A stretch of DNA of 64,000 nt from an uncultured delta proteobacterium (GTDB lineage: Bacteria; Myxococcota; Myxococcia; Myxococcales; Myxococcaceae), in NCBI GenBank assembly GCA_963771175.1, contig CAVYSY010000007.1, positions 1 through 64,000 on the forward strand. The letters run 5' to 3'. The position numbers were made by a program, and so were the translations under genes. Positions 1-64,000 of this stretch are shown piece by piece (within the stretch, counting starts at the first letter, position 1; each line of letters opens with the position of its first letter). A model generated the notes under the pieces. That model was given only the letters and a program-made list of their open reading frames with translations. It was not told the origin of the DNA and did not search any database.

Positions 1-467
1 GGCTGGCCTACCCCGCGGCCGCCGTCGCCGAGCTCTGGGAGCTCCAGCCCTTCCACGTGCGGATGACGACCGACCGGGCGAGCTGGAGCGACGCGCTTCA
101 GCTCGTGGTGGGCAACGGGCGCTACCACGGCGCGGGCAACATGGTGGCGCCCGACGCCACCCTGGATGACCGCCGCCTGGACGCCTACACCATCGCGGCC
201 CCCTCCTCCGAGTCCGGACGCGAGGGCACCGGGCTGGGGCACATGAGGGATCTCCACCCTGGCGCGCGTCGCGCTCTCCCTCCGCCGGGGCGAGCACGTG
301 AGCCACCCGGCCGTCGCCTCCGTGCGCTCCACGCACCTGTACGTGGACGCCGAGCCGCCGCAGGACGTCAACGCGGACGGGGAGCTCATCGGCCGCACCC
401 CGGTCCGCTTCGAGCTCGCGCCCGCGGCCCTGCGCGTCTACGTCCCCCTACTCGCACCCGGCACTGA
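1..467 (+). CDS. Diacylglycerol/lipid kinase family (YegS/BmrU-like), C-terminal part, frameshifted; end approximate
   Basis: Motifs VVGNGRYHGAG..PDATLDD and QDVNADGELIGRTPVRFELAPAALRVYVP lie in two frames joined near 250; the 5' end is outside the window. Confidence 0.8.
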   Translation, partial: LAYPAAAVAELWELQPFHVRMTTDRASWSDALQLVVGNGRYHGAGNMVAPDATLDDRRLDAYTIAAPSSESGREGTGLGHMRDLHPGARRALPPPGRAREPPGRRLRALHAPVRGRRAAAGRQRGRGAHRPHPGPLRARARGPARLRPPTRTRH

Positions 468-492
468 GCGGGGACTCCGGCCGCTCGGCGCC

Positions 493-1884
493 TTACTGGC
501 AGCTCAGCCCGCACCAGGACTTCGCCTCGGAGACGCAGAGGCTGTCCCAGGACGTATTGCAGCAATACGGGTCCGAGGCACACACCGTCGAGGCGCACGA
601 GGAGCAGGTGCTGACCAGCTTGGAGCCGGTGATGCACTCGCTGTGCGAGCAGCTCGAGGGAGGGGGGACGGCCTCGCACACGTTGCTGCTGTTACAGGTG
701 TAGCCCGTGCCGCAGGTGCCACAGCTCAGCGTGCCACCACAGCCATCCGGGATGCTGCCGCAGTTCTTCCCCTGGGCCGCGCAGGTGGTGGGCGTGCAGA
801 CGCTGCCGTCGATGGTGAGCAGCTCCGCATCGTGGCGTACGCGACGTAGGTATTGGGCTGGCGCGCCGCCGGCGATGACCACGGTGCCGTCCGTCAGCGC
901 CACGGGCGTGAGGTCCCACCGGCCGACGCTGAGCTGGCCAACGACATTCCACTTCTGCAGCGTGGGGTCGAACTGCTCGATGGCCGTCTCGCTGAAGCTA
1001 TTTCCCACCACCACCGGCTTGTCGGCGACGAGCACCAGCTCGGCGGACGAGTGGTTGCGGTTGAGCTGCGGCAGCGTCGTCCAGGTGTTCGCGGCCACGT
1101 CGTACTGCTCGACGTAGGTGTTCGTGCCGGCCACCACGACGCGCCCGTTGGAGAGGACCTCCGCCGAGGGCGAGCTGATGCCGTGGGGCAGCGACGCGCG
1201 GGTGGACCAGGTCGCGGTGGCCGGGTCATAGAGCTCCACCGAGGTCAGCGCCGAGCTCGTCGAGGAGCCGCCACCCATCACCAGGACGCGGTTGTCCGCG
1301 AGCTTCACGGCCGCATGGCGCATGCGCCCCAGGGACGGAGAGGTCGTCGCGGTCCACAGGTTGGCGGCGGGGTCGAAGAGGTACGCCGTCGTCGGGTAGC
1401 CCACGCCGCCCACCAGCAGCACCCGACCATCGGCCAGCACCGTCGCCGAGTGCCCGTACGAAGTGCGCGGCATCGGCTGCATCACGGTCCAGGTGTTCGT
1501 CGCGGGCACGTAGCGCTCCACCGAGCCCACCACGCCGCTCGCGTCGATGCCGCCCAGCACCAGCACCGAGCCATCCTTCAGCAGCGCCGCCGTGTGCGAG
1601 CGCCGGGCGGTGTTCAGCGACGCCACGAGCGTCGTCGTCTTCGTGGCCGGGTCATACAGCTCCGCCGAGGCCGTGAGCTGCCCCGAGCCGATGCCGCCGC
1701 CCACGAAGAGCACCCGACCATCCGCCAGTCGCGTCGCCGTGTGCTGGTAGCGGGCCTGCTTGAGCGGCCCCACCGACTGCACCAACTCCTGGCTCGCGGT
1801 GCCGGGCACCTCGTCGTCCGCCTGCAGGGGTCCGCATGCCCACAGCCCGACAGCCAGCACTCCCACCGCACAGGGTTTCCACAT
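493..1884 (-). CDS. Kelch-repeat (galactose oxidase-like propeller) lipoprotein with Cys-rich C-terminal domains
   Basis: Lipobox LWAC; six R..HTAT.L.DGRVL..GG...AELYDP-type repeats; C-terminal CTPTTCAAQGKNCGSIPDGCGG and CASDPYCCNTSWD modules typical of myxobacterial surface proteins. Confidence 0.85.
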   Translation of the reverse strand: MWKPCAVGVLAVGLWACGPLQADDEVPGTASQELVQSVGPLKQARYQHTATRLADGRVLFVGGGIGSGQLTASAELYDPATKTTTLVASLNTARRSHTAALLKDGSVLVLGGIDASGVVGSVERYVPATNTWTVMQPMPRTSYGHSATVLADGRVLLVGGVGYPTTAYLFDPAANLWTATTSPSLGRMRHAAVKLADNRVLVMGGGSSTSSALTSVELYDPATATWSTRASLPHGISSPSAEVLSNGRVVVAGTNTYVEQYDVAANTWTTLPQLNRNHSSAELVLVADKPVVVGNSFSETAIEQFDPTLQKWNVVGQLSVGRWDLTPVALTDGTVVIAGGAPAQYLRRVRHDAELLTIDGSVCTPTTCAAQGKNCGSIPDGCGGTLSCGTCGTGYTCNSSNVCEAVPPPSSCSHSECITGSKLVSTCSSCASTVCASDPYCCNTSWDSLCVSEAKSWCGLSCQ

Positions 1885-1988
1885 GGTTCGGTCTCCTCAA
1901 GGAATTCAGGGAAACCAGTTCTACCCCGGATGGTATTTTCCGTCAAACCTGGAACGACCGGACTTCGGACTCCAGGCGCCGCGGGGGC

Positions 1989-3021
1989 TCAGGCCTTGTC
2001 GAGGGCGAGGGAGAGCGCCTGGGCGGTGAAGTTCACCAGCGGGATGATGCGCTGGTAGTTCATCCGCGTGGGGCCGATGACGCCCACCGTGCCGAGCACC
2101 TGCTCGCGGCTGCCGTAGGGGCTGGCGATGACCGTCACGTCGCCGGCCGAGGAGAACTCGCTCTCGGTGCCGATGAAGATCTGCATCTCGCGCGCCCGCT
2201 GCACCCGGTCCAGCAGCGCCAGCAGCTTGTGCTTCTCGCCGAGCGTCTTGAAGAGCGCGCGCATGCGCTCCACGTCGGCGAACTCGGGCTGCTCCAGGAA
2301 GGAGCCGGTGCCCTCGATGAGCACGCGCTCGCCGGACTGCAGGTCCGTGGCGGCCGCGCCCAGCTTGAGCGCCTTGGCCGTCAGTGCGTTGTAGAGCGCC
2401 TGGTCCCGGTCCAGCTCGCCCCGGATGCGCTCGCGCGCCTCCTCCAGCGTCACCTCGTGCAGCAGCTCGGACAGGTAGTTGCTCGCCTTGAGCAGCTCGT
2501 CCGAGGTGACGGGGAAGTCCACCGAGAGCAGCTTGTTGTGCACCTGCCCGTTCGTGCCCCACCAGGATGGCCAGCACCCGGTCCTCCCGGAGCCGCACGA
2601 ACTCAATCCGGTAGAAGACGGCCGCGTCCGGGCGCGGGGTGACGACGACGCCCGCGTGCCGCGTGAGCGAGTGCAGCAGGCGCGAGGCCTCGCCGAGCAG
2701 TTCCTCCATGCCGGCCTCGTGCGCCAGCCCGGCGTGGATGAGCTCGCGGTCGCGCGGGGCGGGGTCCTTCAGCCGCACCATCGTATCGACGTAGAAGCGG
2801 TAGCCCCGGTCCGTCGGCACGCGGCCCGCGGAGGTGTGGGGCTTCTCGAGGAAGCCCAGCTCCTCGAGGTCCGCCAGCACGTTGCGCAGCGTGGCGGAGG
2901 ACACGTCGAACTCAGCCCGGCGCGCCAGGTGCTGACTCCCGACCGGGCCTCCGGTGGAGATGTACTCTTGAACGACGGCGCGGAGGACTTCCTTCTCGCG
3001 CTCACCCAGCTCCTCGGACAT
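1989..3021 (-). CDS. hrcA: Heat-inducible transcription repressor HrcA (frameshift near 2555)
   Basis: N-terminal SSATLRN..LEELGFLEKPHTSAGRVPTDRGYRFYVD; C-terminal GTVGVIGPTRMNY in a second frame. Confidence 0.95.
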
Positions 3022-3299
3022 CCTACCTCACGCTCCCCAATGGAGTTTCGCCCACGGTCGGCGAAAACATCGAGAATGGCACTCAAAGCTTAAGGAGGAG
3101 AAGGGAACGGTTCAATCCCCCCGCGCCAGGGCGGCGAGCGAGGGAGCCCGGGGTCCGCACCGTGCGCAGGGCCTCCCGGCCGGGCGGCCTGGAATGCCGC
3201 GCAGGAACCTGTAGGCCATCCGTCAGAGCGCTCATCCCTTGGGGTAATCCGAGGGAATACATCGCCCGGCACGGGCCAGGGCGTTAAAAGCGCGGCGCC

Positions 3300-4225
3300 T
3301 TGTCCAGCCCCGCCCCCTCTCCGACGCTCGCCGCGGCCCGCCCCCCGGCGGCCGCCGCGCCCGCGGACGCGAACAGCGGGATGCTCCTCTTCTGCCTCTT
3401 CGCGCTCTACGTCATCTGGGGCTCGACGTACCTGGCGATCCACTGGGCGCTGGAGGGGGGCTTCCCGCCCTTCCTCATGGCGGGCGTGCGCTTCCTGATC
3501 GCCGGCGCTCGTGCTCTACACGGTGCTGCGGCTGCGCGGGCACGCCAACCCCACGGCGCGCCAGTGGGGCGCGGGAGCCCTCGTCGGCTTCCTGCTGCTG
3601 GTCGTGGGCAACGGCGCGTGGTCTTCGCGCAGCAGTCGGTGCCCTCGGGCCTCGCGGCGGTCGTGGTCGGCACCGTGCCGCTGTGGGCCGCGGTCTTCGG
3701 CGGGCTGCTCGGCCAGTGGCCCGGTCGCGCCGAGCGCTGGGGCCTGGCCATCGGCTTCTGCGGCCTCATCCTGCTCAACCTCGGCAGCGACATGAGCGGC
3801 AACCCGTGGGCCGCCGTCGCCCTGCTGGTGGGCCCGGTGAGCTGGGCCTTCGGCTCCGTCTGGTCGCGCCGGCTGCCCCTGGCGCCGGGGCTCATGTCCA
3901 CCGCGACGCAGATGCTCTCCGGCGGCGTCATGTTCCTCCTGCTCAGCTTCGGCCTCGGCGAGCGCCTCCACGCCAGCCGTCCACGCGCGCCCTGCTCTCC
4001 GTGGGCTACCTCATCGTCTTCGGCTCACTGGTGGCCTTCAGCGCCTACGGCTACCTGCTGCGCAACGCGCGGCCCTCGCTCGCCACCAGCTACGCCTACG
4101 TCAACCCGATGGTGGCGGTGCTGCTCGGCACCTTCCTCGCGGGCGAGTCGCTGAGCACCTGGGGCCTGCTCGCCATGGGGGCCATCCTCGGCGCGGTGGT
4201 GCTGCTCACCCGCGCCAGGCGCTGA
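3300..4225 (+). CDS. DMT/EamA family transporter (YedA-like), several frameshifts
   Basis: LYVIWGSTYLAI, PPFLMAGVRFLIAG, YLIVFGSLVAFSAYGYLL, SYAYVNPMVAV across three ORFs. Confidence 0.85.
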
Positions 4226-4354
4226 CACCTCGTACCTCCGGAGTGTCATCACGCGGACGTGACACGCCCGCGTGCCGTTGGTTCCGGCGGGGTGCGTTCC
4301 TAGTGTCCGCGACGCCCTGGCATTGCCGCCCGGCGCGAAAGGACTCCGTACCCC

Positions 4355-5780
<1,426 letters not shown>

Positions 5781-5900
5781 GCCGTCCCGAGGACCCCCGG
5801 CTCCACGCGGGGTGAAACGCCGACGGTTTCCCATGTCAGGGCAAACCGGGATACTGGGCGCGCGAATCACCTCTCGCCCCCCACTCTCCCGGAGCCCTTC

Positions 5901-7278
5901 ATGTCCCTGCTTCACGCGCCCTCGGCACGGCGGCTGCTCGGTGTCCTGCTGCTCTCCCTGGCCTCCCTGGCGCACGCCGCCGAGCCGAGCGCCAAGGCAC
6001 CCGGAACACCCTTCCCCAAGGAGCTCCTCCACCCCCGGGAGCTCTTCTACACGGTGCTGCTCGTTCCACCCGACCGAGCCCAAGGGCGACGTGGTGGCCG
6101 AGGCGAACAAGCTGCTGGCCGAGAAGTACAAGGAGCTGAGCGGCGCGTGGAAGCCCGACGCACCGCAGCCCGAGGTCATGGTGGAGAAGGTGACCCAGGA
6201 GGAGCTGGGCCCCATCGACGAGGAGCTGCTGCGCTACTTCGGCCGGAGGCTGGAGCCCGAGGCTCGCAAGCGCCTCCTCGGGGCGAAGCACGCCACGTCG
6301 TTGTCCTTCCACGTGCCGTTCGCGAAGCGCAACGAGTCGCTCCTGGCGGCCATGCGCTTCGCCCATCAGCTCGCCTCCGAGCGCGGCGCCCTCCTCTGGG
6401 ACGCCGAGACGCGCGAGTACTTCTCCCCCAAGAGCTGGAAGGAGATGCGGCTGGATGGCTGGACCGGCGGCGTGCCCTCGGTGTCCTCGCACATCACGAT
6501 GCACGTGTACGACTCGGGGGCGGGCAAGCGCATCATCACGCTCGGGATGGTGAAGCTCGGCCTTCCGGACCTCGTGGTGCAGGACGTGCCGGGCTCGATC
6601 AGCAACGACATGGGGAGGCTCGTCAACGGCGTCGCGCAGCTCCTGGCCGAGGGGCTCGAGCCGGCCGCGAATGGAGAGCTGCCGGTGGACCTGGCGCGCG
6701 TGAAGGACGCCAAGATGCAGAAGCAGCTCGCGGCGGACGACCCGAAGACGGCTCGCCGGAGCGCGAAGCTGTGGGCCATCGAGGGCCGTCGCGACAAGGG
6801 AGATCCGGAGAACTACCTGCTGGAGCTCGCCTTCCCGGGCAGCGGGAAGACGCACGCAAGGCAGCTCACGGCGCTCGACGCGCTGTTCGGCAAGAAGCCC
6901 GACTCCCTCGTGAACGCGCCAAAGGACGACCCGGAGCTGGCGGAGGTGACACGCAAGGCGCTCATCCGGCTGAAGGAGCTGCGCCCGCGCGTGGTGAAGG
7001 GGCTGCAGTCTCCCGAGACGCTCCTGGTCAAGGCGGGCTTCCGCACCGATGACGGCAACCTCGAGTACATGTGGATGGAGGTCACCGGCTGGGAGAAGGA
7101 CAAGCTGCGCGGGACGTTGGCCAACGAGCCCTTCAACGTGAGCGCGCTGCGCCGGGGCTCCCCCGTGGAGGTCACCGAGTCCCAGGTGGCCGACTACCTC
7201 TACATGAACCCCACCGGCACACGGGAGGGCGGCGAGAGCAGCCGCATCCTCATGCGCCGCGAAGGCCAGGGGCAGTGA
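5901..7278 (+). CDS. Secreted protein with C-terminal DUF2314 (YegJ-like) domain, frameshift near 6065
   Basis: Signal peptide in ORF 5901 (LLGVLLLSLASLAHA); TLGMVKLGLPDL and EYMWMEV..W....RGTLANEP motifs in ORF 5812-7278. Confidence 0.7.
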
Positions 7279-7279
7279 C

Positions 7280-8731
7280 ATGAAGACGAAGCGCATCCAG
7301 AAGCTCGGAGGCCTGGGGCTGCTCGCCGCCAGCCTGCTCGGAGGGACGGCCCACGCCGACTGGCGGGGAGCCGTCTGTGGGTGGGGGGCGGACGACTGCA
7401 ACCGGTGCGTGCCCGACGCGGTGGCCGCCGTGAACGGCCTGCGTGACCACGGGGACGTGCTCGGCTTCTTCCCAATCGGCGACCCGGTGACGCTGTTCAA
7501 CCACTGGCAGGGCATCCAGCGCCTGCCCGCCGCCGGAGGCCGCCACCTCGCCGTCTCGCACTCCGGCACGACCAAGGCCTTCACGGTGGTGGAGATGGGC
7601 TCTCGCGACACGGGGGGCGCCCGCTTCCGCTCCAACCGTCTCGCCGCGGGCAGCTCCTATCCCGCCACCCCGCCCTCCAGCGCGGACCGCGCCTTCACCG
7701 ACGTGTGGCTCCAGGGTCTGAGCTACACCCACTCCGGGGGCATGCAGGCCGTGGGCAACCTCCTCGCCGTGTCGCTGGAGTCGAGCCCGGAGGGGGCGAA
7801 CGGCCGCGTCCAGCTCTACGACCTGAGCACGCCCTGGAGCCCCAGGCTCCTCACCGCGGGCCAGTCCGGCCTGACGAAGGAGGCGGGCACGGCCTCGCTG
7901 GCGAAGCTCTCGGACGGAGCCTTCCTGCTCATCCTCGGGCAGGCGAACGCCAACAACCTCGAGTTCTACCGCTCGACGAGCCCGGACCCGCGGCTGGAGA
8001 CGACGGGCTTCACGCCGCTGGACACGTGGAACGAGCGCGAGCTGCTCTCGTCCATCAGCGACTGGGAGTTCGGCAACTACCAGAACCTCAACCTGGTGAC
8101 CCAGTGTGACGGCACCCTCTTCCTCGCGGGAACGCACCTGGACTCGACCACGGGGCAGGATTGGGTCGACCTGTACCGGGTGACGGAGCAGAACGGACAG
8201 GCGCTCCTCACCAAGGTGGCGAAGAGGCATCTGTACTGCGGCTATCCCTCACCCGGTTACGACAGTGGCACCAACCGGCACTGCAACCTGGACGCCGCGG
8301 GCGGCATCTACGTGGACCCGTGGGGGCAGCTCATCGTCTACGGCACCGAGCACGACAACGACGGGCCGAGCGGCTCGGTGAAGATGATGGAGTTCCGCTC
8401 CACCTTCCCCAACGCCGAGTGTGAGAGCAACCTCCAGCAGGCCTTCGTCGAGCTGTACGACGACTCCGACTTCAGCGACCGGGGACTGATGATCGACTAC
8501 CCCGACTATGGGAAGGAGGACTACTCCAACTTCAACTCCATCGAGGGCTTCAACGACAAGACCTCGGCGGTGCGCTACTGCCTGCCGTACGGATGGAGGT
8601 TCCGCCTGTACGAGCACAGCGGCTTCCAGGGCAGCTACCGGGAGCTCAATGGCCGAGGCTCGTTGAACCTCAACAACGTGAGCTTCGGAGACAAGACCTC
8701 CTCGGGACGCTTCATCTACCTGGGCTACTGA
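7280..8731 (+). CDS. Secreted protein, probable beta-propeller plus C-terminal beta/gamma-crystallin domain
   Basis: Signal peptide ending AHA; FNDKTSAVR, RLYEHSGFQG and FGDKTSS Greek-key motifs. Confidence 0.7.
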   Translation: MKTKRIQKLGGLGLLAASLLGGTAHADWRGAVCGWGADDCNRCVPDAVAAVNGLRDHGDVLGFFPIGDPVTLFNHWQGIQRLPAAGGRHLAVSHSGTTKAFTVVEMGSRDTGGARFRSNRLAAGSSYPATPPSSADRAFTDVWLQGLSYTHSGGMQAVGNLLAVSLESSPEGANGRVQLYDLSTPWSPRLLTAGQSGLTKEAGTASLAKLSDGAFLLILGQANANNLEFYRSTSPDPRLETTGFTPLDTWNERELLSSISDWEFGNYQNLNLVTQCDGTLFLAGTHLDSTTGQDWVDLYRVTEQNGQALLTKVAKRHLYCGYPSPGYDSGTNRHCNLDAAGGIYVDPWGQLIVYGTEHDNDGPSGSVKMMEFRSTFPNAECESNLQQAFVELYDDSDFSDRGLMIDYPDYGKEDYSNFNSIEGFNDKTSAVRYCLPYGWRFRLYEHSGFQGSYRELNGRGSLNLNNVSFGDKTSSGRFIYLGY

Positions 8732-8791
8732 GCCAACCCAGGGAAGTCCCTTCAGGGGCAGAACGCGCCAAGGACTTGTGAGTCATGGCTA

Positions 8792-9063
8792 GAGACCCAC
8801 CGGCCTCTCGGTCGCGCTCGTCACCAACTTGTCCACTTGGTGTACAGGTTGCGCGTGAACGAGCCCGGCGGGTCCCCCTGGTCCTCTGAGACCCACCGGC
8901 CTCCCGGCCACGTTCCGCAAAAACCTGTCCGACAGTCGGACAGGTTTCTGAAGACCGAGCCCGGCGGGTCCCCTGTCATTGAAGACCCGCCGGCCTTCCG
9001 GTCGCGCTCGTCACCAACTTGTCCACTAAGTGTACAAGTTGCGCCAGAACGCGCCCGGACCCC
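8792..9063. repeat. Three tandem ~90-95 bp palindromic units (REP/BIME-like)
   Basis: 25-bp palindromic cores at 8826-8850, 8922-8946 and 9016-9040, each preceded by GACCC(A/G)CCGGCC; units 1 and 2 are closed by CCGGCGGGTC; located between convergent genes. Confidence 0.9.
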
Positions 9064-9167
9064 CTGCTTCCGAGACTCGTTCGGAGGCCAGGCCTGACTC
9101 GCTTCGGCTGGCATGGGAACCCGGCGCGAGGTGCGTGGACCTCACGCCGGGGCCTCATCCGCTCAAC

Positions 9168-12100
9168 TCACTTCCAGGTGTCGTTGAGGCTCACGGAGCC
9201 GGTGGCGGGAGTGGTGTAGAGACGGTTGGCGCCGCTCTCCCAGGTGACGTTCCCGCTGCCGTCCTTCTTGATGTACTTGTACTCGATGGCCGTCGAGCCG
9301 GGCAGGCTCAGGGTCACGCTCCACGTCGGGTAGTTGGCCGGCGAGAGCTGGATGGCGGAGCCGGTGTTCCAGCTCCCGAGCGCGGCGATGTTGCCCACGA
9401 CGTAGATGTTCTGGCCGACCACGGTGCTGGCCGTCTCGTTGAAGGTGACGGTGGCGCCGGTGGTGCTGGTGGTGACGTTCAGGGCCGTGCTCTGGGCCGA
9501 GGTGTTGCCCACGGTGTCCCGCGCCCGCACCGTGTAGCTGTAGGTGGAGCCGGCGGTCAGCCCGGTGTCGGTGTAGCCATTGGACGAGGGCGAGCCCACC
9601 AGGGAGCCGCCGCGGTACACGTCATAACCGGCGATGCCGCTGGAGTCCGTGGAGGCCGTCCACGAGAGCGAGACGGAGGTGGCCGTCTTGGAGGAGACCG
9701 TCAGCCCGGTGGGCACGCTCGGCGCGGTGGTGTCCGAGGACGGAGCGCCCGCGGTGATGGTGCCGGCGTTGAAGGTCTGCGTGCCCGCGGGGATGAAGTA
9801 GTTGAGCCCGCCGTTGTTGTCCCAGGTGCCGCTGCCGTTGTTGAAGACGCACTCGAGCTGCGTGGCCGAGCCGAGGTTGACGGTGTACTTCGCGTAGCCG
9901 GCCACCTCCGAGTCGGGCATGGCGACACCGGGGGCGGTCGTCCACGTGCCACCCGCGGGGCGGTAGTGGATGTAGGGCGTGGAGAAGCCCTTCTTGTAAT
10001 AGACGGTGACGGAGTTGCCCGCGCTGGTGGTGACGTTCAGGGTGGAGCTGGCCACCGAGGTGTTGCCCGCCGCGTCGCGCGCCTTCACGGTGTAGCTGTA
10101 CGCCGTGCTCGCGGCCAGCCCGCTGTCCGTGTAGCTGGTGCTCGTGGGCGAGCCCACCTGCGTGCCGTTGCGGAAGACGAGGTAGCCCGTGACGCCCACG
10201 TTGTCCGTCGACGCCGTCCACGAGAGCGAAACGGACGAGGACGTCTTCGAGGGCGAGGTGAGACCGCCGGGGACGGTGGGCGCCGTCGTGTCGACCACCG
10301 GAGCGCCCGCGGTGATGGTGCCGGCGTTGAAGGTGGAGGTGCCCGTGGGGAAGAAGTAGTTGGTGCCGTTGTTGTTGTCCCAGGTGCCGCTGCCATTGTT
10401 GAAGACGCACTCGAGCTGCGTGGCCGAACCCAGGTTGACGGTGTACTTGGCGTAACCGGACACCTCCGAGTCGGGCATGGGGTAACCGGGGGCGGTCGTC
10501 CACGTGCCGCCCGCGGGCCGGAAGTGGATGTAGGGCGTGGCGAAGCCCTTCTTGTAATAGACGGTGGCGGTATTGCCCGCGCCCGTGGTGGCGCTCACGG
10601 GGGAGCTGGACGCCGAGGTGTTGCCCGCCGCGTCCTTCGCCCTCGCGACGTAGCTGTACGAGGTGCTCGGCGACAGCCCGGTGTCCGTGTAGCTCGTGCC
10701 CGTGACGGAGGCGACCAGCGAGCCATTGCGGTACACGTCATAGCCGGCGACGCCGTAGTTGTCGGTGGAGGCCGTCCACACCAGCGCCACCGAGGAGCTC
10801 GTCGTGCCCGAGACCGTCAGGCCCGTGGGCACCGAGGGCGCGGTGGTGTCCGGCGCCAGGGTGGTGACGGTGAGCGCCGCGCTGGCCGCCGAGGTGTTGC
10901 CCGCCGCGTCCTGGGCCTTCACGGTGTAGCTGTACGCCGTGCTCGCGGTCAGCCCGCTGTCGGTGTAGCCCGTCGTGGTGCTCGTGCCCACCTGCGTGCC
11001 GTTGCGGAAGACGAGTGTAGCCCGTCACCGCCACGTTGTCCGAGGCCGCACTCCAGGAGAGCGTCACCGACTTGTCGGTCTTCGCGGACGCCGTCAGCCC
11101 CGAGGGCGCCGAGGGCGCGGTGGTGTCCACCACCAGGAACGGATACGTGCCCTGCACCGTGCCATTGATGTCCTCGACATACTTGCCGCCGACCAGGTTG
11201 TACCGGCCCGCGCCGACGTAGACGGACTGGAGCTCGCTCCGGGTGACGTTGCCGCGGCTGTCAGTGGCCTCGATGTAGTAATCGAGCAGCTGGTCGCGGT
11301 AGTTGCCCAGGTAGACGTAGTAGAGGTCGCCGATCTCCTGCGCGGGCACCTTCGCCATGACGGGCAGGTAGGTGGGCTGCCACGAGACGCCGTTGATGAC
11401 GGGCTTCAAGTCCCTCCGGGTCAACGGGTAGTCCACCCAGGCGCCCACGCGCGTGGTGTCGATGTTGGGCACGCCCGCGGCCTTGAGCGCGGCGGGGTCA
11501 TACACCTTGTGGGTGTTGTCCAGCGGGTCGATGCTCTTGTTGGTGTGCACGCGGACGCGGGCCTTGATGCTGGTGATGCCATTCACGTCGTACGCGTAGG
11601 TGTAGAGGGCGAAGGTGTTGCTGAAGTGGTGGAGCGTCCAGCCCTCGGACTTGTCCGTGTTGGCGCTGCCGGGGTTGTAGGGCCAGCGCTGCGGCCACCA
11701 GACGGACGGGCCGGTGCGGTCCTGCGTGAGCCGGTCCTGCACGTAGGGCTTGGAGAAGTAGAGCGATTGGTTGAAGGACAGCGAGGGCTTGACGATGTCG
11801 TCCTGGTTCTCGTCGTAGTAGCCGAAGCCCGAGTCCATGGCCGGCAGCAGGAAGTACCAGGACAGCTCGGCGGGGTTGGCGCCACCCGCCCAGTCGTTGT
11901 TCGCGTCACCCTTCACCGGGAAGGCCATCATCCACGGGTTGAGCTGGTTGCCCGAGAGGGTGACCTGGCTGTCGAGCGCGGTGCTCGGCTTCCAGTGGTT
12001 GGGGTGGGCGTCGAGCCAGATCTGCTCGGCCGTCTTCGCGTAGTTGAGGGCGGCCTGGAGCAGGGCGAAGTTGCGCTCCAGGTAGTGCCAGCCGTACTCC

Positions 12101-13524
12101 AGCGAGACGGTCATTCCCTCCTGGACGCCGCTGAGGTTCGTCTTGGGCGCCAGGTTCAGCCCGGTGGCCGAGTTGAAGGCGGGGAACTGGCCCTTCCAGA
12201 TGCCGAAGGGCAGCTTCCAGTGGTGCCACTGCGGGTCGGACGAGGAGTCGCGCGTGTCCACCCACGAGCCGTCCTGCACGTGCACCACGTCGGTGGAGGG
12301 CGGCGTGTGGCTGACGAGGTACTCGCTGATGCCCAGGCACTGCACGCCGTTGGAGCAGGTGATGCTCCGGCCGTTGTACCAGGTGGTGGACGAGCCCGCG
12401 CGCCCGCCCGAGTTGTCCCCGTCATGGGCGATGACGAAGAACTGCTTCTGCGGGACGAGACCCTCGAAGCTCCGGAGGTTGACGACGTCGACGGTGGCCT
12501 CGCCCTCCCAGCCCTCGAGCCAGGAGCCGTTCTGGTTGACGGGGATGCCAACGATGCGTGACTCGGCGCCGGTGGCCGGGTCCACGTAGCGCACCCAGTG
12601 CGGCGTGGAGGCGAAGGGGTACTTGTTGCGGATGGTCTGCTGCTCGTGGGCCATCTGCGCGCTCACCCAGCTTCCCACGGTGCTGGTGTTCTGCAGGTCC
12701 GCGCGGTTGGGGGGCGACACGAGCGTGTCCGAGCCCGGGTCGTTCAGGAAGGGGTAGTCCTTGAGCGTGCGCGAGAAGTGGTTGTCGCCGATGACGGACC
12801 ACTGGATGCCCAGCTTCGCGAGCGTGGGGATGAGGCGCTCGGAGAAGCCCAGCTCGGTGGGGAAGAAGCCCTTGGAGGACTGGAAGTTGCCGCCCAGGAA
12901 GTAGGGCTGCGCGAGGGTGACGTTCTGGTGGAGCAGGTCCTTGAGGAAGTAGTCAGGCCCCACCAGCGGCCCCATGGAGTGGTGGCCGGTGAAGTGGATG
13001 AGGTCCAACGTGCGGTTGCCCGCCGGGGTGCGCAGGGTGTTGTTGCGCTCTCGCCAGGGCGCGCCCCAGTTGGTGTTGCCGTAGCCGGGGACGTTCTGCA
13101 GGGCGTTGAGGTCGTTGACGTTGTTCACCACCGCCCCGGACATGGTGACGTGCACCTGCCCGGTGGAGGCGTTGGCCTGCATGTCCGCCGCCACATCGGG
13201 CGGCCAGTACAGGTACGCGCCCGTCTTCGCGTCGTGCGCGTAGTAGGTGACCAGGTCGTCGTGCGGCATCGGCGCGCCCGACGGCAGGTAGTAGGTGTAG
13301 TTCGACGGGGGGTTCTTCTTCAGGTTGATGACCTGGCCGTCGTACATGTAGCGGATGGGCCCGCCCACCGGCGTCGAGGCGTACTGGCCGACGTCGTAGT
13401 ACGGCCAGAAGTTGGGCATGTGGTTGTGGTACACGTGCGACGCGGCGATCTGCGCCCGGGCTGGCCCGGCTTGCAGCAGCACCGCCGCCAGCGCGAGTCC
13501 GGCGAACGACTTCAATCGGTTCAT
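9168..13524 (-). CDS. Secreted multidomain starch-active enzyme: GH119 (GH57-related) catalytic domain, FN3 repeats, two CBM25, C-terminal CBM20; frameshift near 11015
   Basis: Signal peptide; HVYHNHMP, HFTGHH, FFPTELGFS, AHDGDN regions; four DTTAP-type FN3 units; two VYYKKGF.TPYIH.RP.GG.WT modules; GQNIYVVGNIAALGSW..EYKYIK..WESG.NR..DTW (CBM20). Confidence 0.85.
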
Positions 13525-13718
13525 GGAGCTTCCTTCTTGGGGACGCGGGGAGTTGGGGCGCCCCTGGAAGGAAATTCTCGTCTTTAGGGTCTTTCCTGTT
13601 GCCTGGCGAGAACTGGCTCGTGAATGAAAACCATGAGCACGCGCGCTGAAGCACCTGCGCCAAAGTCATTCCGGGAACAGTCGCGGGCGAGACAACGGCA
13701 GATGCTAGCGTCGACCGC

Positions 13719-14456
13719 ATGAACCTTCCGGCACCAGGGAAGTGGCTCGTACTCCTCGGCCTGCTGTTGGGCGCATGTGTCACCACGGAGCCTGCGGGGC
13801 GTGAAGAGGACGAGACGTCCGAGCCCGTGTCCGCCTCATGGGATGAAGCCCGTGCGGACCCAAGCTGCGTGGTGCCACTGTGCAGCCAGGAGCGCTGCGC
13901 CATCTGGCGCTGCCAGGACGTGGTGGAGGTGGATGACCAGCCCGTGTTGCTGGCGCAGGCCGCGGCTCCGCTCCGGGCTCCGGTTCAGGTACCGGCGCCG
14001 ATGCTCCGCACCTCCTGGGTGGACAATCCCAGCCGCTGGTGGGGCCTCCCGCTGGCTGCTCCCACGAGCGTGGATCCCGTCTTCGAAATCCCCTGGCACA
14101 ATTGGAGGGAGAGGGAGCAACAGCGGCTCGCACAGAAGACGTACCGCCACTTTTGCATCCCGGGTCCGCACGAGCCCTACGAGAAGCACCACATCTTCCC
14201 ACAGCAAAAGCAGCTGGCCCTCTGGTTCAAGAGCAAGAAGATCGACATCCATGCCTTCACCATCCGCCTGCCCAGGAGCTTCCACCAATGGCTGCACAGT
14301 GGTGGACCCGAAGGCGGGCAATGGAACGAGGCGTGGCGACAGTTCGCGAGAGAGAAGGGTGAAGGAGCCAATCAGGAGGACATCTGGCGGTTCGCGGGCG
14401 AGCTCATGAATCGGTTCGGAGTGATGGGCCCGCTCGTGCCTTATTCTTGCGACTGA
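13719..14456 (+). CDS. SitA6-type (TIGR02269/DUF2380) polymorphic toxin lipoprotein
   Basis: Lipobox LGAC; CVVPLC..ERCAIWRCQD; C-terminal EKHHIFPQ...IDIHAFTI...H.WLH.GG..GG.WN.AW nuclease-like motif. Confidence 0.85.
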   Translation: MNLPAPGKWLVLLGLLLGACVTTEPAGREEDETSEPVSASWDEARADPSCVVPLCSQERCAIWRCQDVVEVDDQPVLLAQAAAPLRAPVQVPAPMLRTSWVDNPSRWWGLPLAAPTSVDPVFEIPWHNWREREQQRLAQKTYRHFCIPGPHEPYEKHHIFPQQKQLALWFKSKKIDIHAFTIRLPRSFHQWLHSGGPEGGQWNEAWRQFAREKGEGANQEDIWRFAGELMNRFGVMGPLVPYSCD

Positions 14457-14466
14457 CCAGGAAGAC

Positions 14467-15192
14467 GTGAGCACACGCATGAACTACTTCGCCATCGATG
14501 AAGACAGGTCCGCCGGCTACACGGGTTTCGTCGACGCCGCGCACAAGTGGGGACTTCCGGGCATCGATAACTGCCCTGCCTGCAAGTCCACCTGGAGTTC
14601 CATTCTCTCGTATCCCTCCGTGGACCTGACCCCGGTGGCCGCCCTGGCCGATTTCGAAGAGGCCCGGGCCGAGCCCATCGAGGAGTATGAGCGGTTGCGC
14701 GAGCTGGTACGTCCCCTGCTGCCTCCGGGTGCCGTGTTGAAACCCGGTACGACTTTTGGCCCATCGATCGGCAAGGCGCAGGGCCGCTTCGGGCCGTTCG
14801 TCATGAACTACTCCTGGGTGCTGCTGGTGCAGCGCGAGGCCCTGGAGAAGCTCCAGGCCGAGGGCCTCCGAGGACTCAAGGGGTGCCGCATGGAGGTGCG
14901 CTTCCGTCAGCGCAACTCACCCGAGTTGCTCGAGCTGGCAATCCTCCCCGTGGGCCGCCTGCATCCCGACTGCCTGCCTCCAGACTGCGAACCTCCCTGC
15001 CCTCGCTGTGGCCGGCGTGGCGTCTCACTGCCCAAATCCCTCCTGCTGGACGCCACCACGCTCCCCAGCGACCTGGACCTGTTCCGGCTGGAGGACCATT
15101 CCACGGTCATCGTCTGTACGGAGCGCTTCGTCGATGCCTGCCGACGCCTGGGACTGGATGGCCTTGTCTTCCTCCCCGCTCCCGTCGCGTGA
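14467..15192 (+). CDS. SitI6-type double-CXXCG motif immunity protein (TIGR02264/DUF2396)
   Basis: WGLPGI..CPAC and CPRCG motifs, LFRL.D..TVIVCTERFV; starts 10 bp after the toxin. Confidence 0.85.
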   Translation: MSTRMNYFAIDEDRSAGYTGFVDAAHKWGLPGIDNCPACKSTWSSILSYPSVDLTPVAALADFEEARAEPIEEYERLRELVRPLLPPGAVLKPGTTFGPSIGKAQGRFGPFVMNYSWVLLVQREALEKLQAEGLRGLKGCRMEVRFRQRNSPELLELAILPVGRLHPDCLPPDCEPPCPRCGRRGVSLPKSLLLDATTLPSDLDLFRLEDHSTVIVCTERFVDACRRLGLDGLVFLPAPVA

Positions 15193-15227
15193 GCGTCAAC
15201 GGGCTCCTCGGAAAGAGCGCATCCCGC

Positions 15228-16076
15228 TCACGTGGGAGCCGAGCCGGACACGGGAGGACCCCAGGCGGACTCGGGGTCTTCCAGCGTGGTGCCGATGTGA
15301 TGCAGGACGCGCGAGGCGAGCACCGGGCCGATGAGGCGCGCATCGAAGGTGCAGGTGAGGGTCATCCGCTTGCCGGGGACGAGCGCGTCGCCCTCGACCA
15401 CGGGCGCATCCCGCACGGCACCCGGCGCGAGGTAGAAGGCCACCCGGGTGTACGGCACCATGGCCAGATACGCCCGCTCCAGCCCGAGCGAGCCCACGTT
15501 GGAGACGGCCACGGAGCCGAACGGGTCTCTCGGCATGCCCACCCACGCGAGGTCCACGTTGAGCGTGTACCAGACGAAGGAGAGCAGCCGGAGGACGGCG
15601 TTCATCAGGAGGCCGGGAACCCGGGAGGAGCGCCGCTTGCCACGTTCGATGACGGTGTCCCGGCGGTGGCGGACGCGCTGCACCCGCTCCTCCAGCGCGG
15701 CGGCGAAACCCTGGAGCGAGAGCTCGTCCGCACGGTGCACGGTCGCCGTGGTGAGGTCCACGCGGCCGAGGTGCTCGGGCTGCACCACGAGGACGCAGAC
15801 GCCCACGTGCTTGCGGAGCCAGGGGCGGTTCCAGCGCAGGAGGACGTTGGCCTCCGGGTAGTGACGCAGCGCATCCGCCGCGGCCTTCGCGACCAGGTGC
15901 GTCACCGTGAGGCGCTGGCCCGAGCCGGTGCGGAAGGCCTCCACGTACGCGAGCGCACGCTCCATGCGCACCTCGAGCGCGGCGTAGGCGCTCGGGTCAT
16001 GGGGGGACGTGTGCGCGCCGAGGGTGAGCCGCCGCAGCAGGCTCGGCGGGGGCGCGGGGAGGAAGGGGGAGTTCAC
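15228..16076 (-). CDS. Stand-alone 2-oxoacid dehydrogenase E2 acyltransferase-like catalytic domain
   Basis: LTVTHLVAKAAADALRHYPEAN, FGSVAVSNVGSLG, LTCTFDAR; no lipoyl domain. Confidence 0.8.
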   Translation of the reverse strand: MNSPFLPAPPPSLLRRLTLGAHTSPHDPSAYAALEVRMERALAYVEAFRTGSGQRLTVTHLVAKAAADALRHYPEANVLLRWNRPWLRKHVGVCVLVVQPEHLGRVDLTTATVHRADELSLQGFAAALEERVQRVRHRRDTVIERGKRRSSRVPGLLMNAVLRLLSFVWYTLNVDLAWVGMPRDPFGSVAVSNVGSLGLERAYLAMVPYTRVAFYLAPGAVRDAPVVEGDALVPGKRMTLTCTFDARLIGPVLASRVLHHIGTTLEDPESAWGPPVSGSAPT

Positions 16077-16091
16077 GGGCTCGTGAGCCCT

Positions 16092-16679
16092 CTACCATCG
16101 GTCATCCGTGAAGAGACAGTCGATCAGCTTCGCGTCGCCGAGGCGGGTGTTGCGCACCTGGATGTCGGGCACCGGGGTGAAGAGCGTCTCGTTGGGAAGG
16201 CGGTGGACGTGGAGCACGTCCCGCACGATGGCTTCGACCTTGTCCGCATAGGGACTGGTCTCGGGCACGTCCTCGTAGAAGGTCTCCGCGGGCGAAGCTC
16301 CCTGCTCCAACTTTCGCTGGAACGAACTGTAGAGGACGTACACGGGCGCGAGGATGCTCACCAGAACGACCACTGCGCGAAACTCCTCGACGCCTCCAGG
16401 AAGCTTCAAGACCTCGGGCAGGTACACCCGGGCGCGCCAACAGTTGTCGTTCGAAAAGAGTACGGTCCAGTCCTGCACCTTGCACCCTGGCAAGGCTTCC
16501 CTGAGCCGGGCAAGGCAATGCTTCCAGGACACCGCTTGCGTCATGGCCTCCTCTCGCGCCTCTTCCAACCGCTGGTATTGCTCCGATTCGTAGTAGCCCT
16601 CCTCACCGCTGTAGAGATTCGTGGGGTAGTAGCGGTGGACCAATTCGAGGAGCCGTGGGGCAGAGATATCGTCGTTCAT
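16092..16679 (-). CDS. Hypothetical cytoplasmic protein, candidate immunity protein
   Basis: Acidic, aromatic-rich ORF with non-shadow composition, directly downstream of a lipoprotein gene; ATG at 16679 (alternative TTG at 16709). Confidence 0.7.
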   Translation of the reverse strand: MNDDISAPRLLELVHRYYPTNLYSGEEGYYESEQYQRLEEAREEAMTQAVSWKHCLARLREALPGCKVQDWTVLFSNDNCWRARVYLPEVLKLPGGVEEFRAVVVLVSILAPVYVLYSSFQRKLEQGASPAETFYEDVPETSPYADKVEAIVRDVLHVHRLPNETLFTPVPDIQVRNTRLGDAKLIDCLFTDDRW

Positions 16680-16709
16680 TTGTCCAAGCTCCAACGCACG
16701 ATGTGCCAA

Positions 16710-17186
16710 TCACCCTCGGGGACGTCGTTGTCTGGAGCCTCGACGATCGATGAAGTCGTTGACTCGTGCTCCTGGAACAGGCCCTTGTAACAACATCTGC
16801 ATCTCGTCACGGAACCGCCTGCACATCTCCGCCGACATGAGCCCTTGTGGAAGCACCCGTTTCACGGCCGCATCCGCTGCCTTCGCTGCTTCCCGCTGAG
16901 CGAACTCATCGGAGATGACACCCAGGAAGTTGCTTTCCGGCACCTCGACTTGGACCTGGCAGGGAACGAACCGCACCCCATCCTCTTCCGATTTGCGCAC
17001 CAATGAGATGATGACCCGCGCGGCCTTCCATCCGCCGGGCTCCAGCGAATCCGCTGGCACGTAGGGCTCGAACATGAACTGCGACGGAGAGATACCGCTC
17101 CCATCGCCCTCTCCGCCGACGAACGACACGCAGGCCGTCGCGTAGAGCAGTGCAACGATGCCGAGCAGCAAGACCGGACGCGTCAT
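16710..17186 (-). CDS. Hypothetical lipoprotein, candidate toxin
   Basis: GGAGG RBS before ATG 17186; MTRPVLLLGIVALLYATAC signal peptide with lipobox Cys. Confidence 0.7.
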   Translation of the reverse strand: MTRPVLLLGIVALLYATACVSFVGGEGDGSGISPSQFMFEPYVPADSLEPGGWKAARVIISLVRKSEEDGVRFVPCQVQVEVPESNFLGVISDEFAQREAAKAADAAVKRVLPQGLMSAEMCRRFRDEMQMLLQGPVPGARVNDFIDRRGSRQRRPRG

Positions 17187-17335
17187 CGTCACACCTCCCG
17201 ATAAAAGGAGAACGCTACGCGGAGCGTGGACGCCTCGACCGTGACGGGCAGGTACATACCTCCCGTCGCGTCCACCTCCGGACGCCCCCTCACTCTCCGG
17301 TGGCGCGGGAGCCACTCGCCCGTCATGGATGCGAC

Positions 17336-18491
17336 ATGCGCACCCGCGTCCTCCTGCTGTCTTCCCTCGCCCTCCTCGCCGCCTGCTCCGGCTGCCGCAA
17401 GAGCCAGGCGAAGGCAGCCCCCGACTGCACCCTCGTCGCGGACGACTTCGGCCCCGACGGCACCGTGCCCATCACCGTCGACGTCGTCGCCCAGGGGCTC
17501 GACACCCCGTGGGGCATCGCGTGGCTCCCGGGGGGTGAGGCCCTCGTCACCGAGCGCCCCGGCCGCATCCGCCTGCTGCGCAACGGCGCGCTCCAGCCCG
17601 CCCCCGTCGCCACCGTGAAAATCTCCGCCTCTGGAGAGGGCGGCCTGCTCGGCATCGCCGCCCATCCCGACTTCGCGAGCAACCGGCGGTTCTACCTCTA
17701 CGTCACCACCGACGTGGGAGGCTCGCGGCAGAACCGCGTGGAGCGCTGGGTGCTCTCCGAGGACCATGCCAGCGCCACCTTCGAGCGCGTCATCTTCGGA
17801 GGACATCCCCGCGGCCCAGTACCACGACGGTGGGCGCATCCGCTTCGGCCCGGATGGCATGCTCTACGTCGGCACGGGCGACGCGCGCGAGCCGAGCAAC
17901 TCGCAGAACGTGGACACGCCCTCGGGCAAGCTGCTGCGGCTCACCCCGGACGGCGAGGTGCCCGCGGACAACCCCTTCCCGGGCAAGGCCACCTTCCTCC
18001 TCGGCGTCCGCAACACCCAGGGCTTCGACTGGAAGGACCGGGACACCCTCTACTTCACCGACCACGGGCCCAGTGGCGACATGGCCCGCCGCGGTCACGA
18101 CGAGGTCAATGTCGTGCACAAGGGGGACAACCTCGGCTGGCCCACCCTCTACGGCTGCGAGTCGGGCGAGGGGCTGGTCACCCCGTCCCTCACCTGGGAC
18201 GACGCGGCGCCCCCGGGCGGTGCCGCCATCTACACCGGCGATGCCATCCCCGAGTGGAAGGGCTCCCTGCTCGTCGGCACGCTCGGCTCGACGCACCTGC
18301 ACCGCGTGGTCTTCTCCCAGGAGAACCCCCGGCAGGTGACGCGGCACGAGGTGTACCTGCGCGACACGTGGGGCCGCCTGCGGGAGACCATCATGGGCCC
18401 GGACGGCCATCTCTACGTCACCACCAGCAACTGCGACGGCCGCGGGGCCTGCGGCGAGCGCAAGGACGTCATCCTGCGCATCCGTCGCTGA
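17336..18491 (+). CDS. PQQ-dependent glucose/sorbosone dehydrogenase family lipoprotein, frameshift near 17800
   Basis: GLDTPWGIAWLP, VTERPGRI, GEGGLLGIA.HPDF, HDGGRIRFGPDG.LYVGTGD, GVRNTQG, NLGWP. Confidence 0.9.
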
Positions 18492-18534
18492 CAGCGGACG
18501 GGGCCGCGTGCCCCCCAGGCCGAGCGCGAGCGCC

Positions 18535-19096
18535 TCAAGGGCCAGGAGCCGAAACAGACGGACTGACGCCTCGCTCGCTCATGACGTTCAGGATGGCCTG
18601 GCTGAAGCTGCTCCAGGTCCTCCGGCTTGCGGCTCGTCACCCAGTTGCCGTCGATGACGACCGGCTCGGTCCTCCACCTGCGCGCCCGTGTACCGCAGGT
18701 CGCTCTGCACCGTGTGCCACGCCGTCAGCTTGCGGCCCGCGTGCACGATGCCCGCTGACATCATCAACTGCGGCCCGTGGCACACCGCCGCAATCGGCCG
18801 CCTCGAATCGTCGAAGGCCCGCACGAAGTCCACGAAGCGCGCGTCAAGCCGCAGGTGGTCCGGCGAGTAGCCCCCGGGGATGAGGAGCAGGTCGTAGTCC
18901 TCGGGCCGCACATCCCCGATGCCCTTGTCCGCCTTGACGTCCTCCTTGCCCGCCTTGCCCTCCAGGTGCATCCCGGCTTTCTTGCCGATGATGTCCACCC
19001 GTGCCCGGCCGCTCTCAGTGCGTCGTAGGGCTTGCGGAACTCGGAGTCCTCGAAGCCCTCACCCAGCAGACATGCCACCTTCACGCTCCGACCCAT
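18535..19096 (-). CDS. PfpI/DJ-1 family type 1 glutamine amidotransferase-like protein, frameshifted
   Basis: GFEDSEFRKP, YDLLLIPGGYSPDHLR, AAVCHGPQL, VIDGNWVTSRKPEDL reconstructed across frames. Confidence 0.9.
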
Positions 19097-19254
19097 CTTT
19101 TCTTCCTCCTCTGGAATCAAGGTTCAGACGGTGAAGATGGGCACGCTCCCGGGGTGGAGGCCGGGCCCCCTGGTCGCTCGGCGAGGGGGGCAGTGTGCGG
19201 AATCCGTGCAGGCCGCCCGCGCATCTGCGAGGCTACCGGGCCGTGCATCTTGAG

Positions 19255-20835
19255 ATGCCCCTCATCATCGGCCTCATGGTGGCCGCCAGCGTCCTCGCCA
19301 TCGCGGCCAAGCGCGTCCGCGTTCCCTACAACGTCGCGCTGGTGGTGGGCGGGCTGCTCATCTCCGTGGGGGGCATCCTCCCGGGCGTCCCCCCGCTCAA
19401 CCCCGAGGTCGTCTTCCTCATCTGCCTGCCCCTGCTCCTCTTCGAGGGCGGCATCACCGCGGATGTCTCCAACGTCCGGGCCAACCTCCTGCCCATCGCC
19501 ACCCTGGCCACCCTGGGCATGGTGCTGGCCATCGCCGCCACCGGCACGGCGCTCCACTACACCCTGGCCCTCGCCTGGGGTCCCGCGCTGCTGCTCGGCG
19601 CCATGCTCGCCGTCACCGACACCGTCTCCATCCTCTACGCCTTCCGCCGCGCCCCCGTGCCCCGGCGCCTCTCCGGCATCATGCAGGGCGAGAGCCTCTT
19701 CAACGACGGCACCGCCCTCGTGGCCTACGCGGCCATCGCCGCCGTGGTGGTGGGGGGTGACGCCTCCTACTCCCTGCCGCTGATCAGCGCGAAGGTGCTC
19801 GGGGCCACCCTCGGAGGGCTCGCCATCGGGCTTGCCCTGGGCCTCGGGGCCGGCTTCGTCATCCGCCGCACCGAGGACCCACTGGCTGAAATCATGGTGA
19901 CCACGGCGCTGGCCTTCGCCGCCTTCGTGGTGGGCGAGCAGTTCCACCTCTCGGGCGCCATCGCCGCCGTGACGGCCGGGCTGAGCACCGGCATCAACCT
20001 GCGGCGCCACGTGGCCCCGCAGAGCCAGGTGGCCATCCACACCTTCTGGGAGTACGCCGCCTTCGGGGTGAACACCTTCCTGTTCCTCTCGGTGGGGCTC
20101 ACCACGAAGCCCGAGACGCTGGTGCGCTACCTGCCCCAGACGCTGCTCGCGGTGGCGTGTGTCTTCGCCGGGCGCGCGGTGGCCATCTACCTCCCCTTCC
20201 TGCTGCTGCGGTGGGTGCGCCCCTCCGAGGCCGTGCCCATGCGCTGGCAGCACGTCTTCGTCCTCGGCAACATCAAGGGCGCGCTCTCCATCGGCCTCGC
20301 GCTCGGCCTGCCCGCGGCCACGCCCTCGCGCGAGCTGCTGGTGGCCATCGCCTTCGGCGTCACCTTCTTCTCCCTGGTGGGCCAGGGGTTGATGCTCACC
20401 GGCATCCTCAAGCGGCTCGGCCTCTTCCACGAGGACCCGGTGGCGTACGCGGTGGCCGAGCAGCAGGCCCGTCTCATCGCCAGCCGCGCCGCGCGCCAGG
20501 AGCTGGAGCTGCTGCACGACCAGGGGTTCATCCCCCGCGCGGCCTACGAGGCCCTGCGCAGCGACTACCAGGTGGGCATCGCCAGCGCCGAGCGCGAGCT
20601 GCGGCGGCTCAGCGAGCAGCACCTCGCCCAGGGGGCGAGAATCGTCCTCACCACGCGCCGCCGGCTCATCGACGCGGAGCGCACCGCGCTGCTGTCGGCC
20701 CGGCGCGCCGGCCTCGTCCCCGAGGCCACCGCCGAGGCCCAACTGGCGAAGCTGGACGAGCGCACGTTGGAGCTGGAGCACGTGCTGTCGGGCGCTCCTG
20801 ACGGAGAGGCGAGCAGCGAGAGGAAGGTGTCATGA
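19255..20835 (+). CDS. CPA1 (NhaP-like) cation:proton antiporter
   Basis: LPLLLFEGG, AVTDTV, GESLFNDG, FWEY, GNIKGALSIGLAL; about 12 hydrophobic segments. Confidence 0.9.
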   Translation: MPLIIGLMVAASVLAIAAKRVRVPYNVALVVGGLLISVGGILPGVPPLNPEVVFLICLPLLLFEGGITADVSNVRANLLPIATLATLGMVLAIAATGTALHYTLALAWGPALLLGAMLAVTDTVSILYAFRRAPVPRRLSGIMQGESLFNDGTALVAYAAIAAVVVGGDASYSLPLISAKVLGATLGGLAIGLALGLGAGFVIRRTEDPLAEIMVTTALAFAAFVVGEQFHLSGAIAAVTAGLSTGINLRRHVAPQSQVAIHTFWEYAAFGVNTFLFLSVGLTTKPETLVRYLPQTLLAVACVFAGRAVAIYLPFLLLRWVRPSEAVPMRWQHVFVLGNIKGALSIGLALGLPAATPSRELLVAIAFGVTFFSLVGQGLMLTGILKRLGLFHEDPVAYAVAEQQARLIASRAARQELELLHDQGFIPRAAYEALRSDYQVGIASAERELRRLSEQHLAQGARIVLTTRRRLIDAERTALLSARRAGLVPEATAEAQLAKLDERTLELEHVLSGAPDGEASSERKVS

Positions 20836-21965
20836 AGATCGTCATCGCGGGTGGCGGACGGGTGGGTGGCACGCTGGCGGCGCGGCTGGTGACGGAGCAC
20901 CACCAGGTGACGGTGGTGGAGAGGGACCAGGCCACGTGCAACCGGCTCTTCGAGGACATCGGCGTGGTGACGGTGTGCGGGGATGCCACGGACCCGCGCG
21001 TGCTGGAGTCGGCGGGCGTCACCAGCGCGGACATCGCGGCCGGGGTGCTGGCGCGCGACGCGGAGAACCTGGCCTTCGCCACGTTGGTGCGCTCCATGAG
21101 CACCGCGCGGGTGATGGTGCGCATGCTGGACACCCGCTACCGGAACGCCTACCGGCTCGCCGGGGTGAGCGAATTGGTGGAGGAGGCCGAGGTGGTGGTG
21201 GCGAAGATGACCACGGCCATCGACTTCCCGCAGGTGGCGGGCTCGCTGCCGCTGGCGGCCGGGGACGCCATCCTCTTCGAGCTGAAGGTGAGCGCGAAGG
21301 CGCTGGTGTCCGGGCGCACGGTGGCGCAGGTGCGCGGCCAACCGGAATTCCCCCGCGAGTGCGTGTTCATCGGCCTGGTGGACCCGGAGGGCCACATCAT
21401 CCTGCCGGATGGGAACACGGTGCTGCGCGCGGGGCACACCATCATCCTCGTGGCCCGCCGCGCCGAGCTGGCCCGGGCCGTGGAGTGCCTCACCGCCGAG
21501 CCCCAGGGACAGGCCGACCTCCCGCTCGCCGGGATGCTGCGCAAGGTGGACTTCCTCGCGCCGCTGAGCGACGAGGAGCTCGCCACGGTGGCGCGCGGCG
21601 CCGAGTACCTCCGCAAGGAGGCCGGCGAGGCCATCTTCAAGAAGGGCGACGCGGGGGCGACGTTCTACGTCGTCGTCTCCGGGCAGGTGAGCCTGGTGGC
21701 CGAGGGCGGGCGGGTGGTGGAGGTGGTGAAGCCCGGGGGCTTCTTCGGAGAGATTGCCCTGCTCACCGGCGAGCCGCGCTCCACGAGCGCCGCGGCGGCC
21801 ACCGCGTGCGAGCTGGCCAGCGTGGGCCGCGATGACTTCCGAGGCGTGGTGATGGCCAACCCCGCCATGGCGCTGGAGATGAGCCGCATCCTCGGGCAGC
21901 GGCTGGCGAGGATGTCCCAGCAGGAGCGAGCGCCCCAGAAGCGCAAGGGCCTGTTCGGACGCTGA
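20832..21965 (+). CDS. TrkA-N/TrkA-C (RCK) protein fused to a cyclic-nucleotide-binding domain
   Basis: IVIAGGGRVG, CGDATDPRVL, PDGNTVLRAG; then IFKKGD..FYVVVSG..FFGEIALL..PRSTSA; ATGA overlap with the antiporter. Confidence 0.85.
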   Translation: MKIVIAGGGRVGGTLAARLVTEHHQVTVVERDQATCNRLFEDIGVVTVCGDATDPRVLESAGVTSADIAAGVLARDAENLAFATLVRSMSTARVMVRMLDTRYRNAYRLAGVSELVEEAEVVVAKMTTAIDFPQVAGSLPLAAGDAILFELKVSAKALVSGRTVAQVRGQPEFPRECVFIGLVDPEGHIILPDGNTVLRAGHTIILVARRAELARAVECLTAEPQGQADLPLAGMLRKVDFLAPLSDEELATVARGAEYLRKEAGEAIFKKGDAGATFYVVVSGQVSLVAEGGRVVEVVKPGGFFGEIALLTGEPRSTSAAAATACELASVGRDDFRGVVMANPAMALEMSRILGQRLARMSQQERAPQKRKGLFGR

Positions 21966-21968
21966 GGG

Positions 21969-22860
21969 TCACTTCGGCATCGGCACGCCCAGGTCCTCGA
22001 GGACCTTGAAGTCGAACACCAGCATCCCTCCCCAGGAGACGGCGCCCTCGTTGGCGAGGTCGAACTGGGCGAAGGGCATCAGCGAGACGATGTCGAGGAA
22101 GCCCACCCGAGGCCCGACGCCGAGTTGCACGGGGCGGTGCTCCACGCCCTCCACGCGCTTGGACCAGAGGAGCTGGGCCCCGACACCGAACTTGAGCTCC
22201 TTGGCCCACGAGCGCGCATAGGGAGCCCAGCCCATCGGGCGGAAGTCGAGCGCGGCGTAGGGGCCCAGGTGCCCGGCCTCGAAGAGGTTGGCCGCGTCCC
22301 CGTAGACACCCGCGGACCAGAACCAGGAGGGCACCCGCTGCGCCGTGCCCTGCGCGTCGAACCGCCACTCGCCCAGCGAGCCGCTCAGGTGCAGCGTGAG
22401 TCCGGTCGAGCCCACCCAGTCCCCCCGGTACCGATACCCCAGGGCCATGGGGCGGATGAAGAACTGAAGCCGCCGGCCGAGGGGATTGGGGTCCTTCCAG
22501 GTCGAGTGGGGCCCCTCCTCGGGGATGTCGCACTCGTCTCCGACACCGTCGTTGTCCGCGTCGGCATGCTCACCGCGCGCCACGGGGACCCGCGGGCAGA
22601 GGTCGCAGGCGTCCCCCGCGCCATCCCCGTCGCTGTCCTCCTGGCCCGGGTTTTCATCGAGCGGGCAGTTGTCGGCGCAGTCCTGCATCCGGTCGGGATG
22701 ACAGGACGGAGCCTCCGTCCGCCCCGGAGGGAGATCCGGCACGCCATCCCCATCGCTGTCGGCGACGGGCGCGGAAGCGGGAGCCAGTTCGGAGTTGGGC
22801 GACGGCCGGGGCCGCCGCGACCAGCAGGACGAAGAGCAGCGGGAGCGGAGCGGAGCGCAT
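21969..22860 (-). CDS. Secreted protein with thrombospondin type-3 Ca-binding repeats and a beta-rich C-terminus, frameshifted near its 5' end
   Basis: Signal peptide at 22860; [41 protein letters not shown]. Confidence 0.75.
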
Positions 22861-23864
22861 CAGAGGCAGAGCCCGAAGACGTTGGAGTCACTGCAGAGCA
22901 GCGCGTGCTGTGCCGCGGGCAGGCGCCGGATGGTGGCCTCGTCCTGAACCCACGAGGGGAGCCTGTCTCGCGTGAACTCATCCGGCACGAGGCTGTCGCC
23001 CTGAACCCGGACGGCCCCCTCCTCACTGGGAAACTGGGGGAGCAGGAACGGAGTCTCCACGTTGTTGCCCTGGATGATGCGGATGTAGTCGAGCTTGCGC
23101 AGGGGCTCGAAGTAGCCGGTCTTGGTGTCCTGGAGGAGCGCCCGGGCCCGCAGGAGCAGCTTCCGGTCGATGTAGCGCGAGAGGTCCACGGGCCCCGGGG
23201 CCGTGGTCAGGAGCCCGGCGTTCATCCAGGTGGCGTCGAGGAACAGGTCCGGCCGGCTCGGGTTGCCCTTGGCGATGCTCCAGCGCGGCAGCATCTGGTA
23301 GACGGAGGGCCAGGTCCGCACCACGTCCTTCGGAACGGTGTTGTCGAGGAGCGTCCCGAACAGCAGGGCATTCAGGGCGTTCACCGTGCCGAAGAACGGC
23401 ACGCCCACGAAGCACACGCTCTGGACGAGTCGGGCCAGGCCCTCGGCGCCGAGGTGACGGGCCGCCGCCAGGACCACCAGCCCCCCTTGCGAGTGCGCCA
23501 CGAGCCGCCAGCGGTCTCCCCTCGGGGCCTCGGCCTCGAGGTACTCGGCGAGGCGCCTGCCGCTGTACCGGATGTCCAGGCGCCAGTCGTAATCGAAGAA
23601 ATCCCACTTGGGGAAGGCGTGCGCGAAGGGCTCGTAGGCGAGCGTCAGGTACCCGCGAGCGACGAGCGGGTTGTTCAGCGGCTCGAGCACAGCCGGGTCC
23701 GGCCCGTGCTCGCAGCACAGCTCCCGCGTGGCCTTGACCTGGGTGAGGAGCTCGAAAATGGTCGCGGCCCGTGCTCCCCCCGCGGTCTGGTAGAGCACCC
23801 CTCCCGTTCCGGGAATCACCATCTGGCGCCGAGGCATGGGCTCCATCACACGACAGCCCGACAC
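22860..23864 (-). CDS. Lipase/LCAT-like alpha/beta hydrolase (start uncertain, 23837-23864)
   Basis: IPGTGG, YDWRLDI, LVAHSQGGL nucleophile elbow, GVPFFG, SVYQMLP, GDSLVP, C-terminal His. Confidence 0.8.
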   Translation of the reverse strand: MSGCRVMEPMPRRQMVIPGTGGVLYQTAGGARAATIFELLTQVKATRELCCEHGPDPAVLEPLNNPLVARGYLTLAYEPFAHAFPKWDFFDYDWRLDIRYSGRRLAEYLEAEAPRGDRWRLVAHSQGGLVVLAAARHLGAEGLARLVQSVCFVGVPFFGTVNALNALLFGTLLDNTVPKDVVRTWPSVYQMLPRWSIAKGNPSRPDLFLDATWMNAGLLTTAPGPVDLSRYIDRKLLLRARALLQDTKTGYFEPLRKLDYIRIIQGNNVETPFLLPQFPSEEGAVRVQGDSLVPDEFTRDRLPSWVQDEATIRRLPAAQHALLCSDSNVFGLCL

Positions 23865-23883
23865 CCGGATTCAACAGCGAAGG

Positions 23884-25965
23884 TCAGTGAAGCAGGGACT
23901 CCGGCTCCCTCGCGGGCCGGGAGGGCTCCACCGGAGGGGGCGGCCTCGGGTCTATCTCGATGGCATCGATGTAGCACCAGCCCCAGTGCTCGCCCGGCTC
24001 GAGGGAGCACATCAGCGGGTGGCCCGTGGCCTCGTAGTGCTTCGCGGCGTGCCGGCCAAAGGACGAGTCACCGCAGCCCACGTGGCCGCACGTGAGGCAC
24101 ATCCGCAGGTTGTGCCAGCGCAGGTGCAGGGCCAGGCAGGCCTCGCAGCCCGAGGTCCGGGGCATCACGTCGTGCCGCAGCAGGTGCAGGTGCGAGCACG
24201 CGGTGGCCGTGCCGCGCCGCATCCCGCCCATCGTCCCCAGCATGCGCCGAGGCCCGGTGACGGGCCCGTGCTCGGGCACGCCCTCGTGACGCAGCGCGGC
24301 CAGCAATTCGTCCATGGCCTCCTCCGCCACGCCCGCTGATTGCAGCACCCGCGTCACCGCCTCCAGCGCCGTCTCGAACTCGCCGGCCACGATGTCGCTC
24401 GCGCCCCGCTCCCGCAGGTCCCCGATGTCCCGCAGCCGGGGCACCTTCACCAGGATGGGCACGTCCGGCGACAACCTCCGCGCCGCCGACACCGCCCGCT
24501 GAGACCCTTCTGGATCGCTGATGAGCAGCACCAGCGCGTGCGCCCGGTGGATGCCCGCCCGCTCCAATATCTCCGGACTGGTGATGTCCCCGTAGTACAT
24601 GACCTCGCCGCGCCGCCGCGCCTCGGCCACCACGTGCGGGTCCAGCTCGATGACCACATGGGGGAGCTGGCTCGCGCGCAGGGCCCGCACCACCATGCGC
24701 CCGGCGGTGCCCAGCCCCGCGACGATGAAGTGACCGGAGAGCTCCTCATGCTCGGGCTCCAGCCGGTGGGGCCCATGCGCGCCGAACAGCACCTCCAGCG
24801 GCCGGAGGTGCGCCACGCCCGCCGCCAGCCTGGGAGCGAAGATCAACGCCACCGGCGTCACCGCCATGGTCAGGACGCTCATGCACACGAAGAGATTCCG
24901 CTCCTCGCCGTTGAGCAGCCCCACCTGCCACCCCGCGTTGGCCAGCACGAAGGAGAACTCTCCAATCTGCGCCAGTCCCACGCCCGCCATCACCGCCACC
25001 CGCAGCGGGAAGCGCATCACCAGCGCCCCCACGCCTCCGAGCACGGCCTTGCCCACCAACACGCCCGCCAGCAGCGTCGCCACCACCACCGGGTGCGTCA
25101 GGATGACGCGCACGTCGAAGAGCATGCCGATGGAGATGAAGAAGAGGCTGGCGAACGTCTCGCGCAGCGGCAGCATGTCCGCCAGCGCCTGGTAGCCGTA
25201 GTCGCTGTCCGCCAGCGCCACCCCGGCCATGAAGGCGCCCAGGGCCAGCGACAGGCCCGCCAGCGTGGTGAGCCACGTGATGCCCGCGAACAGTCCCAGC
25301 ACCGCCAGCAGGAAGAGCTCGCGCCGCCGCGTGCCCGCCACCACCTCGAGGAACCTCGGCACCACCACCCGGCCGAAGACCACCGTGGCCACCACCAGCA
25401 GCACCGCCTTGGCCAGCACCCAGGCCATGGCCCCCACGCCCGCCTCCCGTCCGGCCAGCAGCGGGATGGCCAGCATCATCGGCACCACGCACAGGTCCTG
25501 GAAGATGAGCGCTCCCACGATGAGCCGGCCGTGGGGCGCGTCCGTCTCCTGACGCTCGGCGAGGGCGCGCAGCACGATGGCCGTGCTGGAGAGCGCCACC
25601 AGGAAGCCGAAGAAGACGCCCCTCCGAGGCGAGAAGCCCAGCGCCACGGACACCGCCACCACCGCCAGCAGGGTGAGCGCCACCTGCAGGCCCCCTCCCA
25701 GGGTGAGCACCTTCCACAGCCGCCTCAGCCGCTCGAGCGAGAACTCCAGCCCGATGCCGAAGAGCAGCAGGCCCACGCCGATTTCAGCCAGGGCCTCCAG
25801 GCGCCAGGTGTCCCGCACCCAGCCGAGCCCCCTCGGGCCGATGAGCGCACCCGCGGCGATGAGGCCAGCGATGGTGGGAAGCCGCAGCCGGCTGAGCGCC
25901 AGGACCACCACCACCGCCACCCCGAAGACGACCACCAGTTCCTGGAGGAGCTCGGGAGCCTGCAT
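23884..25965 (-). CDS. CPA2 (KefB/KefC-like) cation:proton antiporter with TrkA-N and C-terminal UBP-type zinc finger
   Basis: AEIGV.LLLFGIGLE, LSSTAIV, LIFQDL, LAQIGEFSFV, YYGDIT; C-terminal CSHL..CEAC..W..LRMCLTCGHVGC.DSS..HA..H..WGWCY. Confidence 0.9.
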   Translation of the reverse strand: MQAPELLQELVVVFGVAVVVVLALSRLRLPTIAGLIAAGALIGPRGLGWVRDTWRLEALAEIGVGLLLFGIGLEFSLERLRRLWKVLTLGGGLQVALTLLAVVAVSVALGFSPRRGVFFGFLVALSSTAIVLRALAERQETDAPHGRLIVGALIFQDLCVVPMMLAIPLLAGREAGVGAMAWVLAKAVLLVVATVVFGRVVVPRFLEVVAGTRRRELFLLAVLGLFAGITWLTTLAGLSLALGAFMAGVALADSDYGYQALADMLPLRETFASLFFISIGMLFDVRVILTHPVVVATLLAGVLVGKAVLGGVGALVMRFPLRVAVMAGVGLAQIGEFSFVLANAGWQVGLLNGEERNLFVCMSVLTMAVTPVALIFAPRLAAGVAHLRPLEVLFGAHGPHRLEPEHEELSGHFIVAGLGTAGRMVVRALRASQLPHVVIELDPHVVAEARRRGEVMYYGDITSPEILERAGIHRAHALVLLISDPEGSQRAVSAARRLSPDVPILVKVPRLRDIGDLRERGASDIVAGEFETALEAVTRVLQSAGVAEEAMDELLAALRHEGVPEHGPVTGPRRMLGTMGGMRRGTATACSHLHLLRHDVMPRTSGCEACLALHLRWHNLRMCLTCGHVGCGDSSFGRHAAKHYEATGHPLMCSLEPGEHWGWCYIDAIEIDPRPPPPVEPSRPAREPESLLH

Positions 25966-26011
25966 GGACGCGCCTCCGCGTCTCTCCCTCCAGGGTAATG
26001 ACTGTCTCGGC

Positions 26012-27355
26012 TCAGCGCTCGAAGTCCACGCCGACGCCGAGGCCCGCCGTGAAGCCGTTCACCAGCCGGCCGTCCGCCTGCGGGAATTGCTCCGTGCCGC
26101 CCATGAGGAGGCCGTAGAGCGCGGGCACGAAGCGGTGACGCACCTCGGCGGCCGCCGAGTAGCGCGGCTTGCCGGTGAGGTCGGTGAGGATGGCGCGCAG
26201 CTCGGCCACCGTCTTGCCGCCGGGCAGGTGCACCTGGAGCGCGACGTCCGTGTCCACCCGGCCCGTGCTGACGAAGTACTCGCCGGACGCGCTGGCGGTC
26301 AGCTCCAGGTCCTCCTTCCCGCCCGGGCTCACCGTCGCCACCACCTCGCCGTAGCCGGAGAAGGTCGTCGGCAGCAGCTCCTCGGCGAGCGGCTGCTCGC
26401 GCAGGCCCACCCCGGAGAAGCGCGAGAACTCGTAGCCCGCGCCGAAGAAGCCGAAGCGGAAGCGGCCGCCCTGGCGCCGCGCCTCCAGCCGGCCGCTGAT
26501 CTCCACCATCTCCTTGGGCCGGGCCGCCACCACCAGACCGAGCGCCGCGCCGTAGTCCGGCACGGACTCAATCAGCGTGTCCGCCCGAGCGCCCGCCGCG
26601 GCCTGCACCCAGAGCTGCAGCTTCTCGTTCTTCGCCACGCCCATATGCAGACCCAGGCTCGCCGCGGAGAGGGCCGGCGTCGTTCCGCCGCCCTTGCCGA
26701 AGTCGTGCGCCACGTCCAGCGAGAGGAGGTAGCGGTCGAACGCCGTCTCCTTGTCGCTCAACACGCGGCCCAGGTCCAACCGGACCTCGCCGGCGAAGAG
26801 GCGCGCGGCCAGCACGTCGCTGGCGAAGAGCTCCACCCGGGTGGGCCCGAGGTACGCGACGAGGTTGGCGCCCGCGGGGTGGTAATCCGGCGAGAGCCGG
26901 TTGTGGTAGCGGTTCACCAGCCACCCCGCCCCGAGCGAGTACCCGGAGAAGCCGCCCGCGCGCAGTTGGAAGCGGCCATCGTTCCGGCCGATGCGCAGCT
27001 CACGCAGAATCTGGGCGAAGTCGCTGCGCTCGTCCCAGTCCTGGCGCCGCAGCCGGCCGCCGTAGTCCTGCTCGGTCTGCAGGGGCTCCTGGTCGAGCAG
27101 GCGCAGGCGCAGCGGGGCGCCCAGCTCGAACTCGAACTCCTCGCCGCCCTTCACGCCGATGCGCGGGACGACGAAGCCGAAGACATCCATCCCGTTGGCC
27201 CCGGTGCCCGAGGGCAGGGCCTGTCCACCCACTTCGAGGGCCGCACGGAAGTGAACGCCTTCTTCCTCGGGTGCCATCGCGTAGGCAGGTTCGACGTAGG
27301 CCTTGGGGGTCTGCTGGAGCAGCGAGACAAGGACGAGCAGGGGGGCGCCAATCAT
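26012..27355 (-). CDS. Hypothetical exported protein, probable outer-membrane beta-barrel
   Basis: N-terminal hydrophobic stretch; alternating amphipathic strands; ends AGLGVGVDFER. Confidence 0.6.
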   Translation of the reverse strand: MIGAPLLVLVSLLQQTPKAYVEPAYAMAPEEEGVHFRAALEVGGQALPSGTGANGMDVFGFVVPRIGVKGGEEFEFELGAPLRLRLLDQEPLQTEQDYGGRLRRQDWDERSDFAQILRELRIGRNDGRFQLRAGGFSGYSLGAGWLVNRYHNRLSPDYHPAGANLVAYLGPTRVELFASDVLAARLFAGEVRLDLGRVLSDKETAFDRYLLSLDVAHDFGKGGGTTPALSAASLGLHMGVAKNEKLQLWVQAAAGARADTLIESVPDYGAALGLVVAARPKEMVEISGRLEARRQGGRFRFGFFGAGYEFSRFSGVGLREQPLAEELLPTTFSGYGEVVATVSPGGKEDLELTASASGEYFVSTGRVDTDVALQVHLPGGKTVAELRAILTDLTGKPRYSAAAEVRHRFVPALYGLLMGGTEQFPQADGRLVNGFTAGLGVGVDFER

Positions 27356-27585
27356 GGCCGGCCACTCTACCGCGCTTCCCACCGAGCGCCGGGTCTCGCG
27401 AGATGAAACAAGATTGCAACCCGCCTCCTCGTACACCAGGCGGCCAGGCACGAAAGACCACGGCCCGCGTCCAGCGGTCATGTCGAGCAAGAGGCTCCAC
27501 CCACCCCCACCAACCCCAGCCCACCGCTCGCCCGACTCCGCCAAGGACGCGGGCCGTCGCCCGCCCCACCCCCGTAGGGCACCCG

Positions 27586-27813
27586 CTACTCCACGAAGAC
27601 GATCTGCTTCCCGGTGGCCCTGGCCATGGCCTTGGACGACACCAGCTTCGCGGCGGCCTCCACCTCGCCCGTCACCTCGAAGGCCGCGGCGATCAGCTCA
27701 CCCAGCGTCACCCGCACCCTGCGCACGGGAGGGCTCGCCTTCGCCACCACGCGGCGCTCCGAAGTGCCCTTCACCCGCCGCTCGCCCTGCTTCATCCCCT
27801 GGGTCTTCGCCAT
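27586..27813 (-). CDS. Small basic hypothetical protein (75 aa)
   Basis: AG-rich RBS, ATG 27813; RVRVTLGELIAAAFEV..KQIVFV; sigma54-type promoter upstream. Confidence 0.65.
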   Translation of the reverse strand: MAKTQGMKQGERRVKGTSERRVVAKASPPVRRVRVTLGELIAAAFEVTGEVEAAAKLVSSKAMARATGKQIVFVE

Positions 27814-27892
27814 GGTTCGCCCCTTCCCTCTGGTCTGGCTTGTCCGTCCCGTTGCCGACGCCCCACGCCGCCGCCCCACGCTCGAACCCAAT

Positions 27893-27908
27893 AGCAACCC
27901 GCGTGCCC
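27893..27908 (-). promoter_or_regulatory. Sigma54 -24/-12 promoter
   Basis: Minus strand GGGCACG-CGGG-TTGCT matches TGGCACG-N4-TTGCW at all but the first base, about 80 nt upstream of ATG 27813. Confidence 0.7.
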
Positions 27909-28219
27909 GCGCATAAACCCTTGGAACCACGGGGCTCTCCTGGGGAATGGAGCGCAAGCTGCCCGGGTGGGACTGTCGTTTCTACCGAAGGAGGGAGTGG
28001 AACCACCGGAACGAATGACCGAGCCGACACCCGCGGAGACGCACGCACCGGGTGCGAGAGACATCGCCCCTTTCCTCCGTTGCCCGGCGCACCCTTTCGC
28101 GCAGCGCACAGTGGCCCTATCGGAAAGGCGACGTGCCAGCGCTGGCCACTCGCGGACGGCCTTTCGGCTCCATACATCCATGAAAGTCAGTCCAGCCAGG
28201 TAATCCCCGGAGGCCAGCC

Positions 28220-28768
28220 ATGCAGAAGCGGGTCGTCGTTCCCCCCAATGTCGAGGTGCTGGGTCAGTCCATCATGGCCGTGGTCAGGGGGATGGAGCTC
28301 CTCAGGAACAAGGCGCTGCGCCTGCTGGCCGAGAACGGCATCCAGACGCTGGAGCCGCTGAGCTGGTACCCGCTGCGCGACGCACTGGCCGCCATCCACG
28401 CCATCCACGAGAAGATCGGCCCGAGCACGCTGCGGGCAGTGGGCCGGAAGGCGCCGGAGCACGCGAGGTTCCCGCCGGAGGTGCGCACACTGGAGGCGGC
28501 GCTGCGCGCGCTCGACAAGGCCTACCAGATGAACCACCGGGGGCAGGTGGGGGGCAACATCGGCGGCTACCGCTTCGAGTCGGTGTCGGCGCGCAGCGCC
28601 CGGCTCGTCTGCGACAACCCCTACCCGTGTGACTTCGACCAGGGACTCCTCGAGGCCCTGTGCGAGCGCTTCCGTCCGAAGGACTCGGTGTGGATGCGCG
28701 TCGAGCACGGACCGCGGGGGTGCCGCCAGAAGGACGGGACGGCCTGCACCTACCACGTCACGTGGTGA
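28220..28768 (+). CDS. Hypothetical protein with V4R/H-NOX-like fold features
   Basis: WYP, NPYPCDFDQGLL, VEH...CRQ.....CTYHVTW Cys/His pattern; GGAGG RBS. Confidence 0.65.
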   Translation: MQKRVVVPPNVEVLGQSIMAVVRGMELLRNKALRLLAENGIQTLEPLSWYPLRDALAAIHAIHEKIGPSTLRAVGRKAPEHARFPPEVRTLEAALRALDKAYQMNHRGQVGGNIGGYRFESVSARSARLVCDNPYPCDFDQGLLEALCERFRPKDSVWMRVEHGPRGCRQKDGTACTYHVTW

Positions 28769-28782
28769 GGGCCCCGCGGGGA

Positions 28783-29244
28783 CTACTTCGCGGGAGGAGA
28801 GGAGAGGACGAGGATGAGCTCGCCGCCCACGTGCTTGCCGGCGCGCTGGTAGACGGAGCCCTCGCGACCCAGCTCCACGTCCACGGCGGAGAGCTGAGGC
28901 ACCTCCACGCGCAGGGTGGCGGTGTCGCCCTGCATGCGCAGCAGCCGCAGCGAGGCATTCACCCCGTTGGGCAGCCGCACCTCGGTGGGCTCCTTGCTGC
29001 TCACCTCCAGCGACTGCTGGGACAGGCGCTTGAAGGAGGTGAAGTTGAAGTTCTGCCGCTGGAAGGTCTCCTTCATCTTCTGGAGCTCCGGCGGCTCCAC
29101 CTCGGTGCCCTTGCGCGAGACGAGCACCACCTCCACCTGCACCTTGAGCTTCTGCTCCTCGGCCTGGGCCGCCAGGGGCGAGAGGAACAGGCCCACCAGC
29201 GCCAGCGCCAACAAGGCCGTGGGCATCCGCGTCGTCTTCCTCAT
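28783..29244 (-). CDS. Exported hypothetical protein, third gene of the ECF operon
   Basis: Signal peptide ending AQA; 4-bp overlap with the anti-sigma gene. Confidence 0.75.
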   Translation of the reverse strand: MRKTTRMPTALLALALVGLFLSPLAAQAEEQKLKVQVEVVLVSRKGTEVEPPELQKMKETFQRQNFNFTSFKRLSQQSLEVSSKEPTEVRLPNGVNASLRLLRMQGDTATLRVEVPQLSAVDVELGREGSVYQRAGKHVGGELILVLSSPPAK

Positions 29245-29915
29245 AGCTCTCCTCCCTTGGGCCGAGGGTTCTTGCCGGGCGCCGCGGGGTGCGAGGGCCC
29301 CACGCCCGGCTCGTCCTTCGGCGCCTCCTCCAGGTCCAGCTCGTCCTGGGCGTCATCCTGCCCATCGCGAGGCTCCACCACCGAGGCATCGTGCTGCGAC
29401 TGCGCGTCCTGGTCCACCACCCAGATGATGGTGTTGCCATCATCGGACTCGAGCACCACGGGGGCCACCTTGGCGCCCTCGGAGGCGCGCACGGCGCGCA
29501 CGCGCATCCGGTCCCCGCCGTAGCCCATGGGGGCCTCGTCGCGGCTGGCGAGCAGCGGCACCACCACCAGCGCGAGCACGGCGGCCGTGGCCAGCGAGGA
29601 GACCATGGCGGTGCGGTGGTAGAGGAACAGCTCGGAGAGCGAGATGCGCAGCCGCTCCAGCAGCGGCGGGCGCTCCGGCGTCACCCGGGCCATGACGCGC
29701 TGGGTGAAGTCCTTGAAGTCCACCTCGTCCACGGCCATTTCCAGGCCCACCCGGAGGAGGGCGGACTCAGCGCGCAGGTCCGCCGCGCGGCTGGCGCAGT
29801 CCCGGCAGGCCGACAGGTGTCGCTCGACGTTGACACGTTCGGCGGGAGACAGCTCCCCGTCGATGTAGGGGGACAGCAGGGGGACAAAACGCTCGCACGC
29901 GGGATTTCCGGCCAT
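29241..29915 (-). CDS. Zinc-binding (ZAS/zf-HC2) transmembrane anti-sigma factor
   Basis: LSPYIDGEL...VERHLSACRDC (HxxxCxxC), one TM helix, directly downstream of the ECF sigma. Confidence 0.9.
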   Translation of the reverse strand: MAGNPACERFVPLLSPYIDGELSPAERVNVERHLSACRDCASRAADLRAESALLRVGLEMAVDEVDFKDFTQRVMARVTPERPPLLERLRISLSELFLYHRTAMVSSLATAAVLALVVVPLLASRDEAPMGYGGDRMRVRAVRASEGAKVAPVVLESDDGNTIIWVVDQDAQSQHDASVVEPRDGQDDAQDELDLEEAPKDEPGVGPSHPAAPGKNPRPKGGEL

Positions 29916-29984
29916 GTTCCTCACCCGGTGTAATGGGGGACGTGCGGCTTGGACGGCAGCGGGGAACCAATATTCCAGTCCCGT

Positions 29985-30602
29985 TCACTCACTGCCGACT
30001 CCGCTCTTGGCCTCGTCCAACTCCAGGTATTCACTGAGGATTTTCTGCACCTTGGTCCGCGCGTGGAAGAGCCGGCTCATCACCGTGCCCTTGGGAATGT
30101 CCAGCGTGCGGGCCAGGTCCTCATAGGACATGCCCTCGATTTCGCGCAGCAGGAGGATGGCGCGATGCTTCTCGGGAACGGCCGCGAGGGCCTCCTGGAT
30201 TTTCTCCGCCAATTCGCGGCGCAGGGCGCTCTTCTGGGGGTTGGTGCCCAGGCGGCTGCCGAGCGCGCCGATGCGGGCCTCGGAGAGGTCCGTGGCGACG
30301 GACTCGTCGAACTCCTCGGGGTCGCCGCCGGCGGAGCCCTTCCGGCGCATCACGTCGATACAGATGTTGACGGTGATGCGGTAGAGCCAGGTGTAGAAGG
30401 ACGAGTCGCCCTTGAAGTGGTCCAGGTACTTGTAGACCTTGACGAACGCCTCCTGGGAGACGTCCATCGCCTCTTCCTTGTCCTTCAGCATGCCCAGGGC
30501 GACGGCGTACACCTTGCGCTGGTAACGCTCGACGAGGAGCTTGAAGGCGCGCTGGTCTCCGCTGCGGACGCGCTTGACGAGAGTGAGATCGTCGGTGGCC
30601 AA
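29985..30602 (-). CDS. ECF RNA polymerase sigma factor (RpoE-like)
   Basis: AFKLLVERYQ, DVSQEAF, FYTWLYRITVN, LREIEGMSYEDLA..GTVMSRLFHAR; TTG start. Confidence 0.95.
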   Translation of the reverse strand: MATDDLTLVKRVRSGDQRAFKLLVERYQRKVYAVALGMLKDKEEAMDVSQEAFVKVYKYLDHFKGDSSFYTWLYRITVNICIDVMRRKGSAGGDPEEFDESVATDLSEARIGALGSRLGTNPQKSALRRELAEKIQEALAAVPEKHRAILLLREIEGMSYEDLARTLDIPKGTVMSRLFHARTKVQKILSEYLELDEAKSGVGSE

Positions 30603-30771
30603 GGGTGCGCCACCCTAGCATGAGCGACCCGGGCCCCAAGCATTCTCGGTGGGTCGGACGTTCACCGGCGGGCGGCTGCACGGGCTGCCAGCCGACGCCT
30701 GTCTGGAGCCGGACCTACCGGACAGCCCCCCTCATCGACGATTCCAGTTTTCCTGCTCTAACGTGTCTCGG

Positions 30772-31218
30772 ATGCGAGCCACGACACGAGTCCTGCGCAT
30801 GGGGTCGGTGGTGCTGTGGGGAGTGGTCCTGTCGGGCTGCTCGGCGCACTCCCTGACGAGCTGCCGCCCTGGAGAGCCCTCGACGAATTGCTGCATCCGG
30901 AAGTTCGCGCTGAGCCCGGTGGAGAGTTGTGGCGCCACCATGTCGGAGGTGGACCTGGTCCTCAGGGACATGGCGTTGGCCATGGCCATGGAGGAGGCGG
31001 CCAAGGAGTCAGCGCAGAACGCCGGGGACGAGGCCGAGGAGGACGACTTCGCCAACAACAAGGACCTGCCGGAGTGGAAGCAGCGGTGCATCAAGAACTA
31101 CGTCAGTTGCCGAGATGGCGGGTGGACGGGCAACTGCTACGACTGTCTCCGGCGATGTGAGGGGCAACAGGAATGGCCCATGGCCATGTGCGGGCCGCGA
31201 GGGAGCAAGAAGAGGTGA
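30772..31218 (+). CDS. Cys-rich hypothetical lipoprotein, candidate toxin
   Basis: Lipobox LSGC; NCCI..SCG and C-terminal WKQRCI..YVSC...WTGNCYDCLRRCEGQ.EWP..C. Confidence 0.7.
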   Translation: MRATTRVLRMGSVVLWGVVLSGCSAHSLTSCRPGEPSTNCCIRKFALSPVESCGATMSEVDLVLRDMALAMAMEEAAKESAQNAGDEAEEDDFANNKDLPEWKQRCIKNYVSCRDGGWTGNCYDCLRRCEGQQEWPMAMCGPRGSKKR

Positions 31219-31222
31219 AGCG

Positions 31223-31618
31223 ATGGAGTACCTGGACGCGGACCTGGATGCAGCCTGGAATCAGCTGTGGGAGTTGGAGAACCGGGTTCACCAAGGTGAA
31301 GCGCTGGCCCTCACCCGTGAGGTGCGTGACCTTCTGCGGCGCACGGCCCCTTCGGTAGCCATCAGCGACGCCGAGGCGGATACGGCCCTCGACAACGTGG
31401 AGAGCGCCACCGCGCTGCTCCAGAAAATCCGGGCGCGCATCCGCGACGGCTCGAATCGCCTCAGTGATGCGCTGCACCGGATGTACCGCCTTCGGGACAA
31501 GGGGGACCTCGATGGGGCACGCCAGCAGATGAGGGACGTGCTCGCCGTGGAGGTCGTTCCTCTGTACCGAGAGATTGCCGAAGGGCAATTGGCCGCACTC
31601 GATGAGGGGCACTCATGA
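31223..31618 (+). CDS. DUSAM (TIGR02267/DUF2379) domain protein
   Basis: LLRRTA..VAIS..EA...IRARIRDGSNRL...GDLDGARQQMRDVLAVEVVP.YREIA; GAGG RBS. Confidence 0.8.
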   Translation: MEYLDADLDAAWNQLWELENRVHQGEALALTREVRDLLRRTAPSVAISDAEADTALDNVESATALLQKIRARIRDGSNRLSDALHRMYRLRDKGDLDGARQQMRDVLAVEVVPLYREIAEGQLAALDEGHS

Positions 31619-32346
31619 CACTGCATCGATCTCCGGATGCGCCCCCGTTCCTTCTCGGGGCCTACGTCGTCGACGAGCGCGTCGAGGACTGGACCCGGTT
31701 CCCGTTCAATCTGCCGTACGTGAAGGACCTCGACCTGGAGTTCGACCGGCCTGTCACCCTGTTCGTCGGCGAGAACGGCTCCGGCAAGTCCACCCTGCTG
31801 AGCGCGCTCGCGGAACTGGCGGGTCTGCCGGGCGGTGGGGGGAGCAGGAACGAGCTCTCCGATTCCGAGCGCCGTGCATCCTTGCTCGCCGCCGCCATGC
31901 GCCCCAAGTTCAGGGCCCGGCCACGCGATGGCTTCTTCTTCCGCGCGGACGCCCTTCTGGATTTCGCTCGCATCCTGGACAAGCGGAAGGAGGACCCGGA
32001 CTTCCTGGGCGACCCCTATGCGCGGTACGGGGGCAAGTCGCTTCGAGAGCGCTCCCATGGGGAGAGCGTCTCGGCCGTGTTCGGCGCGAACAGGAGCGGG
32101 GGGCTCTTCTTCTTCGACGAGCCCGAGTCGGCCTTCTCTCCGACACGGCAGTTGGAGTTCGTGAAGGCAATCGAGGAATCCGCCCGAGGCGGCAGCTGGC
32201 AATTCGTCATCGCCACCCACTCGCCCATCGTCATGTCCATCCAGCGTGCGCGAATCCTCGACTTCGACCGCCCCGAGCTTCCGTCCATCCAACCGGAGGA
32301 GACGAAGCACTGGAGCGTGTTCAAACGCATCCTCTGCCAGCAGTAG
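31615..32346 (+). CDS. Stand-alone ABC/AAA-type ATPase (COG3910-like)
   Basis: Walker A GENGSGKST, SHGES signature, FFFDEPE Walker B, IATHSP; ATGA overlap with the DUSAM gene. Confidence 0.9.
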   Translation: MTLHRSPDAPPFLLGAYVVDERVEDWTRFPFNLPYVKDLDLEFDRPVTLFVGENGSGKSTLLSALAELAGLPGGGGSRNELSDSERRASLLAAAMRPKFRARPRDGFFFRADALLDFARILDKRKEDPDFLGDPYARYGGKSLRERSHGESVSAVFGANRSGGLFFFDEPESAFSPTRQLEFVKAIEESARGGSWQFVIATHSPIVMSIQRARILDFDRPELPSIQPEETKHWSVFKRILCQQ

Positions 32347-32349
32347 ACG

Positions 32350-33594
32350 TCACAGGCTGACGAGCATGGCCAACAACAGCGCCGCTCCCACCAGGGCGAG
32401 GATGGCCCCGAAGGCCACCTGGCTCCACTTCTCCCGCTCCACCGCGCTCAGCTCCGGTGGATCCCTGAAGCGGTGGAGGAAGTTCCAGACCATGTGGGAG
32501 CCCAGCCGCTTGTTGGTTCCTCGCTGCGCATGGCCCGAGACGGGCACCTCGTCCGGATTCGGCTCGAGCCCCTCCCCGGCCACCGGCCGCAGGTGCGGAG
32601 GCAGCATTCCGGGAACCATCACGCCCTGCTGGGGGCCACCCGTCTGGAGGGGCGGCAACAGGGGTTGCTCCGTCTGGTCGAGCACCGCGCGAGTCGCCTC
32701 GGACTCCAGCGGCTGGGCCTTGGTCTCCTGCAGCGGCCGCGAGGAGTGCTCCTCCACCACCGGAAGGGAGACTTCCGAGGAGAATCGCTCCGGCCCGGGC
32801 TCGATGCGGACTCCGGCGAGCTTCTCGTGCAGCGCCTCCGGGGACTGCGCCTCCAGCATCTCGAGGGCCACCGCCACCCCGTCCCGGCCCGTGTTGGCCT
32901 CGCGCAGGCCCGCGAAGCCGTGCTCGGTGAGCGCCTCGCGGAAGAGCTCCCGCCCCGCCTCGCTCTGGCCCGCCGGGTCCTTCGCGTTCGCCTCGGCGTA
33001 GGCCAGGAAGAAGGACCAGAGGCGCTCGGCGCGCTCGGAGGGCGCCAGCCGCGAGGGTCTCAGCTCCGCGCCCAGGAAGCGAAGCTCCTCGGCGAAGTGG
33101 TGGGCGAGCGACTCCTCCCCAATGGGCTCGGAGAACGTCGGCAGCAGTTCCCCCAGCGGCCGAGCCTCGGCGCCCTCATGGACCTCCGGGTCTCCCGGAG
33201 TGGGCACCGGCACCAGGAGATCCGTCAGGAGCGGAGCCTCCATGGTGTGCCGGGCGGGAAGCCGCGGGCGCTCGCCCGTCCTCGCGGAGGGCGGTTTGTC
33301 GAAACGGGTGCCGTTCGCGTCGCGGGCCCTGCCCGAGCGGGCCTCGCCACGGGACTCCAGGCCGTCCTGGGAGAAGTCCAGGCCGCTCGTCGTCGTCCGC
33401 TCCTGGCGCACCTCGCCGGCACGCGGCAACTCCACCTGCGTGGGCATGCCGCCGATGCGCGTCAGCTCCTCGCGGGCCACACCGCTGCCGTTTCCGGCCT
33501 TGCCTGAACGACCCGGGGGGCCCCCCTCGGGCCGGCTCGGAGGCCGACCCACGAAGGTCCCACGGCCTCCCTTGATGTTTCCGGCGTGGCTCAT
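32350..33594 (-). CDS. Hypothetical protein with disordered N-terminus and C-terminal TM anchor
   Basis: Long ORF with native codon pattern; C-terminal AFGAILALVGAALLLAMLV; start approximate. Confidence 0.65.
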   Translation of the reverse strand: MSHAGNIKGGRGTFVGRPPSRPEGGPPGRSGKAGNGSGVAREELTRIGGMPTQVELPRAGEVRQERTTTSGLDFSQDGLESRGEARSGRARDANGTRFDKPPSARTGERPRLPARHTMEAPLLTDLLVPVPTPGDPEVHEGAEARPLGELLPTFSEPIGEESLAHHFAEELRFLGAELRPSRLAPSERAERLWSFFLAYAEANAKDPAGQSEAGRELFREALTEHGFAGLREANTGRDGVAVALEMLEAQSPEALHEKLAGVRIEPGPERFSSEVSLPVVEEHSSRPLQETKAQPLESEATRAVLDQTEQPLLPPLQTGGPQQGVMVPGMLPPHLRPVAGEGLEPNPDEVPVSGHAQRGTNKRLGSHMVWNFLHRFRDPPELSAVEREKWSQVAFGAILALVGAALLLAMLVSL

Positions 33595-33644
33595 CCCCTG
33601 GATTGTCGCCTGGACGGCGAGCAAGTTGCCAGGGGAGCCCCCGC

Positions 33645-34148
33645 CTACTCCTCTTCCCTCTCCGCCTTCACCGGAGATGTCATCCCGTTGACATCCAGGA
33701 TGACGCTGAAGACGGACACCTGGCCATCGCCATCCAGGTCCCCCCGGGCGTAGCAGGTGACCTCCGCCTCCCCGAGGGGGGTCTCCTGCACCACCACCTG
33801 GTACTGGTAGCGGACGCGCTCGCCCGGCTCGAAGCCGATCCTCTTCAGGTTCTCGTCCGGCTCGAAGGGCACCGACTTGCCGCCCCGCGGCATGTCCTTG
33901 GGCACCGGGCCCGCGACGAGGAAGACGCCGTGCTCGTCGCGGTAGGACTGCACGTCACCACACAGGCGGAGCACGTTGACGCGCGCCTCGTTGGTGAGGG
34001 CCTGGTCCTGCACGGGGTGCGAGCGGCTGATGACGAAGAAGGCGCCGCCCGCCACCGCCATGAGGCACGGGACCGCGAGCACCGCCCCCACCAGCGCCAC
34101 CTTCTTCCAGGTGGCCATGCGCGGCTTGTCGGAAACGGGGTTGTCCAT
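33645..34148 (-). CDS. Pilin-like membrane-anchored protein
   Basis: N-terminal TM helix; EARVNV, IGFEP....RYQY and ARGDLDGDG resemble the deltaproteobacterial type IV pilin globular domain; no GFTLIEL leader. Confidence 0.6.
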   Translation of the reverse strand: MDNPVSDKPRMATWKKVALVGAVLAVPCLMAVAGGAFFVISRSHPVQDQALTNEARVNVLRLCGDVQSYRDEHGVFLVAGPVPKDMPRGGKSVPFEPDENLKRIGFEPGERVRYQYQVVVQETPLGEAEVTCYARGDLDGDGQVSVFSVILDVNGMTSPVKAEREEE

Positions 34149-34163
34149 GGGACTCGCTCCTCG

Positions 34164-35066
34164 TTAGCGGGTGCCGGCCCAGTCGCGCGGGTTGCGGAGC
34201 ACCTCCACCAGTCGCGCCTCCTCGGAGCCGGGGGCGGGGTGGTGGTCGTAGCGCCAGCGCACCTGCGGGGGCAGCGACATGAGGATGGACTCGGTGCGCC
34301 CCTTCGTCTCCAGGCCGAAGATGGTGCCCCGGTCCCAGACGAGGTTGAACTCCACGTAGCGCCCGCGCCGCACCTCCTGCCAAAAGCGCTGCGCCTCAGT
34401 AACGGGCGTGTCCTTGCGCCGCTCGGCGATGGGCAGGTACGCGGGGAGGAAGGCCCGGCCGGCATCCCGCACCAGGTCGAACTCGCGCTCCAGGTCCCCA
34501 CCCAGGTTCTCGAAGAAGATACCTCCCACTCCGCGCGCCTCCTCGCGGTGGCGCAGGAAGAAGTACTTGTCGCAGGCCTCCTTGAAGCGCGGGTAGTACG
34601 TCGGGTCGTGCGGGTCGCACGCCTCCTTGTGGGTGCGGTGGAAGTGCACCGCGTCCTCCTCATAGAGGTAGTAGGGCGTCAGGTCCGCGCCGCCGCCGAA
34701 CCACGCCTTTCCGCCCTGTTGAATGAAGCGGTAGTTGGCGTGCACGGTGGGCACATGCGGGTTGCGCGGGTGGAGCACCAGCGAGATGCCCGCGGCCCAG
34801 AAGGTGAGCCCCTCGCCCTGCAACTTCTTGGAGAAGGCCTCCTCCAGCTCGCCAAACACCACCGAGGTGCTGACGCCGCCCTTCTCCAGCACGGCCCCGT
34901 CCTCCAGCACGCGGCTGCGCCCACCGCCACCGCCCGGTCGCTGCCACGGGTCCTCCCGGAAGCGGGCCTTCCCATCGAGCCGCTCCAGCGCCCCGCAGAT
35001 GTCGTCCTGCAGGCCGTGGATGAACTCCACCATCCGCTCCTTCATCTTCTCCACGTCCACCGTCAT
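34164..35066 (-). CDS. hemF: Oxygen-dependent coproporphyrinogen III oxidase
   Basis: EKGGV, GISLVLHPRNPHVPTVHANYR, WFGGGADLTP, RGVGGIFF, RRGRYVEFNL, GRTESILMSLP. Confidence 0.97.
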   Translation of the reverse strand: MTVDVEKMKERMVEFIHGLQDDICGALERLDGKARFREDPWQRPGGGGGRSRVLEDGAVLEKGGVSTSVVFGELEEAFSKKLQGEGLTFWAAGISLVLHPRNPHVPTVHANYRFIQQGGKAWFGGGADLTPYYLYEEDAVHFHRTHKEACDPHDPTYYPRFKEACDKYFFLRHREEARGVGGIFFENLGGDLEREFDLVRDAGRAFLPAYLPIAERRKDTPVTEAQRFWQEVRRGRYVEFNLVWDRGTIFGLETKGRTESILMSLPPQVRWRYDHHPAPGSEEARLVEVLRNPRDWAGTR

Positions 35067-35887
35067 GGGTTCTCCTGGGGCGCCACCGGCGCCTCGAATT
35101 GTAGGGGGGGCACCGCGGGAGCGGTGTTGCCCGCCGCGTCGAAGACCTCCAGCTTCGCGCGGTAGCTCCTGCCCACATCCAGGGCGAAGGCCCCACCGCA
35201 CGCCTCGTGCCCCACCAGGGCCACGCCATCATGAATGGGGGTGACGTAGTGCTGGGGCGCCATGTCATCACGCCGCCGCCAGAGCGTCACCACGAGGTAG
35301 GCCGGGCTGTCCTCCCGCAGGGCCATGCTCAGCTTGACGAAGCGCTCCGTGCCGTCGCGGGTGCGCCGGGAGAGGCCCTCGCTGACGGTGGGGCGCTTGA
35401 GCCAGCGCGGGCGCGCCACGTCCTGGCCCTTGCCGCTGCGCCATTCGGGCTGCGAGGAGCGCGAACCATTGAGCACCTTCGCGTCGGGCAACACGTCGTC
35501 CAGGCGCAGCGTGTAGGCGCGGCCGGACTTGAGCGGGCTCGAGGGCCGGAGCACCACGGTGGAGCGCCCCAGGGAGCTGCTCCAGCCGCGCTGCACGCGC
35601 ACCTCCACCTCGTGGCCCTCCGACTGCAAGCGGAGGACACGGCCCGGGAGGGCGGCCACCCGGGGGCCGAAGGTGCCGAGACCCTCGAGCAGGAAGCGGG
35701 AATTGGTGGGCACCACCGCGCCGGGCATGGGGAACACCTGCACCCCATTCTCGGGGCACTGGGCGGCGCGTGCGGCCGGGGCAACCAGGATGAGCAGGAC
35801 GAGTAGCGGGACGACGGGTCGCACGAGGCCGTCGAGTCTGCGACGGGCCGGCGCCGGAGGCCAGCGTCCCGATGCGCGCCCATTCAC
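35063..35887 (-). CDS. Exported hypothetical protein
   Basis: Signal peptide ..LVAPAARA; 4-bp overlap with hemF start. Confidence 0.65.
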   Translation of the reverse strand: MNGRASGRWPPAPARRRLDGLVRPVVPLLVLLILVAPAARAAQCPENGVQVFPMPGAVVPTNSRFLLEGLGTFGPRVAALPGRVLRLQSEGHEVEVRVQRGWSSSLGRSTVVLRPSSPLKSGRAYTLRLDDVLPDAKVLNGSRSSQPEWRSGKGQDVARPRWLKRPTVSEGLSRRTRDGTERFVKLSMALREDSPAYLVVTLWRRRDDMAPQHYVTPIHDGVALVGHEACGGAFALDVGRSYRAKLEVFDAAGNTAPAVPPLQFEAPVAPQENP

Positions 35888-35963
35888 TTCCCGTCGGCCG
35901 GCAGCCCGCCCCCCTGACGCAGCCCGCCGTCCGAGGCCCGTGAGTCCAGCGAGTGGGGCGCCG

Positions 35964-36255
35964 TCAGTGCGTGGGGCGCCCGTCCTCGGAGAGCACGATG
36001 GGGCCGTGGCGCTGCCTCGTATCTGGCGAGGCTGTCCTGCAGGGCCCCCAGCAGGCGCTTGAGGTGCTTGGGGTTGGTGATGATGCGCGAGAGCACCCTG
36101 GCCCGGGGCTGCTGCGGTTGGACGTAGATGAAGTCCAGGGTGAACTCCGTCTCCGTGTGGTTGACGAGCGCCATGTTCACGTACTGACCATTGGCCACGG
36201 CGTCATCTATCTGGACCTGCAGGGGGATTTCGGGGGGCTTGGGGGTATCCGCCAT
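35964..36255 (-). CDS. DUF3467 family protein (frameshift near the 3' end)
   Basis: GQYVNMALVNHTETEFTLDF, SRIITNPKHLKRL; removing one base gives ..EQRHGPIVLSEDGRPTH-stop. Confidence 0.8.
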
Positions 36256-36299
36256 GGGGGGGGAATACCGCTGGAGGAGCCTCGTGGCTAGACTCCGTC

Positions 36300-37134
36300 A
36301 TGGTGCGAGCGCAGCGGATGGACCCGGAGAAGACGGCGCCGTTCGAGCTGGGGCGGGGGGAGGATGCCTGCCTCCTGCTGCACGGCTTCACGGGAAGTCC
36401 CTGGGACGTGCGCCCGCTCGGCGAGGCCCTGGCGGCCCGAGGGCTGTACGTGCGGGCCATCCAGCTCCCGGGCCACGGCACCACCCCCGAGGACCTCCTG
36501 CGAGTGGGATACCGGGACTGGGAGCACGCCGCGGCCCAAGCCCTGTTGTCCCTGCGCGACCACCGGCGCGTCTTCGTATCCGGACTGTCCATGGGGGCCC
36601 TGCTGGCGCTGAAGCTCGCCGCCAACTACCCCGAGCGGGTACAGGGACTGGCGCTCGTCGCCCCGGCACTGCGCTTCAAGGGGCCTCGACATGTGGCTCC
36701 TCAAGCGCCTGCGCCACCATCGGCTGCTGGAGCGGGTGAAGCCCTGGGTCCTCAAGACGGGCACCGACCTCTCCGACCCGGCGGTGCTCGCCGAGGCCCC
36801 CATCCTTCCCGCCTTCCCCTCGGCCCGGCTGCAGGACATGTGGGAGTTGCAGGACGCGGCGATGAATGCCCTGCCCCGGGTGCGCAGCCCGGCCCTGGTG
36901 GCCGTGGCCCAGCAGGACCACGTGGTGGACCCCGAGGGCGGCCGGGTGCTGGTGCGCGGCCTCATCGCCTCGTCCCGGGTGCGCTTCATCTCCCTGCAGG
37001 ACGGCTTCCACATCATCCCGAGGGACAAGGGCGGGCCGCTGCTCGCCTCGGAGGTGGGGAGCTTCTTCGAGCGGGAGCGGGGCCCGAGGTCCGAGGACTC
37101 ATACGCCAGTTCCAGGCGTCCAGCGGCGGGGTGA
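36300..37134 (+). CDS. Carboxylesterase/monoacylglycerol lipase alpha/beta hydrolase, frameshift near 36685
   Basis: LLHGFTGSP, LPGHG, GLSMG, QDHVVDP, GFHII. Confidence 0.9.
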
Positions 37135-37213
37135 CGGCCAGCCCTGGCTCCTCACCAGGCATGCGACGAAACATGCGGGCCCGTCGCGCATCCGTTACTC
37201 ACTCCCCGCCCCC

Positions 37214-37908
<695 letters not shown>

Positions 37909-37912
<4 letters not shown>

Positions 37913-40462
37913 GTCTGCGCCTCCTGGCCCGCGCCAGCCTGCGTCACCTCGGCGGCCACCCGTGGCTCACCGCCCTGTCGCTGCTGGGCATCGCGCTCGG
38001 CGTGGCGGTGGTGGTGTCCATCGACCTCGCCAACGCGAGCGCCATGCTCGCCTTCGAGCGCTCCACGGACACCGTGGCCGGCCGCGCCACCCACCAGCTC
38101 GTCGGCGGACCCGCGGGGCTGCCCGAGTCGGTGTACCGGGACGTGCGCCTGTTGCCCGGAGTCCCCGTCGGCCGCTCCCGTGGTGGAGGGCCACGTGCGC
38201 GCCACGAGCGGCGACAAGCGCACCCTCACCGTGCTCGGCGTGGATCCGTTCGCCGAGGCCCCCTTCCGCTCCTACGTGCCGAGGAGCGGGGGCACGGTGG
38301 ACCTGAGCGCCTTCCTCACCGAGCCTGGAGCGGCCCTCCTCACGCGACGCACGGCCCGGGCGCTGGGCGTGGGCGTCGGAGACTCGCTGGACGTGGTCGT
38401 GGAGGGCGTGACGCGGCGGCTGCGCGCGGTGGCGCTGCTGGAGCCCGAGGACGAGGGCCGTGCCCGTGCGCTGGACGGACTGGTGCTCACCGACATCTCC
38501 ACCGCGCAGGAGTTGCTCGGACAGGAGGGGCGGCTCTCGCGCATCGACCTGAAGCTGCCCGGGGGCGAGGCCGGCGAGGCGTGGCTGTCGCGCCTGCGCC
38601 CGCTGCTGCCCGAGGGCGCCGAGGTGGTGCGGCCCCGCGCGCGCGGCAACGCGGTGGAGCAGATGACGCGGGCCTTCCGCACCAACCTCACCGCGCTGTC
38701 GCTGCTGGCGCTCGTGGTGGGCACCTTCCTCATCTACAACACGATGACCTTCTCGGTGGTGCAGCGGCGCGAGCAGCTCGGACGGCTGCGCGCGGTGGGC
38801 ATCACCCGGGGCGAGCTGTTCACCCTGGTGCTGGGCGAGGCGGCGGTGCTGGGCGTGGTGGGCACGGTGGCGGGACTGCTGCTGGGCGTGTTGCTGGGGC
38901 GCGGGCTGGTGGAGCTCGTCACCCGGACGCTCAATGACCTGTACTTCACGGTGAGCGTGCGCGGCCTCTCGCTGGAGCCCTCCACGCTGGCCAAGGGGCT
39001 GCTGCTGGGCCTGGGCGCCACGCTGGCCGCCGCGCTGCTGCCCGCGTGGGAGGCGGCGCGCTCGGCTCCGGCGGTGACGCTGCGCCGCTCCACCCTGGAG
39101 GACGTGGCCCGCGGAGGGCGCCCCGGCTCGCGCTGCTGGGGCTGCTCGTCCTCGCGCTGGGCGTGGGGCTGCTGGCCCTGCCCACGCCCGAGCTGCTGCC
39201 GGCCTACGCGGGGCTCTTCTCGGTGCTGCTGGGCTCGGCGCTGCTGGTGCCCTGGCTCACGGCGCGGCTGGCGGGCGCGGCGGCGGGTCCGCTGGGGCGC
39301 CCCTTCGGGCTGCTGGGCCGCATGGCCGCGCGGGGGGTGACGGCGAGCCTCAGCCGCACCGCCGTGGCCCTCGCCGCGCTCATGGTGGCGGTGGCCACCA
39401 CGGTGGGCGTGGGATTGATGGTGGCCAGCTTCCGCAACACGGTGGCGGAGTGGCTGGAGGCCTCGCTGCAGGCGGACGTCTACATCTCCCCGCCCGCGCT
39501 CGTCACCCGACGCGGAGAGCGCCACCTTCGTCCCCGGGCTCGCCGAGCACCTGCGCGCCACGCCCGGCGTGGGCAGCAGCAGCAGCATCCGCACGGTACA
39601 GGTGCGCGTGGACGGCGTGCCCACGGACCTGCGCTCGGTGGACTTCGGAGACACCCCGGTGCGCCCCTACCGCTTCAAGGAGGGAGACCCGGAGCGCGTG
39701 TGGAAGGAGCTGGAGGCCCCGGACACGGTGCTCGTCTCCGAGCCCTTCGCCTTCCACCGCCGCGTGGGCGTGGGCGGCACGGTGGAGCTGGCGACGGACA
39801 AGGGCCCTCGCCGCTTCCGCGTGGTGGGCGTGTACTTCGACTATGGCTCGGACACGGGCACGCTGCTGATGGTGCGCGACACGTACCTGCGCCACTTCGA
39901 CGACCCACGGGTGAGCGGCGTGGCCCTCTACGCCGCGCCCGGGCAGGACGTGGACGCGCTGGTGGCCAGGGCTCGCGAGCGCGCCGGGGACGTGCAGGCG
40001 CTCGACATCCGCTCCAACCGCGCGCTGCGCGAGACGTCGCTGGAGGTGTTCGACCGCACCTTCACCATCACCCACGTGCTGCGGCTGCTCGCGGTGGGGG
40101 TGGCCTTCATCGGCGTGCTGAGCGCGCTGATGGCGCTGCAACTGGAGCGGGCGCGCGAGTTCGCGGTGCTGCGCGCCATCGGCCTCACACCGCGCCAGCT
40201 CTGGGGACTCGTGTCCCTCCAGACGGGGCTGCTGGGACTGCTGGCGGGGCTCTTCTCGCTGCCGCTCGGCGTGGCGCTCGCGTACGTGCTGGTCCACGTC
40301 ATCAACCAGCGCTCCTTCGGGTGGACGCTGCAACTGCTGGTGGACCCGAGCGTGCTGGTGCAGGCGATGGTGCTGGCGCTGTCGGCGGCGGCGCTCGCGG
40401 GCCTGTACCCGTCCTGGAAGATGTCGCGCGCCAACCCCGCGCTGGCGCTGAGGGAGGAGTGA
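37909..40462 (+). CDS. ABC transporter permease (FtsX/MacB-like, two permease halves), several frameshifts
   Basis: [54 protein letters not shown] across four ORFs. Confidence 0.9.
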
Positions 40463-40466
40463 GGCG

Positions 40467-41645
40467 ATGCGCGGACGCGGACTCGTCATCGGCGTGGCGG
40501 TGGTGCTCGTGGGGCTGGCGGCCGGGGTCACCTGGCGTCACGCACGAGGCCGCCCTGCCCTCGGACGGAGAGTCGACGCTGAAGGTGGCGGAGGCCCTCG
40601 GCGGACCGGACGGCGGCACGGAGGGCTATGCGCGGGCCTTCGAGCCCCGGGCCTTCCTCTTCCCCGAGGACCACGGCCCGCACCCCGACTTCCGCACCGA
40701 GTGGTGGTACTGGACGGGCAACCTCTCCACGGCGGACGGGCGCGACTTCGGCTACCAGTTCACCCTCTTCCGCAGCGCGCTCGCCCCCGAGGACAAGGAG
40801 CGCACGTCCGCGTGGGGCACGCGGCAGGTGTACATGGGGCACCTCGCGCTCTCGGACATCGGCGGCGGGCGCTTCCACGCCTTCGAGCGCTTCAGCCGCG
40901 GCACGCTGGGACTCGCGGGCGCGCGGGCCGAGCCCTTCAGGTATGGCTGGAGGACTGGAGCGCGGAGGCCACGGGCGAACGGGGCCATGCGCCTCACCGC
41001 ACGGGGCGAGGGTGTGTCGCTGTCCCTGGTGCTGGAGCCCGGCAAGCCCCCGGTGCTCCAGGGCGACCGGGGCCTGAGCCAGAAGGGGCCCGAGCCGGGC
41101 AACGCCTCCTATTACTACTCGCTCACGCGGATGCCCTCGCGCGGACAGGTGACGGTGGACGGGCCGCGCGTACGAGGTGACGGGCCAGAGCTGGATGGAC
41201 CGCGAGTGGAGCACCAGCGCGCTCGGCGAGAACCAGGTGGGCTGGGACTGGTTCTCGCTCCAGCTCTCGGACGGCAGCGAGCTCATGTACTACCAGCTGC
41301 CGCCAGCGCGACGGCACGGCGGACCCGTTCAGCGCGGGCACCTTCGTCCCCGCCCAGGGCGAGCCGGTGCGCCTCTCGCGCGAGGACGTGCGCCTGGAGG
41401 TGCGGGACACGTGGAAGAGCCCGCACAGCGGCGCGACGTACCCGGCCCGCTGGCGGCTCGTGGTGCCCTCGCGGAACCTGACGCTGGAGCTCACCCCCGC
41501 GCTGGCCAACCAGGAGCTGCCGGTGAGCGTGCGCTACTGGGAGGGCTCGGTGCGCCTCTCGGGTTCGCACGCGGGCGTCCCCGTCGAGGGCCGTGGCTAT
41601 GTAGAGTTGACTGGCTACGGAGATGCTCCCCGGCGAGGACAGTGA
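40467..41645 (+). CDS. Lipocalin-like CrtC/AttH family protein, several frameshifts
   Basis: FPEDHGPHPDFRTEWWYWTGNL, ASYYYS, WMDREWST, GWDWFSLQL, YWEG, GYVELTGY. Confidence 0.9.
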
Positions 41646-41688
41646 GCACCTCCGGCGTAGTAGGCTCACGCCCGAGGGAGATACCACC

Positions 41689-42102
41689 ATGACCCAGCCA
41701 CACGAGTGGAACGTCGGGACGCACCACACCCGGTTCGAGCCACCGGACGTGCTGTGGACGAAGATCCGAGGGACGACCTCCATCGAGGATGCCATCTCCC
41801 TCCTGGAGATCTACCGCGAGGTCGGGAGCCAGCAGCCCGTCTTCGTGGTGACGGACCTCTCGGAGGCCACCACCGTCGACCTGAAGGCCCGGGACCACAT
41901 CTCCTGGAACATCCATATGGGCTGGTTCCACGGCGCCATCTACATCGGGGCCGGCATGGTTCAGAGGGCCGTGGCCAGCAGCATGACGTTCCTCCACAGC
42001 CTCACGGGCAACGAGGCCATCCCCCAGCACTTCGTCTCCACGGAGGAGGAGGCCCGCGCGCTCATCGTTCAGGAGCGCTCGCCACGGGGCAGGCAGACGT
42101 AA
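41689..42102 (+). CDS. STAS/SEC14-like domain protein
   Basis: FEPPD..RG..VVTDLS...AR...FVSTEEEARA pattern; GGAG RBS. Confidence 0.75.
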   Translation: MTQPHEWNVGTHHTRFEPPDVLWTKIRGTTSIEDAISLLEIYREVGSQQPVFVVTDLSEATTVDLKARDHISWNIHMGWFHGAIYIGAGMVQRAVASSMTFLHSLTGNEAIPQHFVSTEEEARALIVQERSPRGRQT

Positions 42103-42219
42103 CCTCCCCACTGCCATTCCCCTCCGGCGCGGCTAGGATGCGCGCACACGGCACGGGGGAGCCGTGGGGCCGATACGCGTGGACGCTCGGGAGCCCCCCC
42201 TGGGCATCGAGAGGCTCTC

Positions 42220-42636
42220 ATGACGGCTCCCCGCGAATGGACGATCGACACGCACTTCGTCCGCTTCGAGCATCCCGACAATCTGTACGTGAAGATCGAC
42301 GGCGACGTCTCCACCGAGGCGGTGCGCCAGCTCGCCGATATCTGCCGGGACATCGCGGCGAAGCAGCCCTTCTATCTGGTCGCGGATCTCTCGCACGTCG
42401 GCACCGTCTCCTCGGAGGCTCGCAACCACGCCTCCAAGCACATCCGTCCGGACTGGTACCTGGGCGTGGCCTACATCGGGGCCAACCTCATCACCAAGGC
42501 CGCGGCCAAGGGTCTCGCCGTCGCGCTCTACCTCACCGGCAAGTCCTCCTTCGACATCGCGTTCGTCGCCAACGAGGCCGAGGCCCGCGCGGCTCTCGAG
42601 AAGCAGCGCGCCAGGCGCGGCACCCAGGTGGCCTGA
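42220..42636 (+). CDS. STAS/SEC14-like domain protein (paralog of the preceding gene)
   Basis: EW...H..FE.PD, LVADLS, YIGA, FVANEAEARA shared with 41689-42102. Confidence 0.75.
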   Translation: MTAPREWTIDTHFVRFEHPDNLYVKIDGDVSTEAVRQLADICRDIAAKQPFYLVADLSHVGTVSSEARNHASKHIRPDWYLGVAYIGANLITKAAAKGLAVALYLTGKSSFDIAFVANEAEARAALEKQRARRGTQVA

Positions 42637-42674
42637 GCGCAGAACCACCTCCGCGGCCAGTCTTCGGAGGACAG

Positions 42675-42748
42675 GGCACCCTCCGGGCTCGGTCTGGAAA
42701 AACCTGTCCGACAGTCGGACAGGTTTTTGAAAAACGCGACCGGGAGGC
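42675..42748. repeat. Solo copy of the palindromic repeat, opposite orientation to unit 2 of the 8.8-kb array
   Basis: Perfect 15-bp-arm palindrome AAAAACCTGTCCGAC-A-GTCGGACAGGTTTTT (42698-42728); flanks CCGGGCTCGGTCT and CCGGGAGGC match the reverse complement of 8888-8972. Confidence 0.9.
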
Positions 42749-42762
42749 TGCCTTCGAATGAC

Positions 42763-43482
42763 TTAGAAGAAGGCGGGGGCCTGCTCGGAGGCCGCCACGT
42801 ACTCCTCACGCGCGTCGCGCGGGCGCGTGTTGTAGGCGAGCGCCTCCTCCAGTCGAGCGGGCTTCTCGCCGCGCGGCGACATCATCAGCCGCATGAACAT
42901 CTCGTAGTCCAGCCGCAGGCGCGGGTTGGTGAGGCGCTCGTGGCCGATGGTGCTGAACGTCCGCCCCCCGTAGTCGTGCGAGGGGTACACCAACGTGTCC
43001 TCGGGCAGCGACAGCAGCCGCTGGAGGCTGCGGTACTCGGCCTCGGCGTCTCCCGTTGGCAGGTCCGTCCGCCCCGTGGCCCCGATGAGCAGCGTGTCCC
43101 CCGTGAACACCCGGTCCTCCATCCTCAGCACCCGCGAGTCCGCCGTGTGCCCCGGGGTCTCCCAGACCTCGATACGCAAGGCCCCCAGCTCCAGCACGTC
43201 GCCCTCGTGCAGCGGCTGTTGCACCGCGCCCACCGGCGCTCCCGCGTGCACCGAGCTCGTCATCCGTGCCAGCTCCCGGCCTCCCGACAGGTGGTCCGCG
43301 TGCGTGTGGGTGTCCACCACCAGGCCCAGCCGGAGCTGGTCCTTCCCGAGGCGCTGCAGGTAGCTCGGCACGAGCTCCAGCACCGGGTCCACGATGAGTG
43401 CCTCCCGTGTCCGCGGGTTGACGATGAGGTACGTGCGGCAGCTCGCCCCACCGTTCAACTCCTCGAAGATGAACCCCTTCAT
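42763..43482 (-). CDS. MBL-fold metallo-hydrolase, ETHE1/persulfide dioxygenase-like
   Basis: TYLI, IVDPV, DTHTHADHLSG, TPGHT, FTGDTLLIG..GRTD, YPSHDY, STIG.E...NPRL. Confidence 0.9.
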   Translation of the reverse strand: MKGFIFEELNGGASCRTYLIVNPRTREALIVDPVLELVPSYLQRLGKDQLRLGLVVDTHTHADHLSGGRELARMTSSVHAGAPVGAVQQPLHEGDVLELGALRIEVWETPGHTADSRVLRMEDRVFTGDTLLIGATGRTDLPTGDAEAEYRSLQRLLSLPEDTLVYPSHDYGGRTFSTIGHERLTNPRLRLDYEMFMRLMMSPRGEKPARLEEALAYNTRPRDAREEYVAASEQAPAFF

Positions 43483-43667
43483 CCCCTGCCTCCCTCGACC
43501 GGCTGCGCCGATGCACCGCAGCCGAGAGCAAGGTAGGCACGGACCGTCCGCCGCATGTCCGACCCGCCCGCCCGACGTCCGAGACGCCATCTGGTGGACG
43601 ATGGCGCGCCCCATGGGGTGAGCGCCGTGCCGCTCATGAAGCAGGCGGGCGAGCGTGCGCCCGCTGT

Positions 43668-44201
43668 TCAGCGGGAGGCGGCGGGTGCCGCCGCGCCCAG
43701 GTGCGCGTGCAGCGTCTCGGCGCGCACGTAGAGGAACTGCGCGTCGCCAAAGGCCAGCCCATCCCCGTCGACGAGCTGCTGCTCCTGGTCGCCCAGCGGC
43801 ACCGCGTTGACGAAGGTGCCGTTCATCGAGCCCGCGTCGCGCACGTAACAGCACCCATCCGCCGCGCTCCAGCGCATCAGCGCGTGGAACTTGGAGACGG
43901 ACGGGTCGTGGATGACCACCGAGCACGTCTCGATGCGCCCCACCGCGAACACCTCGCCGTCCATCTTCGGCTTGAGGAAGAGCACCTGCAGATGCTCGAA
44001 GCCCTGCAGCATCGCCATCAGCCGGTCCGCCAGCCGGGTGCGGTGCGCCATGTACACCGTGCGCGCCTGGCCCATCTGCATGGCCACCTGCTGGAAGACG
44101 GGAGAGGGGGGCTGTTGGATGAGCACCACCGGACCATGCTCGGCAAGGAACGTCCCGACGTCCACCCGACCCAGCGCTCGCAATTCCCTGACCGAAGACA
44201 T
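43668..44201 (-). CDS. FHA domain protein
   Basis: VGR...C.VVI.DPSVSKFHA, DAGSMNGTFVN. Confidence 0.9.
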   Translation of the reverse strand: MSSVRELRALGRVDVGTFLAEHGPVVLIQQPPSPVFQQVAMQMGQARTVYMAHRTRLADRLMAMLQGFEHLQVLFLKPKMDGEVFAVGRIETCSVVIHDPSVSKFHALMRWSAADGCCYVRDAGSMNGTFVNAVPLGDQEQQLVDGDGLAFGDAQFLYVRAETLHAHLGAAAPAASR

Positions 44202-44300
44202 GGGCCGCGAGGGTAGGCGCACACGCCGCGCGTGCCAAGGGCCTCGGCTCGGTTATGGTTCGCCCGCACACCACCCAGGCAGCCGCAGGAGGCTTCATCC

Positions 44301-45785
44301 ATGGCGAAGGCGAAGTACGTGCTGGCAGTGGACCAGGGCACCACCGGGACGCACGTCTCCATCCTCGACGACAAGCTGCGGGTGGTGGGCAGCGCGTACC
44401 GCGAGTTCACCCAGCACTTCCCCAAGCCCTCCTGGGTGGAGCACGACCTGGAGGAAATCTGGGCCACCGTCGAGCAGTGCATCCGCCTGGCCCTGAAGGA
44501 CGCGGGGCTGGCCGGCAAGGACATCTCCGCGGTGGGCATCACCAACCAGCGCGAGACGACCGGCCTGTGGATGCGTGAGGGCGGCAAGCCCCTGGGGCAC
44601 GCCATCGTGTGGCAGGACCGGCGCACCGCGCAACAGTGCGCGCGGCTGCGCGAGCAGGGCGAGGGACCCCGGGTGCACCAGACGACGGGCCTGGTGTTGG
44701 ACCCGTACTTCTCGGGCACCAAGCTCTCCTGGATGATGGAGCACATGAAGGGGGCCCGGAAGCGCGCCGAGAAGGGCGACGCGTGCTTCGGCACCATCGA
44801 CACCTGGCTCGTCTACAAGATGACGGGGGGCCAGTCGCACGTCACCGACGTCTCCAACGCCAGCCGCACGCTGCTGATGGACGTCACCCAGCTCAAGTGG
44901 GACGAGTCCATGCTCTCCCTCTTCGGCGTGCCGGGCGCGTGCCTGCCGGAGATTCGCGGCTCGGCCGAGAGCTACGGCACCACCCGGGGCATGCGCGGCC
45001 TGCCGGATGGCATCCCCATCACCGGCATGGCGGGGGACCAGCAGGCGGCCCTCTTCGGACAGGCGTGCTTCAGCCCCGGCGAGGCCAAGTGCACCTACGG
45101 CACCGGCGCCTTCCTGCTGATGAACACGGGCGACGCGCCGGTGTACTCGAAGGCGGGGCTGCTCACCACGGTGGCCTGGCGGATTGGCGACAAGACGTCC
45201 TACGCGCTGGAGGGCAGCTCCTTCATCGCCGGCGCCGCGGTGCAGTGGCTGCGCGACGGGCTGAAGGTCATCAAGAAGGCCGCGGACGTGGAGCCGCTCG
45301 CCGCCAGCGTGAAGGAGAGCGGGGATGTCGTCTTCGTCCCGGCGCTCGCGGGCCTCGGGGCCCCGCACTGGCGTCCCGAGGCGCGCGGCCTCTTCGCCGG
45401 CATCGACCGCTCCACCACGGTGGCCCACCTGGCGCGCGCGGCGCTCGAGGGCGTGGCGATGCAGATTCACGACCTGGCCGAGGCCATGCGCCGCGACAGC
45501 GGCCAGGAGATTCCGGCCTTCAAGGTGGACGGGGGCGCCGCGGCCAACAACCTGATGATGCAGTTCCAGGCGGACATCCTCGGCACCGAGGTGGTGCGCC
45601 CGCGGAACCTGCAGACGACCAGCCTGGGGGCCGCCTTCCTGGCGGGCCTGGGAGCCGGGGTGTGGAGCAGCACGGACGCCATCCGCCGCGCCTGGAAGGT
45701 GGACAAGGTCTTCAAGCCGAAGATGAAGGCGGAGGTGCGAGAGCGGTACCTCGCCAAGTGGCGGCGCGCGGTGGAGCGCGCCTGA
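44301..45785 (+). CDS. glpK: Glycerol kinase
   Basis: DQGTT, GITNQRETT, WQDRRT, DPYFSGTK, GDQQAALFGQ, KCTYGTG, YALEG, VDGG. Confidence 0.97.
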   Translation: MAKAKYVLAVDQGTTGTHVSILDDKLRVVGSAYREFTQHFPKPSWVEHDLEEIWATVEQCIRLALKDAGLAGKDISAVGITNQRETTGLWMREGGKPLGHAIVWQDRRTAQQCARLREQGEGPRVHQTTGLVLDPYFSGTKLSWMMEHMKGARKRAEKGDACFGTIDTWLVYKMTGGQSHVTDVSNASRTLLMDVTQLKWDESMLSLFGVPGACLPEIRGSAESYGTTRGMRGLPDGIPITGMAGDQQAALFGQACFSPGEAKCTYGTGAFLLMNTGDAPVYSKAGLLTTVAWRIGDKTSYALEGSSFIAGAAVQWLRDGLKVIKKAADVEPLAASVKESGDVVFVPALAGLGAPHWRPEARGLFAGIDRSTTVAHLARAALEGVAMQIHDLAEAMRRDSGQEIPAFKVDGGAAANNLMMQFQADILGTEVVRPRNLQTTSLGAAFLAGLGAGVWSSTDAIRRAWKVDKVFKPKMKAEVRERYLAKWRRAVERA

Positions 45786-45822
45786 GACAGCATCCCCCCA
45801 TTCGCGATAGGAGAAGGACCCG

Positions 45823-46134
45823 ATGGCCTACGACCGCACGCAGTTGACCCCCGAGGCCCTGAAGCAGTTCCTCGCCGAGCACCCCGAGTGGAAGCACGAG
45901 GGAGGGATGCTCCGCCGCACCTACGAGGCGCCGAGCTTCCTCGCGGGCATCGACTTCGTGAGCCGGGTGGCGAAGGCCGCCGAGGCGGCGGACCACCACC
46001 CGGACATCGACATCCGCTGGCGCAAGGTGACGCTGGCGCTGGTGACGCACGACGCGGGCGGCCTCACCTGGCGCGACACGAAGCTGGCGGCCGAGGCGGA
46101 CACGCTGTTCACCCAGGTGGTGAAGCAGGGCTGA
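45823..46134 (+). CDS. Pterin-4-alpha-carbinolamine dehydratase (PhhB-like)
   Basis: AEAADHHPDI, THDAGGLT..D. Confidence 0.93.
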   Translation: MAYDRTQLTPEALKQFLAEHPEWKHEGGMLRRTYEAPSFLAGIDFVSRVAKAAEAADHHPDIDIRWRKVTLALVTHDAGGLTWRDTKLAAEADTLFTQVVKQG

Positions 46135-47369
46135 TGCGCGCCGTCCTCTTCGTGTCGGTGGTGCTGCTGGCGACCCCGGCGGCGTGGGCACAGGACGAGG
46201 TGCCCGCGGCCACCCGGCCCGAGCGGCTGTACGTCAACTCGGGCGTGCTGATGGGCTCCTCGCGGGTGGTGGCGCTGGGCGGCGCCTACGTGGGCGTCGC
46301 CGAGGGCGTGGCCGGCTTCACCAACAACCTGGCCGCGCTCGCCCACCGCACCCCGTACCTGAACAAGGACTGGGACGTGGGCGTCACCCTGTCCTGGTTG
46401 GACCTGCCGCTGGCCAAGGCCAAGGGCAAGGACCTGGACAACGACGGCCTGGCCGACGACGCCCCCGAGACGCTCCAGCTCCTGGGCGCGGTGATGCTGC
46501 AGTACCGCAACTTCGGGCTCGGCTTCTCCTTGCGCAACCAACAGGTGGGCTACTGCAACACGCTCCACTGCGACGAGAGCGACTTGCTGAGCGTGTCGCT
46601 CCTCCAGACGGCGCTGGCGGGCGCGGTGGCGCTGGGGCGGGACGAGTTCATCCTCGGCTTCGGCATCTACAGCGCGCAGGCCGTCTTCAGCCACAAGTCG
46701 GAGGGTGACTGGCGGTACGGAGACACGGGCCTGGCGCTGGACATGCTGTACCGACCGCTCGGGAGGCCGTACCGGGTGGGGGTGTCGGTGCGACCCGAGG
46801 TGGTGGGCGCCTGGCGGCGGCAGGAGGGACAGGTGCCCTTCCTCGCGGGCCGGCAGCTCTACGCGGCGGTGGTGTCGCCGGCGGTGCTGTCGCTGGGAGT
46901 GAGCTGGCGACTGGGCGAGGGGGCGGAGAACTACAACCGGCTCTCCCCCGCGGCGCGCCGGCAGATGCTGGAAGGGGAGCACTTCTCCGAGGTGCCGCCC
47001 GAGGACGTGGTCGGAGCCCCCTCGGGCCGGTGGCTCATCAGCGTGCAGGCGGACTTCATCTCGCGGGTGGAGAACGCGGTGTCGGTGCACTCGTTCACGG
47101 CGCTCACCGAGCCGACGAGGGTGGGAGCCTCGGGGATGCTGCAGCCGCGCCTGGGCGTGGAGCACGAGACGTGGCCGGGGCGGCTGCGCACGCGGCTGGG
47201 GACGTTCATCGAGCCCTCGCCCTTCGAGGACCACCTGCCGAGGCCCCACTTCACGGGAGGCTTCGAGCTGTTCCTGTTCCGCTACTGGGAGGACTGGGCG
47301 CTGACGGCCTCGTTCGATGCCTCGCGCCGCTATTCCAACTTCGGCATCTCGGTGGGCTTCTGGAGATGA
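46134..47369 (+). CDS. Outer-membrane beta-barrel protein (FadL/PorV-like N-terminal motif)
   Basis: Signal peptide AWA; R..ALGGAYVGVAEG...NLAAL; C-terminal FGISVGFWR; TGATG overlap. Confidence 0.65.
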   Translation: MRAVLFVSVVLLATPAAWAQDEVPAATRPERLYVNSGVLMGSSRVVALGGAYVGVAEGVAGFTNNLAALAHRTPYLNKDWDVGVTLSWLDLPLAKAKGKDLDNDGLADDAPETLQLLGAVMLQYRNFGLGFSLRNQQVGYCNTLHCDESDLLSVSLLQTALAGAVALGRDEFILGFGIYSAQAVFSHKSEGDWRYGDTGLALDMLYRPLGRPYRVGVSVRPEVVGAWRRQEGQVPFLAGRQLYAAVVSPAVLSLGVSWRLGEGAENYNRLSPAARRQMLEGEHFSEVPPEDVVGAPSGRWLISVQADFISRVENAVSVHSFTALTEPTRVGASGMLQPRLGVEHETWPGRLRTRLGTFIEPSPFEDHLPRPHFTGGFELFLFRYWEDWALTASFDASRRYSNFGISVGFWR

Positions 47370-48259
47370 GCGAGCGCCACCCCTGGAGGACGGTGGCCTT
47401 CACGGTGCTGGCGCTCATCGGGTTCGCGGCCAACTCGCTGCTGTGCCGGGCGGCGCTGGAGAACGGGGCCTGGCGCATCGACGCGGCGAGCTTCACGAGC
47501 ATCCGGCTCGGCTCGGGTGCGCTCGTGCTGTGGCTGCTGCCGCGGGCGCGCGGAGGAGGAGAACGCCGGGGCTCATGGGGCTCGGCGCTGGCGCTGTTCG
47601 CCTACGCCGCGGGCTTCTCGCTGGCGTACGTGCGGATTCCCGCGGGAGTGGGCGCGCTCATCCTCTTCGGCTGCGTGCAGGCGACGATGCTGGGCGTGGG
47701 CCTCTTCCGGGGCGAGCGCCCCCGTCCGCGGGAGTGGCTGGGCTTCGTCATGGCGCTCGGAGGGCTCATCGTGCTGCGCCTGCCGGGAGCCACCGCGCCG
47801 GACCCGCTCGGGGCCACGCTGATGGCGGGGGCGGGCGTGGCGTGGGGCGTGTACTCGCTGCGAGGGCGCGGCAACGCGGACCCGCTGGCGGCCACGGCGG
47901 ACAACTTCCTGCGGAGCGTGCCGATGACGGCGGGGCTCTCCGTCCTGGGGCTCCTGGTGCTGGAAGCCCCGAGGGCGACTCCGGCGGGCGTGGGACTGGC
48001 GGTGGCGTCGGGGGCACTGGCGTCGGGCGTGGGCTACAGCCTGTGGTACGCGGCGCTGCCGTACCTGACGGCGATGCGGGCGGCGGTGGTGCAGCTCGCG
48101 GTGCCGGTGGTGGCGGCAGCGGGTGGCGTGCTGCTGCTCGGCGAGGCGCTGACGGTGCGGCTGGTGGGCGCGGGCAGTGCCCTGTTGTGCGGCGTGCTCC
48201 TGGCCCTCACGGCGCGCCAGCGCAAGGCCCCAGCGAAAGAGCCGGCCTCGGCGCGGTAG
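47366..48259 (+). CDS. DMT/EamA family transporter
   Basis: FAANSLLCRAAL, FTSIRLGSGA, GVAWGVYSL, GYSLWYAALP. Confidence 0.9.
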   Translation: MSERHPWRTVAFTVLALIGFAANSLLCRAALENGAWRIDAASFTSIRLGSGALVLWLLPRARGGGERRGSWGSALALFAYAAGFSLAYVRIPAGVGALILFGCVQATMLGVGLFRGERPRPREWLGFVMALGGLIVLRLPGATAPDPLGATLMAGAGVAWGVYSLRGRGNADPLAATADNFLRSVPMTAGLSVLGLLVLEAPRATPAGVGLAVASGALASGVGYSLWYAALPYLTAMRAAVVQLAVPVVAAAGGVLLLGEALTVRLVGAGSALLCGVLLALTARQRKAPAKEPASAR

Positions 48260-48599
48260 GCGGCAGGCTCAGCCGCGCCGGCCTGGGCGACGCCTCGCCG
48301 ACTGGCGCACGCCGGGGAGTGGACGGGGTGGGCCCTCCAGGTGCGCGGAGCGGAGCGGTCTGGCGGCTTGGGGCCTCAGCTCCCTCCCATCTTCGGGCAG
48401 GGGCCGCTCCCCCTCCCGCCGCAATGCCGGCGGGCTGAGCAGGCGAGCGTCCGGCCGCCAGTCGAACAGCAGGAGGGAGATCAGCACCATCGTCACCACC
48501 GTGCGCCGGAACGAGGGGGATTCCTGGAGGAGCAGTTGCGGATTCATCTGCCTCTTCCAACACCCGACCGCCGCGCCTTCATGCACCCCTGGACGCCGC

Positions 48600-48971
48600 T
48601 CAGTCGTCGAGGTCCCGATGGTCGCGCACCGGGAAGCAGGCCGGGCACGTCATGCTCCGGCGCGTGGGCGCGAGCGTGTGCGGGTCGATGTTCAGGTACT
48701 GGAGCACCCGCGCCGGGTGGCTGGGAATCCCCCGCGTCTTCAGGTGGAGCTCCGGCAGCCGGCTCAATCCCTGGACGAGCATATCCAGGGCGAAGTCCTG
48801 GAAGGTGTTCACCCTGCTGAAATCCAACTCCATGTGGCCCGCGTCGGCCCGACGCTGGAGGAGCGCCAGGACATCCCGGGCGGCCCTGGCATCGAAGGTT
48901 CCGTGCAGCTCGATGCAGGCGCGCGAGGGGGGCAACTCCCTCTCTTGCTGGATGGGCGCTGTCTGGTTCAT
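48600..48971 (-). CDS. STAS-domain (anti-anti-sigma-like) small protein
   Basis: IELHGTFD..AA, LDFSRV..FQDFAL, RVLQYL; GGAGG RBS. Confidence 0.75.
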   Translation of the reverse strand: MNQTAPIQQERELPPSRACIELHGTFDARAARDVLALLQRRADAGHMELDFSRVNTFQDFALDMLVQGLSRLPELHLKTRGIPSHPARVLQYLNIDPHTLAPTRRSMTCPACFPVRDHRDLDD

Positions 48972-49001
48972 GGACGTTCCTCCTTCCCAGCTCACCCTGA
49001 T

Positions 49002-49017
49002 TGAAAGATGCGTGCCA
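49002..49017 (-). promoter_or_regulatory. Possible sigma54 promoter of the STAS gene
   Basis: Minus strand TGGCACG-CATC-TTTCA: perfect -24 box, -12 box has TC instead of GC; 30 nt upstream of the ATG. Confidence 0.45.
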
Positions 49018-49204
49018 GCCGATCCGCCCGGGGATTCCGGGCGCCGGGCGCAATTCGTGCGCTTCCGCACACCCTGGCGTGCAGTCGCTGCGCCCCTCCC
49101 CCAAGGACGCATCTCTCGTTTCCTGGGTCCCTACCGGGCGAGAGCGGCCCCTGGGGAGCGGCCTTGCACCTCCCACACCAGCGGGGAAGCCTCGCCCGCG
49201 GACG

Positions 49205-50305
49205 TCACAATCCTTTATCGAGCTCCTGGAGCACGAGAGTGACGGCGGCCTTCGCGTTGACCCGCCCGAAACCGTAGAAGCCGCTGTAGGGCCTCATCTT
49301 GACGTTGTCCGTGAAGGACGTGTGGTCGAAGGAGGCGAGCTGGCCGCTGGTGAGCGACCCGGCGGCGGTCTTCCACTTTCCGGCGGCGTGCGTGCAGGTC
49401 GCGTCGATCTTGTCGGCGCTCAGGCACAGGAGCGTCTTGACCTGCTTGGGCGTCAATTTGGGATTCGCCAGCAGCATCAGCGCCACCACCCCCGCGACCA
49501 TCGGGCACGCCGCTGACGTATTCCCGTGGTAATCGAAGTTCCTGTTCCCGGAGAGCCCCTGCTCGCCCTGGCCCGTGTTGGACGTGCTCACCGGTCGGAT
49601 TCCGCTGTCATCACTGCCGGGTGCACAGACCGTGATTCCGGGCCCGTAATTGGACCTGCCGCTCTTCACTTCCGGCCCGCCGGTCGCGTTGAGCGTCGAG
49701 CCGACCAGGATGGCGTCTTCGGCGAAGAGGACGTCCTTTCCCGCCAGGACCTCGTTCTCGTTGCCGGCCGCGAAGACGAACACCGTCTGGGCGCTCAGCT
49801 CCTTGATGAGGTCTCTCATCTTGTAGGCCTTCTGGGCCGCCTTCTTGTTCTCGCTGAAATAGCCCGGGCCGTAACCCCAGCTGCAGCTGATGACCCGCGC
49901 GCCGCGACCGCACAGCTCCCGGAACATCTGCTCGTCGTCGTTGAAATTGTCGCTCGGCGCGTAGCGCGCACCGAAGAGGGAGAGCGTGAACTCAACGCAG
50001 GAGGTCGCCACGCCTCCCAGGAACTGCCCTTCCGCGCTCCCTCCGATCAACCCGGCGCACAAGGTCCCGTGCGAGTTGGTGCCGTTCTTCACGGGCGAGC
50101 CGCCCTCGAAGGAGAGGGAGCCCTCGGCATTGATGACCGACGCGAGGTTCGGGTGCTCGATGTCGCAGCCGTTATCGAGGACGGCCACATTGACGGAGGC
50201 CGGCTCCGTGTACCTCCACCCGTTCTCGGCGGAGGCGGGCACATAACGACCGGCAACCAACGTGCGCGCCTTGGGGATTTTCATCAACTCGTGCCATGTG
50301 GCCAT
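49205..50305 (-). CDS. S8 (subtilisin/kexin-like) serine peptidase without signal peptide or prodomain
   Basis: VAVLDNG (Asp), SHGTLCAG (His), FAAGNE (oxyanion Asn), GNTSAACPMVAG (Ser), YGFGRVNA; GGAGG RBS. Confidence 0.85.
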   Translation of the reverse strand: MATWHELMKIPKARTLVAGRYVPASAENGWRYTEPASVNVAVLDNGCDIEHPNLASVINAEGSLSFEGGSPVKNGTNSHGTLCAGLIGGSAEGQFLGGVATSCVEFTLSLFGARYAPSDNFNDDEQMFRELCGRGARVISCSWGYGPGYFSENKKAAQKAYKMRDLIKELSAQTVFVFAAGNENEVLAGKDVLFAEDAILVGSTLNATGGPEVKSGRSNYGPGITVCAPGSDDSGIRPVSTSNTGQGEQGLSGNRNFDYHGNTSAACPMVAGVVALMLLANPKLTPKQVKTLLCLSADKIDATCTHAAGKWKTAAGSLTSGQLASFDHTSFTDNVKMRPYSGFYGFGRVNAKAAVTLVLQELDKGL

Positions 50306-50414
50306 GTTGGATGTCCTCCAGGCACGAGCCTATACGAGCCCTCCCCGGACCACCCAGGCCTTCGCGAACCTCAAGTCCCCACGGCTACCCGGGAGACACG
50401 TGGTGATGTGCGGC

Positions 50415-51491
50415 TCAGCCCGCGTTGCGCAGGAACGTCGCCAGCTTCTCGTAGGCCACCGCCAGCGCGGGGATGGGGGCGCTCTCGTTCGCCTGGTGCG
50501 CCTGCGCCGTCTCGCCCGGCCCGAAGTTCACCGCGTCCACCCCGAGCTCGGAGAAGCGCGCCACGTCCGTCCACGCCTGCTTCGACGCCGCCGGCAGCCC
50601 CGTCAGCGCCATCAGCCCCTGGAACAGCGGGTTGTCCGCGCACACCCGGCCGCTCGGCGCCAGGTCCGTGAACTCCACCTCCGCCGCGTCCCCCACCAGC
50701 TCCCGCACGTCCTGCTGCGCCCGCTCCACGCTCTTCCCCGGCGCGAACCGGTAGTTGAGGTTGAGCTCGAACGCCTCCGGAATCACGTTGCGCGCCCGCC
50801 CTCCCGAGGCCTTCGTGATGTTCATCACCTCATAGAAGGAGAACTCGCCCTGCACCACCTCGCGCCGAGGCAGCGCCAGCAGGTGCGCCAGCAGCGGCCC
50901 CGCCTTGTGGATGGCGTTCTCCCCCTGCCAGGGCCTCGCCGAGTGCGCGCTCCGCCCCTTGAACCGCAGCGTCACGTGCAGGCTCCCCACGCACCCCACC
51001 TGCACCACCCCGTCCGTCGGCTCCATCGCGATGCCGAACTTCACCCGCTTGAGCTCCGGCCGCGTGTCGAACAGCGGCCCCAGCCCGCTCTCCAGGTAGG
51101 GACCCTCCTCGCGCTCGTAGAGCACCACCACCAGGTTCACCGGCAGCTCGGCACGCGGCAGGTCCTCCGCCAGCGCCATCATCACCGCCAGCCCGCCCTT
51201 CATGTCCGAGGCGCCCAGGCCGAAGACGCGCTCCCCTTCAAGCCTCGGCTCCCGGTCGTTCGGGTGCGCGGGCACCGTGTCCAGGTGACCCACCAGCGCC
51301 ACCGTGGGCCTGTCGTCCCGCAGGTTCCCCAGCACCAGCGAGTGCCCCAGCCGGAACACCTCGCGCTGCGGAAAGAGCCCGCGCGCCCAGCGCTCCACGT
51401 GGTCGGCGATGGCCCGCTCCTCCCCGATGGGGCTGGGAATCCGACACAGGGCCAACGTGGACTGGGCAAGGCGGGTCGCGAGGTCGCTCAT
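50415..51491 (-). CDS. dapE: Succinyl-diaminopimelate desuccinylase (M20)
   Basis: GHLDTVP, GLGASDMKGG, REEG, HSARPWQGENAIH, WTDVARF, NFGPG..AH. Confidence 0.85.
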   Translation of the reverse strand: MSDLATRLAQSTLALCRIPSPIGEERAIADHVERWARGLFPQREVFRLGHSLVLGNLRDDRPTVALVGHLDTVPAHPNDREPRLEGERVFGLGASDMKGGLAVMMALAEDLPRAELPVNLVVVLYEREEGPYLESGLGPLFDTRPELKRVKFGIAMEPTDGVVQVGCVGSLHVTLRFKGRSAHSARPWQGENAIHKAGPLLAHLLALPRREVVQGEFSFYEVMNITKASGGRARNVIPEAFELNLNYRFAPGKSVERAQQDVRELVGDAAEVEFTDLAPSGRVCADNPLFQGLMALTGLPAASKQAWTDVARFSELGVDAVNFGPGETAQAHQANESAPIPALAVAYEKLATFLRNAG

Positions 51492-51506
51492 CTTCCGCTC
51501 GAAAGG

Positions 51507-53531
51507 CTACAGCTCGACCTGGGTGCCCATCTCCACCACGCGGTTGGGCGGGATGCGGAAGAAGGACGTGGCCGAGCGGGCGTTGTGGCTCATCCAGACG
51601 AAGAGGGCCTCGCGCCAGCGAGCCATGCCCGGCTTCTTGGTGACGAGGAGCGTCTCGCGGCCGAGGAAGAAGCTGGTGCCCATCAGGTTGAACTGCAGCC
51701 CGGCCTCCCGCAGGCGCTTGAGGATGTCCGGGATGCTCGGGTCCTCCATGAAGCCATAGCGCGCGTACACGCGCTTGAGCCCGAGCTCCAGCGGCTCCAC
51801 CTCCACGCGCTCGGAGACCGGCACGTGGGGCACGTCCTGGGTCTGGATGGTGAGGAGCACCGTCTGCTCGTGCAGCACCTTGTTGTGCTTGAGGTTGTGC
51901 AGGAGCGCGCTGGGCGCGGCCTCCGCGTTGCCCGTCATGAAGATGGCCGTGCCGGGCACGCGCGTGGGCGAGTGCTCCCGGAAGCTCTCCAGCAGGGCCT
52001 CGACGGTGAGGGAACCCGCGCGCAGCCGCTCGCCCAGCAACTCGCGGCCGCGCTTCCACGTCGTCATCAAGGTGAAGATGATGAGGCCGAGCGTGAGCGG
52101 GAACCAGCCGCCGTCGGGCACCTTCACCACGTTGGCGCCCAGGAATGACAGGTCGATGGCCAGGAAGAGCGCCGACACCGGCAGCACCACCGCGCGGCTC
52201 ATCTTCCAGCGCTCGCGGGCCACCACGTACGCGAGCACCGTGGTGATGGACATGGCGGCGGTGGTCGCCATGCCGTAGGCCGCCGCCAGTGCGCTCGAGG
52301 AGCGGAAGGTGAGCACCAGCACCACCACGCCCAGGAGCATGGCGAAGTTGAGGCCGGGCAGGAAGATCTGCCCCTCCTCCTGCGCCGAGGTGTGCACCAC
52401 CTCCATGCGCGGGCTGTAGCCGAGCTGGATGGCCTGGCGCGTGAGGCTGAAGGCGCCCGAGATGAGCGCCTGGCTGGCGATGCTCGCCGCCAGCGTGGCG
52501 AGCGCCACCAGCGGGTAGAGCAGGAACGGCGGGGCGAGCTGGTAGAACGGGTTCTCCGCCGTCGGGTCGCGCAGCAGGAGCGCGCCCTGCCCGAAGTAGT
52601 TGAGCAGCAGCGAGGGCAGCGCCACCGCGAACCACGCCAGCCGGATGGGCTTGCGGCCGAAGTGGCCCATGTCCGCGTAGAGCGCCTCGCCCCCGGTGAT
52701 GACCAGGATGACCACCGCCAGCAGCAGGAAGCCGTGCACGCCGTTGTGGACGAAGAACTCCACCGCGTAGCCGGGCCACACCGCCCGCAGCACGTCCGGC
52801 CGGGCCAGGATGGAGCGCGCCCCCAGCGTGGCGAGGGTGAGGAACCACAGGAGCATCATCGGCCCGAAAATCTTGCCGATGCCGGCCGTGCCCCGACTCT
52901 GCACCACGAACAGGCCGACCAGGATGACCAGCGTGAGCGGCACCACGTAGGGCTCGAACACGTTCGTGGCCACGTTGAGACCCTCGGTGGCCGACAGGAC
53001 CGAGATGGCCGGAGTGATGACGCCGTCGCCGTAGATGAGGCCCGCGCCGAACAGCGCCATCCACACCAGCACCTTGCGGTTGCTGCTCGGGCGGCCCTCG
53101 CGCGTGCGGTGCATCACCAGCGCCATCAGCGCCAGCATTCCACCCTCGCCGCGGTTGTCCGCGCGCATGACGAACGCCAGGTACTTCACCGAGATGACGA
53201 TGACGAGGGCCCAGAAGAACAGGCTCAGCACCCCCAGCACGTTGGCGGGCGTGGGGGCGATGGCATGCGGCCCATGGAAGCACTCGCGAAGCGCGTACAG
53301 GGGCGAGGTGCCAATATCGCCATAGACCACCCCCAGCGCTCCCAGCGCTCCCAGTGCGACGCGACGGAATGAGGGGGGTTCGGCGCCAGCGGAGGAGTGC
53401 ACGGAGAGGCTCACCTCGAAGAGACGGGCCGGCCTGTCCGGGCCGCCGTGAAAGGCCGCCAGCCTTAGCGCACCCCCCGCTCCCGGGTCATCGAATTCCG
53501 CGAGGGGTCGGTGCAAGAGGAGCGGAAACAA
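51507..53531 (-). CDS. kup: KUP/HAK/KT potassium transporter (true start probably near 53400)
   Basis: GVVYGDIGTSPLYA, ADNRGEGG, YGDGVITPAISVLSA, GGEALYADMGHFG, LHNLKHNKVLH. Confidence 0.95.
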   Translation of the reverse strand: MFPLLLHRPLAEFDDPGAGGALRLAAFHGGPDRPARLFEVSLSVHSSAGAEPPSFRRVALGALGALGVVYGDIGTSPLYALRECFHGPHAIAPTPANVLGVLSLFFWALVIVISVKYLAFVMRADNRGEGGMLALMALVMHRTREGRPSSNRKVLVWMALFGAGLIYGDGVITPAISVLSATEGLNVATNVFEPYVVPLTLVILVGLFVVQSRGTAGIGKIFGPMMLLWFLTLATLGARSILARPDVLRAVWPGYAVEFFVHNGVHGFLLLAVVILVITGGEALYADMGHFGRKPIRLAWFAVALPSLLLNYFGQGALLLRDPTAENPFYQLAPPFLLYPLVALATLAASIASQALISGAFSLTRQAIQLGYSPRMEVVHTSAQEEGQIFLPGLNFAMLLGVVVLVLTFRSSSALAAAYGMATTAAMSITTVLAYVVARERWKMSRAVVLPVSALFLAIDLSFLGANVVKVPDGGWFPLTLGLIIFTLMTTWKRGRELLGERLRAGSLTVEALLESFREHSPTRVPGTAIFMTGNAEAAPSALLHNLKHNKVLHEQTVLLTIQTQDVPHVPVSERVEVEPLELGLKRVYARYGFMEDPSIPDILKRLREAGLQFNLMGTSFFLGRETLLVTKKPGMARWREALFVWMSHNARSATSFFRIPPNRVVEMGTQVEL

Positions 53532-53724
53532 TCACCCTGGGTGAATGAACACCCCCCTTCACCCCGCTCGGGGTGTGGGTGGCCCACGCCCATACCGGCC
53601 CCGAGGCGGCGGCCACCCAGGGAGGAGCGCCGAAAGGCGGGCGGAGAGGGCTCACCCGTTGGCCAGGCAGCCACAGCCACCCCATTTCCCGTTATTTGGT
53701 TCGTAGACAAAACTTTCTCCATCC

Positions 53725-55935
53725 ATGCTCACCATCCCCGTCCCGCCGCTATGTGCTGAGCCCGACCCCCTCTCCCCCCCACTGAAATACCTGCTCGCCC
53801 TCTACCCCCGTGCCCGCGAGGCGGAGGAGCGGCTGCGAGAGCTACAGGCGCTGCTGACGTCGGCCCAGCCCCTGGCGCCGCTCGCGACGCGCATGACGTG
53901 GCTGGAGGAGCTGGCCCGCTGGCTCCAGGCGCGCGGAGCCACGCTGTCGCGGCGCGGGCAACTGGCGCCAGTGGAGTCCTCGGGCTCGGCGCGCCTGCGG
54001 CTGCTGCTGGAGGTGCTCGGCGAGGTGCCCGAGTGGTGCGAGGCCTTGCGGGGTGTCATCGCATCGGTGCTCGCCGAGACGTCGGCGCGGAAGCTGTTCA
54101 CCGAGCCGGGCCTGTCCTCCGGCCGGGGCCTCCTGGGGGACGCCGCGGCGCGGCTCGGTCAGCGGCTCGTGCCCCCCGCGCCGGACGAGCGGGACCTGGC
54201 GTCGCTGGTCTGGCGCCTGTTCCCGGGGGAGGAAGGCGCCGCGTGGCTGGACGAGCTGTCCGAGCAGCCCGTGGCGGCCCTCTGTGCCCTGCTGGGTGCG
54301 CCGTCCTTCGCCCCGTTGGGGGCGGCGGTGGAGGACGCGGTGGTGGTGCTCGCCGCGCGGGCGAGCGCCCTCGGCCTGGCGGGGGACGTGCTGGCGCGGC
54401 TCCCCCCGGGGCCCGTCGCGCAGTCCCCCTTCGTCCGCCTGCCGCGCGCCTGCGAGGCACTGCGGGGAGCGGTGCGCGCGCGCGCGGAGGGGCTCGCGAT
54501 GCGGCGGGGGCGAGAGGCCTGCGCCGAGGCCATTGGAGACTGCCGCGCCGCCGCGCAGGCGGTGTTGCACCGCATGCATGCGGACGCGGTGGACACCGAC
54601 CTCGTCTACCGGCTCCAGCAGCTCGGCCACACGCTGGACCGGCTGGAGTCACTGCTGTGGCTGCTGGCCCCGGACAGCCCTGGCGCCACGCCGTGCGCCG
54701 CCACCCGACTGCTCTCGTCCCTGGTCCATGAGCACGAGAGGGAGCGCAGCGTGGCCGGGCTGTTCCGCAACAGCATGCGCTACATCTCCCGGCGCATCTT
54801 CGAGCACACGGGGGAGGTGGGCCGCCACTACATCACCACCAGCCAGGACGAGTACCACCAGATGGTGAGCGCGGCGGCGGGTGGGGGGCTGATCACCACC
54901 GTCACCGCGGCGCTCAAGCTGTGCATCACCTTCGCGGCGCTGCCGCTCTTCTTCGAAGGGCTGGCGGCCGCCACCAACTACGCCCTCAGCTTCATGCTCA
55001 TCCAGGTGCTCGGCTTCACCCTGTCCACCAAGCAGCCCTCCATGACGGCCGCGGCCCTGGCGGTCTCGATGGACGTGAAGGCCGGCGACAAGGGGATGCG
55101 CAGCCTGGTGGAGCAGCTCGCCTGCATCACCCGGTCCCAGCTCGCCTCGGTGCTCGGCAACCTCGGCGCGGTGGTGGCCGCCGGCACCCTCGTGGGGCTC
55201 CTCCTCCAGGCGCTCTGGGGCCGACCCCTGCTGGAGGTGCACCAGGCGGAGTACGTGGTGCGCTCACTCCACCCGCTGCGCAGCGGCACGCTGTTCTTCG
55301 CCGCCCTCACGGGGGTGCTGCTGTGGTGCTCGAGCGTCTTGGGCGGCTGGCTGGAGAACTGGGTGCAGTACCGGCGCCTGCCGGAGGCACTCGCGCGCCA
55401 TCGCGGCCTCATCCGCATGCTGGGCGAGGCGCGGGCGAAGTGGCTGGGCGAGGCCCTCGCGCGCAACGCGTGCGGCCTGGGCGCCAATGTCGGCCTGGGC
55501 CTGCTGCTGGGCATGACGCCCGCGGTGGGCCGCTTCTTCGGCCTGTCGCTGGACGTGCGGCACGTCACCCTCAGCGCCGGCATGCTCACCTTCGCGGGCT
55601 CGGCACTGGGGCCCGAGCGGCTGCTGGAGTCGGACTTCCTCTGGGCGGTGGTGGGCCTCGCCCTGGTGGGGGTGGTCAACCTGACGGTGAGCTTCTCGCT
55701 GGGGCTCTTCGCGGCGGTGCGAGCGCGGGGCCTGGAGCCGGTGGGCTTCCTGTGCCTGGCCTTCGCGGTCCTCGCCGGAGGCATCCGCTCCCTCTCCGGC
55801 TTCATCCTCCCGCCGCCGAACCCGCTCCTGCCGGTCCGTCGCCCCGACTCGCCCTACAGCGTGCGGTCCGCCGCGCGCCCTCGCTCCGCGACCCTCCGCG
55901 AGAGGCCGCACGACGCCGACTCCCGGCTCGCCTAG
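53725..55935 (+). CDS. Gcr-like 'site-specific recombinase' family (SpecificRecomb) membrane protein
   Basis: GRHYITTS..EY..M..AAAGGG, NYALSF.LI..LGFTLSTKQPSMTAAALA, RSQLASVLGN, LDVRHVTLSAG, NLTVSFSL. Confidence 0.8.
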   Translation: MLTIPVPPLCAEPDPLSPPLKYLLALYPRAREAEERLRELQALLTSAQPLAPLATRMTWLEELARWLQARGATLSRRGQLAPVESSGSARLRLLLEVLGEVPEWCEALRGVIASVLAETSARKLFTEPGLSSGRGLLGDAAARLGQRLVPPAPDERDLASLVWRLFPGEEGAAWLDELSEQPVAALCALLGAPSFAPLGAAVEDAVVVLAARASALGLAGDVLARLPPGPVAQSPFVRLPRACEALRGAVRARAEGLAMRRGREACAEAIGDCRAAAQAVLHRMHADAVDTDLVYRLQQLGHTLDRLESLLWLLAPDSPGATPCAATRLLSSLVHEHERERSVAGLFRNSMRYISRRIFEHTGEVGRHYITTSQDEYHQMVSAAAGGGLITTVTAALKLCITFAALPLFFEGLAAATNYALSFMLIQVLGFTLSTKQPSMTAAALAVSMDVKAGDKGMRSLVEQLACITRSQLASVLGNLGAVVAAGTLVGLLLQALWGRPLLEVHQAEYVVRSLHPLRSGTLFFAALTGVLLWCSSVLGGWLENWVQYRRLPEALARHRGLIRMLGEARAKWLGEALARNACGLGANVGLGLLLGMTPAVGRFFGLSLDVRHVTLSAGMLTFAGSALGPERLLESDFLWAVVGLALVGVVNLTVSFSLGLFAAVRARGLEPVGFLCLAFAVLAGGIRSLSGFILPPPNPLLPVRRPDSPYSVRSAARPRSATLRERPHDADSRLA

Positions 55936-55956
55936 GCCCTGTCCGAGGCTCGACTC

Positions 55957-57066
<1,110 letters not shown>

Positions 57067-57159
57067 GTAAGCTGGCGCTGTCCCAAACGAACCCCGGAGG
57101 AGCCGCCACAGGGGAGGGCGCTCCCCCGGCCGCTTCATGTGGGAGCGCTCAGACCCTGT

Positions 57160-58065
57160 TCACATCGTGCGCCTGGCCAGCTCCTTGGCCGCGTCCACGA
57201 AGAGGCGCAGCGCCGGGGAGCGCTGCGCACGGCTGGGGAAGTAGAGGAAGAAGCCGGGCACCGTGGGCGCGTAGGGCTCGAGCACCCGCTGCAGCCGCCC
57301 GGTGCGTAGCTGCTCCGCCACCATCGGCTCGAAGGCGTACGCCAGCCCCAGGCCCTGCTCCGCCAGGGACACGCTCAGCGGGTTGTCGTTGGTGACCACG
57401 CCCCCGCGCACCGGCACGCGCCACGTCCTGCGGCCCCGCTCCAGCTCCCACGCGTAGAGCGCCCCGGTGGTCCGCGAGCGGAAGGTGATGCACTCGTGGC
57501 GCAGGAGGTCCTCGGGCCGCTGGGGCGTGCCGTGGCGCGCGAGGTAGCCGGGCGCGCCCACCACCACGAAGCGGAACGCGTCGGTGAGCCGCACCTGCAC
57601 CATGTCGCGCTCGATGGCCTCGCTCAGCCGCACGCCCGCGTCGTAGCCCTCCGCCACGATGTCCACGAAGCGCTCCTCGATGACGACCTCGACCTCGATC
57701 CGCGGGTGACGCGCGCGAAAGGTGGGGACCACCGGGGTGATGACGAAGGGCACCGCCGCCCGCGGCACCGACAGCCGGACCCGGCCCACCGCCTCTCCCG
57801 GTCGAGCGGAGACCTCGGTGAGGGCGGCGAGCGCCTGTCCCAGCGCCGGACCCGCGCCCTCCACGAGCCGCCTGCCCGCCTCCGTCAGCGACACGCTGCG
57901 CGTCGTGCGGGTGAGCAGCACCACGCGCAGCTGCTCCTCGAGCTGCCGCACCGCCTGGCTCACCGCGGAGGTGGAGACGCCGAGCTCGCGCGCCGCGCCG
58001 CTGAAGCTGCGCAGGCGCGCCACGGCGAGGAACACCTGGAGCTGCGGGAGGGGAGCCGTATTCAT
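57160..58065 (-). CDS. LysR-family transcriptional regulator (CrgA/PgrR-like)
   Basis: FLAVA...SFSGAARELGVSTSAVSQ.VRQLEE.L...LL.RTTRSVSLTEAG; DIVAEGYDAGVR. Confidence 0.95.
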   Translation of the reverse strand: MNTAPLPQLQVFLAVARLRSFSGAARELGVSTSAVSQAVRQLEEQLRVVLLTRTTRSVSLTEAGRRLVEGAGPALGQALAALTEVSARPGEAVGRVRLSVPRAAVPFVITPVVPTFRARHPRIEVEVVIEERFVDIVAEGYDAGVRLSEAIERDMVQVRLTDAFRFVVVGAPGYLARHGTPQRPEDLLRHECITFRSRTTGALYAWELERGRRTWRVPVRGGVVTNDNPLSVSLAEQGLGLAYAFEPMVAEQLRTGRLQRVLEPYAPTVPGFFLYFPSRAQRSPALRLFVDAAKELARRTM

Positions 58066-58134
58066 TGCGAGAGTACCTTCCGGGCCGGGCCACCAGCACC
58101 GGCACGAATGCAACGACACTACCGAGGAGCTCAA

Positions 58135-58249
58135 GCCTCACTGTTAAGCATTGCTTAAGAGCCTATTGACTCCCTGGCACGTAGTCATCCGAGGCCTCGG
58201 GGCGTATTTCTCTTCGTGAACGGGGCGCCACGGCCCCGAACCCACGGAG
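58135..58249. repeat. Right copy of ~115-bp inverted repeat (ADH upstream region)
   Basis: Reverse complement matches 56953-57066, including the exact blocks CGGATGACTACG, CAATAGGCTCTTAAGCA and ACAGTGAGGC. Confidence 0.9.
58144..58158. promoter_or_regulatory. LysR recognition box (T-N11-A palindrome)
   Basis: TTAAGCA-T-TGCTTAA between the divergent lysR and adh genes; degenerate copy TTAAGCAGCGCTTTA at 57043-57057. Confidence 0.7.
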
Positions 58250-58261
58250 CTCTGGAGAAAC

Positions 58262-59321
58262 ATGCTCACCGTCAATGCCTACGCGGCCACGGCCGCGACG
58301 AAGCCCCTCGGTCCGACGACCATCCAGCGTCGTGACCTCGGCCCGCACGACGTCCTCATCGAGATCAAGTTCTGCGGCATCTGCCACTCCGACATCCACC
58401 ACTCTCGCGGTGAGTGGGGTTCGGTGGCCTACCCCGTCGTCCCCGGCCATGAGATCGCCGGGATCGTCGCCCAGGTCGGCTCCAAGGTCACCAGGCATGC
58501 CGTCGGCGACCGCGTCGGCGTCGGCTGCCTGGTCGACTCCTGTGGCGAGTGCGCGAGCTGCCGCAAGGGCGAGGAGCAGCACTGCCTCAAGGGGTTCACC
58601 GGGACCTACGGCGGCATCGGGAAGGACGGCCAGCTCACCCAGGGCGGCTATTCCACCCACATCGTCGTGACCGAGGACTTCGTCCTCAAGATTCCCGAGG
58701 GCATCGGGCTCGACGCCGCCGCGCCGCTGCTGTGCGCCGGCATCACGACGTACGCGCCGCTGCGCCATTGGGGCGCCGGCCCCGGCAAGAAGGTGGCCGT
58801 CGTCGGTCTGGGCGGGCTCGGGCACATGGCCGTGAAGCTCGCGCACGCGATGGGTGCCGAGGTCACCGTCCTGTCGCAGTCGCTGAACAAGAAGGAGGAC
58901 GGCCTGCGCCTCGGTGCGGACCACTACTACGCCACGAAGGATCCGGAGACGTTCAAGAAGCTCGCCGGCTCGTTCGACCTCATCGTGAACACGGTGAGCG
59001 CGAAGATCGACCTCGACGCCTACCTGTCGCCTGCTGGCCCTGGACGGCGCCCTGGTCAACGTGGGCGCACCCGCGGAGCCGCTCTCCGTCAACGTGTTCT
59101 CCCTCATCATGACCCGCCGGTCGTTCGCGGGTTCGCTGATCGGCGGCATCCGCCAGACCCAGGAGATGCTGGACTTCTGCGCCAGGCACCGCATCGGCGC
59201 CGACATCGAGGTCATCCCGGCCAGCAAGATCAACGAGGCCTACGAGCGAGTGCTCGCCTCCGACGTCCGGTACCGGTTCGTGATCGACACCGCGACACTG
59301 AGGTACGGCAATCCGCCGTGA
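58262..59321 (+). CDS. Zn-dependent NAD(P) alcohol dehydrogenase (cinnamyl-ADH/YahK-like), frameshift near 59030
   Basis: CGICHSD, PGHEIAG, C..C..C...C structural Zn site, [24 protein letters not shown]. Confidence 0.95.
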
Positions 59322-59386
59322 GGAACGCACATGGTTTGGGAAGAAGCAGCCCTGAGGGCTGCCCCGCCGACGTTTTGAATCCGCGC

Positions 59387-60211
59387 CTACACCGGCACCG
59401 CGAAGTCGCGCAGCGCCGCGTTGAGGCTCGTCTTCTTGTCGGTGCTCTCCTTGCGCTGCCCGATGATGAGGGCGCACGGCACCATGTAGCTGCCGGCCGG
59501 GAACTTCTTCTCCTTCATGCCCGGAATCACCACGCTGCGCGCCGGCACCCGCCCCTTGTAGACCTTCTCCTCGGGGCCGGTGACGTCGATGATGGGAGTG
59601 GAGGCCGTCAGCACCACGTTGGCGCCCAGCACCGCCTCCTCCTCCACCACCACGCCCTCCACCACGATGCAGCGGCTGCCGATGAAGGCCCTGTCCTCGA
59701 TGATGACCGGCGAGGCCGTGGGCGGCTCGAGCACCCCGCCCAGCCCCACGCCACCCGACAGGTGCACGTCACGGCCCACCTGCGCGCAACTGCCCACCGT
59801 GGCCCACGTGTCCACCATCGTCCCCGCGCCCACCCGCGCGCCGATGTTCACGTAGCCGGGCATCACCACCGCCCCGCGCTCCACGAACGCCCCGTAGCGC
59901 ACCACCCCCGGCGGCACCACCCGCACGCCCGCCGCCTCCAGCCCCTTCTTCAGCGGAATCTTGTCGAAGAACTCGAAGGGCTCCACCTCCATCACCTTCA
60001 TCTCCGAGATGGCGAAGAACAGGAGGATGGCCTCCTTCACCCAGGCATTCACCTTCCAGCCCTCGGGCCCCTTCTCCGCGACCCGCAGCTCGCCCGCGTC
60101 CAGCAGCGTGAGCGTCTCGCGCACCGCCGCGACGTACTCGGCTTCCTTCAACTTCGCCCGGTCCGCGAAGGCCGCGGACACCTTCTGAGAGAGACTCTCG
60201 GTGGAGGACAT
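59387..60211 (-). CDS. dapD: Tetrahydrodipicolinate N-succinyltransferase
   Basis: [55 protein letters not shown]. Confidence 0.96.
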
Positions 60212-60253
60212 GGCCGCTCCTTCAAGCACGAAACGCCGCGCACCGCACCATCC

Positions 60254-60589
60254 TCATGCGTGGGCCTGTTGGCCGACGGCGGTCATCCCCGGACTCGGGG
60301 GCTCCGCCAGCGGGTACACCGCCGTGATGATCTCCCGGTCCAGCCGGTCTCCCACCGGCTCCACCGCCGCGTGGGCCCGGCCCGAGACGTACACGCCGAG
60401 CCCCGTCACCCGCTGCACGTGCGACAGGGGCACCGCCCACAGCTTGCGCGAGAAGCGCCGACGCACGAAGAGCACCGTCTCTCCGATGCACTTCACCTTC
60501 CCGAGCACCGTCCCGTCCTCGTCTCGCACCTTCATCGCGTGCTGAATCGAGCGCCGCTCGAACGGGGATTCCATCCAGTCCACCGCCAT
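60254..60589 (-). CDS. Small hypothetical protein (PRC-barrel/DUF2171-like)
   Basis: M.VRDEDG..LGKV..., [17 protein letters not shown]. Confidence 0.6.
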
Positions 60590-60707
60590 GGCCGCACCTC
60601 CACTCGCACAAGGTGAGGTCCCGGGCGGCCCGAGGGGAGCACGACACCGGGTAGCGGGCCCCCGGCCGCCCGCACGCCACGAGGCACGGGCGGACCGGGA
60701 GGGACGG

Positions 60708-60941
60708 CTAGCGGCCGAGTTCCTTGGCCACCGCGTCCACTACCTGCTGATCGGTGGGAAAGCCGAGCGACTCCTTCCGCAACACCGTCTTGCCATCCAC
60801 GGCGATCTCGAAGCTCCCCGAAGGTCCCACCTTCAGCTCCGAGTCCAACTCCAGGTCCTTCTTCAGCGCGGCCGCCGCACGGACGGCCCGAGGCTTGTAG
60901 CCTCAACCACTGCAATAGGTGATGGTGATACGAGCGGCCAT
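60708..60941 (-). CDS. Rdx/SelW-family selenoprotein (77 aa, in-frame UGA read as Sec at codon 13); absent from the ORF track
   Basis: AAGGAGG RBS; MAARITITYCSG-U-GYKPRA...GPSGSFEIAVDG...GFPTDQQV; TGA at 60903-60905. Confidence 0.9.
60870..60888 (-). promoter_or_regulatory. Candidate bacterial SECIS hairpin
   Basis: GGCCG-U(bulge)-CC-[GUGC]-GG-CGGCC starting 14 nt after the UGA, with GU at the start of the apical loop. Confidence 0.65.
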
Positions 60942-61063
60942 GTCGGGCCTCCTTCTGGGTGTAGGGATTGAAATAACGAACGACGAGCGGCGTGCAAGCG
61001 GACAACCCATTCCAGGCCAGGAATCCATTGACGCCCGGGCGCCTCGGGGCCATGCAGGCCCCC

Positions 61064-62500
61064 ATGTCCTCCCCTCGCCCGAGTCTCGCCGCCGCCTACG
61101 ACCCCGAGCACTTCCGCCGCCTGGGACACCGGCTGGTGGACCAGCTCGCCGACCACCTCGCCCGGGCCACCCGTCGCGAGGGGCCCGTGCTGCCCTGGGC
61201 CCCGCCCGCCACCAACGTCGAGCGCTTCCCCGCGGACTTCCCCGAGGAGCCCTCTGGCGACTTCCCGGCCCTCGTCTCGCGCGTCCTCGAGGCCTCGCAC
61301 CACCTGCACCACCCGCATTACGTGGGCCACCAGGTGTCCGCCCCCCTCCCCCTGGCCGCCCTCAGCGACTTCGCCTCCTCGCTCCTCAACAACGGCATGG
61401 CCGTCTACGAGATGGGCCCCGTCGCCACCGCCATGGAGCACAACGTGCTGCGCTGGATGGCCGGAGTGCTCGGCCTGCCCGAGGGCGCGGGCGGCGTGCT
61501 CACCTCGGGGGGCTCGGCCGGCAACCTCACCGCCCTGCTCGCCGCGCGCCAGGCGAAGGCCGGCCATGACGCCTGGAACGGAGGCGCCACCGCCGGGCCG
61601 CCCCTCACCGTGCTCGTCCCCGAGACAACCCACTACTGCGTCTCGCGCGCCACCCGGGTCATGGGCTGGGGCGCCGAGGGCGTCACCCCCGTCCCCGTGG
61701 ACGCGCACTACCGGCTGCGCCCCGAGGCCCTGGAGGACGCGCTCGCCGCCGCGAAGCGTGCCGGCCGCCGCCCCATCGCCGTGGTGGCCAGCGCGGGCTC
61801 CACCGCCACCGGCGCCTTCGACCCGCTCGAGGCCGTGGCCGACTTCTGCGAGAAGCACGGCCTGTGGTTCCACGTGGACGGAGCCCATGGCGCCTCGGCC
61901 GCGCTCAGCCCCAGCTACCGCCACCGGGTGAAGGGGATTGAGCGCGCCGACTCGGTGGTGTGGGACGCGCACAAGCTGATGATGATGCCGGCGCTCATCA
62001 CCGCCGTGCTCTTCCGCGACGCGAGCCGCTCCTTCGAGGCCTTCGCCCAGGAGGCCTCCTACCTCTTCCACGGACAGGACTCCCGCCGCTGGAGCGACGT
62101 GGCGCTGCGCACCCTGGAGTGCACCAAGGAGATGATGGCGCTCAAGCTGTATGCCTGTCTCCACGTGCTCGGCACGAAGCTCTTCGCCGATTCCATCACC
62201 GACACCTTCGACCTGTCCCGCCGCTTCGCCGAGCGCCTCCAGTCCTCCGGGGACTTCGAGCTGGCCGTGCCCCCCGACTGCAACATCGTCTGCTTCCGGT
62301 ACACGCCGGAGGGTGTCCCCGCCGCGGAGCTCGACGCGCTCCAGGTGCGCCTGCGCGAGTCGCTCGTCACCAGCGGAGACTTCTACCTGGTGCAGACGAC
62401 GCTCGGCGGGCGCGTGTGGCTGCGCACCACGCTCATCAACCCGCTCACCACCGACGCGGACCTGGACGCCCTGTTGGTCGCGCTGCGCCGGGCCGCCTGA
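61064..62500 (+). CDS. Group II PLP-dependent decarboxylase (diaminobutyrate/aromatic amino acid decarboxylase-like)
   Basis: HPHYVGHQ, GVLTSGGS.GN, AGSTATGAFD, WFHVDGAHG, DSVVWDAHK (PLP Lys), NIVCFRY. Confidence 0.9.
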   Translation: MSSPRPSLAAAYDPEHFRRLGHRLVDQLADHLARATRREGPVLPWAPPATNVERFPADFPEEPSGDFPALVSRVLEASHHLHHPHYVGHQVSAPLPLAALSDFASSLLNNGMAVYEMGPVATAMEHNVLRWMAGVLGLPEGAGGVLTSGGSAGNLTALLAARQAKAGHDAWNGGATAGPPLTVLVPETTHYCVSRATRVMGWGAEGVTPVPVDAHYRLRPEALEDALAAAKRAGRRPIAVVASAGSTATGAFDPLEAVADFCEKHGLWFHVDGAHGASAALSPSYRHRVKGIERADSVVWDAHKLMMMPALITAVLFRDASRSFEAFAQEASYLFHGQDSRRWSDVALRTLECTKEMMALKLYACLHVLGTKLFADSITDTFDLSRRFAERLQSSGDFELAVPPDCNIVCFRYTPEGVPAAELDALQVRLRESLVTSGDFYLVQTTLGGRVWLRTTLINPLTTDADLDALLVALRRAA

Positions 62501-62591
62501 GGGGGGGCCTGCGAGGCATTCCATGCGATGCTGACCACCCCGTGACAAACACGGGGCACGGACGTGTTACGAAGGACGAGGTCATCCATCG

Positions 62592-63704
62592 GTGGCCCGA
62601 CAGGGGTGCACGTTGGCGCAGGCGACGAAGGCGAAGTTTCTGGAGGCGGGGCCCTTTCATCAGGCTCTCAAGGCGCGGGTAGACAACTACTTCCAGGAGA
62701 GTGGGCGCTCGCAGCGCGATCTCCCGGGGATGTACGCCAAGACGGCGGCGCTGCTCGGCTGGTTCGTCGCCTCCTATCTCTTCCTCACCTTCGTGGCGTC
62801 GGGCCCGTGGAGCGCGGTGCTCGGGTGCCTGTCGCTCGGGCTGTCGATGGCCGGCATCGGCTTCAGCATCCAGCACGACGCGAACCACGGCGGTTACTCG
62901 GAGCACAAGTCCGTCAATCGCCTGCTCGCCGGGACGCTCGATATCCTCGGCGCCTCCTCCTACGTGTGGAGCTGGAAGCACAACATCTTCCACCACAGCC
63001 ATCCCAACGTGGTCGGGCTCGACGCGGACATCGACATCCAGCCCTTCTGCCGGGTCGCCCCGGGCCAGCGGCTGTACGCGGCCCATCGCTTCCAGCACTT
63101 CTACATCTGGCTGCTCTACGGGCTGCTCGCGGTGAAGTGGCACTTCGTCGATGACTACAAGGACGTGCTCACCGGCAGCGTCGGACGGCAGAAGATGCCG
63201 CGCCCCACCGGACGGAAGCTCGTCGGCGTCCTCGGCGGCAAACTGTTCTTCATCGGATGGGCCCTGGTGGTGCCGTCCCTCTTCCACCCCGTGTGGCAGG
63301 TGGTGCTCTGCTATGCCCTGACGTCGTTCATCCTCGGCGTCACGCTCGCGAGCGTCTTCCAGCTCGCGCACTGCGTGGAGGAGGCGGAGTTTCCCGAGGT
63401 GCCGCAAGACGGCGGCACCTTCACGCGCGAATGGGCGGTGCACCAGGTGGAGACGACGGTCGACTTCGCGCGGGGCAACCGGCTGGTGTGCTGGTATCTC
63501 GGCGGGCTCAACTTCCAGGTGGTACACCACCTGTTCCCCCGGGTGTGCCACCTGCATTACCCGGCGCTCTCGCGCATCGTCGAGGAGACATGCCGGGAGC
63601 ACGGGGTGCGCTACCGCGCGCAGGAGAGCGTGGGCGCTGCATTGGGAAGCCACGTGAGGTGGCTCAAGCGGATGGGTCGGCCAGCGGTCGTGGAGGCAGC
63701 GTGA
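62592..63704 (+). CDS. Membrane fatty acid (acyl-CoA) desaturase, front-end/DesB-like
   Basis: His boxes HDANH, HNIFHH and QVVHHLFP; GGLNFQ. Confidence 0.92.
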   Translation: MARQGCTLAQATKAKFLEAGPFHQALKARVDNYFQESGRSQRDLPGMYAKTAALLGWFVASYLFLTFVASGPWSAVLGCLSLGLSMAGIGFSIQHDANHGGYSEHKSVNRLLAGTLDILGASSYVWSWKHNIFHHSHPNVVGLDADIDIQPFCRVAPGQRLYAAHRFQHFYIWLLYGLLAVKWHFVDDYKDVLTGSVGRQKMPRPTGRKLVGVLGGKLFFIGWALVVPSLFHPVWQVVLCYALTSFILGVTLASVFQLAHCVEEAEFPEVPQDGGTFTREWAVHQVETTVDFARGNRLVCWYLGGLNFQVVHHLFPRVCHLHYPALSRIVEETCREHGVRYRAQESVGAALGSHVRWLKRMGRPAVVEAA

Positions 63705-64000
63705 TGAGGGATGAGAACGAGGAGCGGATCCGCTTCGGGCGTGCGCAGAAGTTCCGGCTCTCCTCGAAGGGCAACGAGGCCGTGTCGGCGTACAGCCTGA
63801 TGGTGGAGAAGGCGCGGGCGGGGGCGGGACGCGCCCAGTTCGACGCGGCCCGCACGGCGTGGAGCACCCCCCGTGGGCTCACCTCCGAGGATGGGCTCTT
63901 CCTCGTGGAGTTTGGCGTGGGGGACCGGACCATCACGGAGGCGACGCGCAGCCTCGAGGACTGCGCCAGCTCGAAGGAAGTGAAGGCCGCCGTCGAGCGG
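63704..64000 (+). CDS. Hypothetical protein, 3'-truncated by the window edge
   Basis: TGATG overlap with the desaturase; open frame MRDENEERIRFGRAQKFRLS.. to the window end. Confidence 0.6.
   Translation, partial: MRDENEERIRFGRAQKFRLSSKGNEAVSAYSLMVEKARAGAGRAQFDAARTAWSTPRGLTSEDGLFLVEFGVGDRTITEATRSLEDCASSKEVKAAVER

Follow-up and report, generated by a model that had tools for sequence, protein, structure and literature searches.

An in-frame TGA within a myxobacterial Rdx/SelW-like gene, very probably decoded as selenocysteine

The question raised by this locus is whether a TGA codon on the minus strand of the window (the whole stretch of 64,000 nucleotides that was analyzed) ends a very short translation product or is read as selenocysteine (Sec) within a longer one. 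As read from the sequence, a Shine-Dalgarno motif AAGGAGG (60948..60954, minus strand) stands 6 nt upstream of an ATG at 60941. The frame that begins there extends on the minus strand over 60708..60941, that is, 77 codons plus a terminal TAG at 60710-60708, with an in-frame TGA at 60903..60905 as the codon for residue 13. The first-pass annotation, which proposed a hidden selenoprotein, had described a strong ribosome-binding site, the context TYCSG-TGA-GY and 64 further residues with GSFEI and GFP motifs up to the TAG; all of these are present in the sequence. It had also claimed that ORF callers miss the gene, and the default ORF list indeed does not contain it. When the TGA is translated as U, the product has 77 aa, with GSFEI at residues 42-46 and GFP at residues 60-62. 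In the congeners included in a sample of 40 relatives, the corresponding ATG also has a site of the GGAG/GAGG type ahead of it. The three nearest named relatives (75-88% identity of the protein) carry the label Archangium sp., and the source organism therefore probably belongs in or near Archangium.

The coding character of the region beyond the TGA was evaluated with a codon usage model trained on 2705 long ORFs from the source genome, an assembly of 9.8 Mb that is 82% complete. The post-TGA part scored +26 bits in frame versus -24 to -96 bits in the other five frames. Over codons 25-73, dN/dS was 0.16-0.52 in 18/18 pairs with the window sequence, which indicates purifying selection past the TGA, and the 12 codons ahead of the TGA, Cys10 included, are conserved among the aligned sequences. 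Our reading of the locus, which we hold with high confidence from the sequence, is that the in-frame UGA is decoded as Sec in an intact 77-codon Rdx/SelW gene, whose product would be a thiol/selenol oxidoreductase with a Cys10-x-x-Sec13 centre.

A central G-x-F-E-I motif followed by a late F-P motif is a mark of the Rdx family. The assignment to this family made in the first pass was borne out by HMM searches with the read-through protein, in which Cys was put for Sec: it exceeded the cut-offs of both PF10262 (Rdx, Pfam; 48.2 bits versus 22.6) and TIGR02174 (CXXU_selWTH, NCBIfam; 46.2 bits versus 34.2). For NF041051 (SelTWH_Campy), an equivalog model of Campylobacter, the score fell short of the cut-off (58.2 versus 88 bits). 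The source genome contains no PF10262 match other than this gene. The motif C10-S-G-U13 is located directly past a predicted strand at residues 5-9. In an alignment of 24 sequences, positions 10 and 13 (Cys10 and Sec/Cys13) are invariant in 24/24, G42, F61 and P62 are invariant as well, and F44 is kept in at least 90%; the E of GSFEI is replaced by I in 14/19 close relatives.

The predicted structure agrees with this assignment. Among sequences of the PDB the best match was MIEN1 (E 7e-9), and SAV_2001 and Atu0228 were also matched. An AlphaFold2 model in which Cys replaces Sec (pLDDT 81, pTM 0.66) runs in the order beta1, CxxU loop, alpha1, beta2-4 and alpha2, and in a Foldseek search with this model the top 22 matches were all Rdx-family entries, with TM 0.85-0.88 to 3dex, 2obk, 2oka, 2ojl and 2fa8. 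The Cys-type bacterial Rdx structures SAV_2001 (3dex), Atu0228 (2fa8), 2obk, 2oka, 2ojl and 2p0g have the same fold (TM 0.79-0.88) and have the position of the CxxC and the G-x-F and FP motifs in common with the window protein. However, they are only 25-34% identical to it, are longer (about 80-105 aa) and carry Cys in place of the UGA-encoded residue. Two eukaryotic proteins, human MIEN1/Rdx12 (2ljk) and mouse SelW (2npb), gave TM values of 0.76 and 0.70 to the model. Eukaryotic SelW uses a SECIS in the 3'-UTR and MIEN1/Rdx12 has Cys (PMC3316567), whereas the window gene presents a UGA with an adjacent hairpin. In the latter respect it resembles the bacterial SelW-like selenoproteins described in surveys and a review (PMC1088965, PMC1794560, PMC5029168, PMC13188914), which have the same N-terminal CxxU, about 75 aa and a UGA with a downstream G-loop hairpin. 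Compared with these catalogued proteins, the window gene represents a myxobacterial branch below the NF041051 cut-off. Its sequence confirms it as an intact member of the known Rdx/SelW family.

The organism was expected in the first pass to use Sec, and selA, selB, selC and selD were all found in the source genome. The tRNA-Sec (selC) scored 71.4 bits, and the frame of selD is open but for an in-frame TGA located in a UxxK motif. The selA and selB genes are frameshifted in the source assembly: an alignment of selA with two congeners showed 11 single-base indels within 1.7 kb, and pieces of selB lie in three frames. Essential genes are likewise broken in the assembly, with rpoB in 3 pieces and rpoC in 4, and an uninterrupted selA match was found in 16/17 congeners. 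Because rpoB and rpoC are broken too and selA is uninterrupted in nearly all congeners, the simple reading, to which these data point, would be that the frameshifts of selA and selB are assembly errors. Within the window, we also observed that an alcohol dehydrogenase-like gene (58262-59321, plus strand; so labelled from sequence reading) has a frameshift near 59030, which is probably another assembly error.

The first pass had proposed to check whether orthologs have TGA or a Cys codon at this position, and the relatives present precisely these two states. Of the 40 relatives searched, 28 match the protein; codon 13 reads TGA in 27 of these and TGC in the remaining one (G032), which brings the count of TGA to 28/29 when the window gene is included. 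In a family-wide sample of 150 genomes, an alignment search gave 110 matches, of which 108 have one TGA in the match, one is partial at a contig end and one has TGC (G070). The codon position of the TGA was checked only in the 28 + 15 TGA copies that were fetched. The two samples overlap, and because of kinship between the genomes the tallies should not be read as independent observations. They include an unpublished genome (G081), on which no claim rests; it accounts for one each of the 110, the 108 and the 106 given below. TGC was read at this codon in the 6 Cys copies examined. In addition, a public sequencing run of a close relative yielded a 4.5-kb contig that covers the whole gene; none of its 31 differences falls at 60903-60905.

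The distribution of the TGA follows that of the Sec machinery. In the 40-relative sample, 25 of the 27 TGA genomes have selA, selB and selC. G021 (89% complete) has a TGA copy with selB, selC and selD, and its selA was not found. G007, a congener whose assembly is 73% complete, has a TGA copy with an intact hairpin (L034), yet searches for selA, selB, selC and selD found none of them, and a search for an ortholog of the selenoprotein peroxiredoxin was also negative; the missing sel genes could reflect either an incomplete assembly or a real loss. Eight genomes of this sample have neither selA and selB nor a TGA copy, and of these seven show no match and one is G032, with its Cys copy; five genomes that bear the machinery gave no match to the window query. 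In the family sample, selA is present in 106/108 TGA genomes, with selB, selC and selD in the two exceptions. No match was seen in 13 of the 16 relatives without selA. Both stand-alone TGC copies (G032 and G070) sit in genomes where selA, selB and selC were searched and not found.

Some of these copies deserve separate mention. In the G070 copy (L067:1581) the Sec codon reads TGC and the hairpin remains intact; selD was found in this genome, selA, selB and selC were not, and the copy looks like a recent Sec-to-Cys change. The peroxiredoxin ortholog of G070 has an internal TAG. In genus g58, each of 8 genomes has two Rdx matches, the second copy lying 300-380 bp downstream of the first, and in the four tandems examined a TGA gene is followed by a TGC paralog without an intact hairpin (L068:1535/1892, L069:1554/1924, L070:1588/1962 and L071). 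A distant Rdx-like match (33% identity, motif CVAC) was also observed at L053:3001-3198, in a record titled Thermoplasmata archaeon.

We next consider the RNA element that could recode the UGA, numbering its U as +1. A bacterial SECIS-like hairpin is predicted at 60870..60888 on the minus strand, starting 14 nt past the UGA (60888-60870), as had been claimed. Its shape had been described as a hairpin with a bulged U, and here only the hairpin stood. Better supported is a structure in which +18..24 and +30..36 pair into a 7-bp stem closed by a 5-nt loop CGUGC (60881-60877; loop G at 60880), as in the RNAalifold consensus. The nucleotide at +23 is U in the window and C in 20/28 and 12/15 orthologs (32/43 TGA copies), so that the bulged U was rejected as a conserved sign of a SECIS. 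The 7-bp form includes a U-G pair and has -11.8 kcal/mol, versus -11.2 for the bulged-U form. The two registers are nearly equal in their fit (98.6 versus 95.7% paired in the close set, 93.3 versus 93.3% in the 15 held-out copies), and for the two top pairs a bulged-pyrimidine version fits nearly as well as the 7-bp stem. The SECIS of E. coli fdhF has a bulged U, whereas the window hairpin is without a conserved one.

What supports the hairpin is its conservation and not its stability, as judged from the sequences compared. In the close set of 20 distinct rows, 98.6% of the cells are paired and three pairs show two-sided changes; in 15 further TGA copies, outside the set from which the structure was derived, 93.3% are paired and two pairs show two-sided changes. 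Six of the 15 held-out copies have an A/C mismatch at pair 22-32, and hence the stem tolerates breaks. In the 6 Cys copies the hairpin is degraded, with 64.3% paired. The loop G26 is present in 43/43 TGA copies, although in most of them it is fixed by an Arg codon as well; position +27 is U or G in 43/43 and never C, CGC being the commonest Arg codon. Among 19 close sequences, codons 14-24 show no variation at any of their 9 four-fold sites, whereas elsewhere in the gene 10/29 such sites are invariant (Fisher p 0.001, a value overstated by kinship), and the frozen codons include rare ones, CCT (5.5% of Pro) and CGT (5.8% of Arg in the source genome). The folding energy gave z -0.5 to +0.8 against shuffles, so that in this GC-rich DNA its stability does not exceed chance, and 129/1042 TGAs with coding-like downstream DNA in the source genome pass a simple bSECIS filter. 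The bacterial SECIS consensus model of Zhang and Gladyshev 2005, as a 2026 review summarises it (PMC13188914), sets a loop of 3-9 nt, a stem of 4-16 bp, a spacing of 16-37 nt and an energy of at most -7.5, with a G at loop position 1 or 2 and U or G directly after it. The window hairpin falls within these published limits, with a loop of 5, a stem of 7, G at loop position 2, a spacing of 21 nt and -11.8 kcal/mol, in line with the SECIS-like character ascribed to it in the first pass.

A second hairpin of 6-7 bp, which overlaps the UGA (60889..60905, minus strand), is predicted in the window and in close relatives. As a general feature it was rejected, since in wider sets only 82% and 77% of positions are paired, near shuffle level, and it is confined to the close relatives. 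The rare Pro codon CCT that lies in this hairpin is kept in 19/19 close sequences, and a hairpin burying the UGA would explain this frozen codon, which is otherwise unexplained.

Other readings of the codon have to be weighed against recoding. The TGA could be a true stop or a sequencing error, in which case the locus would be a pseudogene, a misread TGC or a shorter protein begun past the TGA. The assembly is rich in errors and the relatives in databases are mostly products of 40-61 aa begun past the codon, both of which fit; but the same TGA is present in more than 100 genomes, the spanning contig of the close relative shows no difference there, the codons ahead of it are conserved with Cys10, and the synonymous sites past it are frozen. 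Furthermore, to judge from the structural model, both the active-site motif and the first strand would be missing from a product begun past the TGA. This reading appears largely refuted by conservation at the sequence level, and we give it almost no weight. Just as little credit is due to a readthrough that inserts Trp or Cys and not Sec. Although W (P0002) and L (P0017) appear at this position in database relatives, this may reflect the code chosen by the gene caller. TGA is the terminator of 1882/2705 long coding-like ORFs in the source genome, and therefore UGA is not generally reassigned there; the codon also aligns with the Cys of homologs and becomes TGC where the Sec machinery was not found. 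A little less implausible, and still very improbable, is a real Sec gene of the lineage that is silent in this strain, with selA and selB truly frameshifted. The number of single-base indels in selA and the three frames of selB would agree with this, as would G007, with its TGA copy and no detectable sel genes; however, rpoB, rpoC and the alcohol dehydrogenase-like gene are broken alike, the tRNA-Sec keeps its score and the only interruption of selD is its Sec codon.

The reading that we prefer is thus the one put forward in the first pass, the recoding of the UGA as Sec. It is supported by the family HMMs, the selABCD set, the conserved TGA with its co-occurrence with sel genes, and the covarying hairpin, all within an intact frame, and from these observations we infer Sec insertion, expression and redox chemistry. 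In the established bacterial pathway, SelD would provide selenophosphate and SelA would convert seryl-tRNA(Sec) into Sec-tRNA(Sec). By analogy, SelB would bind the G-[U/G] loop 21 nt past the UGA and bring the Sec-tRNA (pathway as outlined in PMC13188914). The ribosome would then continue to the TAG, and under selenium shortage only a 12-residue peptide would be made. The full-length product, with a predicted Rdx fold and no evident signal peptide, would be cytoplasmic. Its motif and fold suggest that the active site alternates between the selenolate form and a selenenylsulfide of Cys10 and Sec13; in partner proteins of the cytoplasm it is predicted to reduce disulfides, oxidised cysteines or glutathionylated thiols. 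The Sargasso Sea paper describes the function of bacterial SelW-like proteins as unclear and deduces a redox activity from the CXXU (PMC1088965). It is conceivable, if on balance unlikely, that Sec is inserted and that the protein serves in selenium or metal binding, or as a redox switch on one partner, more than as a general reductase. In the literature examined an enzymatic role of bacterial SelW-like proteins is not established, mammalian SelW binds 14-3-3 via its Sec (PMC13437758), and one genus keeps a Cys paralog beside the Sec copy, which could mean different jobs. Against this, the invariance of Cys10 together with Sec/Cys13 in 24/24 sequences fits a two-residue redox centre, and the modelled fold is thioredoxin-like.

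As regards the genetic context, the stretch 60942..61063 between the Rdx gene and a divergent gene for a PLP-dependent decarboxylase is the presumed promoter region; a scan for promoters and terminators at the locus found nothing, and no sigma-70 consensus. Downstream and co-oriented are a small ORF of 111 aa (60589-60254, minus strand), with a weak DUF2171 match below cut-off, and then dapD (60229-59387, minus strand). The order Rdx gene, 111-aa ORF, dapD was observed in 19/19 close loci (L019-L037) and in 0/10 more distant ones (L038-L047); the divergent decarboxylase lies within 1.5 kb in 15/19 close loci, and in the 10 distant loci neither it nor the two downstream genes are near the Rdx gene. 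Since the downstream order is absent from all 10 distant loci, the gene looks free-standing, with neighbours that, to judge from the loci compared, give no hint of its function. Concerning the decarboxylase itself (PF00282; 60992-62500, plus strand), its similarity to relatives begins mostly near an ATG at 61064, and for this reason the GTG at 60992 is probably not its start.

The family of bacterial SelW-like CxxU selenoproteins entered the catalogues in 2004-2005, and the window gene is an ordinary gene of this kind. SelW-like proteins were the most abundant family of the Sargasso Sea selenoproteome, with 48 genes (PMC1088965); a 2006 survey gave 10 members, Geobacter and Desulfotalea among them (PMC1794560), a 2016 one gave 35 (PMC5029168, Table S3), and the 2026 review lists the family in its Table 1 with PF10262, CxxU and the comment 'predicted with high confidence' (PMC13188914). 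A search of paper listings gave no paper describing this myxobacterial SelW-like branch. The relatives that have been deposited are mostly 'hypothetical' proteins of 40-61 aa or truncated 'selenoprotein W-related' ones in which the active site is absent; WP_373046809.1, a 'hypothetical protein' of 61 aa, is an example of a relative cut at the codon. An exact database look-up of the read-through and post-TGA sequences gave no match, by a method that is blind to records bearing U.

Concerning Sec in myxobacteria, five genomes of Corallococcus, Cystobacter, Myxococcus and Stigmatella are recorded as Sec-positive with only 1-3 selenoproteins each (PMC5029168, Table S2, which gives counts only), the A. 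gephyra genome paper mentions a tRNA-Sec (PMC5441343), and according to the 2026 review aerobic bacteria rarely keep selenoproteins (PMC13188914). Seven further read-through candidates, whose hairpin loops are likewise G-led, came out of a rough scan of the source genome: DsbA-like (a label from motif reading), AhpD-like, TlpA-like, peroxiredoxin, PrdB-like, UshA-like and an exported CxxU protein without a family match. Five of the seven match NCBIfam redox or selenoprotein models at E below 1e-5, and only the AhpD-like one is over the cut-off (TIGR01926). The in-frame TGAs with G-led loops of these seven candidates and of selD lie in the source genome (G000) at C11:123649(+), C27:17719(+), C9:61356(-), C11:4104(+), C26:111840(-), C58:79922(-), C6:135956(+) and C26:43655(-) (loci L057-L063 and L016). 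The scan is crude, and most of the 129 TGAs that pass the hairpin filter look like frameshift artefacts. It yields at least 9 selenoprotein candidates in the source genome versus the 1-3 of the 2016 myxobacterial counts, and myxobacterial selenoproteomes look larger than catalogued.

A broader proposal, on which we are evenly divided, is that aerobic myxobacteria have a far larger Sec redox network than catalogued, with this gene among its most widespread members: the Sec gene is present in about 70% of the sampled family genomes, Cys takes its place where the machinery is missing, and the hairpin-less Cys paralog of genus g58 may be a selenium-independent backup. If this is true, cultivable and genetically tractable myxobacteria would offer a direct route to the function of bacterial SelW-like proteins, and the rule that aerobes seldom keep selenoproteins would be dented. 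The gene itself is not of a new kind. Its recognition corrects an annotation gap, in which the deposited products of relatives are without the active site, and the natural Sec/Cys pairs would allow a clean test of the contribution of selenium. Its main value would be as an entry point, together with these pairs, to the under-counted selenoproteome of aerobic myxobacteria.
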